Source: Verrucomicrobiota bacterium (GTDB lineage Bacteria; Verrucomicrobiota; Verrucomicrobiia; Limisphaerales; CANJSG01). Taken from it: a stretch of DNA of 64,000 nucleotides. The translations under genes and the position numbers were made by a program. The notes under the pieces were generated by a model that saw nothing but the letters and a program-made list of their open reading frames with translations, was not told where the DNA came from and did not search any database. The stretch is from assembly GCA_947476875.1 (NCBI GenBank), contig CANJSG010000002.1:1926-65925 (forward strand), written 5' to 3'. Shown in pieces: positions 1-64,000 of this stretch. Each line of letters opens with the position of its first letter. The first letter of the stretch is position 1.

Positions 1-80
1 CCTTCATCCAGCACTCCATTGACACGGCAGGCGCTGAAGAGCGTCTTGGCGTCGCGACGGGATTGTTTGGAGATCTTCAT
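1..80 (-). CDS. atpH: ATP synthase F1 delta (OSCP) subunit, first 26 codons only (gene runs off the window)
   Basis: ATG at 80-78 on the minus strand, 20 nt after the atpF stop. Translation is MKISKQSRRDAKTLFSACRVNGVLDE. Its position after atpB-atpE-atpF fits the canonical order. Too short for motif confirmation. Confidence 0.5.
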   Translation of the reverse strand, partial: MKISKQSRRDAKTLFSACRVNGVLDE

Positions 81-100
81 CGGGGCTCAGGTTCCGGAAA

Positions 101-646
101 TCAATTGTTCGCGAGCTGCTTGTTGGCGTCGTCCGCGAGGCGCTGCTTCTGGTCGACGGAAAGAATTCCGCCGGTGACCTTGGCGCTGACCTCGACCACG
201 AGCCGGGTGACTTCCTTGCGGAGGTCGGCCTTCATGCGGACGAGTTCGGCGTCATTGGCCTGCTTCGCTTTCGCGATGATGTCGGCGGCGGCGGCGATGG
301 CGCGCTGGGTCTCCTGCTCGGCGATCTTGGCGGCGGCGGCGCGGGCCTCCTCGATGATCTTGTTCGCCTGGGCACCGGCCTGGCCGATGATCTCGCGGGT
401 CTTGGCCTGGGTGGTGGCGAGTTCGGCCTTGATCTTGTCCGCGTTGGCCAGGCTCTCGGCGATGCGCGTGCGGCGCAGCTCGAGCATCTCAAGAATGGGC
501 CCGTAGGCGAATTTCTTGAGCGCCAGCGCCACGATGACGAAGAGGATGATCTGCGAGATCAGCAACTGCCACGTGACGCCGAACTGGTGGGCGATGTCGG
601 CGACCGGATTGCCAGGCGCGGCGGCTGCAAGGAGGAACGAATTCAT
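101..646 (-). CDS. atpF: ATP synthase F0 subunit b
   Basis: 181 aa with one N-terminal TM helix (LLISQIILFVIVALALKKF) followed by a long Ala/Glu/Lys/Arg-rich helix, typical of subunit b. It sits between atpE and atpH. Confidence 0.88.
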   Translation of the reverse strand: MNSFLLAAAAPGNPVADIAHQFGVTWQLLISQIILFVIVALALKKFAYGPILEMLELRRTRIAESLANADKIKAELATTQAKTREIIGQAGAQANKIIEEARAAAAKIAEQETQRAIAAAADIIAKAKQANDAELVRMKADLRKEVTRLVVEVSAKVTGGILSVDQKQRLADDANKQLANN

Positions 647-697
647 GTCGGTTCGGAAAGGGAAGGCGCGGAGCCTCGCGGCCCCGCGCCGGGAACG

Positions 698-913
698 TTA
701 CTTGGCCAAGAATATGGCGAAGAAGACCACGCCTTCCGCCAACGCGGCGAAGATGATCGCCTGGTTGCGGATGGCGCCGGCGGCACCCGGATTGCGTCCG
801 GTCGCTTCGGCGGCCTTCATGCCGATGATTCCCACGCCGATCGCGGAGCCGACGGCCGCGAGACCGATGTGGAGACTTCCCGTCATTTCAGCCAACATGG
901 GTAGCATTGTCAT
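698..913 (-). CDS. atpE: ATP synthase F0 subunit c
   Basis: 71-aa helical hairpin with a Gly-rich helix 1 (GSAIGVGIIG), a polar loop (RNPGA) and the ion-binding Glu in AALAEGVVFF. Confidence 0.93.
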   Translation of the reverse strand: MTMLPMLAEMTGSLHIGLAAVGSAIGVGIIGMKAAEATGRNPGAAGAIRNQAIIFAALAEGVVFFAIFLAK

Positions 914-982
914 TGTCTTACCTTTTCGTTTTGTTACTTCGACCGCCCCCGCAGTTTGCCCACGGTCCGGCGGCGAAAATTG

Positions 983-1894
983 TCAGTGCGCGTGCTGTTT
1001 GTGGCCGTGGCCGTCGTCGTGCGAATGCTCGTCATGGCCCCCGGCCATCAACGCGGTGAACACGGAGGTCAGCAGCGCGAACACCAGCGCCTGCACCAGG
1101 CCGACGAGGAGTTCGAGGAAATAGAACGGAAGCGGCAACAGCCAGCCAAACCAGGTCCCGCCCAGATGCATCATGGCTTCCAGGATGTTCTCGCCGGCGA
1201 AGATGTTGCCGTAGAGACGGAAGCTCAACGACACGGGGCGGAAGGCGATGGAGACGACTTCGATCACGCCGACGAAGAGGAAGATGGCCATCATGAACAG
1301 CGCCATGACGCCCTTGCCGTTGTCGCCGCCGCTGAAAAGATGCTTCAGGAACCCGCCGGCGCCCAGCGCCTGGAAGGACCAGACGATCCACAGGACGAAG
1401 AAGACCAGCGACATCGCGAGCGTCATGTTCAGGTCGGCGTTGCCGCCGCGCAGGAAGGGCTCGCTGGCGTGGAAATGCCCCTGCGCGTTCGTATGGCCAT
1501 AGCCGATCGTGCCGACGCCGGGGATCAGGCCAAACCAGTTCGTGACCAGGATGAAGAGAAAGAGCGTGCAGAAGAACCAGAACGACTTCTTCACCAGCGC
1601 CGGTCCGAGGATCTCCGTGAAGAACTCATACATCCCCTCGACGAGCCATTCGACGAAGTTCTGCAGGCCGCGCGGCACCATCTGGATGTTCCGCGTCGCC
1701 ATCTGCGCGACGGCGATCAGGACAATCGCGACAATCCAAGTGATGACCGTGGAACTGGTGAACTGGAGCGGGCCGACGCTGAAGACCGGCGCGGCGGCCG
1801 GTAGTCCGGCCGCTTCGCCGCCTTCAGCCGCGAATCCGGCCATCGGGGCGGCCAGAAGTGCGGCGGTGACCAGAAACTGTTTGATAAGACGCAT
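983..1894 (-). CDS. atpB: ATP synthase F0 subunit a, with an unusual His-rich C-terminal tail
   Basis: Carries the hallmark SLSFRLYGNIFAGE motif (essential Arg). I place the start at ATG 1894 (MRLIKQFLVTAALLAAP, signal-like). The ORF in the track extends to 2038 through a non-membrane-like 48 aa. The C-terminus reads GGHDEHSHDDGHGHKQHAH. Confidence 0.9.
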   Translation of the reverse strand: MRLIKQFLVTAALLAAPMAGFAAEGGEAAGLPAAAPVFSVGPLQFTSSTVITWIVAIVLIAVAQMATRNIQMVPRGLQNFVEWLVEGMYEFFTEILGPALVKKSFWFFCTLFLFILVTNWFGLIPGVGTIGYGHTNAQGHFHASEPFLRGGNADLNMTLAMSLVFFVLWIVWSFQALGAGGFLKHLFSGGDNGKGVMALFMMAIFLFVGVIEVVSIAFRPVSLSFRLYGNIFAGENILEAMMHLGGTWFGWLLPLPFYFLELLVGLVQALVFALLTSVFTALMAGGHDEHSHDDGHGHKQHAH

Positions 1895-2173
1895 CGGCGC
1901 AAAACCGTTGGAAGAGGTCAGCAGGACACGGCTCTGCGACACGACTTTTCCAGAACGGAGGCCAGACGTTTGCTGATCGTGAAATTTTTCACAAGCAGTT
2001 TTTTCTGATTTTGGGTTGTCTGAAAGAAGACCATCCATCCGAGATATAAGATGCTTTCTGGCAGCATATTAAAGTGTCGTTAAAGTGAGCCACTCCACTC
2101 CAATGAGCCTAGAAAATACCGAGGGTGATTGGTCGAGAAGCCTGGCAACTCCTCAGGCACGACACCCAGGCGT

Positions 2174-2866
2174 TCACTTGGGTTTCGACGCCGCTTTGAT
2201 GCGTGAATTCGTCGACGCGCGCTCGTCTGGAGCCAGCGTATTGAGCGTGGATGCCCGAATGGACCCGGCCGTCGCAACAGGCCGAGTCGCGGCGCGGGAG
2301 AACTCAGGATGGGGATTCGCCGTTTCGAACCGCTGCGATACGAAGGGCAGCGTCCCGTTGAAATACCAGTTCCTGTATACGAGCAACCCGACCAGAACGA
2401 CCAAACCAGCAGATACCCGAAACTTCGGGCTGCGAACGAACGATTCCCAAGTGAACGGCTCTTGGCATTTCTCCTCGGCGGCCAGTTTCGCCGGCAACGC
2501 CTCGGCTTCAGACAAGGCCGGGATCCACTCGATCCCTTCGACCGGCTCGAATCGCAGACGGTAGAAGTAGGAGTCGCAGCCCGGCTTGAAACAGTAGCCC
2601 TTGTGGAGCCGGTCCAGCTTCGGGTTGGCACGCTGCGTGTCGCTCGCGGCATCGAGCAACGCCACGAGATCGGTTTCCTTCAACTCAGACCTGCAGGCCT
2701 CGCACGCCACATGGATATGGTGCGAGTAAACCGCACGGATATTTTCGGCCGAAACCCCCTTGGCAAAAAGGGATTGCGCCAAGTTTCTCAGCATCCCCCA
2801 GACAGCCTCCACCCGGACCTGCCGGGATACTTGTTCCGGGCCTTTCAGCTCTGACGTCGGATTCAT
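2174..2866 (-). CDS. Hypothetical membrane-anchored protein with a 4-Cys motif
   Basis: 230 aa. Has CEAC ... CFKPGC cysteine pairs, then one TM segment ([14 protein letters not shown]). Its start overlaps the stop of the upstream gene by 4 nt (ATGA at 2866-2863). I recognise no family. Confidence 0.55.
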
Positions 2867-3669
2867 GGACGCGCCGGGGCTTCGATCGCCTTATACCACA
2901 TCCACTGGCGTGTGGCCTCGTAGGGATGCAGGTAGTCGCCCTGCAACGACGGGGAGAAATTGTGCATGGCCGCATGGGAATCGGCGAACAGCACGGCGGA
3001 CTGGAAGTCGGACCGGGCATTCCGCGGATCGGAGATCTCGCCTGAGCCGACGCCGTAATGCCATTGCTGCCACTGGGCATCGCCAGCCGCATTGGCGTAG
3101 AGGCGGGCCGGCGGCTCATACATGACGATGTAGCGCGTCGTGTCGGGCACCCATGAAGTGGGTTTGCCGGCGAGGACACCGTCGACGCCTTTCAGGAATC
3201 CCCCGTTCGCGACCACGGTCGGAAGCGAATCGTTGTAGTCGTAGCTGATGCCGGCGGTTTCGTAACGCGTCGGCTTGAACTCCAGATCCGTCTGCGGAAT
3301 CAGCGCCTGCCCGCGGTCCGACGCACAGCGATAAACCGCCGACGGCCCGACGTAGCCGTAAAGAGGACGCTGGCGGGCGGAGGGAAGGATGTTGGTGAAC
3401 GCCGGGGCCGGATCTTGGCCGCCGACAAAGGAACCAAGCGGATACCGGTCACGGTTGTCCTGGGCGTAGAGGTTGAAGCCAATCCCCAGCTGCTTGAGGT
3501 TGCTGACGCACTGGATCGCTTTTCCTTTCTCCTTCGCGCGTCCCAACGTCGGCAGGAGCATGCTGGCCAAAATCCCGATGATGCCGATCACCACAAGCAG
3601 CTCGATCAGGGTGAACCCCGCGCCGGATCGCCTCCGACCGCTTCTCCATGAACTCGAAATCAACATCAT
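2863..3669 (-). CDS. Prepilin-type N-terminal cleavage/methylation domain protein (DUF1559/HX9DG-like, PVC-type)
   Basis: Start at ATG 3669 gives [40 protein letters not shown], the classic G/FTLIE prepilin motif. The C-terminus [10 protein letters not shown] resembles the H-X9-DG family tail. The track ORF (to 3993) has an implausible Arg/Asp-rich extension. Confidence 0.85.
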
Positions 3670-3791
3670 TTCTCTCTCTTGGACCAACGTGGCGTCGAGT
3701 CGGCGTGGTTTCAAGCAGGTGAAAATGACGGAGGCGGAGGCGCCTTGTCCGGCACCCCCGCCCCACGTTGAATCTGAAAACGGACCGGAGA

Positions 3792-4412
3792 CTACTTGAT
3801 CTCCTTGATCCGCATGTTGCGGAACCAAACCGTGCCGTGATCGCCCTGGAGGAAGATCGGGCCGGGTTCCTTCACGTTCTTGTCGATCTCGCTGCCGGTG
3901 GCGACGTCGCAGACCACGTTGTCGTGGATCTTCTTTCCGTTCAGCACGACGGTGATCTTGTTGTCGATCATCGTCGCCTCGACGGTTTGCCATTCGCCCG
4001 CAGGCTTGGAGGCGAACTCCGACGGGGCGGTCTGATTGTAGATGGCGCCGTTGCCGGTCTTGGCCGTCTTGCCGACCTTGTAGTCGCCCAGGATCTGGAT
4101 CTCGTGGCGACCACGGAGGTAGAAGCCGGAGTTCGAATTGTCCGGAACCTGGAACTCAAAACGCACCGTGAAGTTCCAAAACTTCTTGGCCGTCACCAGG
4201 TCGGTGCCGTGTTCGCCCTTGTTGACGGTGTTCTTCAACACGCCGTTGTCGATGGTCCAACTGTTGTGTCCATCCGCACGGCGCAGGTTCCAGCCGGCAG
4301 TGTCCTTGCCGTTGAAGAGCGGGACAAACCCCGCTTCATCCGCGGCCGACAAGTTGCAGGCGGCACCGACGAGGACAGCGACCGCAGCGGTGGAGAAAAG
4401 AAGTCGTTTCAT
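3792..4412 (-). CDS. Exported DUF1080 (3-keto-disaccharide hydrolase-like) domain protein
   Basis: Has a signal peptide, then [14 protein letters not shown] ... [14 protein letters not shown] ... [21 protein letters not shown], which matches the DUF1080 pattern. Confidence 0.85.
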
Positions 4413-4443
4413 GAGTGAATGGCTGGTGGGGACGGATCCCCGC

Positions 4444-5304
4444 TCACTTCGCCTGGGGTTCGCCGCTGCCCTTCTTCAGGCCGAGGGCCCACTCGATGCC
4501 GCCGAGGATGTGCTTCTGGTATTCGGGCATTTCCCAGACGTATTCATTGTGGCCGAGCGAAGTGTAGAAGACCTTGCCCTTGCCGAACTCACGGCACCAA
4601 GAGACGCCGAAATTGCCGGCCGCGCCGGTGTTCGGGTGCTTGTCGAGGACGAGCAGTTCCCGGACGGCCTTCTGCTGGTAGTTCTTGAAGAGATACATCT
4701 CCTCCTTCTTGCCGCCGATGTCGAAGGTCGCGCCGAAGTGCTTGGTGGACGGGTGGGCCGAATCCTTGTTGATGGCGCTCACAACAACCTGCGCACCGTG
4801 GGTCTGGAACTCGCCGCCGAGCATCTCGATGTAGGCCGGAAATCCGTGGAAAGTATCGCTGGCGCTGTGCATGCCGACGAAAGCGCCGCCGTTCTTGACC
4901 CACGCGATGAACGCTTCCTTGTCCGGAAGCGGCAGGTCGCCGGTCGTGTTGGCGAAGATGATGCCGTCATACTTCTTCAACGCGGCCGGGCTCATCTTCT
5001 CGGCCAGCACGGCCTTGATCTTATCCTGGTAGGCGATCTGTTCGACCTTGAAAGCCGCCTTCTGCTCGTCGGTTGCGTTGCGACCCGGATCCTTCGGCGG
5101 GAACACGCTGGCGAGCTCGATGTCGTAGACACCGGAGGACTTGCCGACTTCGGCGATGACCTTCTCGGCCGTGGCGATGGAGCTGTGGCGGAAGCCCGTC
5201 GTGGTCGACACGACCAGGATCTTCTTGGGGGCGGCGACAGCGGACGTGGTGACGAGGACTCCTGCCAGCGTGGCAAGGCATCCGAGGAAAAGACGGCGTT
5301 TCAT
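4444..5304 (-). CDS. ThuA-domain (trehalose utilisation-like) protein, exported
   Basis: Start at ATG 5304 (MKRRLFLGCLATLAGVLV, signal-like). KKILVVSTTTGFRHSSI and GGAFVGMHSASDTF are ThuA family signatures. Confidence 0.82.
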   Translation of the reverse strand: MKRRLFLGCLATLAGVLVTTSAVAAPKKILVVSTTTGFRHSSIATAEKVIAEVGKSSGVYDIELASVFPPKDPGRNATDEQKAAFKVEQIAYQDKIKAVLAEKMSPAALKKYDGIIFANTTGDLPLPDKEAFIAWVKNGGAFVGMHSASDTFHGFPAYIEMLGGEFQTHGAQVVVSAINKDSAHPSTKHFGATFDIGGKKEEMYLFKNYQQKAVRELLVLDKHPNTGAAGNFGVSWCREFGKGKVFYTSLGHNEYVWEMPEYQKHILGGIEWALGLKKGSGEPQAK

Positions 5305-5403
5305 GGCTCGATTGTAGGGTTGTATGACGTCGGTAAGACGCAATTCGTGGGGACGGGGTTCATCTGACGGCAACGGCGAACCGGCTGCAAGGCGGTTTAA
5401 CGC

Positions 5404-6939
5404 CTACCAGTGCCGCGTGGTCCGCGGGGGCTGGGACGAGAAGCGCTCCTGACGGCGTCGGCCCGGGTCCATCTGCTGGGCCTGCTCGCGCTTGAGCTCC
5501 TCCATCATCTCCGCCAGTTCCTTTCCGGCCTTGGCCTCTTTCGCGTCCTTGTCCTTCTGGCCTTCCTCACCCGCCTTGCCCTGCGCCTGCGCGCCCATTT
5601 TCTGGCGGAGGCGATCGAGCTCTTTCTGCACCTCGCCGGCACCCTTCTGCGCCGATTCGCTTTTGGGATCCGCCTGCTGGGCTCGGTCGAACGCGGTCTC
5701 GGCCTTCTCCAGATGCTGGACGGCTTCCTGCGGAGAACGCTTCTCCGCCTGCTGCGCGCGTTGCTGTTCGAGTTGGCCGAGTTTTTCCATCACCGGCGCA
5801 AGATCCTTCTTGGTCGCCTCGAGCTTGGGAGGGGTCTGGGCGTTCTCAGGGTTCAGGTCCATCGCCTCCTGATAACGCTCCACCGCTTCGGTAAGTTCTT
5901 CAGCCGCCCGTTCGGTGGCCCGGGGAATGTCCTCGCGGCCCTGCTTGGCGAGACGATCGGCCTCGCGGAGCTCCAGTTGCTCCAGGGCCTTGAGCACTTC
6001 CTCGCGGCCGCGTTCGGCTTCGCCGTTGTTATGGGGTTTTACGCCGAGCGACTGGTCGAACTCCGCCAATGCCTCGCGATAATGTTTCTCGGCATCGTCC
6101 GGTTCCCACTTGGCCGACTGGTCGCCGCGCTTCTTCTCGGCCGATCCGTTGTCGATGTGCAGCTTCGCCAGCTTTTCGACCACCCGTTGGCGGTCGAGGT
6201 TGAGCGTGCCGTCCTTGGGGGCGAGGGACAGTCCGGCTTCGAAATCCGAAAGCGCTCCATCGAGATGTTGTTTGGCCTGGACCCGATCCCACTGGTTGCC
6301 CCGCTTGAGCGCTTCATCGGCCTTGTTCTCCAGCTCACGGCCCTTCTTCTGGAGCGCTTCGCGGAGCCCTTTCTCGGTCCGGATCACGGTCTCTTTTGCC
6401 TCCGCGTTTTCCGGCGCGATGTCCGTGGCCTGATGCGCGTAGACCGTCGCCGCTTGAAGCAGCTCGACGGTCTTGTCGATCGGCTGGTTTTTCGTCGAAG
6501 CCTCCAGCTTTGTCGCGAGATCCAAGTTGAGCCGGACGAGGTTCCGCTCCACGAGATCGAGATTGAGTTTCGCCTCGGTCCGCACCGGCCCCTTGGACGA
6601 CGCCACCCGGAACGCCTCCCGCGCCCGCATCCATTCGCGGAGAGCATTTTCCGGTTCGTCCTTTACCGTGCGCTCGCCGATGCGGAAGGCGGCGTTGCCC
6701 GACTGGAACCAAACCTTGCCACCGATCGCATCCGGAAGCTCGGCGGTGGAAAGCACCTGCCAGGCTTCGTCGGCCTTGGCGAAATCACCGCCGCGATAGG
6801 CCTCGAGCGCGGCGTTGTATTGCTTCCACGCCGCCACCGATTCGGCGGCGACGACCGCGTCTGCGGCACAGAGGAAAACCAAGCCCGTCGCCACAGCGGA
6901 GACGCTGGATCGCCATGAGGCTGCCGGTTGGAAGTTCAT
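5404..6939 (-). CDS. TPR plus long charged coiled-coil protein at the BatC position of the Bat operon
   Basis: Start at ATG 6939 (MNFQPAASWRSSVSAVATGLVFLCA) overlaps the batB-like stop as ATGA. The N-terminal region is TPR-like (AWKQYNAALEAYRGGDFAKADEAW). The remainder is Glu/Lys/Ala/Gln-rich. Confidence 0.7.
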   Translation of the reverse strand: MNFQPAASWRSSVSAVATGLVFLCAADAVVAAESVAAWKQYNAALEAYRGGDFAKADEAWQVLSTAELPDAIGGKVWFQSGNAAFRIGERTVKDEPENALREWMRAREAFRVASSKGPVRTEAKLNLDLVERNLVRLNLDLATKLEASTKNQPIDKTVELLQAATVYAHQATDIAPENAEAKETVIRTEKGLREALQKKGRELENKADEALKRGNQWDRVQAKQHLDGALSDFEAGLSLAPKDGTLNLDRQRVVEKLAKLHIDNGSAEKKRGDQSAKWEPDDAEKHYREALAEFDQSLGVKPHNNGEAERGREEVLKALEQLELREADRLAKQGREDIPRATERAAEELTEAVERYQEAMDLNPENAQTPPKLEATKKDLAPVMEKLGQLEQQRAQQAEKRSPQEAVQHLEKAETAFDRAQQADPKSESAQKGAGEVQKELDRLRQKMGAQAQGKAGEEGQKDKDAKEAKAGKELAEMMEELKREQAQQMDPGRRRQERFSSQPPRTTRHW

Positions 6940-7955
6940 TTCGTTCTTCTCCGTTCGTTCACCAGCATCTCTAGCAGAAGCACCGCCAAGGACAACAGCA
7001 GAGGAACCTGGAAGATCTCCCGGAACTCCTTGTCGGACCACGTGAGCGCCCGCGCGACCAGCGGCTCGATCGACGATTGGCGAAGCTGTTCGAGTCCCGC
7101 CCCGTCGGGCCCCATCAGGGCGTAACGTCCGCCCAGGCTGCCGGCCGCGACCTGCTGAAGCATGCGCTCGTCGAGCTTGGAAACCACGTCACGCCCGAAC
7201 TCATTCTTCAGCATCAGGTCGCGCCTATAGGAACGCGCGTCGGGGACCTTCGCCCCCAGCGGCGTGCCGACGCCCACGGTCAGGATGGGAAGTCCGGCGG
7301 CGCGCGCTTCCTGAGCGGCGACGATGGCTTCGCCCTGGAGCTGCTCGCCGTCGCTGAGCAGGACAATGACCCGCGCCGGCGGACGGACCACACGGTTCGT
7401 GACGGCGAGCGTCTTGATTCCGAGGCGGATGGCCGAAGCGAGATCGGAGCCGGGCTTGGTCACCGACTCCGTGGTCAGGGCCGACAGCGTGCGGATGAAA
7501 GCGGTGTGATCGAGGGTCAAGGGCACCGCGAGATACGCTTCACCGGCGAAGGGCACGAGCGCCAGACGATCACCGCCAAGCCGCGCCACAAAATTGCTCA
7601 GGCCGGCCTTCACCGCGGCCAGGCGGCTGGGCGCGAGGTCCGCGGCCAGCATGCTGCGCGAGACATCCAGCGCGACGACGATGTCGATGCCGTCGCGTTG
7701 GGCCTTGCTCTCGATCTCCGGCATCAACGGCCGGGCCAATGCGAATGCGACCAGGAGCATTCCCACCGTGAGCAACACGCCCTTCAAGCGACGCTTCAGT
7801 CCGTCGACGGAACGCATCAGGGATTCGCGGAGCCGCGGGGCGATCAGCCGCGCAAGGCGGCGTTCCCGGTCCACCGCCCCGCGCCAAAAGGCCAGCGCGC
7901 AGACGACGGCGAGCACCGCGAGGGCGACGAGCCAGAGGGGCGAATCGAACTTCAT
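6936..7955 (-). CDS. VWA-domain protein, BatB-like
   Basis: Start at ATG 7955 (MKFDSPLWLVALAVLAVV). Has the MIDAS motif VALDVSRSM and a C-terminal TM segment. ATGA overlaps at both ends. Confidence 0.85.
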   Translation of the reverse strand: MKFDSPLWLVALAVLAVVCALAFWRGAVDRERRLARLIAPRLRESLMRSVDGLKRRLKGVLLTVGMLLVAFALARPLMPEIESKAQRDGIDIVVALDVSRSMLAADLAPSRLAAVKAGLSNFVARLGGDRLALVPFAGEAYLAVPLTLDHTAFIRTLSALTTESVTKPGSDLASAIRLGIKTLAVTNRVVRPPARVIVLLSDGEQLQGEAIVAAQEARAAGLPILTVGVGTPLGAKVPDARSYRRDLMLKNEFGRDVVSKLDERMLQQVAAGSLGGRYALMGPDGAGLEQLRQSSIEPLVARALTWSDKEFREIFQVPLLLSLAVLLLEMLVNERRRTK

Positions 7956-8917
7956 GGCAGCCTCCTCCAGACGAGTTGGGCGAGCAGCACTTCGGCCACG
8001 AGCAAGACCAGCCCCACCGCGGCGAACCACGCCATCAGTTCCCGGAAGCTCTTCTGCCGGGCGTCGCTGAAGGCCTTTTTCTCAAGGCGGTCGATCTGGG
8101 CGTAGACGTTGCGCAGGCTCGGATAGTCCGGCACGCGGAACAACTGGCCTCCGGTCAGGCGGCAGGTCTCCCGGATCTTTTCGGTGATCCCGCTCTCGAA
8201 ATTCATGTCCCCGAAATCGATGAGCTGGATCACGTGGACACGGATGCCGAGTTTGCCGATGACACGCGCGACGTCCTCCGGATCCGGCCCTCGGTTCATG
8301 TTCTCGGCATCGGTGGCCATGATGATCACGCGGGTCTCGTTGGTGGCGGTCTTCAGGGCTTCCGCGGCTACGACGAGGGCCGATCCGGGAGCCGTGCCCC
8401 GGCCGGGCAGTTCGCCGCTGATCTGGGCGAGCAGCCAGTCGTGGTCCAGCGTGAGCGGGCTGAGCAGGACCGCTTCGGCGTCGAACCGCACGAGGCCGAA
8501 CTTGTCGCTGGGACGCGACCGGATGAATTCGCCCATCACCTTCTTCAGCGCATCGATCCGGCTTCCCACCCGTCCTTCGAGCCGGAAGTCGCGTTTGTTC
8601 ATCGTGCCGGAATAGTCGAGCGTGAGGACCATGTTGATGCCCTTCGCATCCTTCTGTCCGACGCCCTTCTCCACCTGCGGACGCGCCACGGCCACGATGA
8701 GAAACGCCAGCGCCGCCAAGCGCATCAGCGCGATCGCCGCACCGAAATTGAAACGCGGTTTGACCGTCCTCTTGAGGATCGAAGTCGACGCCAGCGGGAC
8801 CGCCGCCGCACGGCCGACCTTGCCCCGCAGCCAGGCCCAAAGCGGCAGGAGCAGCAGCAGCAGGAGCAACCACGGAGACTCGAAGCGGAAGGTCTCGATG
8901 CCGGGAAGGAACTTCAC
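7952..8917 (-). CDS. VWA-domain protein, BatA-like
   Basis: GTG start at 8917 (GTGA overlap with the upstream stop). The N-terminus FRFESPWLLLLLLLLPLWAW is typical of BatA. MIDAS-like LTLDYSGTM. C-terminal TM segment. Confidence 0.85.
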   Translation of the reverse strand: MKFLPGIETFRFESPWLLLLLLLLPLWAWLRGKVGRAAAVPLASTSILKRTVKPRFNFGAAIALMRLAALAFLIVAVARPQVEKGVGQKDAKGINMVLTLDYSGTMNKRDFRLEGRVGSRIDALKKVMGEFIRSRPSDKFGLVRFDAEAVLLSPLTLDHDWLLAQISGELPGRGTAPGSALVVAAEALKTATNETRVIIMATDAENMNRGPDPEDVARVIGKLGIRVHVIQLIDFGDMNFESGITEKIRETCRLTGGQLFRVPDYPSLRNVYAQIDRLEKKAFSDARQKSFRELMAWFAAVGLVLLVAEVLLAQLVWRRLP

Positions 8918-9450
8918 GAACGGTCCTCCTTCCGGACGGGCATTCCACGCGACGCCTCGACAAACCGGATCGCCGCCTGGTGCGTCGCCGTCAGATCTTC
9001 AACGCTGCCTTCGGTCCGGCCGAACTTCATCGCCTCGCACGTGCGGAGGAACTTCTCAAGAAGGCCGCGCTGGGACGGATCGAGTTTGTTGGAGGCGGCG
9101 GCTTCGCGGAGGAACTCCTCCGTGGCCCGCTGCGGCGCACGCAGGTCAAACCGGCGTTCAAGGAACAGCCGGACGATCGCGGTGACTTCGATGGCGAACT
9201 CGCGCGACTGCCCGGGATTCATCAGGCCGCTCAACGCGCGAAGCGCATTCAACGCCTCGATGGACGGGTCCACTTCCGGAGTCCCGGACCCGCCGTCAAT
9301 TGCACGCCGTCGTCTTCCCAGCCAGCGCGCGAGCACCAGTCCAACGATGATCGCCAGGACCACCGCGCCCAGGATCGCCGTCCACGGGATCTCCGGGGGC
9401 GCTTCAAGCTGGCGCAGGTCTTCGACCAGATTGGTGGCGTAGTTGGTCAT
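8914..9450 (-). CDS. DUF4381-like single-TM protein of the Bat/MoxR operon
   Basis: Start at ATG 9450 (MTNYATNLVEDLRQLEAPPEIPWTAILGAVVLAIIVGLVLARWLGRRRR). Both the pattern and the operon position fit DUF4381. The track ORF extends to 9531. Confidence 0.65.
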   Translation of the reverse strand: MTNYATNLVEDLRQLEAPPEIPWTAILGAVVLAIIVGLVLARWLGRRRRAIDGGSGTPEVDPSIEALNALRALSGLMNPGQSREFAIEVTAIVRLFLERRFDLRAPQRATEEFLREAAASNKLDPSQRGLLEKFLRTCEAMKFGRTEGSVEDLTATHQAAIRFVEASRGMPVRKEDRS

Positions 9451-9562
9451 GCCGCTGCAACCGCAGACGCCAGGCAGGTGGGGCCAGCCGCGCTGCGGCT
9501 GGCCGTCGAGTCGCAGCGCGACTCGACCCACCTTGCTGTGCTTCGTGAAATCTCCATGTGGC

Positions 9563-10447
9563 TCATCGGTTCTGCCGGCGGATGCGGGTGTCGAAGAACT
9601 GGAGCAAGGGCTTCAGGTAGGGCCGGTCGGTGTGGACCTCGATCGAATCCACGCCGGAACGCCGGAACATGCGGCGCAGTTTCTCCATCCTTGCCCAGGA
9701 CGCCTTTGCGTAGCTCTCCCGGACTTCGAGATCCGCGCTGTCGACCTCGACAAGTTCGCCGGACTCCGAATCCTCGAAGACAATGGTGCCGACATCCGGC
9801 AAATCACGTTCACCCGGGTCCATGACCGGGATGGCGATCACGTCGTGCCGTTGACGCAGGATGCGCAACGGCCGCTCGTGGAGCTTGGAATCGAGGAAGT
9901 CCGACAGGACAAAAATGATCGCCCGGCGTCGCAGAGCGTGCCGCACGTGGGCGAGCGCCAGCGCGATGTCCGTGCCCTTGCGCTCGGGTTCGTGCGACAG
10001 GACTTCGCCGATGATGCGGAGAATGTGCGACCGGCCCTTGCCCGGGCGGATGTAACGTTCGGCGCCCTCGGTGAAAAGCAGCAGGCCGACGTTGTCGTTG
10101 TTCCGCGCCGCGGCAAACCCGATCAAGGCGGCGAGCTCGGCGGCGAGTTCGCGTTTGCTCGGGCCGTGCGAACCGACGTTCTTCGAGGCGGAGGCGTCGA
10201 CCATGAGGAGCACGGTCATCTCACGCTCCTCGACGAACTTCTTGATGTGCGTCACGCCGGTCCGGGCAGTCACATTCCAGTCGATGCGGCGGACGTCGTC
10301 GCCGGCGGCGTAGGGCCGGACCTCGTCGAAGTCCATGCCGCGGCCCTTGAAGACCGAGTGGTATTGGCCGGCGAGCATGTCCTCCACGAGCCGCGACGTG
10401 CGCAGCTCGATGCGGCGGATGTTCTTGAGCCACTCGCGGGGGATCAT
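9563..10447 (-). CDS. DUF58 domain protein (MoxR-associated, VWA-like)
   Basis: 294 aa. GQYHSVFKGRGMDFDEVRPYAAGDDVRRIDWNVTAR is the DUF58 hallmark. It sits directly downstream of MoxR. Confidence 0.9.
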   Translation of the reverse strand: MIPREWLKNIRRIELRTSRLVEDMLAGQYHSVFKGRGMDFDEVRPYAAGDDVRRIDWNVTARTGVTHIKKFVEEREMTVLLMVDASASKNVGSHGPSKRELAAELAALIGFAAARNNDNVGLLLFTEGAERYIRPGKGRSHILRIIGEVLSHEPERKGTDIALALAHVRHALRRRAIIFVLSDFLDSKLHERPLRILRQRHDVIAIPVMDPGERDLPDVGTIVFEDSESGELVEVDSADLEVRESYAKASWARMEKLRRMFRRSGVDSIEVHTDRPYLKPLLQFFDTRIRRQNR

Positions 10448-10469
10448 CGCAGGGAGGCTGGACCGGAAC

Positions 10470-11459
10470 TCAGGGGACCTTCACCTGGTCGAGGACGTGT
10501 TGGACGATCGCCTCGCTCGTGACCTCGTCCGCCTCGGCCTCGAAGGTCGTGATGATGCGGTGGCGGAGGACGTCCATCGCGATGGCTTTCACGTCGTCCG
10601 GCGTGGCGAAGGCGCGGCCGGAGAGCAGCGCATGGGCCTTGGCCGCGAGGGCGAGGTTGATCGTGGCCCGGGGCGAACCGCCGAACCGGATCCGGCCCTC
10701 CATCTTCGGGGCGAACCGCTTCGGCTCACGCGTCGCGAACACCAGCTTCACGATGTAGTCGATCACGCGCTCGTCCATGTGGATCAGGTCGACCAACTCA
10801 CGCAGTTCGAGGATGACCTCGGGCTGGACGACGGCCTTCAGCTTCGGTTTGTCGCCGGTGCGCGCCATCAACCGGAGGATTTCCTTCTCCTCCGTCTCGG
10901 TCGGATACGTGACGACGACCTTCAGCATGAACCGGTCGACCTGCGCTTCGGGCAGGTTGTAGGTGCCCTCCTGCTCGATCGGATTCATCGTCGCAAGGAC
11001 GAGAAACGGCGCGGGCAGCGGGAAGGTTTCTTCACCGATGGTCACCTGCCGCTCGGCCATCGCTTCCAGCAAGGCAGACTGCACCTTGGCGGGGGCGCGG
11101 TTAATTTCATCGGCCAGGACGATATTCGCGAAGATGGGGCCCTTCTTGGTGAAGTAGGCGCCGTCCCTCGGGTTGTAGATGAGGTTGCCGACAAGGTCGC
11201 TCGGCAGGAGGTCGGGAGTGAACTGGATGCGCTGGAACTTCACGTTCAGGCAGGCGGCGAGGGCGTTGACCGTGGCGGTCTTGGCCAGGCCAGGCACGCC
11301 TTCGAGGAGCACATGCCCGTTGCCGAGCAGGCCGATGAGCAGCCGGTCGACAAGGTAGTGCTGGCCTATGATGACACGGGCGATTTCGGTCCGGATGGCC
11401 TGGAGCGACGGGGTGAAACGGTCGACCAACTGTTGCACGTCGGAGAGCTGGGACTTCAT
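10470..11459 (-). CDS. MoxR-family AAA+ ATPase
   Basis: 329 aa. Walker A GVPGLAKT, Walker B VLADEINRA, and the typical MoxR C-terminal region. Confidence 0.93.
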   Translation of the reverse strand: MKSQLSDVQQLVDRFTPSLQAIRTEIARVIIGQHYLVDRLLIGLLGNGHVLLEGVPGLAKTATVNALAACLNVKFQRIQFTPDLLPSDLVGNLIYNPRDGAYFTKKGPIFANIVLADEINRAPAKVQSALLEAMAERQVTIGEETFPLPAPFLVLATMNPIEQEGTYNLPEAQVDRFMLKVVVTYPTETEEKEILRLMARTGDKPKLKAVVQPEVILELRELVDLIHMDERVIDYIVKLVFATREPKRFAPKMEGRIRFGGSPRATINLALAAKAHALLSGRAFATPDDVKAIAMDVLRHRIITTFEAEADEVTSEAIVQHVLDQVKVP

Positions 11460-11571
11460 TGAAAGGTTATTTTCAGACGGGGCTTACGCCGGGAGATTCA
11501 GCCTGTTTTGATTTGCGAAGCAATCAGGAGCTTTCAACCCAGGCAGAATCCGACTCCACTCGGCCATCCAC

Positions 11572-13257
11572 ATGAAGACCTCCAGACGCCTTCTCGCGAG
11601 CCTGCTTTCCTGCGCCGCCGCGACTCTTCCCGTGCTCCACTTGCACGCGGCCGACTTCGACGTCGTCGTTTATGGCGGAACCTCGGCCGGAGTGATCGCG
11701 GCCGTCCAGGCGAAGAAAATGGGCAAGACCGTCGTCGTCGTCGGACCCGACAAACATCTCGGCGGCCTCTCGGCGGGCGGACTGGGATTCACCGACACGG
11801 GCAACAAGGCCGTCATCGGCGGGCTGTCGCGGGACTTCTACCACCGCGTCTGGGCCCACTACGACCAGCCGATCGCGTGGACGTGGCAGAAAAAGGATCA
11901 ATATGGCAACAAGGGCCAAGGGACTCCGGCCATCGACGGCGCGCAGCGCACGATGTGGATCTTCGAACCGCACGTCGCCGAAAAGGTCTTCGAGGATTAC
12001 GTGAAGGAGAACCAGATCCCGGTGCACCGTGACGAGTGGCTGGACCGGGCCAAGGGCGTGAAGAAAAACGGCGCCCGGATAGCCTCGATCACGATGCTCA
12101 GCGGCAAGACCTACACCGGGAAGATGTTCATCGACGCCACCTACGAGGGCGACCTGATGGCCGCGTCCGGAGTCGATTACCACGTCGGCCGCGAGGCCAA
12201 TTCCGTCTACGGCGAGCAATGGAACGGCGTGCAGGTCGGCGTGCTTCATCACCGGCACCACTTCGGGGCGGTCACCAGCCCGATCAGCCCCTACGTCATT
12301 CCCGGCGACCCGAAGAGCGGCGTGCTTCCGCGCATCAGCACGAACCATCCCGGCGTCTACGGCGCGGGCGATACCAAGGTCCAGGCCTACTGCTACCGCT
12401 ACTGCGTGACCGACGTGCCGGAGAACCGCATCCCTTTCCCGCGTCCCGACGGCTATGATCCGAAACAATACGAACTGCTCGTCCGCGTCTACGATGCCGG
12501 CTGGAAGGAGACGTTCGGAAAGTTCGATCCCATCCCGAACCACAAGACCGACTCGAACAACCACGGCCCCTTCAGCTCGGACAACATCGGCTTCAACTAC
12601 GACTACCCCGAGGCCAGCTACGAACGGCGCCGCGAGATCCTGCGCGAACACGAGACCTACCAGAAGGGCTGGCTCTACTTCATCGCCAACGACCCGCGCA
12701 TTCCGAAGGACGTCCAGGCCGCGATGCAGAAGTGGGGATTGCCGAAGGATGAGTTCAAGGACAACGGCGGCTGGCCGCACCAGATCTACGTCCGGGAAGC
12801 GCGCCGCATGGTCGGCCACTACGTCATGACCGAGAACGAACTGCTCAAGAAACGGCCCACACCGCACTCCGTCGGCATGGGCAGCTACACCATCGATTCC
12901 CACAACGTGCAGCGCTACATCACGCCCGAGGGCCATGTGCAGAACGAGGGCGACATCGGGGCACCCACCATGGGCCCCTACGAGATCGCCTATGGATCGC
13001 TCGTCCCGAAGAAAGGCCAGGCCGACAACCTTTTCGTGCCCGTCTGCGTCAGCAGTTCCCACATCGCCTTCGGCAGCATCCGCATGGAGCCCGTCTTCAT
13101 GATCCTCGGCCAATCCGCCGCCACCGCCGCCGTCATGGCCATGGACTCGGGGATCGCCGTGCAGGACGTGCCTTCCGCCAAACTCCGCGAACACTTGCTG
13201 AAGGACGGCCAGATCCTCGAACTGCCCGCGCCTGCTCCCAAGGCCAAGAAGAAGTAG
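11572..13257 (+). CDS. Exported FAD-dependent oxidoreductase (FAD_oxidored family)
   Basis: Has a signal peptide, then DVVVYGGTSAGVIAAVQAKKMG (dinucleotide-binding GxGxxG-like) and HLGGLSAGGLGFTD. Confidence 0.8.
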   Translation: MKTSRRLLASLLSCAAATLPVLHLHAADFDVVVYGGTSAGVIAAVQAKKMGKTVVVVGPDKHLGGLSAGGLGFTDTGNKAVIGGLSRDFYHRVWAHYDQPIAWTWQKKDQYGNKGQGTPAIDGAQRTMWIFEPHVAEKVFEDYVKENQIPVHRDEWLDRAKGVKKNGARIASITMLSGKTYTGKMFIDATYEGDLMAASGVDYHVGREANSVYGEQWNGVQVGVLHHRHHFGAVTSPISPYVIPGDPKSGVLPRISTNHPGVYGAGDTKVQAYCYRYCVTDVPENRIPFPRPDGYDPKQYELLVRVYDAGWKETFGKFDPIPNHKTDSNNHGPFSSDNIGFNYDYPEASYERRREILREHETYQKGWLYFIANDPRIPKDVQAAMQKWGLPKDEFKDNGGWPHQIYVREARRMVGHYVMTENELLKKRPTPHSVGMGSYTIDSHNVQRYITPEGHVQNEGDIGAPTMGPYEIAYGSLVPKKGQADNLFVPVCVSSSHIAFGSIRMEPVFMILGQSAATAAVMAMDSGIAVQDVPSAKLREHLLKDGQILELPAPAPKAKKK

Positions 13258-13315
13258 CCGCGGACGCGAGGAGGCGGAGGCCTCCGGTGCTCGGAATCCG
13301 GGTTGGAAACGCTTT

Positions 13316-14338
13316 CTAACGAACGCCGCCGCCCAGTCGTCCTCCGATCTCGGCGAGGGCCCACGTCGCGTGTTCCGCGATCAACGGCTCCGGATCGGCC
13401 GCGGCCTTCTCCAACGCCGGCAAAGCTTCGACGCCGCCGATATTGCCCAACACGACACAGACGTTGCGCAGCAGGCCGCGACGTTTCGTCCTAAGGATGG
13501 GTGAGCCGGCGAACCGTTTCTTGAACCCGGCATCATCCAACGTGAGCAGTTCCAACAGATCCGGCTGATCCAGATCCGCGCGGGTGGACGCCTTCATCAA
13601 ACTGGCCTCGCGGGCGAAGCGGTTCCACGGACACGCCGCCAGACAATCATCGCAGCCGTAGACGTGGTTGCCGATGAGTGGGCGCAGTTCGACTGGGATG
13701 GAACCCTTCAGCTCGATGGTCAGGTAGGAAATGCAGCGGCGCGCATCGAGCGTGAACGGCGCGGGCAAGGCGTTCGTCGGGCAGGCGGTCAGGCACTTCG
13801 TGCAGGAGCCGCAACGATTCTTCTCCGGCACGTCGGGTTCGAGCGCGAGCGTCGTGATGATCTCGGAGAGGAGGAACCAGTTGCCGAGCGAACGACTGAT
13901 CAGATTCGTATGCTTGCCCACGAAACCCAGGCCAGCGCGTTGGGCCAGGTCGCGCTCCAGCAACGGCCCGGTGTCCACATACCACAGCGAGCGTCCGCCA
14001 GCGCCCGCCAGGCCGTCGATCACGGCCGTCAACGCCTTCAACCGTTCGGCGAGCACGTCGTGGTAGTCGTCGAAACGCGCATAGCGGGCGATCGCACCCG
14101 AAGACCCTTCTGCCCGGTGGTAGCTCGCGGCGAGACAGACGATGCTGCGGGCACCGGGCAGAACCAGTTGGGGATCGATTCGTTTCGGGGCATTGCGCGC
14201 GAGCCACTGCATCTCGCCGTTGCGCCCGTCGGCCAGCCATTGTTCGAAGGCTTCGGCGTGGTCGGGACGGACCGCGCCCGTGACGAAGCAGGCGTCGAAG
14301 CCCAGTGCGGCGGCCTTCTGGCGAATGAGTTCCTTCAC
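13316..14338 (-). CDS. queG: tRNA epoxyqueuosine(34) reductase
   Basis: 340 aa. Ferredoxin-type clusters CGSCTKCLTACPTNAL and CDDCLAACPWN, plus a C-terminal HEAT-like region. Confidence 0.85.
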   Translation of the reverse strand: MKELIRQKAAALGFDACFVTGAVRPDHAEAFEQWLADGRNGEMQWLARNAPKRIDPQLVLPGARSIVCLAASYHRAEGSSGAIARYARFDDYHDVLAERLKALTAVIDGLAGAGGRSLWYVDTGPLLERDLAQRAGLGFVGKHTNLISRSLGNWFLLSEIITTLALEPDVPEKNRCGSCTKCLTACPTNALPAPFTLDARRCISYLTIELKGSIPVELRPLIGNHVYGCDDCLAACPWNRFAREASLMKASTRADLDQPDLLELLTLDDAGFKKRFAGSPILRTKRRGLLRNVCVVLGNIGGVEALPALEKAAADPEPLIAEHATWALAEIGGRLGGGVR

Positions 14339-14341
14339 GGC

Positions 14342-14890
14342 TCAGGCCGGTTCCGCCGCCGGCTTCCGCATGGCGTTGAACTGATGCACGATGTGCTGGG
14401 CAATCTCCCGGGCGCTGCGGTGTTCCACACCCACGAGCACGTCCGCCTGGCGGTAGGCCGACTCCCGCTGGGCGAGCATCTCGCGGATCCTGGCCAGCGG
14501 ATCGGGCGTCTGCAGCAGCGGACGATGCGACTGGTAGCGGACCCGCTCGTAGATCGTTTCGGGCGTGGCCCAGAGGCACACGATCATCGCGTGCTGGCGG
14601 AGGTCGGCGAAGTTCTCGGGATCCACGATCAGGCCGCCGCCCGTCGAGATGATCAGGTGGTTCCGCTCGGCGAGGCTCTGGACGAGACGCCGTTCCATCC
14701 CCCGGAAGACCGGCTCGCCGTGCTCGGCGAAGATCTGGCGCACGTTCCGGCCGGCCTCGCGTTCGATGCGCTCGTCGGTGTCGAGGAAGTCGAACCGGAG
14801 CTGCTCGGCCAGGATCCGCCCCACGGTGCTCTTGCCCACACCCATGAAGCCGACGAGGGCCAGATTTTTGATGTCGCGCGACGCCGCCAT
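14342..14890 (-). CDS. aroK: Shikimate kinase
   Basis: 182 aa. Walker A GFMGVGKST, then FLDTD and STGGG motifs. Confidence 0.88.
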   Translation of the reverse strand: MAASRDIKNLALVGFMGVGKSTVGRILAEQLRFDFLDTDERIEREAGRNVRQIFAEHGEPVFRGMERRLVQSLAERNHLIISTGGGLIVDPENFADLRQHAMIVCLWATPETIYERVRYQSHRPLLQTPDPLARIREMLAQRESAYRQADVLVGVEHRSAREIAQHIVHQFNAMRKPAAEPA

Positions 14891-14944
14891 TCGCCAAGTC
14901 GTAACCCACGCGCGAAGCAGGCGGAAGACCGAATGCAGGTGGGT

Positions 14945-15406
14945 TCAGTTCTTATCGGCCGACCGCTCGGACAAGGACAGGTCGACGGCTTCGGTTTTCC
15001 TTCGGACGCGCCCGTGGCGGCTCGTTGGAAGACCGGTCGGTGTCGCCGCGAAGAAAACAGCCAGCGTCAGCGCGAGCGACACCTCGAACATGGTTTTGTG
15101 AGCGAGATCCCGTCCTAGATGGAGTTCGCTGACGATTTGTTGGGGCGTGCCCGTCTGTTCGCCCGTCACGATTCGTTCTACGAGGCCTTCGGCGCGATCC
15201 AGTGGATTCAGTCCGGAGAAACCGTGGAGGAAGGCGGTCAAAACGAGCAAGACGAGCCCGATGGCCTTCACGCTGCGGTAGCGCGGCCAAATCAGATTCA
15301 CGGCCAAGCATGCCGCCGGGAATACCATCCAAGTCCAAGTTATGGATGCACCTTCGCTCATGTCGGTCTGACAGTGTCGCGGATCATCCATTGAGTCGAA
15401 CGCCAA
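14945..15406 (-). CDS. Hypothetical multi-pass membrane protein
   Basis: 153 aa with about three hydrophobic segments. The start is ambiguous (15406, or 15361 at MSEGAS). No family recognised. Confidence 0.5.
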   Translation of the reverse strand: MAFDSMDDPRHCQTDMSEGASITWTWMVFPAACLAVNLIWPRYRSVKAIGLVLLVLTAFLHGFSGLNPLDRAEGLVERIVTGEQTGTPQQIVSELHLGRDLAHKTMFEVSLALTLAVFFAATPTGLPTSRHGRVRRKTEAVDLSLSERSADKN

Positions 15407-15496
15407 ACCGTCCCCGCTTCCTCTCCTTCAGCGACTTTCCTCCCAGCCGATTGAGTTGACGATGGAACGGCTCCGCCCGTCTTCTCTCCACCAGCA

Positions 15497-16996
15497 ATGA
15501 CCGCCACGATCTCTGAACTGATGACGCGCACCGGGGTGAAATTCGGCACCAGCGGCGCGCGCGGACTCGCCACGCAGCTGACCGACCTCGTCGCCTACAG
15601 CTACACCAAGGGCTTCCTCCAATATCTCCGCGAATGCGGCGACCTCCCGGCCACCGCCCGCGAAGTGGCCTTCGGCGGCGACTTCCGGCCGAGCACGGAC
15701 CGCATCATGAACGCCGCGATGAAGGCCGCCGAGGATCTCGGCTACGCCGCCATCAACTGCGGCAAGGTGCCTTCGCCCGCGCTGGCGTTGCTCGGACTGG
15801 AGAAGGGCATTCCCGCCGTCATGGTCACGGGCAGCCACATTCCCTTCGACCGGAACGGCATCAAGTTCAACAAGTGCGCCGGTGAAGTGCTGAAGGAGGA
15901 CGAGGCCGGGATCACCCGCCAAGTCGTCGAGCTGCCGGACGGGTTGTTCGATGCGAACGGTGGGTTCGCCTCCGCCGCGATTCCGTCGCGTCCCGTCGCC
16001 ACGGCCGCCGTCGAAGCCTACGTGGCGCGGTATCTCAATTTCTTCCCGAAGGATTGCCTGAAGGGGCTGAAGCTCGGGGTGTATCAGCATTCCGCCGTGG
16101 CCCGCGACGTGATGGTGCAGATCCTTTCGGGCCTTGGCGCCGACGTGACGCCGCTGGGGCGCTCGGAGACGTTCATCCCGGTCGATACCGAGGCCATCCG
16201 GCCCGAGGACGTCGCGCTCGCCGCGCAATGGTCGAAGGAGCATGCGTTCGACTCCATCGTCTCCGCCGACGGCGACAGCGACCGGCCGCTCATCAGCGAC
16301 GAACACGGCCGCTGGATTCGTGGCGATGTGGCGGGCGTGCTCTGCGCGAAGTTCCTCGGGGCCGATTCCGTCAGCACGCCGGTCAGCTGCAACGGCGCCG
16401 TCGATCTGAGCGGATGGTTCGGCGAAGTGAAGCGGACGAAGATCGGTTCGCCCTTCGTCGTGTCGTCGATGCTCGACGCTTCCAAACGCGGCAAAACCTG
16501 CGTCGTCGGCTACGAAGCCAACGGCGGGTTCCTGCTCAACTCCCCCGTCAGCCGCGATGGCCGGACGCTCCGGCAGTTGCCCACACGCGACGCGGCCATC
16601 GTCCACATCGGGTTGCTGCTCCTCGCCCGGCGCGAAGGCAAAACGCTTGCCCAGCTCGTGGCCACGCTTCCGCCGCGCTACACCGCGAGCGGGTTGCTGA
16701 AGAATTGTCCTGTGGAGAAAAGCGCCGCCATCCTCGAGCGCTTCACCACCGGCGACGATGCGAAGGACCACGCCCAGCTTGTCGCGGCGTTCGGATTGTT
16801 GGTCGGTGGCTCGGGTGTGCAGGCCGTCAACCGCACCGACGGCGTCCGCGTGACCTTCGCCAACGGCGAGATCATCCACCTCCGTCCGTCGGGCAATGCG
16901 CCGGAGTTCCGCTGCTACACGGAGGCCTCGGGCGAGACCCGCACGCAGGAGCTGAACGACGCGGCCATGGCCAAGGTCGCGGAGATGGCGGGCTGA
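15497..16996 (+). CDS. Alpha-D-phosphohexomutase (phosphomannomutase/phosphoglucomutase family)
   Basis: 499 aa. Phosphoserine loop TGSHIPFDRNG and metal loop SADGDSDRP. Confidence 0.85.
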   Translation: MTATISELMTRTGVKFGTSGARGLATQLTDLVAYSYTKGFLQYLRECGDLPATAREVAFGGDFRPSTDRIMNAAMKAAEDLGYAAINCGKVPSPALALLGLEKGIPAVMVTGSHIPFDRNGIKFNKCAGEVLKEDEAGITRQVVELPDGLFDANGGFASAAIPSRPVATAAVEAYVARYLNFFPKDCLKGLKLGVYQHSAVARDVMVQILSGLGADVTPLGRSETFIPVDTEAIRPEDVALAAQWSKEHAFDSIVSADGDSDRPLISDEHGRWIRGDVAGVLCAKFLGADSVSTPVSCNGAVDLSGWFGEVKRTKIGSPFVVSSMLDASKRGKTCVVGYEANGGFLLNSPVSRDGRTLRQLPTRDAAIVHIGLLLLARREGKTLAQLVATLPPRYTASGLLKNCPVEKSAAILERFTTGDDAKDHAQLVAAFGLLVGGSGVQAVNRTDGVRVTFANGEIIHLRPSGNAPEFRCYTEASGETRTQELNDAAMAKVAEMAG

Positions 16997-17065
16997 CCGG
17001 TTTACAGCCGGGTTCGGACAAGGTTTGCGTTGCCGAATCGCAACGCACGTTTCTAACTTCCGGCC

Positions 17066-17755
17066 ATGTATTCACCGGCGGACCTCTTCACCCTCTCGGA
17101 GACCGAACACGGACGCCTTTTCGCGGGACTGGAGTATTCGTGGGACGCGCTGAAGCGGCTGAAGGACTACCTCAATCTCAACCTCCGGCCCGGACTGAAC
17201 AACAAGTGCGAAGGCCGCGCCTACATCGGCAAGGAGGTCTACATCGGCGAAGGCACCGTGGTGGAAGACGGCGCCATGATCAAAGGCCCGGCTTGGATCG
17301 GGAAGAACTGCGAGATCCGGCACGGCGCCTACATCCGCGAGAACGTCATCATCGGCGACGACTGCGTGGTCGGGAACTGCTGCGAGCTGAAGAACTCGAT
17401 CCTCTTCAACGAGGCCGCCGTCCCGCACTTCAACTACGTCGGCGATTCCATCCTCGGCCACCGGGCCCACCTCGGCGCCGGCGTGAAGATCTCGAACATC
17501 AAGCTGACCAAGGGAAACATCTTCCTGGACAAGGACGGACTGCCGCTCGACACGGGCCTGCGGAAGTTCGGGGCGCTCGTCGGCGACGGCGCGGAAGTCG
17601 GCTGCAACGCGGTGCTCAATCCCGGCAGCGTCCTTGGGCGCGGGTCCTTGGTCTATCCGAACGTCTCGTGGCGCGGGGTTCTTCCCCACCACATGATCGC
17701 CAAGAATCCGACCCCGCATCACGTCGTCATGATGCGTCCACGCGAGACGGACTGA
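17066..17755 (+). CDS. Left-handed beta-helix (hexapeptide-repeat) transferase, GlmU C-terminal-like
   Basis: 229 aa. Repeated [LIV]G-x4 hexapeptides (IGEGTVVEDGAMI, IGKNCEIRHGAYI, IGDDCVVGNCCEL, LGAGVKISN). Confidence 0.65.
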   Translation: MYSPADLFTLSETEHGRLFAGLEYSWDALKRLKDYLNLNLRPGLNNKCEGRAYIGKEVYIGEGTVVEDGAMIKGPAWIGKNCEIRHGAYIRENVIIGDDCVVGNCCELKNSILFNEAAVPHFNYVGDSILGHRAHLGAGVKISNIKLTKGNIFLDKDGLPLDTGLRKFGALVGDGAEVGCNAVLNPGSVLGRGSLVYPNVSWRGVLPHHMIAKNPTPHHVVMMRPRETD

Positions 17756-17818
17756 CCGGATGCCTCGAAAAGTGTTCGGCCACTTGTAGACCATTCTCCG
17801 CGCACCTATTGTCCGACA

Positions 17819-18949
17819 GTGATTCGGAACATCATCTTCGACTGGTCGGGCACTCTGGTGGACGACCTGCCGGCTGTCTGGCGCGCGTCGAACCACTGCT
17901 TCGTCCAGGCCGGGATTCCTGAGATCACGCTCGAACAGTTCCGCGCGGAATTCGTCCTTCCGTTCAAGGGATTCTACGACCGCTACCTGCCGCTCGTCCC
18001 GATGGAGCAGCTCGAGGAATGGTTCCACGGGCACTTCAAGCTCGCCCAGGACAGCGTGGTGGCGCTGCCGTTCGCGCGGGACTTCCTCGAATTCTGCCGG
18101 GCCCATGGCATCCGGACCTTTCTCCTGAGCACGGTGCATCCGGACCACTACGAGGTGCAGGCGCGCAACTCCGGATTTGGTCCATTCATCGACAAGCCCT
18201 ACGTCCGCGTGGCCGACAAGCGGACGAAAATCGGGGAGATCCTTTCCGAGAACGGCCTGCATCCCGCCGAGACGCTCTTCATCGGGGACATGCAGCACGA
18301 CATCGAAACCGCGCGCCACGGCGGGGTGCATTCGTGTGCCGTCCTCACCGGCTACAACCGTCTCGAACAACTCCGCGCCAGCGAACCCGACCTGATCGTC
18401 GAACACCTCGGCGAGCTGCGCGACATCCTGGAACGCCATCGCTTCCGGCTGACTCCTGCCATTCACACGAATGGTCGCGCCGCTTCCGGACACATGCCGA
18501 TCTCCACCGTCGGGGCGGCCATCTTCAACGACGCCGGCCAGCTTCTCATGATCCAGACCCAGAAATGGTCGGGCATGTGGGGCATTCCCGGCGGCAAGAT
18601 CAAGTGGGGCGAGGCCAGCGAAACGGCGTTGCGCCGGGAGATCCTGGAGGAGACGAACCTCACCGTGGACGAGATCCGGTTCGTCATGGTCCACGACTGC
18701 ATCCACTCGAAGGAGTTCTACCGCGACGCCCATTTCCTCCTGCTCAACTACACCTGCCGCGCCCACGGCGTGCAGCCGGTCCGGCTCAACGAGGAGGCGC
18801 AGGACTTCCGTTGGTTGAGCCTCGACGATGCTTTCAAGCTCCCCCTGAACACCCCCACGCGCGTGCTTTTGGAGGAGATCCGATCCCGCGAGGCGGGGCC
18901 AGCCGCGCTGCAGCTGGCTCGGACCCGCAGCGCGGGTCCGACTACCTGA
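17819..18949 (+). CDS. HAD-superfamily phosphatase fused to a NUDIX hydrolase domain
   Basis: GTG start. The N-terminal HAD motif I is IIFDWSGTLVDD, where the second Asp is replaced by Ser. GDMQHDIE is motif IV. The C-terminal Nudix box is GGKIKWGEASETALRREILEETNL. Confidence 0.8.
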   Translation: MIRNIIFDWSGTLVDDLPAVWRASNHCFVQAGIPEITLEQFRAEFVLPFKGFYDRYLPLVPMEQLEEWFHGHFKLAQDSVVALPFARDFLEFCRAHGIRTFLLSTVHPDHYEVQARNSGFGPFIDKPYVRVADKRTKIGEILSENGLHPAETLFIGDMQHDIETARHGGVHSCAVLTGYNRLEQLRASEPDLIVEHLGELRDILERHRFRLTPAIHTNGRAASGHMPISTVGAAIFNDAGQLLMIQTQKWSGMWGIPGGKIKWGEASETALRREILEETNLTVDEIRFVMVHDCIHSKEFYRDAHFLLLNYTCRAHGVQPVRLNEEAQDFRWLSLDDAFKLPLNTPTRVLLEEIRSREAGPAALQLARTRSAGPTT

Positions 18950-18954
18950 CGACC

Positions 18955-19302
18955 ATGGACACCATCACCATCCAGGACCTCGAGGTCCGCTACCACATCG
19001 GCGTTCCCGACGAGGAACGCGTCCATCCCCAGCGTTTGCTGCTTACAATCGTCATGGAGCACGATGTCCGCCGCGCGGCTGCGGGCGACGATCTGACCCA
19101 CACGATCAACTACTACGCCGTCAGCCAACGCCTGTTGAAGCTCGGCGACGGCCGGAGCTGGAAACTGCTCGAAACCCTCGTCGAGGAAATTGCCGGCATC
19201 GTTCTCCGTGAATTCATGGCATCGGCTGTCACCGTCGAGGTGAAGAAGTTCATCATCCCCGAAGCCAAGCATGTCGCGGTGTCCATCCGCCGACAGGGTT
19301 GA
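18955..19302 (+). CDS. folB: Dihydroneopterin aldolase
   Basis: 115 aa starting at ATG 18955 (MDTITIQDLEVRYHIGVPDEER ... TINYYAVSQRL), a FolB-like pattern. The track ORF 18019-19302 is an out-of-context extension. Confidence 0.75.
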   Translation: MDTITIQDLEVRYHIGVPDEERVHPQRLLLTIVMEHDVRRAAAGDDLTHTINYYAVSQRLLKLGDGRSWKLLETLVEEIAGIVLREFMASAVTVEVKKFIIPEAKHVAVSIRRQG

Positions 19303-19395
19303 TCACTTCCGCCTGATTCGGCCATCCATGGGGGTGCTTCATCGCGCTGGCCGCTTCTTGCGACCCCGGCTGACGTCCGCCACACTCTGCCGCTC

Positions 19396-21321
19396 ATGAG
19401 CAGAATCGTCGGCATCGACCTCGGCACCACCAACTCGCTCGTCGCCACCGTGGACGCGGGCATCCCGCTCGTCATCGCGGACGCCGAAGGCCAGCGCCTC
19501 ACGCCCAGCGTCGTCCACGTGCCCGGACCGGATGCCGCGCCCGTCGTCGGCCACAAGGCCAACCGCGTCCGCGTCATCAAGCCCGCCGAGACGGTCTACT
19601 CGGTCAAGCGTTTCATGGGCCGACGCGGCGCCGAGGTCGCCCGCGAGGAGATGGTCGTCACTTATCCCATCCGCGGCGAAGGAGGCGGCCCCGTCCAGAT
19701 CGAGATGCACGGGCGCCTGTGGACGCCTGAGGAGGTTTCCGCCGAAGTGCTGAAGAAGCTCAAGGCCGACGCCGAGGCCTACTTCGACGGCGAACCCGTC
19801 ACCCGCGCCGTCATCACCGTCCCCGCCTACTTCAACGACGCCCAGCGCAACGCCACCAAGAAGGCCGGCGAACTCGCCGGGCTGACCGTCGAACGGATCA
19901 TCAACGAGCCCACCGCCGCCGCCTTGGCCTACGGCTTGGACAAGCTGAAGGAGAAGTCGAAGATAGCCGTCTACGATCTCGGCGGCGGCACCTTCGACCT
20001 CTCGATCCTCGAACTGGACAACGGCGTCTTCCAAGTCCTCTCCACCAACGGCAACACCCGCCTCGGCGGCGATGACATCGACGCCGCCCTCGTCGCCTTT
20101 CTCGTCGCAAAGGTGCAGCAAGCGGGCGGCGAGAATTTCAAATTCCAAATTTCAAATTTTGAACTGCTCGCCCGTCTCCGCGAAGCTGCCGAACACGCCA
20201 AGATCCGCCTCAGTTCCGAGACCGAGACCGAAATCTCGCTGCCCTTCCTCACGCCCGACTTCAGCTTCAGCCACACGCTCACCCGCGAGGAACTCGAACG
20301 CCTTGCCCGCCCGATCATCGAACGCTCCAAGGCCCACTGCCTCCGCTCCCTGTCCGACGCCAAACTCGAAGCCAAAGGCCTCGACCAGATCATCCTCGTC
20401 GGTGGCCAGACGCGCATGCCGCTTGTGCGAAGGCTGGTTTCCGAATGGTTCGGCTGCGCCGAGTTCGAGGAGACGCGCGGCGATCTCCGGCTGGGAACCG
20501 ACTACCACAAATCCTCCGGCCCGCAGCTCAACACCTCGCAGAATCCCGACGAAGCCGTCGCCCTCGGCGCGGCCATCCAGGCGGAGATTCTCAACGGCGG
20601 ATTCAAGAACGTCCTCCTCCTCGACGTCACACCGCTCTCGCTCGGCATCGAGACCTTCGGCGGTTTGATGAACGTCATCATCCATCGCAACTCCACCATT
20701 CCCGTGAAAGCCGGCGAGATGTTCACCACGGCCGTCGACAACCAGAAGTCCATGCTCATCCACGTGCTCCAGGGCGAACGCGAACGCGCCCAGCACAACT
20801 GGTCCCTCGGCCGCTTCGAGATCGAGTTCGAGCCCGCGCCCAAGGGCGTGCCGCGCGTCGGCGTGCAGTTCGAGATCGACGCCAACGGCATCCTCCACGT
20901 CCTCGCCCGCGACATCAAAACCGGCCACCAGAAGATCGTGCAGATGACGAGCGCCGTGGATGTGGACGACGCCGACGTGCAGAAAATGGTCGAGGAAAGC
21001 CTCGAGCACGCCTTCGACGACCTGCGCTACCGGCAATGGACCGAAGCCAAGATCAAGGCCGGCGAAAACATCATGGCCACCCGCAAGGCCATGACCGAAT
21101 TCGCCTCCGAACTCGAAGAGGAATACCGGGGCCAGCTCGAAGCCGCGCTCACCGCCGTCGAAGCCGTCCTCTCCACCGAAGATTCCAAGACCAAGTCCGG
21201 CGATCCCAAGAAACTCAAGGAAGCCAACCAGCAGCTCGACGAAGTCACCAAACCCCTCGCCGAACACGCCATGGACAAAGCCATGGAAGCCATGCTGCGC
21301 CAGCGCGGAATGATCCGGTAG
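19396..21321 (+). CDS. Hsp70-family chaperone (HscA/DnaK-like)
   Basis: 641 aa. GIDLGTTNSLVA, DLGGGTFDLS and ILVGGQTRMP motifs. It has an extra segment (CAEFEETRGDLRLGTDYHKSSGPQL) before NPDEAVALGAA. Confidence 0.9.
   Translation: MSRIVGIDLGTTNSLVATVDAGIPLVIADAEGQRLTPSVVHVPGPDAAPVVGHKANRVRVIKPAETVYSVKRFMGRRGAEVAREEMVVTYPIRGEGGGPVQIEMHGRLWTPEEVSAEVLKKLKADAEAYFDGEPVTRAVITVPAYFNDAQRNATKKAGELAGLTVERIINEPTAAALAYGLDKLKEKSKIAVYDLGGGTFDLSILELDNGVFQVLSTNGNTRLGGDDIDAALVAFLVAKVQQAGGENFKFQISNFELLARLREAAEHAKIRLSSETETEISLPFLTPDFSFSHTLTREELERLARPIIERSKAHCLRSLSDAKLEAKGLDQIILVGGQTRMPLVRRLVSEWFGCAEFEETRGDLRLGTDYHKSSGPQLNTSQNPDEAVALGAAIQAEILNGGFKNVLLLDVTPLSLGIETFGGLMNVIIHRNSTIPVKAGEMFTTAVDNQKSMLIHVLQGERERAQHNWSLGRFEIEFEPAPKGVPRVGVQFEIDANGILHVLARDIKTGHQKIVQMTSAVDVDDADVQKMVEESLEHAFDDLRYRQWTEAKIKAGENIMATRKAMTEFASELEEEYRGQLEAALTAVEAVLSTEDSKTKSGDPKKLKEANQQLDEVTKPLAEHAMDKAMEAMLRQRGMIR
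20134..20158. repeat. AT-only tract with an 11-bp direct repeat AATTTCAAATT inside the Hsp70 CDS
   Basis: 20133-20163 reads gaatttcaaattccaaatttcaaattttgaa. Copies lie at 20134-20144 and 20148-20158, offset by 14 nt. Because they are in different reading frames, this is a nucleotide-level repeat and not a peptide repeat. Confidence 0.85.
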
Positions 21322-21401
21322 AGGAGGGGCGGTGCCGCCGAGCCGTCCCATTATTCCGTCCGGAGTTCTCCCAGGCGATCCTGGAAAATGAGGAGGGAAA
21401 A

Positions 21402-21809
21402 TCAGGGCCCGAAGAGATGCCGGAACGGGATTACGAATGGCAGGACGACGCACCACACGAGGAAGAAGCCGGCCATGGGCCATGGAAACGGCCCGGCACT
21501 CCGCGGCAACAGGGCCGGCAGCGCGGCCGCCAGCAGCCATGAACCCTTGTAGACCAACTGCAGGACCAGCACCGCGCAGAACGGCAAAGGGCGGAACAGG
21601 CCCAACCCGGACAACACGGCGATTCCAAGCCAGAGCGCGCCGGCCACGGTCATGGATGGCGAAGGAGTTGCCGATCTGCTGAAGACCCATCGCTCCGCCA
21701 AACGCGGCGCGAACAGGCTGAGTGCTCCGACATACCCGGCGACAAGGATGTTGGCGGCATAGACGACTTTGAGGGCGATCAGAGAAGTTTCCACCGGTGG
21801 AGTTGTCAC
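21402..21809 (-). CDS. Hypothetical 4-TM membrane protein
   Basis: 135 aa, almost entirely hydrophobic helices. No family recognised. Confidence 0.5.
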   Translation of the reverse strand: MTTPPVETSLIALKVVYAANILVAGYVGALSLFAPRLAERWVFSRSATPSPSMTVAGALWLGIAVLSGLGLFRPLPFCAVLVLQLVYKGSWLLAAALPALLPRSAGPFPWPMAGFFLVWCVVLPFVIPFRHLFGP

Positions 21810-21930
21810 AACCTCGAATCAATGTCCGAGCATTTCGCGCCAGTCAAGAGGACCAACCGACCGGTCTTCCGTCGCCACCAAGCGATCTTCGTGATGAACG
21901 CTCCTTAGCCGGAAAGATGCGGTGGGAACG

Positions 21931-21947
21931 CGGCCGCGAAGCGGCCG
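21931..21947 (-). terminator. GC hairpin CGGCCGC-gaa-GCGGCCG immediately after the shc stop
   Basis: 7-bp perfect GC-rich stem. The triloop reads TTC on the transcribed (minus) strand. It abuts the shc stop codon at 21948-21950. No clear U-tract. Confidence 0.35.
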
Positions 21948-23999
21948 TCACACCTTGTCGCCGATCTTCTCGCCGTTGAGCACCTTCTTGTAGGTGGCCA
22001 AGGCAAGGAGCGGCCAGGCGTTGCGATACATGTCGTATTTCAGGTAGAAGACCTTCGGGAAACCGGTGCCGGTCACTTCGTCCTCGGTCCACGAACCGTC
22101 GGTGTTCTGGGTGCGGACAAGGTATTCGATGCCGCGGCGAATGCTCTCGCGGTTGGCTTCGCCGAAGGCGAGCAGGCCCATGACGGCCCACGCGGTCTGC
22201 GATGCAGTGCTCGGACCCTGGCCCTTGAAGACGGGATCGTCGTAGGTGTTGCAGCGTTCGCCCCAGCCGCCGTCCTCGTGCTGGACGCTCTCCAGCCATT
22301 CGCGGCCCTTCACCAGCCACGGTTCGGCCATGTCGATGCCGAGCGCGGCCATGCCGCGGCAGACCTGCCAAGTGCCGTAGATGTAGTTCACACCCCAGCG
22401 GCCATACCAGGAACCGTCCTTCTCCTGCTGGCGTTTCACGTAGTCGATCGCGTCGACGATTTGTGGATGTTTCAGATCCCAGCCGTCGTAGCCGAGGAGT
22501 TCGAGGATGCGCGCGGTGATGTCGGCGCATTCGGGATCGAGCATGGCGTTGTGGTCCGCGAAGGGGACCTTTTCGAGGATGCCCTCCGTGCAGTCCTTGT
22601 CGAAGGCCGCCCAGCCGCCGTCCTTGCACTGGAAAGCCATCATCCAGTTCAAGCCGCGCCGGATGGAGTCGTCGCGTTTCTTGCGGTCGGCCAAGGCGAC
22701 CTTGCGCAGGGCGAGAAGGACCATCGCCGTGTCGTCGACGTCGGGGTTCCACTCGTTCCTGAACTCGAAAACCCAGCCTGACGGCTCGACCTTGGCGGGG
22801 TTCTTGTGGACCCAGTCGCCCTTGAACCGGATCTCGCGGTCGATGAGCCAATCGGCGGCCTTCTGCATCTGCGGGTGGTCGGCGGCGACGCCGGATTCAC
22901 GGAGGCAGATGGTGACGATGGCCGTGTCCCAGACGGGCGAGAAGCAGGGTTCGCAGCGGACGCTGTCCCCGGTCTCGTGCTGGAGCTTCTTCACCTCGTG
23001 CCACGCGCGTTTGACCTGCGGATGGTCGTCGGCGTAGCCCAGCGCCTTGAGGGCGATGAGGGCGTTGAGCATGGCCGGGAAGATGGCGGCGAGACCGTCG
23101 CTCTTCTCGAAGCGTTCAAGCATCCATTGCTCGCACTTCTTCAAGGCGCGCCGGCGGAAAGGATGGATGCCTCCGCGGACGAACAGTTCGGCAAACTTGT
23201 GGAGGCCGTCGAGCGAGAGGAAAAGGTTACGCCAGGTGAACGTCTGCGGATCGCGCGGGAGCGCCAGATCGCGCTCGTGGTAGCCCTCGGGATACAGTTC
23301 GTTGAGGTCGACGGCGACGGCGCGGGTGGGACGGAAATGGTTGATGATGGCCAGCGGCACGATCATGGCGCGCGACCAGTTGCTCATGTCCCAGAAGTTC
23401 ACGTGGAACCACTTTCCGATCATCATGACCTCGCACGGGATGGTCGGGAGCCACTTCCATGGGAAGAGGCCGATGAGCGCGAGGTAAAGCTTCGAGAAGG
23501 TGTTCATCCTCGGCACACCGCCGAGCCGCATCGCGACTTCGCGCGCCTTGAGCATGCGGGGATCGGTTGCGGCCACGCCGGCGAGCTTGAGGGCGAGGTA
23601 GGCCTTGATCGTGGCGTTCACCTCGGCGGGACCGCCGAAGTAGATGTTCCATCCGCCGTCGGGAAGCTGCTTCTCGAAGATGTGGTGGACCGCCTTCTTC
23701 TCCCAGGCGTTGTCCACGGAACGGTCCCAGTGGTGGTAGGCCACAAGATCGGCGATCAACGTGACATCCACCATCAGCTCGCCGACCCAGTAGCCCTCGG
23801 GCTTCTGGACGTTGAGCAAATAGTTCTGCGACCGCTTGAGGGCGGTATCGAACTCGTTGAAGGGATGGAGGACCGGAGCCGGGTCGTTGGCTGACGATTT
23901 TCGCACCCGATCCGCGTGGGACTGCTGGACCTGCATTACCCCATCAGGTTGCGAAATGGTGCCGAACGAGGCAAGGGCAACTTGATTGAACAACTCCAT
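21948..23999 (-). CDS. shc: Squalene-hopene cyclase
   Basis: Catalytic NPDVDDTAMV (DxDDTA) and multiple QW repeats (QxxDGGW / QxxDGSW). The start is taken at ATG 23999; 23936 is also possible. The track ORF extends to 24113. Confidence 0.92.
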   Translation of the reverse strand: MELFNQVALASFGTISQPDGVMQVQQSHADRVRKSSANDPAPVLHPFNEFDTALKRSQNYLLNVQKPEGYWVGELMVDVTLIADLVAYHHWDRSVDNAWEKKAVHHIFEKQLPDGGWNIYFGGPAEVNATIKAYLALKLAGVAATDPRMLKAREVAMRLGGVPRMNTFSKLYLALIGLFPWKWLPTIPCEVMMIGKWFHVNFWDMSNWSRAMIVPLAIINHFRPTRAVAVDLNELYPEGYHERDLALPRDPQTFTWRNLFLSLDGLHKFAELFVRGGIHPFRRRALKKCEQWMLERFEKSDGLAAIFPAMLNALIALKALGYADDHPQVKRAWHEVKKLQHETGDSVRCEPCFSPVWDTAIVTICLRESGVAADHPQMQKAADWLIDREIRFKGDWVHKNPAKVEPSGWVFEFRNEWNPDVDDTAMVLLALRKVALADRKKRDDSIRRGLNWMMAFQCKDGGWAAFDKDCTEGILEKVPFADHNAMLDPECADITARILELLGYDGWDLKHPQIVDAIDYVKRQQEKDGSWYGRWGVNYIYGTWQVCRGMAALGIDMAEPWLVKGREWLESVQHEDGGWGERCNTYDDPVFKGQGPSTASQTAWAVMGLLAFGEANRESIRRGIEYLVRTQNTDGSWTEDEVTGTGFPKVFYLKYDMYRNAWPLLALATYKKVLNGEKIGDKV

Positions 24000-24185
24000 G
24001 GCAAGCACTGTCCGCCGACGGGTCTGTCGGACCGCGGAACATGTCAGCGCCACCCGCAATGCTACTCGAACAGGTAGAAGTGCCAGTCGGCAAGGGTTTC
24101 CCAATGAAACCAAAAAAACACCACCGCATGTCGTCCGGCGGCCCGAAACCGGGCGGCCGGACGGCTGGTGGGTGCGCCTCGCCGA

Positions 24186-25166
24186 TCAGGCCTCCGCCAG
24201 CTTCAGCGCCAGCCGGATCGCATGGATCATGCTCGACGGATTGGCCACTCCCTTGCCCGCGATGTCGTAGGCTGTGCCGTGGTCGGGTGACGTGCGGATG
24301 AACTTCAAGCCGAGCGTCCAGTTAACGCCGGTCTCGAATCCAATCAGCTTCAACGGCCCCAGACCCTGGTCGTGATACATCGCCACCACGGCGTCGTATC
24401 CGCCGATGAACGCCTCATGGAACAACGTGTCGGCACTCATGGGTCCGACCACGTCCAAGCCCTCGGCCAGGGCACGCTCGACGGCGGGCCGGATGATGCG
24501 GATCTCCTCGTCGCCGATGTGGCCGCCCTCGCCGGCGTGGGGATTGAGCCCGCAGACTCCGACCCGGGAGCGGGGCAGTTTCAGCAATCGGCAGGATTCG
24601 GCGGCGCGTCTGATCGTGTTGAGGACATTGTCGACCGTCAGCGCGTGCGGCACGGAACGAAGCGGGATGTGCGTCGTCACCAGCGCGACCCGGAGCCAGC
24701 GCTTCCGATCATCACAGCCGAGAAGCATCATGGCCGTGTCCTTCTGGCCGCATAACTCGGAGAGCAGTTCCGTCTGACCGGTGAAGGCGGGATGGCCCGC
24801 CCGTATGATCGCCTCCTTGTTCACCGGGGCGGTGACCAGTCCGATCAGTTGGCCGCCGAGGCACTGGCGGGCGCCTTCATACAGAAACGCCATCGCCGCA
24901 TCGGCCCCGGCGGGAGCGCCGGCGGGAAGCGAGTCCGGCATGGCCGCACCGATCGGATCGATGACCACTAGGCGGTCGTAGGGACCGGAGTTCACTGCGG
25001 CCACGAGATCCAGCTTAGTTTCAAGTTTCCGGTCGAGCGTGCGCAGAAAACCCAACGGCCCGATCAACGCGAAACGTGTCTTCGGCTCCTTCAACAACGT
25101 CGCGACGGCCTTGAGGGTGACCTCCGGTCCGATCCCCGTGATGTCCCCGACTGTGATTCCGATCAT
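24186..25166 (-). CDS. pdxA: 4-hydroxythreonine-4-phosphate dehydrogenase
   Basis: Start at ATG 25166 (MIGITVGDITGIGPEV). NPHAGEGGHIG and HDQGL motifs. The track ORF (to 25436) carries a spurious Arg/Pro-rich extension. Confidence 0.88.
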   Translation of the reverse strand: MIGITVGDITGIGPEVTLKAVATLLKEPKTRFALIGPLGFLRTLDRKLETKLDLVAAVNSGPYDRLVVIDPIGAAMPDSLPAGAPAGADAAMAFLYEGARQCLGGQLIGLVTAPVNKEAIIRAGHPAFTGQTELLSELCGQKDTAMMLLGCDDRKRWLRVALVTTHIPLRSVPHALTVDNVLNTIRRAAESCRLLKLPRSRVGVCGLNPHAGEGGHIGDEEIRIIRPAVERALAEGLDVVGPMSADTLFHEAFIGGYDAVVAMYHDQGLGPLKLIGFETGVNWTLGLKFIRTSPDHGTAYDIAGKGVANPSSMIHAIRLALKLAEA

Positions 25167-25173
25167 GAACGCT

Positions 25174-26733
25174 TCACTCCAGCTTGCCTGCATACTCGGC
25201 GAGGGTGACGGCCATGCCGTCGATGATCTCCCTCCCGGAGGGTTTGCCCGGCCATGAGGAGTAATTGTTGAGGAGCAGCGAAAATGCAACCCGCTCCTTT
25301 CCGGCTGTCGTGACGTAGCCGGAAAGCGACGCGACGTAGGAAAGCGATCCTGTCTTGGCCGTGAGGTTGCGTTCGGCGGCCGTGCCCTTGAACCGGCTGC
25401 GCAACGTGCCGTCCACCCCGCCGACGGGCAGCGCATCGATGAACGCCTTGGACTGTGGATGCGTCGCCATGTGACGCAGCAGCGCGACGACCGCGTCCGG
25501 CGTGACCAGCGCCGTTCGCGAGAGACCGGAACCCTCCTCCAGATGGATATCCGTTGATTTTATCCCGACGCCCGCCAAGAAAGCCCTCAAATCCTGACCT
25601 CCTAGATTCTCGGTTGTCAGCAAGGGCGAATCTTCCCGCAGCCGCCTCCGTCCCGCCTGCAGCAGGAGCAGCTGTGCGTAGAGATTTTGAGAGGGTTTCA
25701 TCATTCCCTTCACCAGCTCGCCCATGGGCTTTGACATCATGAAGGCGATCTCCTTCCAGTTCGGGTTCAGGGGCGCGACATCGCGGTCGAGGCTGCCCAT
25801 GGAACGCGGAGCTTGATCCACGGTGATGCCGCGCGCGGCGAGAGCCGCCTTGAGCTGGGTGACGAAGAACAAAGCGGGGTTCGAGAGCGTGGCGGCGTCG
25901 CTGGTGGAGGTTCCCACCGGCAGCGAGCCGTGGACGTAGACGATATTCTGGCCCAGCGGCCGATAGAGTTCGACGGCGCTCTTGCCCCCTTTCGCCACGG
26001 TGACGGCGCGGTTGCTGAAGCTCAGGAAACTGGTCTCCGGCTTGAGCGTGAGCACGAGGGGATCGCCGACGTTCGCGCCGGCCTTGGCCACGAGGTCGAT
26101 GACGTTGTCCTGGAGCGTCAGCGCGGAGACCCCGGCACCGTAATAGTATTGCAGGTCGTCCGTCGTCCACGAACTGCCGTAGGGCGGCGTGCGAAAGAAG
26201 CTGTCGTCGCCGATCAACGCGCCGGTGATCCGCTTCACACCCGCCTTGGCAAAAGCGTCGAGCATTGGGACGAGCGCCTTGGAGTAGTCCCCGTCGTTGA
26301 AGCGGGCCGCCATGGAGAAATCGCCCCGGCCATAGATGACGACGTCTCCCGCAACCACGCCGTCCGCATCGGGCAATCCCGCAGCAAAGACGGACGTGCG
26401 GATGCGGAAATCAGAGCCGAAGCGGTCCAAGGCCAGCGCGCCGGTGAAGAGCTTGTTGTTCGACGCCGGTTTGCGGAGCGCGAAAGGTTCGTGCTCAAAA
26501 ATTACCCGGCCCGAATCGAGCGCCACGATCTTCACCCCTAGCGCGGCCTGCCGGAGATGCGGCTGGGTGGCCTGCGAACTCAGTTTGGCCACCAGCTCGG
26601 ACAAAGTCCGGAGCGGTGCATTCGTCGTCGCTCCGGCGGCGGCGGCGGCCGAGAACCCACCTAGGACAATCAGGGCAACAGCCAGCGGGATGGCCCGGCG
26701 GCCGGTTATGGTGAAGGCGGATTTCCATGCCAT
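25174..26733 (-). CDS. dacB: D-alanyl-D-alanine carboxypeptidase/endopeptidase, PBP4 (peptidase S13)
   Basis: Start at ATG 26733 (MAWKSAFTITGRRAIPLAVALIVLG, signal-like). SxxK motif as PASNNKLFT and KTG motif as AKTGSL. Confidence 0.8.
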   Translation of the reverse strand: MAWKSAFTITGRRAIPLAVALIVLGGFSAAAAAGATTNAPLRTLSELVAKLSSQATQPHLRQAALGVKIVALDSGRVIFEHEPFALRKPASNNKLFTGALALDRFGSDFRIRTSVFAAGLPDADGVVAGDVVIYGRGDFSMAARFNDGDYSKALVPMLDAFAKAGVKRITGALIGDDSFFRTPPYGSSWTTDDLQYYYGAGVSALTLQDNVIDLVAKAGANVGDPLVLTLKPETSFLSFSNRAVTVAKGGKSAVELYRPLGQNIVYVHGSLPVGTSTSDAATLSNPALFFVTQLKAALAARGITVDQAPRSMGSLDRDVAPLNPNWKEIAFMMSKPMGELVKGMMKPSQNLYAQLLLLQAGRRRLREDSPLLTTENLGGQDLRAFLAGVGIKSTDIHLEEGSGLSRTALVTPDAVVALLRHMATHPQSKAFIDALPVGGVDGTLRSRFKGTAAERNLTAKTGSLSYVASLSGYVTTAGKERVAFSLLLNNYSSWPGKPSGREIIDGMAVTLAEYAGKLE

Positions 26734-26805
26734 GGCGATCCGATGTTCCGCCACAGAACAGGCTTTGCAACATCGCACCGCGTTGTCGAATCTTGGGCCG
26801 TGGAA

Positions 26806-27294
26806 ATGCCGCCCATCGACCCCCCCGACGCCCACCGCCTGAACGCCGCCATCGGCTGGGCGGAACTGGGCCTCCACCACGACGCCCACGCGGAACTGGA
26901 CCGGCTTCCGCGGGCGTTGCTGGGACATCCGCAGGTGCTGGACGTGCGCTGGAAGGTCCATGCCCTCGCCAAGGACTGGGAGTCGGCGCTCGTTGCTTCC
27001 CGGGCCCAGGTCCACGTCGCGCCGGACGAGGCGAAAGGCTGGATCAACCAGTCCTACACGCTGCATGAGATGAAGCGGACGGGGGAGGCCTTCGATGCGC
27101 TTTCGGCGGTTGCCGCCGAGTTTCCCGACGAAGGCACCATCCCCTACAACCTTGCCTGCTACACTTGCCAGTTGGGCCGGCTGGAGGAAGCGCGCTTCTG
27201 GCTGAGTGAAGCGCGTCGCACCATCGGAAAAGACGCGCTGCGGAAGATGGCGAAGGAGGATCCGGACCTGAAACCGCTGCGGTCGGAGCTCTAG
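26806..27294 (+). CDS. Small TPR-like hypothetical protein
   Basis: 162 aa from ATG 26806. Helical-repeat pattern (WINQSYTLHEMKRTGEAFDAL, YNLACYTCQLGRLEEARFWL). Confidence 0.55.
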   Translation: MPPIDPPDAHRLNAAIGWAELGLHHDAHAELDRLPRALLGHPQVLDVRWKVHALAKDWESALVASRAQVHVAPDEAKGWINQSYTLHEMKRTGEAFDALSAVAAEFPDEGTIPYNLACYTCQLGRLEEARFWLSEARRTIGKDALRKMAKEDPDLKPLRSEL

Positions 27295-27306
27295 TCCGCC
27301 GCGGAA

Positions 27307-28209
27307 TCACTCCTTGGGTAGGAAGAACCCGCGCTGCTTTTCTGTGACCGGCAGGCTGAGGCGTTCGAGGACTTTGAGCATGTCTTCCCAGACTTTCCGT
27401 TTCTCGCTCAACGCCTGGAGGAGAAAGTCCGGGTGATGGGTGGGCATCACCGGAATTCCCCGGAACGTCTGCCAGCTTCCGCGCAGCTTCATGATGCCGG
27501 TGAAGTTGCCGAGCAATCCCTCCACGGCAGTGCCGCCCAGCGCGACGATGACCTTGGGTTTGATCAGCTCGATCTGCGCGAGGACATAGGGCGAACACGT
27601 CTTCATCTCGTCCAGAGTCGGCTTGCGGTTGCCGCCCGTTTCGCCCGGGGTATCGGGGCGGCACTTGAGGAGGTTCGCGATGTAGACCGTCTGGCGGCTC
27701 AGACCCATCGCCGCGATGATCTTGGTCAGGAGCTGGCCGGCCGGACCGACGAACGGTTCAGCCTGTGCATCTTCATCGGCCCCGGGTGCTTCGCCGATGA
27801 ACATGAGCCGGGCGCGGATGTCGCCCACGCCGAAGACCACGGACTTCCTCGCGGCGGCGAGATTCGGGCAACGCACGCAGCCCGACGCTTTCTCCCGTAG
27901 TTGCGCCATCGCTTCGTCGAGCGACTCGGGCACGACCCCCAAAATGGAGGCCGCTGCGGAGACGGCGGGAGAGGCCATCGGCGTGACAGCCGGTGCGGCG
28001 ACAAGCCGGGGCTTGGTGAATTCGGGGCGGGCACCCAAAGAAACGACCGCCGGCTTCACCGATGGAACGGCCGGAACCGCCGCCGCGAGCGGGCCGGAAA
28101 GGCTGGCGAACGTGTCGGCTTCGACGCCGACAAAGCTCGAACCACGCGCCTTCAGCGACTCCAGATGATGGATCGTGCTGTCGAGAAGCTGACGGTAGGC
28201 GTCGGTCAC
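27307..28209 (-). CDS. Uracil-DNA glycosylase, family 4, with an N-terminal extension of about 110 aa
   Basis: CVRCPNL, FIGEAPGADED (motif A), FVGPAGQLL and a C-terminal HHPDFLL (motif B-like). Confidence 0.82.
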   Translation of the reverse strand: MTDAYRQLLDSTIHHLESLKARGSSFVGVEADTFASLSGPLAAAVPAVPSVKPAVVSLGARPEFTKPRLVAAPAVTPMASPAVSAAASILGVVPESLDEAMAQLREKASGCVRCPNLAAARKSVVFGVGDIRARLMFIGEAPGADEDAQAEPFVGPAGQLLTKIIAAMGLSRQTVYIANLLKCRPDTPGETGGNRKPTLDEMKTCSPYVLAQIELIKPKVIVALGGTAVEGLLGNFTGIMKLRGSWQTFRGIPVMPTHHPDFLLQALSEKRKVWEDMLKVLERLSLPVTEKQRGFFLPKE

Positions 28210-28545
28210 GAGGTGAGCTTAGGAGGCGGTTTCTTCGCAGGCAATCATGCGGCTTGAATGCGGCGATTTGAACCGCCTGCTGCCGCTTCTCAGGAATGAG
28301 TGACTCGAATTGGCCAGATTGTTTCCCGGCCGTCATCTTTTCGACGCGGGAGCCGGGCAATCTAACTGGCATGGGGTCTGCGAACCCTCAAGCCGGCGCG
28401 CGAGCGTCGACTGCAATCCCAAGAACCTTGAGGCCGGGTAGGAACCAAAAATTACCTCCACCAAACCTCGGTCCGCCGCTCAAAACTAATTCAACGAGCC
28501 TGCCCGGTCTTTTGGTTCTCGGGATTGTCCCTTCAGCGCCGTCAC

Positions 28546-31323
28546 TCAACTTCCGAGCCGGGCGAGGGAGGTTTTCAGCTTCTTCTCCACCTCGGCCTGT
28601 CGTTCCTTCGTCTCCAGCTTCCGGCCGTCGCGTTCCGTGACGTAGAAGCTGTCGATGGCGGCGCCCTTCTCCGTGCAGATCTTCGCGAGGGTGATGTCCA
28701 GATCGAGGGCGTTGAGGGTCTGGCTGATGAAGTAAAGCAGCCGGATCCGGTCCTCGGTCTCGATGTCGATGATGGTCTTGGTCTCGGAGGTGTGGTTGTC
28801 GAAGCGGATGACCGTCGGCATCTTTTCCAGCGCCTGCTTGCGGAAGGGCGAGCGCGGAAGCTTCTGCTTCATGATGATCTCGTGCAGGTCGACGTCCTCG
28901 CTGTTCAGCGTCTTGGTGATCAGCTCCTCGAAGCGCTCGCGTTCCTCCTTCTTGGCCAGCACCCCAGCCTTGGCGTCGGTCACGAAAAACTCGTCCAGCA
29001 CGATGCCGTCGGTCCGGGAAAAGATCTCCGCGCCCAAGATGTTCAGGCCCGAAGCGGTCAGGGCGCCGCAGATCTTGCTGAAGAGTCCGGCGCGGTCCCA
29101 GGTGCAGATCTGCATCGTGGTGAAGCCGCGGTCCGGTTCGTTCCGCCAGGCGACGACGGGCGACAGGGCCTGGTCCACCTCGTCGAGCTGGTGGTGCATG
29201 AAGCGGTGCACAAGCCCCAGGTGTGACGCGATCTCCTGCGGTGACTGGATGACGTAGTAGTAGCGGGGAAGATTCCGGAAATGCGCCTCCAGCTCGTCCT
29301 CCTGGAACGTGCGCGGAACCAGGGAACGCACCTCGTTCTGGAGCATGTCGCGCTGGCGCGCTTCGGCCCGGATGAAGTCGGTCCCCTCGACGAGCATCTG
29401 GTGGGTCCGGCGATAAAGGGTCCAGAGGAGCGAGTCCTTGAAGCTGCTCCAGAGCTGGTCGCTCGTGCCCATCGAGTCGGCGAAGGTATGAAGCGTGAGC
29501 ATCTCCAGGTTGTCCGCGTTCTGCACCTGGTCGGCGACTTGGCGGATCACGGTCTGGTCCTCGAGATCGCGACGCTGGGAAACCTGCACGAGCAGAAGGT
29601 GCTGCTCGATGATGAGCCGGAGACGGTGTGTGGTTTCGCCGTCGAGGCCGAGCCGACGGCCCACCTTGATGGCGAGTTCGCCGCCGACGAGCTCGTGCTT
29701 GCCCGTGTGGTAGGCCTTGCCTGAATCGTGCAGGAGCAGCGCGAGGTAGAGGATCCAGGGCTTCTCCACGAGGTTCAGGATTTCGGTGTAGTTCTTGTAG
29801 GGCGCGTCCTTCGCCTCCCACACCTGGTCGAGCTTCTGCAGGCACACGAGCGTGTGCTCGTCCGCGGCATACTGGTGGTAGAACTCGTGCTGGACGAGGC
29901 AGGTGAGCTTGCCGAACTCGGGCAGGAATTTTCCGATGAATCCCACCTCGTGCATCATGCGGAGGACGGGCGCGACGTTGCCGCGCTGGTTCAGGATCTC
30001 GAGGAACGTGTCGCGCACGCCCTGGTCGGCAAGAAAGCTGCGTTCCACCAGCGACAGCGAATTCCGGATGAGCTGGACCAGCTCGGGACTCAGCCGCAGG
30101 CCGCGCTGTTGGGCATGGAGAAACGCCCGCATCATCCGGCGGGGCTGGTCGATGAAGATGCGGTTGGATCCCGCGTAGATCTCGCCGTCGAGGAACTTGA
30201 AGCCGTCGACCAACTGCTCCCGCTGCAAACGGCGGCGTTGCTCGAGCAGGCTGCGGAACTTCGGCAGCAGGCCCTTGGCCGGGTTCAGCGCGAGGCGTTG
30301 CTCCAACCCGCGCGTGATGTGGTCGATCGACCGCACCGCGAGGTAGTAGTCGCGCATGAACGCCTCCAGGCGGCGGTTCGGCGAACGGTCCGAATAGCCC
30401 AGCCCGAGCGCCACGGCCGGTTGCAGCTGACGCACCAGCACGTCGCTCGACTTTGCGGCCTGGTAGTGCAGTTCGTTGCGCGTGCGCAGCAGGAAATCGT
30501 AGGCCGCCGACAGCTGCTTGCGCTCGAGCTCGCTGATCATCTCCTTCTTCTCCAGGTCTTCGAGGGACCGTGTCCGGTGCCGGAAGAAGGTCATCCACAC
30601 GAGGTTCTGGTAGTCTCGCAGGCCGCCGCAGCCGTTCTTGATGTTCGGCTCCTGCATGAAGGGGAAGTTGCCGTGCTTGGCCCGCCGCGTGGCCTGGTCT
30701 TCGAGACGCATCTGGCTGTATTCCGCCTCATAGCCCTCCACGCATTTCGCGACCGTCTGCTTCTTGAATTCCTTGAAAAGCTTTTCGTTTCCGAACACCA
30801 GGCGCGACTCGATCAACGACGTCTTCGACTGCATGTCCTTGTTCGCCACTTCGACCGCGTCCGCCACGGAACGCACGCTGTGTCCGACCTTCATGCCGAT
30901 GTCCCAGAGCGTGTAGAGCAGGCCGTCCACCACGGCGGTCATCTCCGGCGCCGGCTGCCCCTTCTTCACGAGCGAGCCGTCGTGGAGGAACATGATGTCG
31001 ATGTCGCTGAACGGATTCAGCTCGGCTCGGCCGTATCCGCCGATGGCCACGAGCGTGAAGCCGGGAACCTTGCGGCTGGGGATCTCGGGGCTCGAAACGA
31101 GGACGCCTTCGAGGATGTGGCGGATCAGCTCGTCGATCAGGGTCGCGCGGGCGTTGCAGACGATGCGCCCGTCTCCACCGGCCCGATGGACGATCTTGAG
31201 GCGCGCCGTCTCCACCTTCAGGAAATTCCTGTAGCGGGGCAGTTCCTGAAACGGCAGTCGACCAGGCGGGAGCATCAGCCTTTCGGCGGCGCTGGCCCTG
31301 ATTTTTTCCAACAACGTCGGCAT
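28546..31323 (-). CDS. glnD: Bifunctional [protein-PII] uridylyltransferase / uridylyl-removing enzyme
   Basis: 925 aa. Nucleotidyltransferase motif GGYGRAELNPFSDIDIMFL, HD domain LLLHDSGK, and two C-terminal ACT-like repeats. Confidence 0.88.
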   Translation of the reverse strand: MPTLLEKIRASAAERLMLPPGRLPFQELPRYRNFLKVETARLKIVHRAGGDGRIVCNARATLIDELIRHILEGVLVSSPEIPSRKVPGFTLVAIGGYGRAELNPFSDIDIMFLHDGSLVKKGQPAPEMTAVVDGLLYTLWDIGMKVGHSVRSVADAVEVANKDMQSKTSLIESRLVFGNEKLFKEFKKQTVAKCVEGYEAEYSQMRLEDQATRRAKHGNFPFMQEPNIKNGCGGLRDYQNLVWMTFFRHRTRSLEDLEKKEMISELERKQLSAAYDFLLRTRNELHYQAAKSSDVLVRQLQPAVALGLGYSDRSPNRRLEAFMRDYYLAVRSIDHITRGLEQRLALNPAKGLLPKFRSLLEQRRRLQREQLVDGFKFLDGEIYAGSNRIFIDQPRRMMRAFLHAQQRGLRLSPELVQLIRNSLSLVERSFLADQGVRDTFLEILNQRGNVAPVLRMMHEVGFIGKFLPEFGKLTCLVQHEFYHQYAADEHTLVCLQKLDQVWEAKDAPYKNYTEILNLVEKPWILYLALLLHDSGKAYHTGKHELVGGELAIKVGRRLGLDGETTHRLRLIIEQHLLLVQVSQRRDLEDQTVIRQVADQVQNADNLEMLTLHTFADSMGTSDQLWSSFKDSLLWTLYRRTHQMLVEGTDFIRAEARQRDMLQNEVRSLVPRTFQEDELEAHFRNLPRYYYVIQSPQEIASHLGLVHRFMHHQLDEVDQALSPVVAWRNEPDRGFTTMQICTWDRAGLFSKICGALTASGLNILGAEIFSRTDGIVLDEFFVTDAKAGVLAKKEERERFEELITKTLNSEDVDLHEIIMKQKLPRSPFRKQALEKMPTVIRFDNHTSETKTIIDIETEDRIRLLYFISQTLNALDLDITLAKICTEKGAAIDSFYVTERDGRKLETKERQAEVEKKLKTSLARLGS

Positions 31324-31383
31324 CCGGGGGCGGACGCTAGTCGAGCGGCTTGGTGCGCGGCAATGATTGGCTGCCGGAAGTCG

Positions 31384-33198
31384 TCAGGCGTTGAACTGCA
31401 GGTCGTGCAGGCGGCGGTAGGTGCCGTTCAGCGCGAGGAGCTCGGAATGCCTGCCGGATTCCACGATCCGCCCTTCGTCCATCACGACGATCAGGTCGGC
31501 GTTCACGATGGTCGACAGGCGGTGGGCGATGCAGAGCGTCGTCCGGCCGCGCATCAACACCTCGAGCGCCGCCTGCACGGCGCGTTCGGACTCCGTATCG
31601 AGCGCGCTGGTGGCCTCGTCGAGGATGAGGATCGGCGCGTTCCGCAGGATAGCCCGGGCGATGGCGACGCGTTGGCGTTGGCCGCCGGAAAGCTGGGATC
31701 CACGCTCACCGACCGGCGTGTCGTAGCCCTGCGGCTTCTCCATGATGAAGTCGTGGGCGAAGGCCGCCCTGGCCGCGGCTTCGATGTCCTCCCGAGTCGC
31801 ACCCGGCCGGCCCAGGGCGATGTTGCCGGAGATCGTGTCGTTGAAGAGCACGATGTCCTGGCTCACCACCGCGATCTGTTCCCGCAGCGACTTCGTGGAA
31901 ACGTCCCGCAGATCGACTCCACCGATGGTGATCGCACCCTGCTGCGGATCGTAGAAACGCAGCAGCAGGCTGCTGACGGTGGTCTTGCCGGAACCGCTCT
32001 TGCCGACGAGCGCGATCTTCTGGCCCGGCCGGATCGTCAGGTCGAAGTCGATCAACGCGGGCTTCGACGGATAGCTGAACGAGAGCTTTTCGAAACGGAT
32101 CTCGGCCCCGGCCGCCTTGAGCGCCTTGGGCGACGCGGGCTCCGGCAGATCCTCGCCCAGCGCCATCAGTTCGAAGACACGTTCACTGGAGGCGCGGGCT
32201 TGTTCCAACTGGCCGGGAAGGCGGCTGAGTTCCTTGATCGGCTTGTAAAGTGCAACGATCGCGAGGACGAATTGCATGAAATCCCCCGGCGTCTTCTTGT
32301 CCACCAGCGCGACGTAGATGAGCACCAAGGCCACGCCGACCGCGCCCATGACCTCGACCAGCGATCCAGGCACTTCCAGCGACCGCACGATGCGCATGTA
32401 GTGGCTGATGAACCGACCCGTCGACGCCTTGAAGCGCGCCAGCATCGTCTCCTCCAAATTGTAGGCCTTGACCATGCGATGGCCGGAGAACGTCTCCTGC
32501 ATCAACTCGGTCAACTCGGCGAAGTTCTCCTGCAACTTCTTGGTCGATTTGCGGACCTTGCGTCCGTAGATCGCGACGGGCGCGACGCACAAGGGCAGCA
32601 CGACGAGCGAAATGAGCGTGAGCTTCGGCTGCTTGGCCAACAATACGGCGACCAGGGCGATGACCGTGGCCGGCCCCACGACGATGACCGGCAGGATTCC
32701 CGTGATGGCCTTGGTCAACGAATAGGTGTCGTTGCTGATGCGCGAGATGAGTTCGCCCGTGTTCGTCGAATGGTAGAAGCCGACCGACAGGCGTTGCAGC
32801 TTGTCGAATAGCCGGACGCGGATGTCGCAAACGGAGCGGATCGCCACCCACTGGAGCAGGTAGAAGTTCAGGTAGGCCGAAACCACCTGGAAGAACATCA
32901 ACACTGGAATCACCAGGATCATCAGCACCACGCCGGCGGAACTGGATGGCGATGGAACCGACTTGATCAGCGAGAGCGCCCACTCGGCGGCGCTCCGGAG
33001 AAACTCCGGCATCGCGGACGCCGCCGCCAAGGCGTTCGTCTGCTCGCCGGCCGCGAAGACCACGTCCATCACCTCCTTGACCCAGATCATCAACGCCGCC
33101 GAAGCCAGCGCCACGCAGAGCCCGAAGAACAACCCGAGAATCAGCCGTCCGCGGTAGGGCCGCGTGAACGACAGGAGAGTTTTGAGGAAAGCGACCAT
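31384..33198 (-). CDS. ABC exporter, fused permease-ATPase (MsbA-like), copy 1
   Basis: Start at ATG 33198 (MVAFLKTLLSFTRPYRGRL). Six-TM N-terminal half, Walker A GKSGSGKTT, signature LSGGQRQR, Walker B ILILDEATSALD. Confidence 0.88.
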   Translation of the reverse strand: MVAFLKTLLSFTRPYRGRLILGLFFGLCVALASAALMIWVKEVMDVVFAAGEQTNALAAASAMPEFLRSAAEWALSLIKSVPSPSSSAGVVLMILVIPVLMFFQVVSAYLNFYLLQWVAIRSVCDIRVRLFDKLQRLSVGFYHSTNTGELISRISNDTYSLTKAITGILPVIVVGPATVIALVAVLLAKQPKLTLISLVVLPLCVAPVAIYGRKVRKSTKKLQENFAELTELMQETFSGHRMVKAYNLEETMLARFKASTGRFISHYMRIVRSLEVPGSLVEVMGAVGVALVLIYVALVDKKTPGDFMQFVLAIVALYKPIKELSRLPGQLEQARASSERVFELMALGEDLPEPASPKALKAAGAEIRFEKLSFSYPSKPALIDFDLTIRPGQKIALVGKSGSGKTTVSSLLLRFYDPQQGAITIGGVDLRDVSTKSLREQIAVVSQDIVLFNDTISGNIALGRPGATREDIEAAARAAFAHDFIMEKPQGYDTPVGERGSQLSGGQRQRVAIARAILRNAPILILDEATSALDTESERAVQAALEVLMRGRTTLCIAHRLSTIVNADLIVVMDEGRIVESGRHSELLALNGTYRRLHDLQFNA

Positions 33199-33328
33199 AC
33201 TGCGATGAAACCGTGCGCCAGACCCTTCCACCCCGGCCAGCAATTTCGCGCTTCGGCCTCTGGCCTCCTGAATTCGACATTCGTCCGGCGTCTTGCCTTC
33301 CGCTCAACCCCTGCGCGACGCTCGTTCC

Positions 33329-34144
33329 ATGCGCTTCGCCATCTGCAACGAGATCTACCAGGGCTGGTCGTTGGAAGACGCCTTCGCCCACATCGGCCGC
33401 ACCGGCTACGACGCCGTCGAGATCGCGCCCTTTACCGTGGCCAAGCACGTCACCGACCTCTCCGCCGCGCGCCGTCAGGAGATCCGCGACCTCGCCCAAC
33501 GCAGCGGCATCGCCATCTCCGGCCTGCACTGGGTGCTCGTGCAGACCGAGGGCCTGTATCTCAACCACACCGACGAATCCACCCGCCGCCGCACGGCCAA
33601 CTACTTCGTCGAACTCGTCCGCTGCTGTGCCGATCTCGGCGGCGACCGCATCATCGTCGGTTCGCCCAAACAGCGGAACATCCTCCCCGGCGTCAGCGAA
33701 CAGCAGGCGTGGGATTGGGCCACCGACAGCTTCCGTGACGCAGTCAAGGAAGCCGAACAACGCGGCGTGGTCCTCTGCTTCGAGCCGCTTTCCCCCGTGG
33801 AGACGAACTTCGTCAACACCGCCGCCGAAGGCATCCGTTTCGCCCGCCAGTTCAACAGCCCCGCCATGAGTGTCATCATCGACGTAAAGGCCATGTGCTC
33901 CGAGGCCAAGCCCATCCCGCAGATCATCCGCGATTCCGCCGGCCAGTTCGCCTACTTCCATGCCAACGACCGCAACCTCAAGGGCCCCGGCTTCGGCGAC
34001 GTCGACTACGCGCCCATCGTTGCCGCCCTGCGCGACGCGCGCTACGACGGCACCGTGTCCGTCGAGGTCTTCAAGTTCGAGGAAGGCGCCGACGCCATCG
34101 CCACGAAGAGCCTGGAGTATCTGAAACGCGTCTTCGCCGCCTGA
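33329..34144 (+). CDS. Sugar phosphate isomerase/epimerase (xylose isomerase-like TIM barrel)
   Basis: Start at ATG 33329 (MRFAICNEIY...). The pattern YDAVEIAPF ... FEPL ... FHANDRN is typical of the AP_endonuc_2/TIM family. Confidence 0.78.
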   Translation: MRFAICNEIYQGWSLEDAFAHIGRTGYDAVEIAPFTVAKHVTDLSAARRQEIRDLAQRSGIAISGLHWVLVQTEGLYLNHTDESTRRRTANYFVELVRCCADLGGDRIIVGSPKQRNILPGVSEQQAWDWATDSFRDAVKEAEQRGVVLCFEPLSPVETNFVNTAAEGIRFARQFNSPAMSVIIDVKAMCSEAKPIPQIIRDSAGQFAYFHANDRNLKGPGFGDVDYAPIVAALRDARYDGTVSVEVFKFEEGADAIATKSLEYLKRVFAA

Positions 34145-34154
34145 AGCCGTCGCC

Positions 34155-34637
34155 ATGGCCGATGTCCTGAGCAAGGCCGCGCGCTCCGAACTCATGTCGC
34201 GCATCCGTTCGCGCGGCAACGAACGCACCGAACTCACCCTCGCCCGCCTGCTCCGCCGCGAAGGCGTCACCGGCTGGCGTCGCCACGTCTCGCTGAAGCT
34301 GGAAACCAAGAAGCCGCCAAAGCATCAGGCCACTTCCCGCCGCCGCACCGCCGTCCGGCCCGACTTTGTTTTCAGAAAAGAACGCGTCGTCCTCTTCGTC
34401 GACGGCTGCTTCTGGCACGGCTGCCCGATCCACGGCACGCGACCCAAGGACAACCGCGCCTTCTGGCGGAAGAAGATCACCGCCAACCAAACCCGCGACC
34501 GCCGCGTCCACCGCGGCCTGCGCCAAGCCGGCTGGAAAGTCCTACGAATCTGGGAACACAGCCTCCATCCGAAAGGCCTGCCGGCTGTCATTCGCCGAAT
34601 CGACCGCGCGCTCCCGGCGAAGCCAAACCAAAGGTAG
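34155..34637 (+). CDS. vsr: Very-short-patch repair endonuclease
   Basis: 160 aa. MADVLSKAARSELMSRIRSRGN, RPDFVF, FVDGCFWHGCP and WKVLRIWEH align with E. coli Vsr. It has an insertion of about 17 aa (LKLETKKPPKHQATSRRRTAV) before RPDF. Confidence 0.85.
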   Translation: MADVLSKAARSELMSRIRSRGNERTELTLARLLRREGVTGWRRHVSLKLETKKPPKHQATSRRRTAVRPDFVFRKERVVLFVDGCFWHGCPIHGTRPKDNRAFWRKKITANQTRDRRVHRGLRQAGWKVLRIWEHSLHPKGLPAVIRRIDRALPAKPNQR

Positions 34638-34807
34638 GGCGATGCCCGTGTGGCAACACCTCCCGCCGAGCCGCCCTAAAGTTCTCTGGGACATCTCCGG
34701 CCACGGCGGCAATGCCATTCGGCCTCCGATCACTTCGAGCTTCCCGCGAGAATTCTTCTCGGGAGTTGAAGGCCCCAAGGCGGCTCGGCCGGAGCCGTCG
34801 CCCTACC
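34633..34807. repeat. Inverted repeat GGTAGGGCGA / TCGCCCTACC bracketing 155 nt, with an internal third copy CGCCCTA
   Basis: Left arm at 34633-34642, overlapping the vsr TAG stop. Internal CGCCCTA at 34672-34678. Right arm at 34798-34807. It shares the 11-mer AAGGTAGGGCG with 50773-50783. Confidence 0.6.
34744..34763. terminator. Hairpin CC(g)CGAGAA-ttc-TTCTCGGG between convergent vsr and nagA
   Basis: 6-bp perfect stem plus 2 more pairs across a 1-nt bulge, with a TTC loop. It lies in the middle of a 229-nt convergent intergenic region. Confidence 0.35.
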
Positions 34808-34866
34808 TGCCTTCGCGTCCCTTGGCGTCCTTCGCGGATCTAATCGCTTCCTTCTCTCGCCACACC

Positions 34867-36027
34867 TTATCGCAAAAGCCGCAGCTCTCCATCCAGCCAA
34901 GCTCCCTGCACCTGGAAACGATCATTGAACCACACGAGGTCCGCACGTTTGCCCGCTTCGATGGAACCGAATTCAGCGGCGCGGCCGAGTTGGCGGGCCG
35001 GATTGAGCGAGGCCATCCGCACCGCGTCCACCAAAGGCAGGCCGGCGAGTTCCACGGAACGACGGACGGCTTCGATCATGGTCAACGTGCTACCGGCGAG
35101 GCCGGTGTTGTTCTCCAGCACCGCCGTCTCAGGCGTGACCTGCGCCTTGATGGCTCCGAGCTGGAACTTGGTTCCCGGCTTGAGTCCAGCACCGGCCGTC
35201 GCGTCGGTGATGAGGCAGACGCCGTCGCGGCCCTTCGCGTTGAAGAGCATCCGCATCATCGTCGCCGGCACATGCACGCCGTCGCCGATCAGCTCGCAGA
35301 TGATCTCCGGATTCGCTAGGGCGAATTCGATCATGCCCGCACTGCGATACGGCCCTTTGCGCACGACGGTGCTCATGGCGTTGAAGGTGTGCGTGGCTTG
35401 GTTCAAGCCGGCCTTGAGCGCGAGAACGAGCGCCGGTTCCAACGCGTCGGTGTGGCCGCCGCTGGCGATGATGCCGCGTTTACGGAGCGCGCGGATCAGT
35501 TCCAACGCGCCGGGTTCCTCGGGCGCGAGAGTGAACTGGGTGACGAGGTTTCCGTAGGCCAGGTAGCGGCTCCATTCGCGCCGCGTCGGCGGGCGGATGA
35601 ACGCCGGGTCCTGCGCGCCGGCCCGGGCTTTGGAGATGAAGGGGCCTTCCACATGCACGCCCACGATGCGCGCGCCGCCGAGAGACTGGTTGTGGAACGG
35701 CTTGACCGCATCGAGCACGCGGAGGATGTCGGGCTCGGGCGCGGTCAGCGTGGTCAGCGTCAGCGAGGTGGTGCCGCCGCCGAGATGGAATGCCGTGATC
35801 TCGCGGAACGCCTCCTCAGTGGCCTCCATCATGTCGCGACGCACGGCGCCGTGGATGTGCAGGTCGACGAAGCCGGGCGAAAGGAACCCGCCCTTGAGAT
35901 CGATGTCGCCGCGTTGCTTCCCCTTCGTGGGTTTGGTGGAGACGCCGGTGATCTTGCCGTCCTGAACTTCGACGGTTCCGCGGAGGATCGCGTCGGGCAG
36001 GATGAGGCGGGCATTGGTGAAGCGCAT
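34867..36027 (-). CDS. nagA: N-acetylglucosamine-6-phosphate deacetylase
   Basis: 386 aa. GFVDLHIHGA metal motif, GVHVEGPFIS, and the HTFNAM region. Confidence 0.87.
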   Translation of the reverse strand: MRFTNARLILPDAILRGTVEVQDGKITGVSTKPTKGKQRGDIDLKGGFLSPGFVDLHIHGAVRRDMMEATEEAFREITAFHLGGGTTSLTLTTLTAPEPDILRVLDAVKPFHNQSLGGARIVGVHVEGPFISKARAGAQDPAFIRPPTRREWSRYLAYGNLVTQFTLAPEEPGALELIRALRKRGIIASGGHTDALEPALVLALKAGLNQATHTFNAMSTVVRKGPYRSAGMIEFALANPEIICELIGDGVHVPATMMRMLFNAKGRDGVCLITDATAGAGLKPGTKFQLGAIKAQVTPETAVLENNTGLAGSTLTMIEAVRRSVELAGLPLVDAVRMASLNPARQLGRAAEFGSIEAGKRADLVWFNDRFQVQGAWLDGELRLLR

Positions 36028-36065
36028 GGGCGAAGCATCCCCGAACCATCGCCGCCGCCAAGCTT

Positions 36066-37886
36066 TCAGCTTGCGACGGGTTGCTGGAAGGACAGGTCGT
36101 GCAGGCGGCGATAGACCCCGTTGAGCGCGAGCAGCTCGGCGTGGCGGCCAGTCTCGACGATGCGGCCTTGGTCCATGACGACGATCAAGTCTGCGTGTTG
36201 GATGGTGGAAAGCCGGTGGGCAATGACCAGCGTGGTGCGGCCCTGCATCATCGTGTCGAACGCGGCCTGGACGGCGCGTTCGGATTCGTTGTCGAGGGCG
36301 CTGGTGGCCTCGTCGAGCACGAGGATCGGCGCGTCGCGCAGGATGGCGCGGGCGATGGCGATGCGCTGCCGCTGGCCGCCGGAGAGCGTCACACCCTTCT
36401 CGCCGACGATGGTCTCATAGCCTTCGGGCTTCTCGATGATGAACTCGTGGGCGTGGGCCAGCTTGGCGGCCTGCTCGATTTCCGCCGCCGTCGCGCCGGG
36501 CCGGCCATAGGCGATGTTCTGCCGGATGGTCTCGTTGAAGAGGACGACTTCCTGCGTGACGATGGCGATCTGGGAGCGGAGATCCTTCTGTCGCGTTTCC
36601 CGAAGATCCGTTCCTCCGATGCGGACGCCTCCCGTGGCCGGGTCGATGAAACGCAGGAGGAGGTTGGTGACGGTGGTCTTGCCGGAACCGCTCTGGCCCA
36701 CGAGCGCGACAACCTGTCCGGCGCGGATGGTCAGATTGAAATCCACCAGCGCCGTCTTCTCCCCATAGCTGAAGCCGACGTGGTCGAACACGATGTCGGC
36801 CCCGGCGGCCTTCAACGGCTTGGGGGACACGGGATCGGCCACCGTGGGTTTCAGCGCGAGCATCTCGAACACGCGGTCGCTGGCGGTGCGGGCGCGTTGG
36901 AGTTCCGCGTGCATGCGCGAGAGCTGCTTGATCGGCTGGTAGAGGAAGAAGAGTGAACCGACGAAGGAGATGAAGTCGCCGGACTTCATCGGCGCCTTCG
37001 TTTCTCGCGAGATCATCAAGAGGATGATGGACACGCCGACCGCTCCGAAGAACTCGATCAACGGGCCCGGCAGGTCCATGCCGCGAATTGTGCGCATCCA
37101 GTAGCCGAAGTAGCGGCTGGTGGCGCGGCGGAACTGTTCCCCGACGGTGGCTTCGAGGTTGTAGGCCTTGACCACGCGGCTGGCGGTGAAGGCTTCCTGC
37201 ATGACGTTGCCAAGCTTGGCCGTCTCCGTATGAACACCCTCGCTGCTCTTGCGGACTTTCCGGCTGAAGATGGTGATGGGGATGATGCAGAGTGGAAGCA
37301 CGGTCAGTGAAATCAACGTCAGCTGGGGCTGCTGGCTGATGAGGTAGGTCGCCAGGGCGATGATCTCGATGGGCTTCGTGATGATGACGCTGATGGAGCC
37401 GCTCAGGGCCGCGTGGATCTGGTAGGTGTCGTTGTAGATGCGGGAGACAAGTTCGCCCGTGCTCGTGCGGGTGAAGAAATCCTGGGAAAGGGTGTGGAAA
37501 TGGTTGAACAGCCGGACGCGCAGGTCGTTGATCGCGCGCATGGCCGCCCAGTTGAGGAAGTAGCTGTTCAGGTAGGTCGCGATGCCCCGCACCAGCATGA
37601 CGAGTGGGATCGCGGCGATGGCCACGACAACCATGCCTCCGCCGGAGCCGCCAGACTCGGGCAGCCATTCCTCAGCTCGTCGGGCTAGATCCTGGAGAAA
37701 GGGATTCTTGATCTCGTCGGCCAGCGAGGCTCCTTCACCGGGGAAGATCAGGTTGAAGGCCAGCTTCACCGCGACCATCAGCAACGGGCTCATCAGCCCG
37801 GCCACGACGCCGAACAGGATGCCCAGGATGAGGCGCTGCCGGTAGGGGCGGACGAGCTGCAGAAGTCTGGAGAACAGTTCCTTCAT
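36066..37886 (-). CDS. ABC exporter, fused permease-ATPase (MsbA-like), copy 2
   Basis: 606 aa. Walker A GQSGSGKTT, LSGGQRQR, ILVLDEATSALD. The C-terminus LLALNGVYRRLHDL is nearly identical to copy 1 (LLALNGTYRRLHDL). Confidence 0.88.
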   Translation of the reverse strand: MKELFSRLLQLVRPYRQRLILGILFGVVAGLMSPLLMVAVKLAFNLIFPGEGASLADEIKNPFLQDLARRAEEWLPESGGSGGGMVVVAIAAIPLVMLVRGIATYLNSYFLNWAAMRAINDLRVRLFNHFHTLSQDFFTRTSTGELVSRIYNDTYQIHAALSGSISVIITKPIEIIALATYLISQQPQLTLISLTVLPLCIIPITIFSRKVRKSSEGVHTETAKLGNVMQEAFTASRVVKAYNLEATVGEQFRRATSRYFGYWMRTIRGMDLPGPLIEFFGAVGVSIILLMISRETKAPMKSGDFISFVGSLFFLYQPIKQLSRMHAELQRARTASDRVFEMLALKPTVADPVSPKPLKAAGADIVFDHVGFSYGEKTALVDFNLTIRAGQVVALVGQSGSGKTTVTNLLLRFIDPATGGVRIGGTDLRETRQKDLRSQIAIVTQEVVLFNETIRQNIAYGRPGATAAEIEQAAKLAHAHEFIIEKPEGYETIVGEKGVTLSGGQRQRIAIARAILRDAPILVLDEATSALDNESERAVQAAFDTMMQGRTTLVIAHRLSTIQHADLIVVMDQGRIVETGRHAELLALNGVYRRLHDLSFQQPVAS

Positions 37887-37952
37887 CTGATTGGGAACTA
37901 TGGTCCTGCGTCGTTGCGGGAGGCGAGGATTAGCTGTGGAACGCCGGCGGCG

Positions 37953-38702
37953 CTACTTGGCCAGACGGCGGCGGCGATGGCGCCAGGCGCGGAGTTTCCG
38001 GAACGGCATTCCGAGGAACACCTTCCTGAAGAGCTTCAGCTTCTCGCCTGGATCGAGCTTCGGCGGCTGGGCCTCGTCGGGGATATACCAGTTGTTCAGC
38101 TCGGTGCGGCGGACGAGTTTGTAGCCCTGCGAACGAAGGTGGCGGTGCTTGTCGAGCGCGGTGACGTGGTCTTCCAGCAGGATGAGGCGAGGCCGGTGTT
38201 TGCGGAGGTCGAAGCCCATCAGGACGTCGAGTTCCGTGCCCTGTGTGTCGATGGACAACAGGTCCACCCGGGGCGTCCCGGCCTCCTGCACGATGGAATC
38301 GAGCGTCACCAGCGAGATGGGTTCCTGACGGTCGAATTCGACGTCCTCCTCCTCGGCCGTGGGGTCGGTCGTGGCGAAGCCGTGGTAGGCGTTCTTGGGA
38401 AGATGGATGACGCCTTGCCCGGACTTTTCCGGCGAAGTGCAGGCGGCGTGGACAACGCGTGACCCGGGCCGGCGGGCCTTGAGCTGGGCGACCAGGGCGG
38501 ACTGCGGTTCGACGAGGATTCCGCTCCAGCCCTGCTGTTCCAGGTGGAAGGTCTGCGAACCGATCTCGGGGTCGTTGGCCCCGACCTCGATGAAGAAACC
38601 TTCCTTGCGGCGTCCGAAGAACTCCCAGACCTGGTCGGACTGGCGAACCCATTCGTCGTATCCGTCCCAGCGGTCGGGAAGCGTGTTGGCCGAGGTGCTC
38701 AC
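37953..38702 (-). CDS. FkbM-family methyltransferase (copy A)
   Basis: 249 aa. GFFIEVGANDPEIGSQT and DLLSIDTQGTELDVL are FkbM hallmarks. It has a basic C-terminal tail, and it is a paralog of 43994-44701. Confidence 0.82.
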   Translation of the reverse strand: MSTSANTLPDRWDGYDEWVRQSDQVWEFFGRRKEGFFIEVGANDPEIGSQTFHLEQQGWSGILVEPQSALVAQLKARRPGSRVVHAACTSPEKSGQGVIHLPKNAYHGFATTDPTAEEEDVEFDRQEPISLVTLDSIVQEAGTPRVDLLSIDTQGTELDVLMGFDLRKHRPRLILLEDHVTALDKHRHLRSQGYKLVRRTELNNWYIPDEAQPPKLDPGEKLKLFRKVFLGMPFRKLRAWRHRRRRLAK

Positions 38703-38708
38703 GCGGGT

Positions 38709-39227
38709 TCAGCCTTTGCGGCGGAGGACGAATTCCATATTCCCGGCGCGGAAGACGAAGCAGCAATACTTCTCGTAGAAGGCGAGCCCGAACACGGCGG
38801 CGATGGCGCGGCCGACGAGCGACGGAAGTCCGCGGCTGAAGGTCAGCCGTTTGGAAACGAGGTCGAAGGTCTCCTTGCCGTCCTTGCGCTGGTAGTAGGG
38901 TTCCCACGTTTTCATGCTGTAGTGCATGTAGTGGGTGATGTCGCCCCACGAATCCGGCGACGAATAGTGCGGCGTGGCGATCTCGACGAGGCAGCCGGGC
39001 CGCGCGATGCGGGTCAGCTCCTGCATGGCCTTGTAGGGCAGTTGCAGGTGCTCGAGGACATGCGCGCAGACGATGCGGTCGAACGACTGGTCCGCGAAAG
39101 GCCAAGGGTAGGCATCGAGGTCGTGGATCACGTCCGCCGTGCTTTTCGGGTCGAAATCCACGCCGATGGAGCCGGGAATCTTCACCGGACCGCAGCCGAC
39201 GTTTAGGATGGTGGGTTTGTCCGCCAT
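38709..39227 (-). CDS. Class I SAM-dependent methyltransferase
   Basis: 172 aa. Motif I ILNVGCGP and post-I region FDRIVCAHVLEHL. Confidence 0.8.
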   Translation of the reverse strand: MADKPTILNVGCGPVKIPGSIGVDFDPKSTADVIHDLDAYPWPFADQSFDRIVCAHVLEHLQLPYKAMQELTRIARPGCLVEIATPHYSSPDSWGDITHYMHYSMKTWEPYYQRKDGKETFDLVSKRLTFSRGLPSLVGRAIAAVFGLAFYEKYCCFVFRAGNMEFVLRRKG

Positions 39228-39298
39228 GTTGATGCAGGAAGCTATTCGAGCCCCGCGACGCGACGCAAGGACGCCTCTGCTGCGGGGACGTTGGCCAG

Positions 39299-40324
39299 CT
39301 ACGAAGCGGCAAGTTTGGCCAAGGCGGCCATGTGGGCGACTTCGGGACCGCCCTTCGGCAGCCAGAGGGTTTCGGCGTGGGCGTCCGTGGCCTGGGCCAG
39401 CGGGGTGAACAGCATCAGCGGCCGGTCCTCGCGGTAGCCGTCGATCAGACGGCGGAGTTCTTTGCCGCGACGCGGAAGATAGGCGTAGCCCTCGTAACCG
39501 GCCGCCTGGAGCAGGCGGATGCCTTCGTCACGGTTGCGTCCGAGTTCGGTGTAGAGCACGCGGATGCGGTCCGGCCGCAGTTCCGCTCCCAATCCGCGCA
39601 GCACGGAGACGTCGTGGCCTTCCGTGTCGACCTTGAGCAGGTCGATCCGGCCAAGGCCCTGTTCGGCGAAGATCTTCGGCAGGGTCGTCAGCCTCACGTC
39701 CACGCCGCGGACCTGCTTGCGGTTGCCGGCCCAGTCCTGGAGCAGCGAATGTTCGCCGTCGTAGTCGGGGCTTTCGAAGAGTTGGGCCGAGCCTTCCTTG
39801 TCGGAAGCGGCCGCCTCGACCACGGCGCAATGGGCTTCCCAGCCGTTGACGGCGATGTTGCGTCGGACGGTGGCCGCGAGGACGGGATGGGGTTCCACGA
39901 AGACGACGCGGGCGCTCCGCATGCGCCGGGAGAAAAGCCCGATGTAGCCGCAGTTGGCCCCGCAGTCGACGCAGGTGCCGCCGGCCGGCAGGAACTCGCG
40001 GACGGCCCACTCCAACTGGGGTTCCATGTCCCCATCCATCCAAAAGATCGTGTGCTGGACGACGCTGTCCAAATCGACCACGAGCCGGATGCCGTTCCTC
40101 ATGTGGATGCGCTGGTGGCGTGCGATGACCGCGCGGAAGAGCCGCCGCAGCAGGGCGTGGCCGGGGCTGAGCGGGAGGTTCCGGTAGGCGCGGAATGTCC
40201 GCCTGAGAAACTCGGCGAGGGCGGATTCGGTGATGTCGGGCTGGCTCATGAATGTTCCATGCCCGGCATCGGCTTCCGGCCGGGACCGGCCGGGCCGGTC
40301 GATGACTGCGAGCGTGGACTTCAT
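39299..40324 (-). CDS. FkbM-family methyltransferase (copy B, longer N-terminus)
   Basis: CVDCGANCGYIGLF and IDLLKVDTEGHDVSVL motifs. An alternative start at 40249 (MSQPDITES) is possible. Confidence 0.78.
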   Translation of the reverse strand: MKSTLAVIDRPGRSRPEADAGHGTFMSQPDITESALAEFLRRTFRAYRNLPLSPGHALLRRLFRAVIARHQRIHMRNGIRLVVDLDSVVQHTIFWMDGDMEPQLEWAVREFLPAGGTCVDCGANCGYIGLFSRRMRSARVVFVEPHPVLAATVRRNIAVNGWEAHCAVVEAAASDKEGSAQLFESPDYDGEHSLLQDWAGNRKQVRGVDVRLTTLPKIFAEQGLGRIDLLKVDTEGHDVSVLRGLGAELRPDRIRVLYTELGRNRDEGIRLLQAAGYEGYAYLPRRGKELRRLIDGYREDRPLMLFTPLAQATDAHAETLWLPKGGPEVAHMAALAKLAAS

Positions 40325-40431
40325 GCTACGGAGGCGGAGAAACCCTTTTCAAACGGTTTCGCCGTCGCGCACCGGTTTGCACGAGGAATGAAATTGAGTT
40401 CGCCTCCCCGCCCACCGGAAGCTCCGGCCCG

Positions 40432-41886
40432 GTGCTGTTCAACTCCTACGAGTTCATCTTCGTCTTCCTGCCCGTCGTCCTGCTGCTCTGGCATGTGACC
40501 GCGCGGAAGGCCGGCGCCACCCCGGGAAAGTTCCTTCTGCTGCTGGCATCGCTGGTTTTCTACGGCCTCGGGGGACCGCAGTTCCTGCTGCTACTGGTGG
40601 CGTCGATGGCCTTCAACTTCTTCTTCGGCCGGCTGGTGGGCCGCGAATCGCTGGCGCCGTGGTCCCGGAAACTGCTGCTCACGGTCGGTCTGGTGATCAA
40701 CCTCGGAGTGCTAGGCTACTTCAAGTATGCCGATTTCTTCGTGGCCAACGCCAACGCGCTGCTGGGCACGGACTGGCCGCTGCTCCGGGTAGTCCTGCCG
40801 CTCGGCATCTCCTTCTACACCTTCCAGAAGGTCGGCTACCTGGTGGATTCGTATCGCGGCCTGACGCGCGGCTGCTCCTTCGCCGACTACTGCCTGTTCG
40901 TCAGTTTCTTCCCGCAGCTCATCGCCGGGCCCATCGTCCACCACTCGGAACTCCTCCCGCAGTTCCGCAACCAGGAGAGCCGGGGCTGCACCGCCGACAG
41001 CCTCGCCGAGGGCGTTGCCCTGTTCACCCTGGGATTGGCCAAGAAGGTCCTGATCGCCGACAGCCTGTCCGGATCGGTCGGCCGTGTTTTCAATGCCGCC
41101 GCGAGCGGAGCGGACTTTTTGACGGCCGACGCGTGGCTGGGTCTGTTGGCCTACACCTTCCAGCTCTACTTCGACTTCTCCGGCTATTCCGACATGGCCA
41201 TCGGCCTCGGCCGGATGTTCGGGGTGACGCTGCCGTTCAACTTCAACTCGCCCTACTCGGCCACGTCGTTAAGCGACTTCTGGCGGCGCTGGCACATCAC
41301 CCTCTCCAATTTCATCCGCGACTACCTCTTCATTCCGTTCGGCGGAAGCCGCGCAGGGGCGTTCCGGACCTGCTTCAACCTCGCCGCCGTCATGACCATC
41401 GCGGGCCTGTGGCACGGGGCGAAATGGACCTTCGTCGTCTGGGGCGCGGCCCATGGCCTGATGCTCGCCGTGAACCATGTCTGGCGGAAAACGATGGGCG
41501 AACGGGTTCGCCTGCCGAAGTGGGCGGGATGGGCCGGCACGTTCGTCTTCGTCATGCTGGCTTGGGTTCTCTTCCGCGCCGACAACCTGGAAACGGCCGG
41601 AAGGATCTACGCCAAGCTGTTCTCCTTCGGCGACGGGCCGGGCGGTCCGCCGCTGGTGAAGCCGCGCTATTGGATCTACGCCGGGCTGTTGATCGCCGTC
41701 GTCCGTTGGCTGCCGAACTCGCAGCGCATGGTTTTCCAATCGGCTTCCGAACAGAACACGCCCGCTTGGTGGCGACGGCTCGAATGGCGGCCGAACACGT
41801 TCTGGGCCTGCCTGCTCGCGCTGCTCTTCGCCGCGTGCGTCTTGAGCCTGTCCAACGTCAGCGAGTTCCTCTACTGGCAGTTTTGA
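40432..41886 (+). CDS. MBOAT-family membrane O-acyltransferase (AlgI/DltB/PatA-like)
   Basis: GTG start giving (M)LFNSYEFIFVFLPVV, the typical MBOAT N-terminus. Conserved-His region FWRRWHITLSNFIRDYLFIPFGG. Multi-pass membrane protein. Confidence 0.9.
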   Translation: MLFNSYEFIFVFLPVVLLLWHVTARKAGATPGKFLLLLASLVFYGLGGPQFLLLLVASMAFNFFFGRLVGRESLAPWSRKLLLTVGLVINLGVLGYFKYADFFVANANALLGTDWPLLRVVLPLGISFYTFQKVGYLVDSYRGLTRGCSFADYCLFVSFFPQLIAGPIVHHSELLPQFRNQESRGCTADSLAEGVALFTLGLAKKVLIADSLSGSVGRVFNAAASGADFLTADAWLGLLAYTFQLYFDFSGYSDMAIGLGRMFGVTLPFNFNSPYSATSLSDFWRRWHITLSNFIRDYLFIPFGGSRAGAFRTCFNLAAVMTIAGLWHGAKWTFVVWGAAHGLMLAVNHVWRKTMGERVRLPKWAGWAGTFVFVMLAWVLFRADNLETAGRIYAKLFSFGDGPGGPPLVKPRYWIYAGLLIAVVRWLPNSQRMVFQSASEQNTPAWWRRLEWRPNTFWACLLALLFAACVLSLSNVSEFLYWQF

Positions 41887-41891
41887 ACGCG

Positions 41892-42830
41892 ATGAAGACC
41901 CCGGCCGATAGCCTGAAATTCCTGCGCCTCTTCTGCGGAATCGCGCTGGGATTCGTCGCCGTCACCGTCGCCATCGGGCTCGCGGTCGATCCGTGGAATC
42001 GTTTCGGCCTGAATCGCCTGGGCGTCTTCATCTCCGCGTCGCGCGAGTTCAAACTGACCGAGGCGGCCCGCTTTCCTCACGACGCCCTCCTGCTCGGCAA
42101 CAGCCGGACGGCCATGCTGCCGGCGGCTGAGTTGAAGGAAGCCAAATTCTTCAACGGGGCCTTCGAGGGCGCGAGCCTCGGCGAGATCCGGCTTTTGCTC
42201 GAACGGCGTCTCCACGGCCAGAAGCTCGTCGTCCTCAATCTCGATCCCTACACGCTTGGCCCCGAGTCGGACCGTATTCCCACGGAGGCGTTCGCCGCTC
42301 CCGGGCCGCGCGTCCTTGGCAGCTACCTCGGCAGCCTCAAGGCGCTGGAGTATTCCGCCAAGACGATCGGTAGCGGCCTCGCCGGAAAGCCTCGGAGCTA
42401 CCTCCCAGACGGAACCACGGCTTCGGAAGAATGGAAAGGCCAGCGGGACGTGGACGACCTGCCGTGGCAGCAGAGCCAGTTGAAAATACAGCGGGGACGG
42501 CTGGCCGGCTTCCGCTTCGACCCGAAACGCGTCGAGGAACTGCGCGCCATCGACACCCTTGTCCGGCAACGCGGCGCAACCTTGGTGGCCTACCTGAGCC
42601 CGGTTCATGAAGATCTCTGGCCGGCGCTTTCTTCCGGCCAGGCCGGTGATGAATGGGCGCAAGCAACGAAGGCGGTGAAGGAAGTGTTTCCCAAGGCTGT
42701 CGACCTGACCCACAGCGCCTACTCGGCCCGGACCAACTACTACAAGACGGACCCGGTCCACTTCTATCCCGAGGTCGGTATCCGTTTCCTCAACAGCGAT
42801 GTGCTGAGTCCGCTCGCATCACCCCGCTGA
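41892..42830 (+). CDS. MBOAT partner protein, N-terminally anchored, SGNH/DltD-like
   Basis: ATG 41892, 6 nt after the MBOAT stop, 312 aa. TM anchor FLRLFCGIALGFVAVTVAIGL. LLLGNSRT (Ser block) and a C-terminal DPVHF (DxxH block) resemble SGNH/DltD-type acyl-transfer partners. Confidence 0.6.
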   Translation: MKTPADSLKFLRLFCGIALGFVAVTVAIGLAVDPWNRFGLNRLGVFISASREFKLTEAARFPHDALLLGNSRTAMLPAAELKEAKFFNGAFEGASLGEIRLLLERRLHGQKLVVLNLDPYTLGPESDRIPTEAFAAPGPRVLGSYLGSLKALEYSAKTIGSGLAGKPRSYLPDGTTASEEWKGQRDVDDLPWQQSQLKIQRGRLAGFRFDPKRVEELRAIDTLVRQRGATLVAYLSPVHEDLWPALSSGQAGDEWAQATKAVKEVFPKAVDLTHSAYSARTNYYKTDPVHFYPEVGIRFLNSDVLSPLASPR

Positions 42831-43997
42831 AGCCGGGACGAGGCTGCGATAAAGCTCGGCGACTTTTCTGCTCATGCCGGCGAGCGAGAACCGCGATGCG
42901 ACCTTTGAGTGCATTTCCAGCCGTTGTTCCCATGTGGGACGCCGTTCCTTCGCCACTTCCAGCATGGCGTTGGCGAGAGCATCCACCGACTCGGCCGGAA
43001 CCAGCCGTCCTGCGCCACCGGCCGCGAAGGCTTCGGGAATGCCGTCGAGATCCGAGGCGATGACGCTGCGTCCGCAGGCGTGGGCCTCGCAGACAACAAG
43101 GCCGAACGCTTCCGTGCCGACCTGCGGATGGACCATGCAGTGGATCGCGTTCATCGCGGCCGACATGTCGGTGCAGTAGGGCGTGAGCGCCGCGCACCCT
43201 TCCAAACCCAGTCGGCGAATGTCGTCGCGAAGCAGATCGGCCATGTTGCCGCGACCGACGATCAGGAAGCGTGCCTTGGGAATCTGCGAACTGATCCGCG
43301 CGGCGGCTTCGAGGAACTCGCGCTGTCCTTTGCCTCGCGGCAGCGAATAGCCGCCCACGACAGCGAAGACGAATTCGTCCGGCCCCACCTGCCACTCACG
43401 TCGAAGCGAGACCACCCCAGGATGTTCGTCCGCCAGCGGAACAAACCAGGCGTCGTCGATGCCGCCATGGATCACGCGGATCTTGCCGTGATCGCCCAGC
43501 AGCGGGGGACGCAAATGGCGTTCGGGATTGGGGGAAGCCGGTTCGTAGTGGCCTTTCCGAAGCACTTCCGCCGTGAACTCCGAGACGGCGATCAACACGT
43601 CGCATCGCCCCAAAAGAAACTTCCGGCTTGGCCAGGAACTCGGGCTCTTGGCCATGTGGCGGGTCAGGACAATTTTCGGCCGCGTTCCCGAAAGCCGCGC
43701 GGCGAGGATCGTCGGCCAGATGTCGCGACCATGATGGCCATGAACAATCTGGTGCTTGCCCCGGCGAAGCTCTTTGGCGGCGGCGAGGATGAAGCGGAGC
43801 TTGGCCGGGCCTTCCCGGGGAGTCGCAACAAAAGGCACGCCGCGTTCACGCAAGATGCGGGAGAATTCCCGGCCGTCGGGCCCGGCCACAGAGGCTTCGA
43901 CGCCGAAGGCGGCCAACCCCTCGGCCAGCCGGGCGCACTGGTCGTCCGTGCCGCCACCGGTCAGGAGGGAGTTGAGATGGAGCGCGCGCAGGCTCAT
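42819..43997 (-). CDS. Glycosyltransferase family 4 (GT-B)
   Basis: 392 aa. N-terminal LTGGGTDDQ and a C-terminal EAFGLVVCEAHACGRSVIASD (E-x7-E region). Confidence 0.85.
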   Translation of the reverse strand: MSLRALHLNSLLTGGGTDDQCARLAEGLAAFGVEASVAGPDGREFSRILRERGVPFVATPREGPAKLRFILAAAKELRRGKHQIVHGHHGRDIWPTILAARLSGTRPKIVLTRHMAKSPSSWPSRKFLLGRCDVLIAVSEFTAEVLRKGHYEPASPNPERHLRPPLLGDHGKIRVIHGGIDDAWFVPLADEHPGVVSLRREWQVGPDEFVFAVVGGYSLPRGKGQREFLEAAARISSQIPKARFLIVGRGNMADLLRDDIRRLGLEGCAALTPYCTDMSAAMNAIHCMVHPQVGTEAFGLVVCEAHACGRSVIASDLDGIPEAFAAGGAGRLVPAESVDALANAMLEVAKERRPTWEQRLEMHSKVASRFSLAGMSRKVAELYRSLVPASAG

Positions 43998-44701
43998 GCC
44001 GGGCGGCGGGCGGTGCGGAACCTGTCCCAGACGGCCTTGAGCCGCCGCATGGGAGTGCCGGGCCAGACCTTGCGCCAGAGCTTGAGGCGTTCGCCGAAGG
44101 TGGTCGCCGGACCCGGCGTGCCTTCGGGCACATACCAGTTGTTGTTACCGGTGCGCTTCACCAGCCGGTAACCCTGGCTGCGGATGAGGAAATGGGTTTT
44201 CCAGTCGGTCAGATGATCCTCGACGAAGAGCAGCTTCGGCCGGTGTTTCTGGAGGGTGAAGCCCCGCAGGACATCGAACTGGGTGCCTTCGACGTCAATG
44301 GAGATGAAGTCGATCTCGGGACTGCCGGCTTCGGCCAGGAGTTCGTCCATCGTCAGCACAGGGACGGTTTCCATCCGCACGTAGCGGATGCCGGGATCGA
44401 CAAGGTTCGGAGCGAGCGATGAATGCCCGTCGGCCTCGGCCTCGTGGAATTCCGCCGTCTCCGCGTGCCCCGGTCCACCGCAGGCAACCTGGAAAACACG
44501 GCTGGCCGGACGCGCCGCGCGGAGCTTGTCAGCCAAACGTCCGAGCGGTTCCACCAGCAGTCCTTTCCAGCCCTTCGATTCCAGCAGCCACGTCTGCGAA
44601 TAGGTCTTCGGATCGTTTGCGCCGACGTCGACGAAGAACCCGCTGTCCTTTCGGCCGAAGTATTCCCAGACGAGTTCGTCTTCCTGCTTGGGTGCGCTCA
44701 T
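43994..44701 (-). CDS. FkbM-family methyltransferase (copy C)
   Basis: Start at ATG 44701 (ATGA overlap). MSAPKQEDELVWEYFGRKDSGFFVDVGANDPKTYSQT and IDFISIDVEGTQFDVL. It is collinear with copy A, including the basic tail. Confidence 0.82.
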   Translation of the reverse strand: MSAPKQEDELVWEYFGRKDSGFFVDVGANDPKTYSQTWLLESKGWKGLLVEPLGRLADKLRAARPASRVFQVACGGPGHAETAEFHEAEADGHSSLAPNLVDPGIRYVRMETVPVLTMDELLAEAGSPEIDFISIDVEGTQFDVLRGFTLQKHRPKLLFVEDHLTDWKTHFLIRSQGYRLVKRTGNNNWYVPEGTPGPATTFGERLKLWRKVWPGTPMRRLKAVWDRFRTARRPA

Positions 44702-45501
44702 TTCGATGCGGCGAGGTATTGGTCGATGCCGCGCGCGCAGCGGAGGCGCTTGGAGCGGATGGTTTCGTCCAGCCGGGCGAGGCTCGCGCCGACGTGGTCG
44801 CGCGGGGCCATGGGATGGTTCAGGTGAAACACGATGGCGTGAGCGTAGACAAACTTGCGCGCCCTTCCAAGGTGGTAGAGCCGCGTGCCTAGGTCGGAAT
44901 CCTCGCCGATGCCCCAGCCGGAGTATTCCTCGTCGAAGCCGTTGACCGCGACGACGTCGTCCCGCCACGCGGCCATGTTGCAGCCGATGATGCCGCGCTG
45001 GGCGGTGTCGCGCTTGACGACGGGAAAGGGCAGGCGAAGACCCTTGGCCGCTCCCGTGATCCGGCCGGAGAGCATCCAGCGCAGCACGGGCGTGTGGCCG
45101 GCGGCGAATTGCGGGACGAACTTCTCCTCCACGAAACAGCGCCGGGCCTGCACCCAGAAGCCGCGTTCAGCGACGGCGAGATGGTCTTCGACGAAGCGCC
45201 GATGAGGCACGCAGTCGCCGTCGGTGAAGACGAGGTAGTCGCCGGAAGCCGCCGCCACGGCCTTGTTCAGGATGATCGTCTTCCGGAAGCCGTCGTCCTC
45301 ATGCCAGACGTGTTTCACGGGGAAGCTCCGTGTCTTGGCCCAGGTTTCGACGAGTGCGCGGGTCGGTGCTTTGGAACCATCATCGGCGATCAGGACCTCG
45401 TGCGGAGCCTGCGACTGGAGGTCGACGCCCGCAAAGCACTTGGCCAGCACGTCGGGCCGGTTGTAGGTGCTGATGATCAGCGAGAGTTTCGGCTGGGACA
45501 T
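44698..45501 (-). CDS. Glycosyltransferase family 2
   Basis: Start at ATG 45501 (MSQPKLSLIISTYNRPDVL). Has ADDGS and the DxD-type FTDGD. It overlaps the upstream gene by 25 nt. The track ORF (to 46038) is over-extended. Confidence 0.85.
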   Translation of the reverse strand: MSQPKLSLIISTYNRPDVLAKCFAGVDLQSQAPHEVLIADDGSKAPTRALVETWAKTRSFPVKHVWHEDDGFRKTIILNKAVAAASGDYLVFTDGDCVPHRRFVEDHLAVAERGFWVQARRCFVEEKFVPQFAAGHTPVLRWMLSGRITGAAKGLRLPFPVVKRDTAQRGIIGCNMAAWRDDVVAVNGFDEEYSGWGIGEDSDLGTRLYHLGRARKFVYAHAIVFHLNHPMAPRDHVGASLARLDETIRSKRLRCARGIDQYLAASK

Positions 45502-46271
45502 GGCGGAAGCGTCGGCTGCTGGGTCTCGTAGAGGCGCGTGTGGCGGAAGAGCGTCGAGTAGGCCGTGGAAAAGGCGATGAAGAAGCCGGGATAGCCGTCG
45601 AGGAAACCGAGCTTGAAGACGTAGGCACGGAAGAACCGCCAGAGCGACCGCACCACCACGGCGGGCGCGGACCATTTGGTTCCGGCAGCGAGCTGGCGCT
45701 TCAGGTAGAGGTCCGCGAAGTAGGGGAACTTCAGCAGAAAGCCGGTGATCGTCGGATTGCTGTAGTGCAGCAGGTCGGCGGCGAGCTTCTTCTCCGCGCC
45801 TTTCAACTCCACGTAGCAGTGTTCCTCGGTTCCGCCCCAGCGACCCGAGTCCTTGCGATAAAGCCTCAGCACACGATCGGGATACCAGTCGCCGTGGGTG
45901 ATCCAGCGTCCGAGGAACCAGACTTTGCGCGGGAAGGAAGCACCGGTGAAGCGATCTTGGTCGCCGTTGAAAAAGGCTTCCAGTTCCGCGCGGAGTTCCG
46001 GCGCGACTTCCTCGTCGGCGTCGAGCTGGAGGATCCACGGCTGCGTGGCGTGGTCGCCCACGAGGTTCTTCTGTTCGCGGAAGCCGAGCCAGCGATGACG
46101 GTGCACGATGGCTCCGTGCTGGCGGCAGAGCTCCTCCGTGCCGTCGGCCACTTCCTCGTTCAGCACGACGACGATCTCCGCCACCCAGCCTTCGACCGAG
46201 GCCAATGCCCGGCCGATCCGGTGCGCTTCGGCACCGGAGATCAGGCAGACGGAGACGGGCAGCTTTTTCAT
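45477..46271 (-). CDS. Glycosyltransferase family 2, LPS-core type (WaaE/KdtX-like)
   Basis: 264 aa. VSVCLISGAEAHRIGRAL, LQLDADEEV (DxD), and a C-terminal GFLDGYPGF typical of this subfamily. Confidence 0.8.
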   Translation of the reverse strand: MKKLPVSVCLISGAEAHRIGRALASVEGWVAEIVVVLNEEVADGTEELCRQHGAIVHRHRWLGFREQKNLVGDHATQPWILQLDADEEVAPELRAELEAFFNGDQDRFTGASFPRKVWFLGRWITHGDWYPDRVLRLYRKDSGRWGGTEEHCYVELKGAEKKLAADLLHYSNPTITGFLLKFPYFADLYLKRQLAAGTKWSAPAVVVRSLWRFFRAYVFKLGFLDGYPGFFIAFSTAYSTLFRHTRLYETQQPTLPPCPSRNSR

Positions 46272-46307
46272 CGTATCGAGAACACCAGAAGGCTACGAAC
46301 GGCCCGG

Positions 46308-47390
46308 ATGATCGGCGAATGGTCCAGCTTCTACAACGCGACGCGAGACGCCCGCAAACTCATTGTCGTGGACCTGGGGTTCCTCGGCGACTCGGTGCAT
46401 CTCGTCCCCGCGCTGTGGGAATTGAAGCGGCACCATCCCGCCGCCGAGATCCACACGCTCTCCGCCACGCTCGGAGCCGAGGTGCTGAAGATGGTTCCCT
46501 GCGTGACCCGGGCCTGGGGATTTCCGCTCGGCGGACAGAGCCCGCCGTGGTGGCGGCACTGGGGGATCATCCGCGAGTTGCGCCGGCAGAAGTTCGACCT
46601 CGCGATCAACTTCAGCGGGGCCGACCGGACGGTTTTCCTGACCGCGTTGACCGGCGCGATATGGCGACTCGGCCATCCGGGGGGGCGCTGGCATTTCTGG
46701 AGCCGGTGGTTGATCCCGACGTGGACGCCGAAGGTCGATTCTGATCTGCCGATCTACGAACAACGCCGCCAAGTCCTCAGCTCCATCGGCTGCAAACTGG
46801 AGCCGGCAAGGTTCGGCCTCGCGGTTCCGTCCGACGCGGCGGAATGGGCGGAGAAGACGGTTCCGGCGGGTTCGATCCATCTCTCCGTGAATGCCAGCAG
46901 TCCTTTCAAGGAATGGCCGATCGCGCATTGGGCAACCTTGGCCAAAGAGCTTTTGGCTGATTCGGCCGCGTCGTTGGTCGCCACAGGCAGCAGCCACCCG
47001 CGAGAGGTTTCCCGGCTCAAGGAACTCGCCGCCCTCGTCGCCGATCCGAGGCTGAAGATTTTCGCGGGAGGCATCTCCGTGCCGCAACTGGCCGCATTGC
47101 TGGCGCGGTGCCGGCTGCATTTGGGAACGGATTCCGGAGTCACGCATCTCGCCTTCGCCCTCGGCGTGCCGACCTCGACGATCTTCCGCGACTACACCGG
47201 CCGGCTCCAGTGGGCGCCGCGCGGAGAAGGCCATCGCCACATCTGCCGCGAATGCCGCTGCGACCGCGCCGGAGCCATCCAGCCGGACTGCACCTCGGCG
47301 GGAACGGCCTTATGCCTCGCCGCCATCAAGCCATTTGAAGTCCTGCGTGAACTCGTTCCTGCGCGGAGCGAAGCACAGTCGCCACGCTGA
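46308..47390 (+). CDS. Glycosyltransferase family 9 (heptosyltransferase-like)
   Basis: ATG 46308, 360 aa. KLIVVDLGFLGDSVHLVPALWELKRHHPAAEIHTL and a C-terminal LHLGTDSGVTHLA are GT9 signatures. It is divergent from the GT2 gene across only 36 bp. Confidence 0.85.
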   Translation: MIGEWSSFYNATRDARKLIVVDLGFLGDSVHLVPALWELKRHHPAAEIHTLSATLGAEVLKMVPCVTRAWGFPLGGQSPPWWRHWGIIRELRRQKFDLAINFSGADRTVFLTALTGAIWRLGHPGGRWHFWSRWLIPTWTPKVDSDLPIYEQRRQVLSSIGCKLEPARFGLAVPSDAAEWAEKTVPAGSIHLSVNASSPFKEWPIAHWATLAKELLADSAASLVATGSSHPREVSRLKELAALVADPRLKIFAGGISVPQLAALLARCRLHLGTDSGVTHLAFALGVPTSTIFRDYTGRLQWAPRGEGHRHICRECRCDRAGAIQPDCTSAGTALCLAAIKPFEVLRELVPARSEAQSPR

Positions 47391-47413
47391 CGTTTCTCTT
47401 CCAGCCTCGCCGC

Positions 47414-47593
47414 ATGGTGAGCCCCGACTAGGAAACCGTCGGCAGCATCGACCTCGGCTACGTGACCCTGCCGCTAGTGCTGCTCTTCGCCGGACGCGGC
47501 CGCCGTGTGCTGGGCTTCGACATCGACATCGACGAGGCCAAATTCTCCGGGCTCAACCCGGGCGAAAGCGACATCCTGCACATCGCCGCCCCA
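47414..47593 (+). pseudogene. Remnant of a nucleotide-sugar (UDP-glucose/ManNAc-type) dehydrogenase N-terminus
   Basis: The frame reads MVSPD-TAG-ETVGSIDLGYVTLPLVLLFAGRGRRVLGFDIDIDEAKFSGLNPGESDILHIA. This matches the xIxVIGLGYVGLPLAxxFAxxGxxVIGFDIDxxKVxxLNxGxSxIxxI Rossmann start. It has an in-frame TAG at codon 6 and a degenerate glycine motif. Only about 55 codons remain before it runs into the convergent gene at 47606. Confidence 0.7.
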
Positions 47594-47605
47594 CCTCAAG
47601 ACCGG

Positions 47606-48094
47606 TCATTGCCGGTCCGCTTCTTCGGCTTCGGACTTGGCGGCGTCGGCGTCGATGTAGCGCTTCACGAAATACCACATGCTGACGACGGGGATGACGA
47701 AGAACGGGACCATGATGAGGCCGGAGCGGACGTCGGCCCGCTTCTCAGGCCGGACGAACTTCATCGGGTAAAGAAAAGCGAAGACCGCCGCGAAGATCAG
47801 GACCGCCGAGACGACCTTGAACGTCTTCATCCGTTTGACCGTGGCCGCCGAATCGGAAGCGTCGGAGCCCAGTTGAAACGCCGCCTGCCAGTAGAACATG
47901 CCCAGGCCCACACCCACGGCGAACGCGGCGACGACCCAGCCGCTCCAGACGAAGCGGAAGCTTCCGTCGACGTTTTCAACGGACGCCAGCGAGGCGAGCA
48001 TCAGGCCCAACCCGCCCGACGTGGCCAGCATGGCCGTGCGCAGGAATCCGGTGGAAGTGGCGGACGGTGGAACGAGCGTGTCCTGAGTTTTCAT
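47606..48094 (-). CDS. Hypothetical 4-TM membrane protein
   Basis: 162 aa with four hydrophobic helices and an acidic C-terminus (DADAAKSEAEEADRQ). No family recognised. Confidence 0.55.
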   Translation of the reverse strand: MKTQDTLVPPSATSTGFLRTAMLATSGGLGLMLASLASVENVDGSFRFVWSGWVVAAFAVGVGLGMFYWQAAFQLGSDASDSAATVKRMKTFKVVSAVLIFAAVFAFLYPMKFVRPEKRADVRSGLIMVPFFVIPVVSMWYFVKRYIDADAAKSEAEEADRQ

Positions 48095-48202
48095 TGGGGT
48101 AGGCAGAGTTCCACGGATGCGGAGGTCCGACTACACCATTGCAAAGGTAGAAGCCGGGGTGATGGCCCCAGCTGACCCGATGATGAGCAGTGGACGAACG
48201 CT

Positions 48203-49261
48203 CTATTCCACCCGGCAGACGCCCGTGCCCTTGGTGATCTCGCCGATGATCCAGGCCTTGTGCTTCTCGGCCCGGATGAGCTTGAGCACGGCTTCGGTCT
48301 CGTCCTGCGTGACGATGGCCACCATGCCGATGCCCATGTTGAAGACCTGATACAACTCGGCTTCATCGACCCCGCCCTTCTCGCGGATGATCTGGAAGAT
48401 CGGGAGCATGTCCCATGTTCCCTTGTAGACCACGGCGTCGAGCTTCGCCGGCAGCACGCGCGGGATGTTGTCCACGAAACCGCCGCCGGTGATGTGGGCG
48501 AAGGATTTCACGGCATCGGGCTGGCCGACCTTGTTGAACTTCTTCACCAGCTTCTGCACGAGCGGGCCGTAGGTGACGTGCGTCGCGAGCAGCGCCTCGC
48601 CGATGGTGGTGCCGAGTTCCGCCACCTTGCTGGTGGGTTTCAGCTTCAACTGGTCGAAGAAAATCTTCCGGCCGAGCGAATAGCCGTTGGTGTGGAGGCC
48701 GCTGGATTCGATGCCGATGATGACGTCGTCGCGTTTGACCGTCTTCTGGCCGTTGAGCATCCGGGTCTTGTCCACGACGCCGACGATGGTGCCGCTGACG
48801 TCGTATTCGCCGGCCTGGTAGAAACCGGGCATCTGGGCGGTCTCGCCGCCGACGAGCGCGCAGCCGTTCTTCGCGCAGCCGCGGACGAAGCCCTTGATGA
48901 TCTCCTTGAAGACGTGGGGCTCCAGCTTGCCGGTGCCCAGGTAGTCGAGGAAGAAGAGCGGTTCCGCGCCGAGCACCGCGATGTCGTTCACGCAGTGGTT
49001 CACCAGGTCCTCGCCGATGGTGTCGTGGCGGTCCATGGCGAAGGCGATCTTGAGCTTGGTGCCGACGCCGTCGACGGAGCTGACGAGGATGGGCTGCTTG
49101 TGCTTCTTCACATCGAGCGCGAAAAGGCCGCCGAAGCCGCCGACCTTGCCGAGGACTTCACGGCGATGGGTGGAGGCGAGCAGCGCGGGCAGCGTGCTTT
49201 TGACTTGGTTGCCGAGGTCGATGTCGACGCCAGCGGCGGCGTAGGCTTTCTGTTTGCTCAT
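48203..49261 (-). CDS. purM: Phosphoribosylformylglycinamidine cyclo-ligase (AIR synthetase)
   Basis: 352 aa. YAAAGVDIDLGN, GGFGGLF, DGVGTKLK and FLDYLG are all classic PurM blocks. Confidence 0.95.
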   Translation of the reverse strand: MSKQKAYAAAGVDIDLGNQVKSTLPALLASTHRREVLGKVGGFGGLFALDVKKHKQPILVSSVDGVGTKLKIAFAMDRHDTIGEDLVNHCVNDIAVLGAEPLFFLDYLGTGKLEPHVFKEIIKGFVRGCAKNGCALVGGETAQMPGFYQAGEYDVSGTIVGVVDKTRMLNGQKTVKRDDVIIGIESSGLHTNGYSLGRKIFFDQLKLKPTSKVAELGTTIGEALLATHVTYGPLVQKLVKKFNKVGQPDAVKSFAHITGGGFVDNIPRVLPAKLDAVVYKGTWDMLPIFQIIREKGGVDEAELYQVFNMGIGMVAIVTQDETEAVLKLIRAEKHKAWIIGEITKGTGVCRVE

Positions 49262-49325
49262 GAGCGGGCCGAGTTAAGGGACTCCGGAGATGGGAATCAA
49301 TGCGCGAGACTGGAGGGGGAAAACG

Positions 49326-49406
49326 GATACCGGATCCCGGATGCCAGATACCGGATTTGGCCCTCGCGCAGATCGGCGCCGTGTCCGGCATCTGGCATCT
49401 GGCATC
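49326..49406. repeat. Composite repeat region between the MFS gene and purM
   Basis: Direct repeat GATACCGGAT at 49326-49335 and 49347-49356. 16-nt inverted-repeat arms GATGCCAGATACCGGA (49340-49355) and TCCGGCATCTGGCATC (49384-49399) with one mismatch, which becomes a G-U wobble on the minus-strand RNA. Heptad CATCTGG x2.5 at 49389-49406. Confidence 0.8.
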
Positions 49407-49412
49407 GCTTGG

Positions 49413-50702
49413 TTATTCCGGCAACGCCCGCCCCTTCGTCTCCGGAGCGAACCAGATCAGGATCATGCCCAAGACATACACGAAGGCGATGGTCTCGCCG
49501 GCGGCGGCGTAGGTGTTCACCCCGGGGAACTTCTCCTTGAAGAAGCCCATCAGCGCCGGCATCTGCCACGCCCCGGCGGCGGCGAGGATGCGGCCGAAGT
49601 TGAAGGCCAGTCCTTGTCCGGTCGCACGGATGCGGGTCGGGAAAATCTCCGGCAGATACAGCGGCAACCAGCCGTAGAATGATGCCGTGGTGACGCCCGT
49701 GAAGAAGACGGCGACAAAAAACCCGGTGGTCACCTCGCTGAATCCGCGGAAGAGCCATTGGCAGACTCCCAGCGCCGCGAGGCAGAGGAAGAAGTAGGTG
49801 ATGCGCCGGCCGATGGCCCCGCCGATGAGCGCGGCCAACATGCAGCCCACGGCCGCGCCGGTCGATTGCCAGAACTGGCTCCATGCTTTGACCGCCGGCT
49901 GTTTGCCGCCGGTCATCTGGTCGGCCCAGAGGGGAATCCACTGCACGATTCCCCACGTGACGATCAAAGCCACCGAGGCGAAGGCGATGGCCAGCAGGGT
50001 GGTCTTCAACAACGCAGGGGAAAACACTTCCATGGCCGAGGACTTGCCCGACTTCTTGACCGACGCCTGCCACGCCTCCGACTCGGGAACGAACAGACGG
50101 ATCAAGAACGTCAATGCCGCCGGGGCCGCGCCCACCATCATGACCCAGCGCCACGAATCGTTCGAGATCGGGAAAAAGATCCCGATCATCGCGATGAGGC
50201 AGTAGCCGAGGTTCGCCGCCGCGCCAATCAATCCGGCCATGAGCGGGCGTTTGTCAGAAGGCCACGTCTCCATCACCAGCGCCACGCCGAGGGCCCATTC
50301 GCCGCCCATGCCCAGCGCCGCGATGAAGCGTAATGCGGCCAGGTGCCACGGCGCCGTCGCGAAGTAGCACAGGCCCGTGAAGATCGAGTAGGCCAGGATG
50401 CTCCAGGTCATCGCCTTCACCCGGCCGATGCGGTCGCCGAGCCAGCCGAAGACCAACCCGCCAGCCGCCGCGCCGAGCAGGAAGAGCGCGGTCACGATGC
50501 CCATCCACGATTGGACGAACTTCTCGTCGGCGATCCCGGCCGTCGCCTGCATCTGCTGGAGCGCGGGCCGGGCCACGAGCGGGAAGATGCCCATCTCCAT
50601 GCCGTCGAACATCCAGCCGAGGAACGCGGCGGCGATGGTCATGTAGCGGGCACGGGGAGTGATGGTGCTGGCTGCGGGGATCATTCTCCGGACAGAAACC
50701 AC
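49413..50702 (-). CDS. MFS transporter
   Basis: About 12 TM helices. GWLGDRIGRVK is the MFS loop 2-3 signature. The start is uncertain (50702, 50684 or 50642). Confidence 0.85.
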   Translation of the reverse strand: MVSVRRMIPAASTITPRARYMTIAAAFLGWMFDGMEMGIFPLVARPALQQMQATAGIADEKFVQSWMGIVTALFLLGAAAGGLVFGWLGDRIGRVKAMTWSILAYSIFTGLCYFATAPWHLAALRFIAALGMGGEWALGVALVMETWPSDKRPLMAGLIGAAANLGYCLIAMIGIFFPISNDSWRWVMMVGAAPAALTFLIRLFVPESEAWQASVKKSGKSSAMEVFSPALLKTTLLAIAFASVALIVTWGIVQWIPLWADQMTGGKQPAVKAWSQFWQSTGAAVGCMLAALIGGAIGRRITYFFLCLAALGVCQWLFRGFSEVTTGFFVAVFFTGVTTASFYGWLPLYLPEIFPTRIRATGQGLAFNFGRILAAAGAWQMPALMGFFKEKFPGVNTYAAAGETIAFVYVLGMILIWFAPETKGRALPE

Positions 50703-50774
50703 GTCCCGCGCGACGAAGGCAACCGGAAATCCAACCAGTCAGACAGGCGAACGCGGTCGAACGATGCCATTGAA

Positions 50775-50998
50775 GGTAGGGCGGGCTTCCAGCCTGCCCC
50801 CTTGCTGACCGGGATACCCACACCGGCGGACGTCCTGATGCGTCCGTATCATCTGGTTCCAAGACGCGAGCTTCTTGGGCAGGCAAGAGGCACTGCCCTA
50901 CCTTGAAGCAGTTCGACCCCGTCCGGGGTCGAATCTGTCACCGATGCAAGGCCCGCAGGTTTCACCTGCGGCTAGTCACATTCGGCCTCTCCGAGGCC
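50775..50998. repeat. Cluster of GC-rich stem-loops (REP-like element or structured RNA candidate)
   Basis: Six hairpins:
- GGGCGGGCT-tcc-AGCCTGCCC (50779-50799).
- CGGACG-n8-CGTCCG (50827-50846).
- GGGCAG-n10-CTGCCC (50877-50898).
- TTCGACCCC-gtcc-GGGGTCGAA (50912-50933).
- CCGCAGGT-ttc-ACCTGCGG (50953-50971).
- GGCCTC-tcc-GAGGCC (50984-50998).
In addition, an outer inverted repeat AAGGTAGGGC (50773-50782) / GCCCTACCTT (50895-50904) flanks the first three. Confidence 0.7.
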
Positions 50999-51041
50999 CC
51001 TTGCCTTGCCGTGGGCACGATGACGATCCACCCTTTCCAGC

Positions 51042-52424
51042 ATGAGGGAGCCAGCCGAACCCCGCCGTCGACCCCGCCTGCAGCGCTGGCATTGGATCGT
51101 CATCGTTCTCCTGCTGCCCTTTGTCGCCGGAATCGTCGCGGTGAAGATCCGGCGGCACGGGTTGGAAAAGGAGATCGCCCGCGAGTTGGCCGCCATCCGC
51201 GCCCGTGGCGAACCGGTCACGCCGGAGGAACTGGACGCGTGGTATCCGAAGGTGCCCGACGCCCAGAACGGCGCCCTCGTGATCACCCAAGCCTTTGCCA
51301 TGGCGTCGGAAATCGAGAAACGCGGCTCCGAAAACCTCAGCGATCTGTTCAAACTGACGAGCCAGCGAACCCTTTCGGACGAGTCGTTGATACAGGTTCG
51401 ACAGGCCGTTTCCGCACGCGAGCCTGCCCTGCGCCGGCTCCAAACGGGACTCGAAGGGGATTCCTTCCGCTACCCGATCGAGTTTACCAACGGCCTTTTT
51501 ACCACGCTGCCCCACCTTGGTAGATTGCGGAGCGCGGCCCAAATACTGGCGCTTGAAGCTCGTCTAGCCGTGGCCGACCAGAGGCCCGATCTCGCGGCCG
51601 AACGCCTGGCCAACGGATTGAAACTGGCGGAGACCCTCGAGAACGAGCCGTTGCTGATTTCCTTCCTCGTCCGATCCGCCTGCCTGGAAATCACGCAAGA
51701 GCAAGCCGCCCACTGCCTGACCATCGGCACGTTCGACGACCGCAGCCTTGCTCGCCTGGAGAAAGCGCTGGTCGAGGACAGTTCCGGAACAGGATTCAGC
51801 CGTGCAATGATCGGAGAACGATCCTGGGGATTGTCGGCATTCTCAATGGCCACCAACACTGCGGGCCTCATTCAGTTGGGAATGCTTACGGGAGGCGCGC
51901 CAGGGTCGGGGTGGGCCCCGGAGTCGATCAAACGGTGGTTCGAATTCTACGCTTACCGCGGCCTTGCGACGGATGCTGAGGATCACCTCCACTACATCCG
52001 CAGCATGACGGCGATCATCGAAGCCCACCGATTGCCGCCGGAGCAGCGGCTGTCCGCGGTCAGCAACGCAATGTGGAACGGCATCTCGGCACCCGGAACG
52101 AGCCGGTTTCTGATTTCACAGATGATGATGCCGGAACTGGAACGGGCAGCGTTGCGGGATTTGAAGATGTTGGCCGGGACAAGGTGCTTCCGGACAGCCC
52201 TCACCCTCGAACGCTTCCGCCTCGGATCCGGCGGCACGGCGCCCGACTCGCTGGACGAACTGGTGCCGAAGCATCTCGCCGCCGTCCCGGCCGATCCCTT
52301 CACCGGCCAACCGCTCCGCTACAGTCGCAACGGCAAGGGCTACGTGGTCTACAGCATCGGAGAGAACGCCCTCGATGACCACGGCGACGCCAAGCTGGAC
52401 GTCGCGTTCATCGTGGAGAAGTAG
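51042..52424 (+). CDS. Hypothetical N-terminally anchored protein with a pseudopilin-like C-terminal motif
   Basis: 460 aa. TM anchor WHWIVIVLLLPFVAGIVAV and a helical middle region. The C-terminal DPFTGQPLRYSRNGKGYVVYSIGENALDDHGD resembles the tail of GspG-type pseudopilins. No prepilin cleavage motif. Confidence 0.6.
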   Translation: MREPAEPRRRPRLQRWHWIVIVLLLPFVAGIVAVKIRRHGLEKEIARELAAIRARGEPVTPEELDAWYPKVPDAQNGALVITQAFAMASEIEKRGSENLSDLFKLTSQRTLSDESLIQVRQAVSAREPALRRLQTGLEGDSFRYPIEFTNGLFTTLPHLGRLRSAAQILALEARLAVADQRPDLAAERLANGLKLAETLENEPLLISFLVRSACLEITQEQAAHCLTIGTFDDRSLARLEKALVEDSSGTGFSRAMIGERSWGLSAFSMATNTAGLIQLGMLTGGAPGSGWAPESIKRWFEFYAYRGLATDAEDHLHYIRSMTAIIEAHRLPPEQRLSAVSNAMWNGISAPGTSRFLISQMMMPELERAALRDLKMLAGTRCFRTALTLERFRLGSGGTAPDSLDELVPKHLAAVPADPFTGQPLRYSRNGKGYVVYSIGENALDDHGDAKLDVAFIVEK

Positions 52425-52492
52425 CCGGCGGCGTTTTGGGCGGCCGCTGCGGGGCTGCGCCGCCGCCTTGAATTTCGCGGCCACTCTGTAAT

Positions 52493-52506
52493 CGCCACCG
52501 GTGGCG
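52493..52506. promoter_or_regulatory. 14-bp perfect palindrome CGCCACCGGTGGCG, 24 nt upstream of the SPFH-HTH start (candidate operator)
   Basis: Read directly from the sequence. A palindrome of this length is expected a few times by chance in 64 kb, so only its position is suggestive. Confidence 0.3.
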
Positions 52507-52529
52507 GCCGGGCTTATCACCATTTCGAA

Positions 52530-53609
52530 ATGAGCATCCTTAATTTCCTCAAGGGTCAGGCCCTCGAAGTCATCGAGTGGAACGACGATTCGCGCGACAC
52601 TCTTTCCTACCGCTGGCCTGATGAAGACAAGGCCATCAAACGCGGCGCCCAGCTCATCGTGCGCGAATCGCAGGCCGCGCAGTTCGTCTACCTCGGCGAG
52701 TTCGGCGACACCTTCGGCCCGGGCAAACACACCCTCGTCACCGAGAACATCCCGATCCTGACCAAGCTGAAGTCGTGGAAATACGCCTTCGACGTGCCGT
52801 TCAAGGCGGACGTCTACTACGTCGTCACCCGCACCTTCACCGGCAACAAGTGGGGCACGGCCAACCCGGTGATGATGCGCGATCCGGACTTCGGCATCGT
52901 CCGCGCCCGGGCCTACGGCATCTACGACTTCAAGATCGTGGAGCCGCGCACGTTCCTGAAGGAGGTCGCGGGCACGGACAACCATTTCCGGCTGGATGAA
53001 TTCCAGGAGACGATGCGGTCGAAGATCATCTCCGTCTTCAGCGAGGCGCTGGCCAGTTCCAAGGTGCCCGTGCTCGACGTGGCCATGCGTTACGGCGAAC
53101 TCGGCGATGCGCTCCTGCCCGTCATCAACCCGATCACCCGTGCCAAATACGGCATCGAAATCACGAACTTCGTGGTCGAGAACGTCTCCGTCCCGCCCGA
53201 GGTCGAGCAGGCCATCGACAAACGCTCCAGCATGGGCGCGATCGGCAACCTGAACGACTACGTGAAATTCCAGCTCGCGCAGGGCCTCGGCCAACCCGGT
53301 GGCGGCGGGGCCAGCGGCACGGCTGCGGAACTGGCGGTGGGCTTCGGCCTCGCGCAGCAGTTGATGAAGGACGGCGGCCTCACCGGCGCGGCCACGCCGC
53401 CACCGCTCCCCGGCGCGCCTGCCACCCAGCCTGCGGCCGCAGCGGCCCCGGCGTTTGAACTGCTCAGCCCGGCCGATGCGGCGAAGCTGCTCGGCGTGAG
53501 CGAAGCCGACGTGATGGCGAGCGTCACCGACGGCAGCCTCAAGGCGAAGAAGATCGGCAGCGCCTATCGGATCACGAAGACCGCGTTGGACGAGTTTCTG
53601 AAGGGTTGA
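52530..53609 (+). CDS. SPFH/Band-7 (YdjI/COG4260-like) protein fused to a C-terminal excisionase-type HTH
   Basis: 359 aa. The N-terminal part (about 270 aa; VIEWNDDSRDTLSYRWP ... LIVRESQAAQFVYLGE ... GTANPVMMRDPDFGIVRARAYGIYDFKI) matches the YdjI-like SPFH family. A Gly/Ala/Pro linker follows. The C-terminus is LLSPADAAKLLGVSEADVMASVTDGSLKAKKIGSAYRITKTALDEFL (HTH_17-like). Confidence 0.75.
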   Translation: MSILNFLKGQALEVIEWNDDSRDTLSYRWPDEDKAIKRGAQLIVRESQAAQFVYLGEFGDTFGPGKHTLVTENIPILTKLKSWKYAFDVPFKADVYYVVTRTFTGNKWGTANPVMMRDPDFGIVRARAYGIYDFKIVEPRTFLKEVAGTDNHFRLDEFQETMRSKIISVFSEALASSKVPVLDVAMRYGELGDALLPVINPITRAKYGIEITNFVVENVSVPPEVEQAIDKRSSMGAIGNLNDYVKFQLAQGLGQPGGGGASGTAAELAVGFGLAQQLMKDGGLTGAATPPPLPGAPATQPAAAAAPAFELLSPADAAKLLGVSEADVMASVTDGSLKAKKIGSAYRITKTALDEFLKG

Positions 53610-53627
53610 TGAGCCGCGGGGGTCCCA

Positions 53628-53852
53628 ATGCTTGAATTGCTCGAACTCCTCTTTGAACTGCTGTTCCACCTGATCGACGGCGCGGAGCTCCTCGAATACT
53701 GGCGCTTCTTTCTGCCGTTCTTTGCGGGGCTGGCGCTGAGCGTCTGGATATTCGGACGCTTCGCCAATCATATGGCTGGCGTCCTTTTGGCGGCCCCAGT
53801 GTTGATCGCTTCGACGGTGCTGGGTGTGATCTGGGAGCGGAACGCCGAATGA
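53628..53852 (+). CDS. 74-aa two-TM mini-protein (paralog 1)
   Basis: ATG 53628, 18 nt after the SPFH stop. Amphipathic N-terminus LELLELLFELLFHL, a WRF motif, two hydrophobic helices, and GVIWERNAE at the end. Same length as the next ORF and alignable to it without gaps. Confidence 0.6.
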   Translation: MLELLELLFELLFHLIDGAELLEYWRFFLPFFAGLALSVWIFGRFANHMAGVLLAAPVLIASTVLGVIWERNAE

Positions 53853-54073
53853 GTTCGATGCATGCGATTCTTGAACTGATTTTCGACCTACTCACGCAGC
53901 TTGGGCCTGCGTGGGATCAATGGCGCTTCGTCGTCTGCTTTGTCGGCGGGGTAGGAGTGGCGGCAATTTGCTGGATGCAGCTGCCAGCGCACTTCTCGAC
54001 TCAGTTGCTTTCCGTTGGAGCAATTCTCGCCGGCGTGGTCGCTGGGGTTGTATGGCAACGCTCTGTAAAATGA
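53849..54073 (+). CDS. 74-aa two-TM mini-protein (paralog 2)
   Basis: Its ATG overlaps the stop of paralog 1 (ATGA at 53849-53852). It shares W25-R26-F27, H48, L53-L54 and G66-V67-x-W69-x-R71 with paralog 1. Confidence 0.6.
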   Translation: MSSMHAILELIFDLLTQLGPAWDQWRFVVCFVGGVGVAAICWMQLPAHFSTQLLSVGAILAGVVAGVVWQRSVK

Positions 54074-54079
54074 CCTGAC

Positions 54080-55177
54080 ATGTCCGAAATCCTCGCCCGT
54101 GACAAATACCACTGCCCGACCTGCGGGGCCGACGCGCATTGGAACGCCGCCAAGCAGGCCCTCGTCTGTCCCTACTGCGGGACCGTCTCACCCGCCCAGC
54201 TCACGACGGACGGAGAGATCGTGGAGCACGATCTCGTCGCGGCCATGCGTTCCGTGCCCGACGACCAGCGCGGACTTAACACCGAGCGCGTCTCGGTAAA
54301 GTGCCAGAGCTGCCAGGCCATCTCGTCCTTCGAGCCGAACCGCGTCGCGCAGAACTGCGATTTCTGCGGCTCGGCCCAGCTGGTGCCCTACGAGCAGACC
54401 AAGGCCGTCATCCGTCCGGAAAGCCTGCTGCCCTTTAAGCTGGCCGACTCGGCGGTGCGCGACCAGATCCGTGCGTGGTATGGCAACCGTTGGTTCGCCC
54501 CGAGCGCCCTCAAGTCCCGCGCCCTGACCGACACCCTCAAGGGTGTTTACCTGCCCTATTGGACCTTCGATGCCAAGGTTCACGCCGACTGGACGGCCGA
54601 GTCCGGCTACTACTACTACGAGACCGAGAGCTACACCGATTCGCAGGGCAACCGCCAGACGCGCCAAGTGCAGCGGATCCGCTGGCAGTGGAGCAGCGGT
54701 TCGTTGAACCACTTCTTCGACGACAACCTCGTCGCCGGAACCAGGGGCACGCATCCCACGCTGCTGGAGAAGATCGAGCCGTTTCCCACCAAGGAACTTA
54801 TCCCCTACGACGCCGGCTACCTCGCGGGCTGGGTCGTCGAGCAATACCAGGTGGATCTGACTTCGGCCGCGCAGACTTCGCGCGACGAGATGGACGCGCA
54901 GGTCCGCGCCATGTGCGCCCGTGACGTTCCCGGCGACACCCACCGCAATCTCAATGTCGACGCGACCTACAGCGACATGACCTTCAAGCACGTGCTCGTG
55001 CCGGTGTGGCTGGTCTCCTACGTCTATGGCAGCAAGAGTTACCAGGTCCTCGTCAATGGACAGACGGGGCAGATTGCGGGCGACCGCCCCTACAGCTTCT
55101 GGAAAATCTTCTTCCTCGTCCTAGGCATCGCCGCGCTCGTTGGTCTGTTCGCGCTCGTCGCGGCGGCGAAACAGTGA
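54080..55177 (+). CDS. Double zinc-ribbon (TFIIB-type) protein with a C-terminal TM anchor, YdjG-like
   Basis: 365 aa. CPTCG-x15-CPYCG and CQSCQ-x14-CDFCG ribbons, a conserved middle region (LPYWTFDAKVHADW), and a C-terminal TM segment IFFLVLGIAALVGLFALVAAA. Confidence 0.75.
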   Translation: MSEILARDKYHCPTCGADAHWNAAKQALVCPYCGTVSPAQLTTDGEIVEHDLVAAMRSVPDDQRGLNTERVSVKCQSCQAISSFEPNRVAQNCDFCGSAQLVPYEQTKAVIRPESLLPFKLADSAVRDQIRAWYGNRWFAPSALKSRALTDTLKGVYLPYWTFDAKVHADWTAESGYYYYETESYTDSQGNRQTRQVQRIRWQWSSGSLNHFFDDNLVAGTRGTHPTLLEKIEPFPTKELIPYDAGYLAGWVVEQYQVDLTSAAQTSRDEMDAQVRAMCARDVPGDTHRNLNVDATYSDMTFKHVLVPVWLVSYVYGSKSYQVLVNGQTGQIAGDRPYSFWKIFFLVLGIAALVGLFALVAAAKQ

Positions 55178-55188
55178 CGCCCGTCACT
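55173..55188. terminator. Hairpin AGTGAC-gccc-GTCACT shared by two convergent genes
   Basis: The 6-bp stem contains both stop codons: TGA at 55175-55177 for the plus-strand gene, and TCA at 55184-55186, which is the minus-strand TGA. No U-tract, so function as a terminator is uncertain. Confidence 0.35.
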
Positions 55189-56920
55189 CCACTTCCCGCG
55201 TCACTTCCTCGAGGATCGCGCGCTCGCGGGTCTCAAGCAGCCGGGCCAACGGCGCCAACGTGAGCCAATAGACCAAAGCCGCCACGCACACCACGGCCAC
55301 GATCAGGAGCCCTGCGGCGCCGATGGCCCACGGGCCTTTCCCGCCGATGTAGTAGGCCGCCAGCGGCAGCCAGATCGGCCCCAGCACGACTGGTGTGGCG
55401 AACTGGAGCGCCATGGATTGCAGCAGCTTTTTGCCATCGCGCGGTGTCTGGCGCATCGCGCCCGGGTTCACGCGGAACGGGATGATGATCGAGAGAAGGT
55501 TGCCATAGGCGCACATCAGCAGATAGGCCGCGAGCCACAGCGCCGCGCCTCCGACGACCTCCAGCGGATTCAGGAATCCAAACGCCGCCAATGCGACGAG
55601 GAACACGGCGATCAACACCGCGCTCGCCGGGACGACGGCGAGGTTCTTCGCCAACAGGACCGAGCGTCGTGGCGCCGGCAGAAGCACGAGGCACCGGAAC
55701 GCCTGGCGGTCGTAGCCGAACTGGTTCCCGAAAAGCTGCATCAGGCCGAACAGCGTCAGCATGATGATCCCGGGAATCATGGGCGCGAACAGGCCGGACT
55801 CCGTCAGCATCCCGCCGCTCCGGCTGAAGATGGATCCGAAGACCACAATCATGATGAACTGCGACGCGAAAACCATCCGCAGTTCGGGCGCGCGCATCTG
55901 ACTGCGGAAGAAGGCGAGCGTCAGGGCGCTGACCTCGGACGAGACGAACGGCAGATCGCGGTCGTTGAAGGCGCGTTTCGCCGGTGCGGCGATCGCGGGA
56001 ACTGCGGCGATCGCAGTCGGCGCGGCCGACCTGGTCCGGGCCGTGGCGCGGCCATACGCGCGGCGTGCCTGGCCAAAGGCGACGAGAAGTCCGGCGCCGC
56101 CGACTAGGCCGAAGACCGCGGTCGTTCCCAAGGCCGGCAGGGGCGAGCCTTCCGCGAGGTTGAGCGCCGAAAGACCAACCCAGCCCGGCGGGATGTAACG
56201 GTGGACTTCGCGGACCCGGCCCAGCAGGAGGGCCTCATACTCCGCGCCGCTTCGCGGCTTGCTGGCCTCCTGCTGGGCGGTCTCCGTCAACTTCTTCCGC
56301 GACCATGGATTGTTCAGGAGCATGTTCGGCAGTTGTCCGAGCAGCATCATGCCGACCGTCAGTCCCACGATGATCGAACGCTTCCGCCGGGGATTGCTCA
56401 TCAGGACTCCCAGCCATCCGCGCAACGCATACGTCCATGCAGATACGGCGAACACGAGACCACCCACCGGCAACGCTAGGAGGAGCCACAACGGTCCGTC
56501 CCGCAGCAGTCCCAGGGTCAGTCCCGCCGTCCCGACGAGGAGGATGACAATGGTCGGCGCCACGAGCGAGGCCACGTAGTTCATCGTGAAGAGCTGCGGC
56601 ATCGAGACCGGCAGATGCATCAGCTTGCCGATATCGATGACCTCGGACCGTTGCAGCTCCGTCATCAGGCCGATCAACCAGAAGAGGAGGAAAAGCCCGA
56701 TCGCGACGTCCGCCACGACGAAGTAGATGACCGGCTTTGCCTGGCCCAATCCGAACCAGCCCAACGCGGCGCCCCCGACAAACACCCCGACGACCAGCAT
56801 CACCGCCATGGTCAGCAGGATGATGGAAAGAACCTTGCCGAAGCCGGAGCTCTTGCGCCACCGGTTCGCCCACAGCCGCCAGCGCAGCCAGAGCAGCGCG
56901 AGGAACTGCTCCTTGTTCAC
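55184..56920 (-). CDS. Large multi-pass ABC exporter permease (ABC-2-like)
   Basis: GTG start at 56920 (GTGA overlap with the ATPase stop), giving VNKEQFLALLWLRWRLWANRW. 578 aa with at least 12 hydrophobic helices in two halves. The track ORF (to 57079) is over-extended. Confidence 0.7.
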   Translation of the reverse strand: MNKEQFLALLWLRWRLWANRWRKSSGFGKVLSIILLTMAVMLVVGVFVGGAALGWFGLGQAKPVIYFVVADVAIGLFLLFWLIGLMTELQRSEVIDIGKLMHLPVSMPQLFTMNYVASLVAPTIVILLVGTAGLTLGLLRDGPLWLLLALPVGGLVFAVSAWTYALRGWLGVLMSNPRRKRSIIVGLTVGMMLLGQLPNMLLNNPWSRKKLTETAQQEASKPRSGAEYEALLLGRVREVHRYIPPGWVGLSALNLAEGSPLPALGTTAVFGLVGGAGLLVAFGQARRAYGRATARTRSAAPTAIAAVPAIAAPAKRAFNDRDLPFVSSEVSALTLAFFRSQMRAPELRMVFASQFIMIVVFGSIFSRSGGMLTESGLFAPMIPGIIMLTLFGLMQLFGNQFGYDRQAFRCLVLLPAPRRSVLLAKNLAVVPASAVLIAVFLVALAAFGFLNPLEVVGGAALWLAAYLLMCAYGNLLSIIIPFRVNPGAMRQTPRDGKKLLQSMALQFATPVVLGPIWLPLAAYYIGGKGPWAIGAAGLLIVAVVCVAALVYWLTLAPLARLLETRERAILEEVTREVE

Positions 56921-57687
56921 GCGGCACCCTCCAGCCAGTTCAGCTTCTGCGTCTCCATATGGTCGGAGCCGACCAGCGCGATGAACCGGTCCTCCAGCGA
57001 ACCGCCCGCCGCCCGCAGGTTCTCCATCGAATCCTGGAAGACCAACCTGCCCTTCACGATGACGCCAACCTGCGTGCAAAGCCGTTCCACGATCTCCATC
57101 ACGTGCGAGGTGAGGAAGACGGTCGAGCCGTGGTCGACGAAACGTTTGAGGACGTCCTTGATCTGCCGGGAGGCGACGGCGTCCACGCCCTCGAACGGTT
57201 CATCGAGGAACAACAGCTCGGGCTTCGGCAGCAACGCGGCCGCGAGCGAGAGTTTCTTCTTCATGCCGTGGGAATACTCCACGGTGAGCTTCGTCTCGGC
57301 CGTCGCGAGATCCATCACTTCCAGGAGCTCCTGCGACCGCTGCCGCACCACCTCCGCCGGCACGCCATACATCCGGCCGATGAAGGTCAGGTATTCGCGG
57401 GCCGTGAGGTTCTCAAAGAGCGCGAGATTCTCCGGCACGACGCCGATGCGGCGCTTCACTTCGCGTGCGGCTTTTGGATCGGCCAGATCCACGCCGAGCA
57501 ACCGCATCGAACCGCCCGACGACGCCAGCAGACCCGTCAGCATTTTGATCGTGGTCGATTTGCCCGCGCCGTTCGGCCCGAGGAACCCGTAGAACTGGCC
57601 GGGCTTCACGCGGACATCGATGACGTCGACGGCGATAAACTGGTCGAAGGTCCGGGAGAGCTGGTGGGTTTCGATGGCGAATTCCAT
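56917..57687 (-). CDS. ABC transporter ATP-binding protein
   Basis: Start at ATG 57687 (MEFAIETHQLSRTF). Walker A GPNGAGKST, Walker B LLFLDEPFEGVD, H-loop TSHVME. Confidence 0.9.
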   Translation of the reverse strand: MEFAIETHQLSRTFDQFIAVDVIDVRVKPGQFYGFLGPNGAGKSTTIKMLTGLLASSGGSMRLLGVDLADPKAAREVKRRIGVVPENLALFENLTAREYLTFIGRMYGVPAEVVRQRSQELLEVMDLATAETKLTVEYSHGMKKKLSLAAALLPKPELLFLDEPFEGVDAVASRQIKDVLKRFVDHGSTVFLTSHVMEIVERLCTQVGVIVKGRLVFQDSMENLRAAGGSLEDRFIALVGSDHMETQKLNWLEGAA

Positions 57688-57825
57688 GGGCGAATAACTG
57701 CGCCAGTGGATACCCGAGCGCCGTTTTTGGCCATGGGATAAAAGACCGGTGATCGGCTCCTGCTGGCCCGGCAGGTCCAACCGGATTCCGGGGGACCGCC
57801 GGCGGTTCCGGCAGGCTGAAGATCG

Positions 57826-59370
57826 TTACAGTTCGTTCCAGGAGGTGATGACGAATCCCTGTCCTGGCCCCGACCGGCCCAGTGCTTCATCGTAGTGAAA
57901 CGAGAAGTGTCCGTTCATGGAGATCGAATTCGCGATCACCGCGCCCACACAGTCATACTGGTTGTTTCCGCCGCCGCCGGCGCTGAAAGCGGCTTGAGGG
58001 GCGTAGATGGTCCCGGTGAACGAGGCGTTTCCACCGAGGGAGATGCTGGTGCAGGTGGGCAGCCCGTAGAGGCCGAATTTCAAGGCGCCGATGTTGGCGT
58101 TCATGATCCCGTTCCCTTGCAAACTGACGCTGTCCTTCACGTAGACTTTAAGGCTGGCTCCGGCCGCGATCTCGATCTGCGATTGGCCCGCCATTGAGAA
58201 CGACCCCTTGATGTAGAGAATGGCGTCGCCCCGCACCAATACCTTGGCCTGCCCGCTCAGGCTCAGCGCGCTGAGCTGGTAGTTGCCCGTGTCCAGGACG
58301 TAGTCGTAGATCTGTAAGGCGACATTGGTCGTGTAGCTGTAGGCGGCCGCGATCCAGTTGGTCGCCGAGAAGAAGGTGTTGGTCGTGCTTTTGTTGCCCT
58401 TCACGGTCACGACTTTGTTCGAAAGCACGTAGGGTGATCCGATCGGATAGGAGGCGAGGTTGGTCGTCCAGATCCCTGTGACGGTATTGGTCGTCACCGG
58501 CACGAGCCAGGACGAGACATTGTTCGTCGAGGTAATGATATTCGTTTGGGACACGGTTCCTGGAATCGGGGCGAAGTAACCACCGGTAAACGGCTCCGTG
58601 ACGTCCGGAAACTCCAGGTTCATGTCGTTGTTGTAGCGGCCTGCCTGGACGGTGCCCGAGTTAGCGCCGTCGTTCACCCAGGCCGCCGTGCCGACGGTTC
58701 CATTGTTCAAGGATCCAGTCGGACCCGTGCTGGCCGACCCGTAGACCTTGCCGCCTCCGAGGTTGAGATTGCCGCTGTTGGCGCCGATGGATCCGTTGTC
58801 CCTCGCTTTCGCTGCATCGTAGCGGCCTGCCGTGCTGTAGTTCGGGTCCAGCGAATCGAAGCTGTCCGTGAAGATGTTGCCGGTCCAGTTGATGTCCGAC
58901 TTGGACACCATGCCGCGCGCGAACAGATTGTTTTGCTGGGTCGTCACCCGGATGGTCCGTTGGAGATAGACCTGGTTCAAACCCCCGACCATCCCTGCAT
59001 TCGACGGTTCAGGGGCGTAGCCGGTGGCGAGGATCACCGGGCTCGTGGAGAGATTGGTGTCGAGGGTGACGATGAAAATACCATTGCCGACCGTTCTCTG
59101 CATTCTCCGTAGGCCGTTGGTCAGGCTCCAACCCGTGAAATTGGTGATGTTGCGGTTGTTCAACTGGGCCAGGGCCTCTTCGACTCCCGCTTCGGCGAGA
59201 GGAATGGCCGCATTCCATTGCATCGAGCGCAGCACGCTCCGGTTCTGGTTGCCGATGATCACAAGGTAGCCGCCAAGGCCCATCGCGATGATCGCCAGGG
59301 TGAGCACCGAGATCAGAAGGACGCTTCCGGCTTGGTTCCGAGCGCGCCGTGTTTCGGGGGAGGCGTTCAT
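57826..59370 (-). CDS. Large minor-pseudopilin-like protein (PilX_N/GspK-like N-terminus, beta-rich C-terminus)
   Basis: Start at ATG 59370 (ATGA overlap). The N-terminus GSVLLISVLTLAIIAMGLGGYL ... AIPLAEAGVEEALAQL is PilX_N-like. 514 aa, with a Gly/Asn/Ser/Thr-rich repetitive body ending in FSFHYDEAL. Confidence 0.7.
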   Translation of the reverse strand: MNASPETRRARNQAGSVLLISVLTLAIIAMGLGGYLVIIGNQNRSVLRSMQWNAAIPLAEAGVEEALAQLNNRNITNFTGWSLTNGLRRMQRTVGNGIFIVTLDTNLSTSPVILATGYAPEPSNAGMVGGLNQVYLQRTIRVTTQQNNLFARGMVSKSDINWTGNIFTDSFDSLDPNYSTAGRYDAAKARDNGSIGANSGNLNLGGGKVYGSASTGPTGSLNNGTVGTAAWVNDGANSGTVQAGRYNNDMNLEFPDVTEPFTGGYFAPIPGTVSQTNIITSTNNVSSWLVPVTTNTVTGIWTTNLASYPIGSPYVLSNKVVTVKGNKSTTNTFFSATNWIAAAYSYTTNVALQIYDYVLDTGNYQLSALSLSGQAKVLVRGDAILYIKGSFSMAGQSQIEIAAGASLKVYVKDSVSLQGNGIMNANIGALKFGLYGLPTCTSISLGGNASFTGTIYAPQAAFSAGGGGNNQYDCVGAVIANSISMNGHFSFHYDEALGRSGPGQGFVITSWNEL

Positions 59371-59912
59371 TGCTTGCGGATGACGATTTTGGCGGTCTGC
59401 ACGCTTTCCGTGTTCACCTTCGACGCGAGGATCTGCCGGGAACAGGTCCACGTGACCTGCACCAGTTTTGCGTTGGTCACGGTCGCGGTTGAATACTGGT
59501 CGTAGGTGCCGCCGATGGGGTTTCTCTGGAAAATGCTGAAGGTGAGCGCGTCGCATTCCGTGAGCAGGACCGTGTTCGTCGATCCTTTGGTCTTGGTAAG
59601 CGTTTTGGCCACCCCGTCGTAGGCGTAGGTCAGGGACATGGCGTCCCAATCGGTGAAGACAAGCCGGTTGGTGGCGAAGCTGCTCAACTGTGTCGTCTGA
59701 CGGATGTCCCGGGTCATCACGTCGAGCGCGTTGCGGCTCTTCCGGTCCAGCTCCAAGTAGTTGACCAGAGCGGCGAACGAACGCCCCGTGTAGCTCATCA
59801 TCGTGGCCATCGATCCCATGACGATCATGCCGATGGCGATCGCCACGAGCATTTCAACGAGGGTGAAGCCCCGTCTGGGGCGATGCCTAGTAGATGTAGG
59901 TTTGGAGACCAT
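59367..59912 (-). CDS. Prepilin-type minor pseudopilin (GspJ/PilW-like)
   Basis: 181 aa with the RRGFTLVEMLVAIAIGMIV prepilin motif. Confidence 0.8.
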   Translation of the reverse strand: MVSKPTSTRHRPRRGFTLVEMLVAIAIGMIVMGSMATMMSYTGRSFAALVNYLELDRKSRNALDVMTRDIRQTTQLSSFATNRLVFTDWDAMSLTYAYDGVAKTLTKTKGSTNTVLLTECDALTFSIFQRNPIGGTYDQYSTATVTNAKLVQVTWTCSRQILASKVNTESVQTAKIVIRKQ

Positions 59913-60354
59913 TGCGGGCGACGAGAGTGGACATGGACCGGTTCCGGAGGACGCCGCTGGAGGTCCATGAAAGATCGACGGTTACAACGCGCAGATCGTT
60001 GCTGTAGGTCGGAGGGTTTGGGAGGTTGAAGGCGGCGATCGTGACTGCACCCGTGTAGAGCAGGCCACCTCCGTTGGTCGGACCGAAGTATGAGGAGATG
60101 AAGGTGGGCGGGACGAAGTTGTTGGAGGTGATCTGCTCGAACGTGTAGAGCCGGATCGTGTCCATTTTTTCCGCCAGGATCTGGGTGGAACGCAGGTTCT
60201 CGCGGGCCACTTGAACCACGGCGAAGCCCCACGAAATCCCGGCATAGAAGGCCACGGCCGACATGCCGAAGATGGCCATCGCGACCAGCACCTCCACCAA
60301 GGTGAAAGCCCCAGCGCCCGCTCTGTTCACTGGCTGATTTGATCGGATCTTCAT
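59887..60354 (-). CDS. Prepilin-type minor pseudopilin (GspI/PilV-like)
   Basis: 155 aa with the GAGAFTLVEVLVAMAIFGM prepilin motif. It overlaps the next gene by 26 nt. Confidence 0.8.
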   Translation of the reverse strand: MKIRSNQPVNRAGAGAFTLVEVLVAMAIFGMSAVAFYAGISWGFAVVQVARENLRSTQILAEKMDTIRLYTFEQITSNNFVPPTFISSYFGPTNGGGLLYTGAVTIAAFNLPNPPTYSNDLRVVTVDLSWTSSGVLRNRSMSTLVARNGLQTYIY

Positions 60355-60501
60355 GATGACACTACCTGTCAGGTCGGTAGTTTTTCATTTCTGCCTTAGA
60401 AGCATTTCTGGATCCACTTCGGACGGTGGATACGACCCGGCACCGGCATGCCTGAATAGAGGACGGCTTTGTGCTGATTGGCTTCCCCTGTTTTGGTTTC
60501 A

Positions 60502-60531
60502 GGCATCGTGCCTTTTTGAAACCACGATGCC
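60502..60531. repeat. 9-bp inverted repeat GGCATCGTG-n12-CACGATGCC in the pseudopilin-operon upstream region
   Basis: Read directly from the sequence. It lies in the 344-nt, relatively AT-richer gap between the S4 gene stop (60699) and the pseudopilin start (60354). Confidence 0.6.
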
Positions 60532-60698
60532 GTCGTCCGGTAATCCGTTCCCATCGAAGCGCTCAAAGAAAAAGCCGGCGCGAGATTTGGCCAAATCGAT
60601 GTCTTGGAGGAGTTCACCATCCAGGCTCCGCCTCCGCGGGCGGCGAGCTCAGGATCTCTCCGCTTTCGAACCGCTCCTGACCACGTGGTTCCGGCGCG

Positions 60699-61076
60699 TC
60701 ATCCGGTGAACTCGTCCAGCTTGCGCCGGTCCTTCTTCGTGGGACGGCCGGAGCCTTTTGGGCGGAGGTTGAGCGGGCGGAAATTCGGATCGCTGCGCCG
60801 TATGAGTTCCTCCGGCGGAGTCAGGTCGTCCATGAACTGCGGGACGGCTGCTGCGCCGACCCGTTTGTCGACCATGCCCACCACGCGGACCTTGCGCCGG
60901 AATTCGACGGTCTGGACCTCGAGCAGGTCGCCGATGCGGACATCGCGGGCAGCTTTGGCCGGGGCGTCGTTCACCTTCACCTTGCCGCCGCGACAAGCTT
61001 CGGCCGCGAGGGAGCGGGTCTTGAAAAGGCGGACGGCCCAAAGCCATTTGTCGATGCGGACCCCGGCGTCGCTCAT
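60699..61076 (-). CDS. S4-domain RNA-binding protein (Hsp15-like)
   Basis: Start at ATG 61076 (ATGA overlap). VRIDKWLWAVRLFKTRSLAAEACRGGKVKVN is the S4/Hsp15 pattern. 125 aa. Confidence 0.82.
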   Translation of the reverse strand: MSDAGVRIDKWLWAVRLFKTRSLAAEACRGGKVKVNDAPAKAARDVRIGDLLEVQTVEFRRKVRVVGMVDKRVGAAAVPQFMDDLTPPEELIRRSDPNFRPLNLRPKGSGRPTKKDRRKLDEFTG

Positions 61077-62374
61077 TCCTGGATGCGGTAGAGATGGGTC
61101 TTGGTGCGGACGAAGAGGGCGTTGCCGGAGACGGCCGGCGAACTCATCACGCCGTCGGCCAGGGTGTTCTCGGCGATCTTGGAGAAGGTTCCCCCGGTCG
61201 CAAGGACGATGCCCTTGCCCTCCTCGTTGAAGGCGTAGAGCCGGCCGTCGGCCACGATGGGTGACGCGGAATAGTTGCCGCCGATCCGTTCGCTCCAGAT
61301 CTGCTCGCCCGTCTTGGCATTCCAGCAATTGGCCACGCCGCCGTCCTCGATGCCGAAGAGCCGTTCGCCGACCAGCGTGAGCGACGGCTTCTTGGGAGTG
61401 CCGCGTTTCGATTTCCATGCGACCTGGAGTTTCCCGCCTTCCGCAGAAGCGGCGTTGGCATCAAGCACCTCGCCCTTCTTGCCGGGCTTGATCGCGAGGG
61501 TCTGTCCTTGGGACCAGCCTGTCGGGACGTAGACAAGTCCGTTCCCGGTGACCGGCCTAGTTCCGCCCGAATGGCTGGTGCGTTCCTCCACGCGCCAGAG
61601 TTCCTCGCCGGTGCGCGGGTTGTAGGCGTAGAGCGCGTTGGCCCCTTGGCTGAGAAGCGTGGTCACGCCTTCCAGTTCAGCGATGTGGCAGGTGGCAAAA
61701 GCCTTCCTCATATCGCCCTCCATCTTGGGTTTGCCGTCGGGACCAAGGTCCTTGAAGTCGATGGAGCGGTCCTTGCGCCAGACGGTTTTGCCGGTGGCCT
61801 TGTCGAGCGCGACGATGAACTGGTGGTCGCTGCCGTCGCACTTCACGATGAGCAGATCCTGCCAGATAATGGGCGACGAGCCGGCGCCGCGGTAGTGGTT
61901 GCACTCGAAGTCGCGCCGTTCCCAGAGAACCTTGCCGGTCTTCGTATCGAGGCAGGCCGTGCCGGGCGCGCCGAAGGTGATGTAGACGCGGCCTTCCTCG
62001 ATGGCGGGTGTGGGCGAGGCGTGGCTGTTGAACTTGTGGACGAACTGCGGCTTCTCCACTTCGAAGAGCTTCTGGTCGCGGATGACTTTCCCCGTCTCCT
62101 TGTCGAGGCAGACGGCGAAGAGTTCCCGGCCATCCTCCGGCGCAGTGGTCAGCCAGATCTGGTTTCCCCAGACGACGGGCGAGGACCAGGCCTTGCCGTG
62201 GATGGGGGTCTTCCATTTCACGTGGTTCGTTTCGCTCCACGTCGTCGGCAGCTGGGAGGCCGTGACGCCGTCCCCATGCGGGCCGCGGAACTCGGGCCAG
62301 TTGGTCTCGGGGGAAGCGGCCAAGGCGACGATGCTCGAGACCATTAGACTTGCGAGCATCACGGTGGGTTTCAT
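61073..62374 (-). CDS. Exported PQQ-like beta-propeller repeat protein
   Basis: 433 aa. Signal peptide, then NWPEFRGPHGDG, with recurring 'D..TGK..W' blade motifs. Confidence 0.82.
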   Translation of the reverse strand: MKPTVMLASLMVSSIVALAASPETNWPEFRGPHGDGVTASQLPTTWSETNHVKWKTPIHGKAWSSPVVWGNQIWLTTAPEDGRELFAVCLDKETGKVIRDQKLFEVEKPQFVHKFNSHASPTPAIEEGRVYITFGAPGTACLDTKTGKVLWERRDFECNHYRGAGSSPIIWQDLLIVKCDGSDHQFIVALDKATGKTVWRKDRSIDFKDLGPDGKPKMEGDMRKAFATCHIAELEGVTTLLSQGANALYAYNPRTGEELWRVEERTSHSGGTRPVTGNGLVYVPTGWSQGQTLAIKPGKKGEVLDANAASAEGGKLQVAWKSKRGTPKKPSLTLVGERLFGIEDGGVANCWNAKTGEQIWSERIGGNYSASPIVADGRLYAFNEEGKGIVLATGGTFSKIAENTLADGVMSSPAVSGNALFVRTKTHLYRIQE

Positions 62375-62486
62375 GCGCTAGACCTTACCGAATCGCAGAA
62401 ACGTGCAAACCCGGAATGCGCGGCGCGGTCCGGTAAGGCGAATCCTCGACTCAGCTTGCGATCGGTTTCTGCCGATAGCCGATCGA

Positions 62487-64000
62487 GTGTCAGAAAACAG
62501 TCCAGTGATCCGTCGCGCCACGGTTGATGATGCCATCCCGTGGATAGACCTGCTGATCGCCTCCCTTGGCGGGAACTACCTTGCCCGCGAGGTCTATGAC
62601 CCTGTCTGGGCTGCGAACCAGTTTGCCGAGGAGTCGAACTGTGAGACCTGGGTCCTCGAAGCCAATGGCGTCCTGATCGGCAGCGTCACTTTTCTTCCGC
62701 CGAACTGGCCGTTGCAGAATCCGATCTGCAACCTCGGCCGCATCCTGCTCCGTCCCGAGGCTCATGCGACCGGAGCCGCCCGGGCCTTGCTCAGCCGAGT
62801 TGTGGCGGTGGCCGCCGAACGGGGGCAATCGTCGATCGCCCGGGTTTCCGCGTCCGACAACGCGCAGCAGCTCCTGCTCGAGCAGCTTGGTTTTGTCTGC
62901 TGTGGCTACCAGCCCTTCAAACATCTGCTGGAACACCGTTCCGGCTTTCTCTTCTATGTGCTGCCGTCGGCCCGAGTGCTCGGCATGCGCCAGCGTCTGA
63001 GCGGTTCCGTGCTCCAGGTGACGGAGCTGGCTTCGGCTGTTCTGGGGCTCATCGGCCTTCCCGCTCCCGAGCAGCTCCGCGATGGCGCGACCGGATATCC
63101 GCTGCGCGCCCCGGATCTTCGAACGGAAGAGATTTCTTTCGAGGACTACCAGTTCTGCAAGAGCCAGCTTCGACAGCAGAATCCTTTCCCCGAGGTCTCC
63201 GGAGGATTCCACCTCGGGCTCGGGCTCATGCGGGTCGAATCGAGCGGATCGATCCGCGCGCTCCTCGGACGGACCGGCGAACGCACGCTGGCCGGGCTGG
63301 CCTACAGCTTCGACGAGCAGGACCGGTGCATCCGCATCATCGACACCTTCTGCGCGGATGAAGTCGCCCTCGGATCCGTCTGCCAGATGCTGCTCAAGCT
63401 CTGCCAGGACCAGTTGCAGGCCACCTACGTCGAAGTCGACGTGCTCGCCAGCGCGCCCAGGTTGTTGAAGACCGCCGAACAGCTCGGGTTCGTGCCCGTG
63501 GCCTATTTGCCCGCGTTCTTCTCGAGAAACGGTGCGGTCGACGACGTCGTCAAGCTGGTGAAGCTGAACCTTCCCTACTCGTTCGAAGGCGGGGAGTTCA
63601 CCCGCCAGGCCCGTTCGATCGCGGAACTGATCGACCGCAATTTCGACGAACAGAAGGTCGGAGTCGCCATCATCGGCCTGCTCCGCGGACTGGCCCTCTT
63701 CGCCGGTCTGGGCGACGGCGAGATCCGGAAGATGGCGCACCTCTTCGAGCAGCGGCTCTACCGCCCCGGCGAAGTGGTCTTCGCGAAAGGCGGCTGCGGC
63801 GACGAAGTCTTCGTCGTCATGCGCGGCAGCGTGGAGATCCGGCTCGATGAAAAGTCCCAGGCCGTCGCCACCATGACGGAGGGGAAGATCTTCGGTGAAC
63901 TGGCCTTCCTCGACGGATCGCCCCGCATCGCCTGGACCGTCGCCGCGCAACCAAGCATCCTGTTGGTCATGCATCGCGACGCCTTCAACCAGCTCATCGC
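62487..64000 (+). CDS. Tandem GNAT acetyltransferase domains fused to a cyclic-nucleotide-binding domain (3' end outside the window)
   Basis: Not in the ORF track because it has no stop inside the window. The frame is open from the TAG at 62379. A probable GTG start at 62487 gives VSENSPVIRRATVDDAIPWIDLL. GNAT motif A region LGRILLRPEAHATGAARALLSRV. A second GNAT-like half follows (EVDVLASAPRLLKTAEQLGFVPVAYLP). Then the cNMP domain: LFAGLGDGEIRKMA ... GKIFGELAFLDGSPRIAW. Confidence 0.75.
   Translation, partial: MSENSPVIRRATVDDAIPWIDLLIASLGGNYLAREVYDPVWAANQFAEESNCETWVLEANGVLIGSVTFLPPNWPLQNPICNLGRILLRPEAHATGAARALLSRVVAVAAERGQSSIARVSASDNAQQLLLEQLGFVCCGYQPFKHLLEHRSGFLFYVLPSARVLGMRQRLSGSVLQVTELASAVLGLIGLPAPEQLRDGATGYPLRAPDLRTEEISFEDYQFCKSQLRQQNPFPEVSGGFHLGLGLMRVESSGSIRALLGRTGERTLAGLAYSFDEQDRCIRIIDTFCADEVALGSVCQMLLKLCQDQLQATYVEVDVLASAPRLLKTAEQLGFVPVAYLPAFFSRNGAVDDVVKLVKLNLPYSFEGGEFTRQARSIAELIDRNFDEQKVGVAIIGLLRGLALFAGLGDGEIRKMAHLFEQRLYRPGEVVFAKGGCGDEVFVVMRGSVEIRLDEKSQAVATMTEGKIFGELAFLDGSPRIAWTVAAQPSILLVMHRDAFNQLI

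Follow-up and report, generated by a model that had tools for sequence, protein, structure and literature searches.

Membrane organisers of the SPFH family, such as stomatin, flotillin, prohibitin and HflK/C, are universal, and in bacteria their outputs are mostly obscure. HTH_17/excisionase domains, like those of Xis, TorI and the N-terminal part of MerR proteins, bind DNA. The closest described systems to a protein that combines both are the Bacillus subtilis YdjG, YdjH and YdjI proteins (SamG, SamH and SamI). YdjI ends in a C-terminal zinc ribbon and YdjH is a TPM-domain protein (Ravi et al. 2024). The soluble YdjI reaches the membrane only together with YdjG and YdjH, and two-hybrid experiments in Bacillus detected interactions between YdjI and YdjH and between YdjG and YdjH, but not between YdjG and YdjI (PMC8581546). 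SamI restrains signalling by SamG/H and has global transcriptional effects, the route of which is unexplained (bioRxiv 10.64898/2026.02.06.704340).

The 64,000-nucleotide stretch of Verrucomicrobiota DNA analysed here (the window) contains four ORFs on the + strand, separated by 18, -4 and 6 nt according to the ORF coordinates (Table 1); coordinates, strand and spacing agreed with the initial annotation of this DNA. Judged by its sequence, the locus encodes a membrane-scaffold pair whose relatives in Bacillus are the envelope-stress proteins YdjI/YdjG (SamI/SamG). Compared with the Bacillus order ydjG-ydjH-ydjI, the arrangement is inverted, as had been noticed initially, with the SPFH gene preceding the YdjG-like gene. 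Additionally, pspA and the YdjH/TPM gene are linked to this system in Bacillus (pspA-ydjGHI/samGHI), whereas neither is linked here. A non-exhaustive check of the window's ORFs of PspA size revealed no PspA, and none recurred beside the pair in 81 related loci, which extends the initial report of its absence; no YdjH/TPM-like gene recurred near SPFH-HTH in 81 loci either.

Table 1. Features of the locus, in window coordinates
Feature	Position	Strand	Description
Upstream region	52487..52506	+	-10-like TGTAAT and 14-nt palindrome
SPFH-HTH gene	52530..53609	+	359 aa, predicted soluble Band_7_1 SPFH protein with C-terminal HTH_17
Band_7_1 (PF13421) SPFH core	52608..53237	+	aa 27-236, E = 6.5e-81
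Gly/Ala/Pro-rich segment and flexible linker	53238..53459	+	aa 237-310, G+A+P-rich, low pLDDT
HTH_17/excisionase-type winged helix	53460..53603	+	aa 311-358, PF12728 and TIGR01764
mini1	53628..53852	+	74 aa, acidic amphipathic N-terminal helix, WRF motif, two predicted TM segments
mini2	53849..54073	+	74 aa, mini1 paralog, two predicted TM segments
YdjG/SamG-type gene	54080..55177	+	365 aa, two zinc ribbons, central alpha+beta domain, C-terminal TM
Zinc ribbon 1	54113..54178	+	C12-C15 ... C30-C33; weak Zn_Ribbon_TF match
Zinc ribbon 2	54302..54367	+	C75-C78 ... C93-C96
Central alpha+beta domain	54407..55084	+	~aa 110-335, model pLDDT mostly 75-96
C-terminal transmembrane helix	55106..55162	+	aa 343-361, hydropathy 2.92; helix 340-364 in model

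The SPFH-HTH protein and its upstream region

The SPFH core scored 271.4 bits with Pfam family PF13421, for which the cut-off is 24. Foldseek searches with a model of this core, which is of moderate confidence (pLDDT ~70), returned stomatin, HflK/C, flotillin and prohibitin at a probability of 1.0, and erlin was also matched; the full-length structural model of the protein is poor (pLDDT 54). No hydrophobic stretch reached the transmembrane threshold, which points to a soluble protein lacking a membrane anchor of its own. The SPFH fold is shared with the classical scaffolds HflK/C, stomatin, flotillin, prohibitin and QmcA, and higher-order oligomers that organise membrane-associated partners would be expected of both; the classical proteins, however, are self-anchored by a TM segment or hairpin and carry long coiled-coil walls, whereas the present protein has no TM segment and ends in an HTH, and in its model the SPFH domain is followed only by short helices. 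The likeness to B. subtilis YdjI, which is drawn from family membership and published description rather than from direct alignment, consists of a soluble Band_7_1-type core without TM segments, an adjacent YdjG-type gene and a short module placed after a low-complexity linker. The two differ in that module, a zinc ribbon in Bacillus and HTH_17 here, and SPFH-HTH proteins, unlike B. subtilis YdjI, occur in Gram-negative phyla.

The initial reading of this gene as a YdjI-type SPFH protein that continues through a Gly/Ala/Pro linker into an excisionase-type HTH was borne out in each of its parts. The linker spans ~70 aa, with G, A and P making up 53% of residues 241-310, and is modelled at pLDDT < 50. 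In HMM scans the C-terminal ~50 aa matched HTH models above their cut-offs, namely PF12728 (E = 1.3e-9, 38.6 bits vs 27) and TIGR01764 'excise' (E = 8e-9, 35.7 bits vs 28.8), and a MamR model at E = 2e-6, under the cut-off of that model. The tail is predicted to fold in the winged-helix order beta-alpha-alpha-beta-beta-alpha (pLDDT ~80). Xis, TorI, AlpA and MamR share the same PF12728/TIGR01764 matches and predicted winged-helix order, but they are small stand-alone proteins usually found beside integrases or on mobile elements, whereas the domain described here forms the C-terminal end of a scaffold of 359 aa that is encoded in a chromosomal housekeeping context. Across 82 orthologs, conservation was 0.85 for the SPFH core, 0.72 for the HTH tail and 0.43 for linker residues 283-310. 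Residues K338, K340, K341 and R347 of the tail are invariant (alignment A1) and give it a basic wing. The dN/dS of the SPFH-HTH gene is ~0.05 and that of the YdjG-like gene ~0.06; across both core genes the values range from 0.05 to 0.07, which indicates strong purifying selection.

Upstream of the SPFH-HTH gene, the -10-like TGTAAT at 52487-52492 is common to close relatives, and the element TCTGTAAT is retained in relatives that are 79-97% identical. The adjoining 14-nt palindrome, CGCCACCGGTGGCG at 52493-52506, was found in this window only; it is already disrupted in relatives at 95-97% identity and is therefore not a conserved operator. A consensus scan of the upstream region detected no sigma-70 promoter, and no conserved operator, enriched k-mer or dyad was present upstream of 77 loci. 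The missing operator neither proves nor excludes DNA binding by the HTH tail.

The YdjG-like partner and the genes between

The 365-aa product of the last gene is homologous from end to end with B. subtilis YdjG (YDJG_BACSU; 23% identity, E = 5e-33), which the database lists as 'PspA localization factor YdjG'. Both proteins have the same layout, in which a pair of CxxC...CxxC ribbons at the N-terminus is followed by a central alpha+beta domain and then by a TM segment at the C-terminus; they differ in the low identity and in the direct pairing with an SPFH gene here, without YdjH. The CxxC motifs begin at residues 12, 30, 75 and 93, forming two CxxC-x14-CxxC ribbons, and all eight ribbon cysteines are invariant in 33 homologs (alignment A2). 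Together with the TM helix and the full-length homology, these positions confirm the earlier description of a double zinc-ribbon protein with a C-terminal anchor similar to YdjG. The central domain gave a weak PepSY match at aa 307-334 and no significant fold match in the PDB; the equivalent region of YdjG has been described as YpeB-related, with an NTF2-like fold (Ravi et al. 2024). A tail-anchored topology is predicted, in which most of the protein lies in the cytoplasm.

The two small genes between the halves of the pair, here called mini1 and mini2, encode paralogous membrane proteins, as the initial annotation had read them; they share 30% identity (E = 2e-7), and each has two predicted TM segments. 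Mini1 is under purifying selection (dN/dS 0.15-0.24) and is therefore a real gene, although a rare one, with only 8 clusters in a database of 5.8 billion proteins. Both are limited to the closest relatives of the window, where the copy number is 0, 1 or 2, and mini1 was not found in relatives at 75% identity or less. Mini2 is variable in presence and hypervariable in sequence: it is missing from the 97%-identical relative L004/L086, and the second mini of L088/L089 differs by a dN of 0.62, compared with ~0.02 in the flanking genes. Neither protein matched a Pfam, NCBIfam or PHROG family. The suggestion that the two paralogs fill the slot of YdjH holds for their position but not for their identity, given that the minis have no family match and YdjH is a TPM-domain protein. 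In other lineages the same junction contains DUF4019, a HicAB-like pair, or nothing. The minis are lineage-restricted accessory genes, a local add-on between the halves of the pair.

Conservation of the pair and exchange of its C-terminal module

A YdjG-like gene lies directly downstream of the SPFH-HTH gene in 73 of 83 related loci, and these two were the sole recurrent gene families, with no third in 81 loci; approximately 8 loci of Verrucomicrobiaceae/Prosthecobacter type have no adjacent YdjG-like gene. The tight four-gene layout is true of this lineage only, and the conserved unit is SPFH-HTH plus the YdjG-like gene. The initial view of the four genes as one syntenic unit was not upheld, and the HTH tail and the two small ORFs occurred together only in the closest relatives.

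The fusion itself was found in at least 593 species genomes at 65-72% identity, in Verrucomicrobiota, Acidobacteriota and Betaproteobacteria. Annotation at NCBI and JGI names it already, in the case of NCBI as "SPFH and helix-turn-helix domain-containing protein", and our search found no paper describing or studying the architecture. The possible novelty raised at the outset is reduced accordingly: the architecture is widespread and, through this automatic naming, in part catalogued as a common family. Sequence comparisons indicate that the pair is a common, uncharacterised variant of the SamI/SamG-type module and that such fusions are not rare.

HTH_17 is one of several swappable C-terminal modules on the Band_7_1 core. 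Amongst 72 representatives of the SPFH family, approximately 21 carry a zinc ribbon, 16 GYF_2, 14 SHOCT and 2 HTH_17. Over residues 1-285, for example, there is 49% identity to P0256, a zinc-ribbon-tailed relative with the architecture of YdjI. In Paracoccus and Vibrio, Band_7_1 + GYF_2 genes are followed by a YdjG-like gene at gaps of 1-3 nt, and the partner is therefore independent of the tail type, since the GYF_2 variants retain it. These GYF_2 dyads, which occur in Paracoccus, Vibrio and Pseudorhodobacter on chromids or plasmids, have the same gene order and tight coupling as the present pair, with SPFH cores 45-48% and partners 32-36% identical to those described here, but their C-terminal module is GYF_2, a proline-motif binder, in place of HTH_17. 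The Paracoccus dyad comes after TelA and DUF2927 genes, and on a Vibrio plasmid the GYF_2 variant adjoins TIR-domain genes.

Proposed mechanism and alternative readings

On balance, we lean towards a two-gene SamI/SamG-type module that combines a membrane-anchored receptor with a soluble scaffold bearing a swappable tail, the client of which is most likely DNA. The YdjG-like protein would act as a tail-anchored receptor facing the cytoplasm. The SPFH-HTH protein would oligomerise, by analogy with other SPFH proteins, and, by analogy with YdjI, the YdjG-like anchor would recruit it to the membrane's inner face, where the complex may monitor or organise the membrane. Direct docking of one protein on the other is only an assumption, because in the Bacillus two-hybrid experiments it was YdjH, not YdjG, that bound YdjI. 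HTH_17, on its ~70-aa flexible linker, would be the modular output or client-binding end, and the client of this variant is most likely DNA, so that a membrane-bound scaffold tethering or sequestering a DNA-binding domain could couple the state of the membrane to the nucleoid or to transcription. The two mini proteins may be accessory membrane subunits of this lineage that are expressed together with the pair, sit at a junction tolerant of insertions and have no part in the core mechanism. DNA binding by the tail, taken alone, is plausible though somewhat short of probable. The GYF_2 and SHOCT tails are not known to bind DNA and sit on the same core, which argues against DNA binding as an inherent property of the system.

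The initial annotation had proposed a membrane-tethered regulator or DNA anchor. In its strict form, the SPFH-HTH protein would act as a sequence-specific regulator that the YdjG-like partner keeps inactive at the membrane until envelope stress frees it to turn on a regulon, following the PspA-PspF logic. The HTH domain on which that proposal was built is real: it is a canonical excisionase/MerR-type domain above its cut-offs, strongly conserved and with a basic wing, and the loss of Bacillus SamI leads to global transcriptional changes by an unexplained route. We nevertheless consider such a regulator quite unlikely, given that no operator, k-mer or dyad emerged from the 77 upstream regions, that the palindrome is lost within 95-97% identity, that the same core occurs with GYF_2, SHOCT or zinc-ribbon tails of which the GYF_2 variants keep the partner, and that large SPFH oligomers would be unusual for a diffusible site-specific regulator. 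Tail exchange and the missing upstream operator would sit well with an HTH_17 that is a protein-protein adaptor and not a DNA binder, which might dock, for example, on the zinc ribbons of the YdjG-like protein or on a different client, and which would do the same job as the ZnR, GYF_2 or SHOCT tails in the sister proteins. In favour of this are the modularity of the tail position, the fact that GYF_2 and SHOCT serve in peptide binding or oligomerisation, and the sub-cut-off match to MamR, a magnetosome protein, which shows that the fold occurs in proteins of membrane organelles. This adaptor role also appears rather unlikely to us, as HTH_17/excisionase domains are known as DNA binders and the invariant K338, K340, K341 and R347 wing resembles a nucleic-acid-binding surface.

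A further proposal of the initial annotation, phage or plasmid sensing, would make the locus a mobile-element or anti-phage module in which the HTH senses or anchors foreign DNA at the membrane, for defence or plasmid maintenance. Excisionase-type HTH domains are typical of mobile elements, the identity of 65-72% across three phyla suggests horizontal spread, the pair is present on a Comamonas plasmid, and the GYF_2 variant lies beside TIR-domain genes on the Vibrio plasmid. Searches against the PADLOC defence models, however, gave no relevant match, the sole one being a weak match of the HTH tail to mad1 (E = 0.0017); no relative was found in 2.9 million viral contigs, and deposited phages yielded 3 weak matches, all to the SPFH core. 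The plasmid matches are mostly to chromids or megaplasmids, the neighbourhoods of SPFH-HTH are variable and made up of housekeeping genes, with no integrase or other partner recurring beside them and hence no association of the tail with mobile elements, and strong purifying selection is atypical for defence genes. Altogether, these observations make a defence or plasmid-maintenance role highly improbable.

Studies of SamI, SamG and SamH in Bacillus found an influence on global transcription without a mechanism, and here the scaffold itself ends in a conserved DNA-binding-type domain. Within the two-gene module that we favour, a more specific and rather doubtful version is that the tail binds DNA and the dyad signals or tethers in a single step, with an SPFH scaffold that sits on a SamG-type sensor and carries its own DNA-binding output. 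If so, membrane stress could release the scaffold and thereby change the transcription programme, or the nucleoid could be physically coupled to the membrane, and the dyad would provide the connection still missing between SamGHI-type complexes and the changes in transcription seen in Bacillus. A DNA-binding tail would also make this the first member of the SPFH family known to us to act directly on nucleic acids; a tail serving as a protein adaptor would make it a routine architectural variant. The interchangeable ZnR, GYF_2, SHOCT and HTH_17 tails suggest a general 'scaffold plus adaptor' design, and a minimal system of two genes, with one conserved partner, allows the output side of SPFH scaffolds in bacteria to be tested directly. 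Carriers of the SPFH-HTH fusion include hundreds of soil and freshwater species.

Domain composition of the SPFH-HTH and YdjG-like proteins

The four ORFs described in the initial annotation were recovered with exactly the placement and spacing given there (gaps of 18, -4 and 6 nt), and its observation as a whole was confirmed. The first protein matches Band_7_1 (PF13421) at aa 27-236 (E = 6.5e-81), HTH_17 (PF12728) at aa 311-358 (E = 1.3e-9) and the TIGR01764 model 'excisionase family DNA-binding protein' (E = 8e-9), all above the curated cut-offs; Gly, Ala and Pro make up 53% of the linker (residues 241-310), and the protein has no TM segment. The AlphaFold model of full-length SPFH-HTH was poor overall (pLDDT 54) because the alignment was shallow, and only the C-terminal module, or tail, and the SPFH core region were used. 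The tail was modelled confidently (pLDDT about 80) in a beta-alpha-alpha-beta-beta-alpha order, which is the order predicted for an excisionase/MerR-type winged helix, and a fold search with the core region retrieved stomatin, HflK/C, flotillin, prohibitin and erlin with a probability of 1.0. Sequence searches of the PDB with the tail, the YdjG-like profile and the Band_7_1 profile returned nothing useful. Across 82 orthologs, conservation was 0.85 for the core, 0.72 for the HTH and 0.43 for the variable linker; that of the HTH nearly equals that of the SPFH core, and wing residues K338, K340, K341 and R347 are invariant in the SPFH-HTH alignment (A1).

The fourth protein carries CxxC motifs at residues 12, 30, 75 and 93 and a single C-terminal TM segment (343-361), and an alpha+beta domain spanning about residues 110-335 is modelled with confidence. 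Residues 10-352 of this 365-aa protein align end to end with residues 5-324 of 'PspA localization factor YdjG' (YDJG_BACSU, confirmed by exact database lookup) at 23% identity and E = 5e-33, and it is therefore a true YdjG/SamG homolog.

In Bacillus, YdjI combines a band-7 domain with a C-terminal zinc ribbon, YdjG has two zinc ribbons, a YpeB-related NTF2-like domain and a TM segment, and YdjH is a membrane protein with a TPM domain (Ravi et al. 2024, PMC11237479). Both YdjG and YdjH are required to place soluble YdjI at the membrane, and YdjI in turn localizes PspA (PMC8581546). A 2026 preprint renames ydjGHI as samGHI and proposes that SamG/H signalling is restrained by SamI, with global transcriptional consequences by a route that is still unknown (bioRxiv 10.64898/2026.02.06.704340). 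Compared with the published description of YdjI, the tail of the window protein is an HTH_17 domain rather than a zinc ribbon, and the HTH-tailed pair differs from the Bacillus system in lacking both PspA and YdjH.

Conservation of the gene pair and variation of its junction

PF13421 and PF12728 occur together in all 120 best database matches to SPFH-HTH, some of which are named 'SPFH and helix-turn-helix domain-containing protein'; among the matches listed, the closest relative is a Verrucomicrobiota MAG at 97%. The 80 loci fetched for comparison (about 32 Verrucomicrobiota, 22 Acidobacteriota, 20 Betaproteobacteria and 6 other or unclear) were 65-72% identical to the query SPFH-HTH. When all neighbouring ORFs were clustered, only SPFH-HTH and the YdjG-like protein recurred as families, two further large clusters look like shadow ORFs of these genes, and neither PspA nor TPM/YdjH was found among the recurrent neighbour families. 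Purifying selection on both core genes is strong (dN/dS about 0.05-0.07). The adjacent partner is missing in about 8 loci of the Verrucomicrobiaceae/Prosthecobacter type.

The interpretation given in the initial annotation is partly supported, and the protein may act as the DNA tether or regulator suggested there. Its four-gene unit is not upheld: what recurs is the SPFH-HTH/YdjG-like dyad, with the YdjG-like gene immediately 3' of SPFH-HTH in 73 of 83 loci. Nor is the supposed rarity of the fusion upheld, as full-length SPFH-HTH is encoded in at least 593 genomes (scanned at one genome per species) and is already auto-annotated. In the library searched, no paper was found that combines HTH_17 with SPFH or Band_7_1 or that reports an SPFH-HTH architecture. 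The module is of the known YdjI/YdjG (SamI/SamG) type, and its HTH-tailed form without PspA and YdjH is a very common, highly conserved variant that is auto-annotated but, as far as we could find, undescribed.

The core genes lie 7 nt to about 1 kb apart, and the junction between them is empty in most loci. The two 74-aa genes found there in the window, mini1 and mini2, encode paralogs (30% identity, E = 2e-7), each with an acidic amphipathic N-terminal helix, a WRF motif and two predicted TM segments. The family comprises only 8 clusters in 5.8 billion proteins and is confined to the closest relatives of the window: two copies in the window, L084 and L088/L089, one in L004/L086/L087, a single copy, truncated to 51 aa, in L090/L091, and none in relatives with 75% identity or less. 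Purifying selection acts on mini1 (dN/dS 0.15-0.24). Given this restricted range, copy variation and selection, we regard the minis as real accessory genes, co-expressed and lineage-specific, at a site that tolerates insertions, and not as conserved substitutes for YdjH.

The second of the two mini slots is hypervariable. Between the window and L088/L089 the second mini shows dN = 0.62 with saturated dS, the flanking SPFH and YdjG-like genes of the same strains are about 97% identical (dN about 0.02), and the gene is wholly absent from the 97% relative L004/L086. Non-orthologous replacement, diversifying selection or paralog shuffling could account for this divergence. The same junction has another lineage-specific occupant in Casimicrobiaceae and other Betaproteobacteria, a signal-peptide DUF4019 protein of ~145 aa (PF13211; of its copies, only that of L016 was scanned, E = 4.6e-30). 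An Akkermansiaceae MAG has two small junction ORFs of 63 and 58 aa that, by inspection only, look like a putative HicB/HicA toxin-antitoxin pair.

Positions of features in the window and in related loci (L-numbers)
Feature	Position	Strand	Basis
SPFH-HTH gene, 359 aa	window 52530-53609	+	ORF call
mini1, 74 aa	window 53628-53852	+	ORF call
mini2, 74 aa	window 53849-54073	+	ORF call
YdjG-like gene, 365 aa	window 54080-55177	+	ORF call
Gene for 460-aa protein	window 51042-52424
14-nt palindrome CGCCACCGGTGGCG	window 52493-52506
Interval between YdjG-like gene and convergent 631-aa ORF	window 55177-55184
Cluster with prepilin-type motifs	window 57826-60354	-
ftsY upstream of SPFH-HTH	L086:1689-2615, L089:158-1084, L090:1857-2783
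Second mini in relatives	L088:498-713, L089:2482-2697
DUF4019 junction genes	L016:7073-7510, L021:1162-1602, L027:7112-7552, L033:7093-7527, L049:7080-7526
Junction with two small ORFs, Akkermansiaceae MAG	L038:7135-7499
GYF_2 dyad, Paracoccus ferrooxidans pFER4	L096:2719-4919
GYF_2 dyad, Vibrio coralliilyticus plasmid	L098:1-4114
DUF350 gene beside SHOCT-tailed protein	L093:388-792, L094:48-452

Interchangeable tails and the putative client

An exhaustive HMMER search yielded 4,388 Band_7_1 representatives at E <= 1e-3, among which the HTH fusion is essentially one 50%-identity cluster; alignment of the other representatives to SPFH-HTH ends at about residue 280-310. A Pfam census of the tails in 72 full-length representatives counted about 21 zinc ribbons, 16 GYF_2, 14 SHOCT and 2 HTH_17 domains, the SHOCT association having been noted in 2013 (PMC3581485). 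On Paracoccus and Vibrio replicons, a Band_7_1 gene with a GYF_2 tail is followed after 1-3 nt by a YdjG-like gene whose product is 32-36% identical to that of the window, and the HTH version of the dyad is present on a Comamonas plasmid. Since the GYF_2 and HTH variants both have a YdjG-like partner, this partner accompanies the SPFH core irrespective of the tail.

Altogether, a SamI/SamG-type two-gene membrane-scaffold module is the best-supported reading. The tail-anchored receptor, with its zinc ribbons and alpha+beta domain, would keep the soluble SPFH protein, as an oligomer, on the cytoplasmic side of the membrane, and the swappable C-terminal module would be the client-binding end. We infer recruitment, oligomerisation, topology and DNA binding alike; in Bacillus two-hybrid data, YdjI contacted YdjH and not YdjG (PMC8581546).

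For the HTH-tailed variant, the client is most plausibly DNA, because the basic wing is invariant and HTH_17 domains bind DNA. Almost as likely, the tail is a pure protein adaptor, which would fit its interchangeability with GYF_2 and SHOCT and the failure to find an operator. The 14-nt palindrome, whose start coincides with that of the interval delimited in the initial annotation, was rejected as an operator as it is broken in relatives at 95-97% identity. Upstream k-mers and inverted dyads showed no enrichment in 77 loci against shuffles, a consensus scan for sigma-70-type promoters was negative, shuffled sequences contained terminator-like sites at least as often, and the -10-like TCTGTAAT was the sole upstream element common to the clade. 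The proposed defence or phage role was likewise rejected: PADLOC gave no relevant match (its sole hit was weak and to the HTH tail), the PHROGs match reflected a generic excisionase fold only, no relatives were present in 2.9 million viral contigs, and deposited phages gave 3 weak SPFH-core matches at 25-27% identity.

A 'PPPLPG' linker motif, prompted by the GYF_2 tails of sister proteins, was dropped as a conserved docking site, being found in only 19 of 82 orthologs. One SPFH-HTH representative (P0271, 357 aa), 46% identical in a full-length alignment, has an odd composition, with many residues changed to C, V, F or L; rather than a real variant, it probably reflects a template that was damaged, heavily mutated or mis-sequenced.

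Neighbouring genes

The GYF_2 dyad of pFER4 immediately follows, in the same orientation, genes for DUF2927 and TelA (toxic anion resistance, PF05816), and this adjacency may link it to another envelope-stress family. The Vibrio coralliilyticus dyad sits beside divergent TIR-domain and 'TRAFs-binding domain' genes in a defence-island-like neighbourhood, a single case with no counterpart seen for the HTH variant. Contigs of the zinc-ribbon, SHOCT and divergent-tail representatives were short, and the one neighbourhood feature they revealed is that a SHOCT-tailed Band_7_1 protein (P0286) has a DUF350 membrane protein upstream in place of the YdjG-like gene; different tail classes may use different membrane partners.

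A local rearrangement marks the 5' boundary of the window operon: the gene upstream of SPFH-HTH encodes a protein of 460 aa that has an N-terminal TM and matches no family, where relatives at 95-97% identity have ftsY (SRP54 family) and, ahead of it, PHP and NusB genes. At the 3' end, 6 nt separate the YdjG-like gene from a convergent 631-aa ORF, and a terminator has no room on either strand; this ORF had no Pfam match and is taken to be a putative membrane permease because it overlaps an ABC-ATPase gene. Further downstream, a cluster with prepilin-type N-terminal motifs (e.g., FTLVEMLVA and FTLVEVLVA) and a 607-aa protein resembles, by inspection only, a type II secretion or type IV pilus pseudopilin set.
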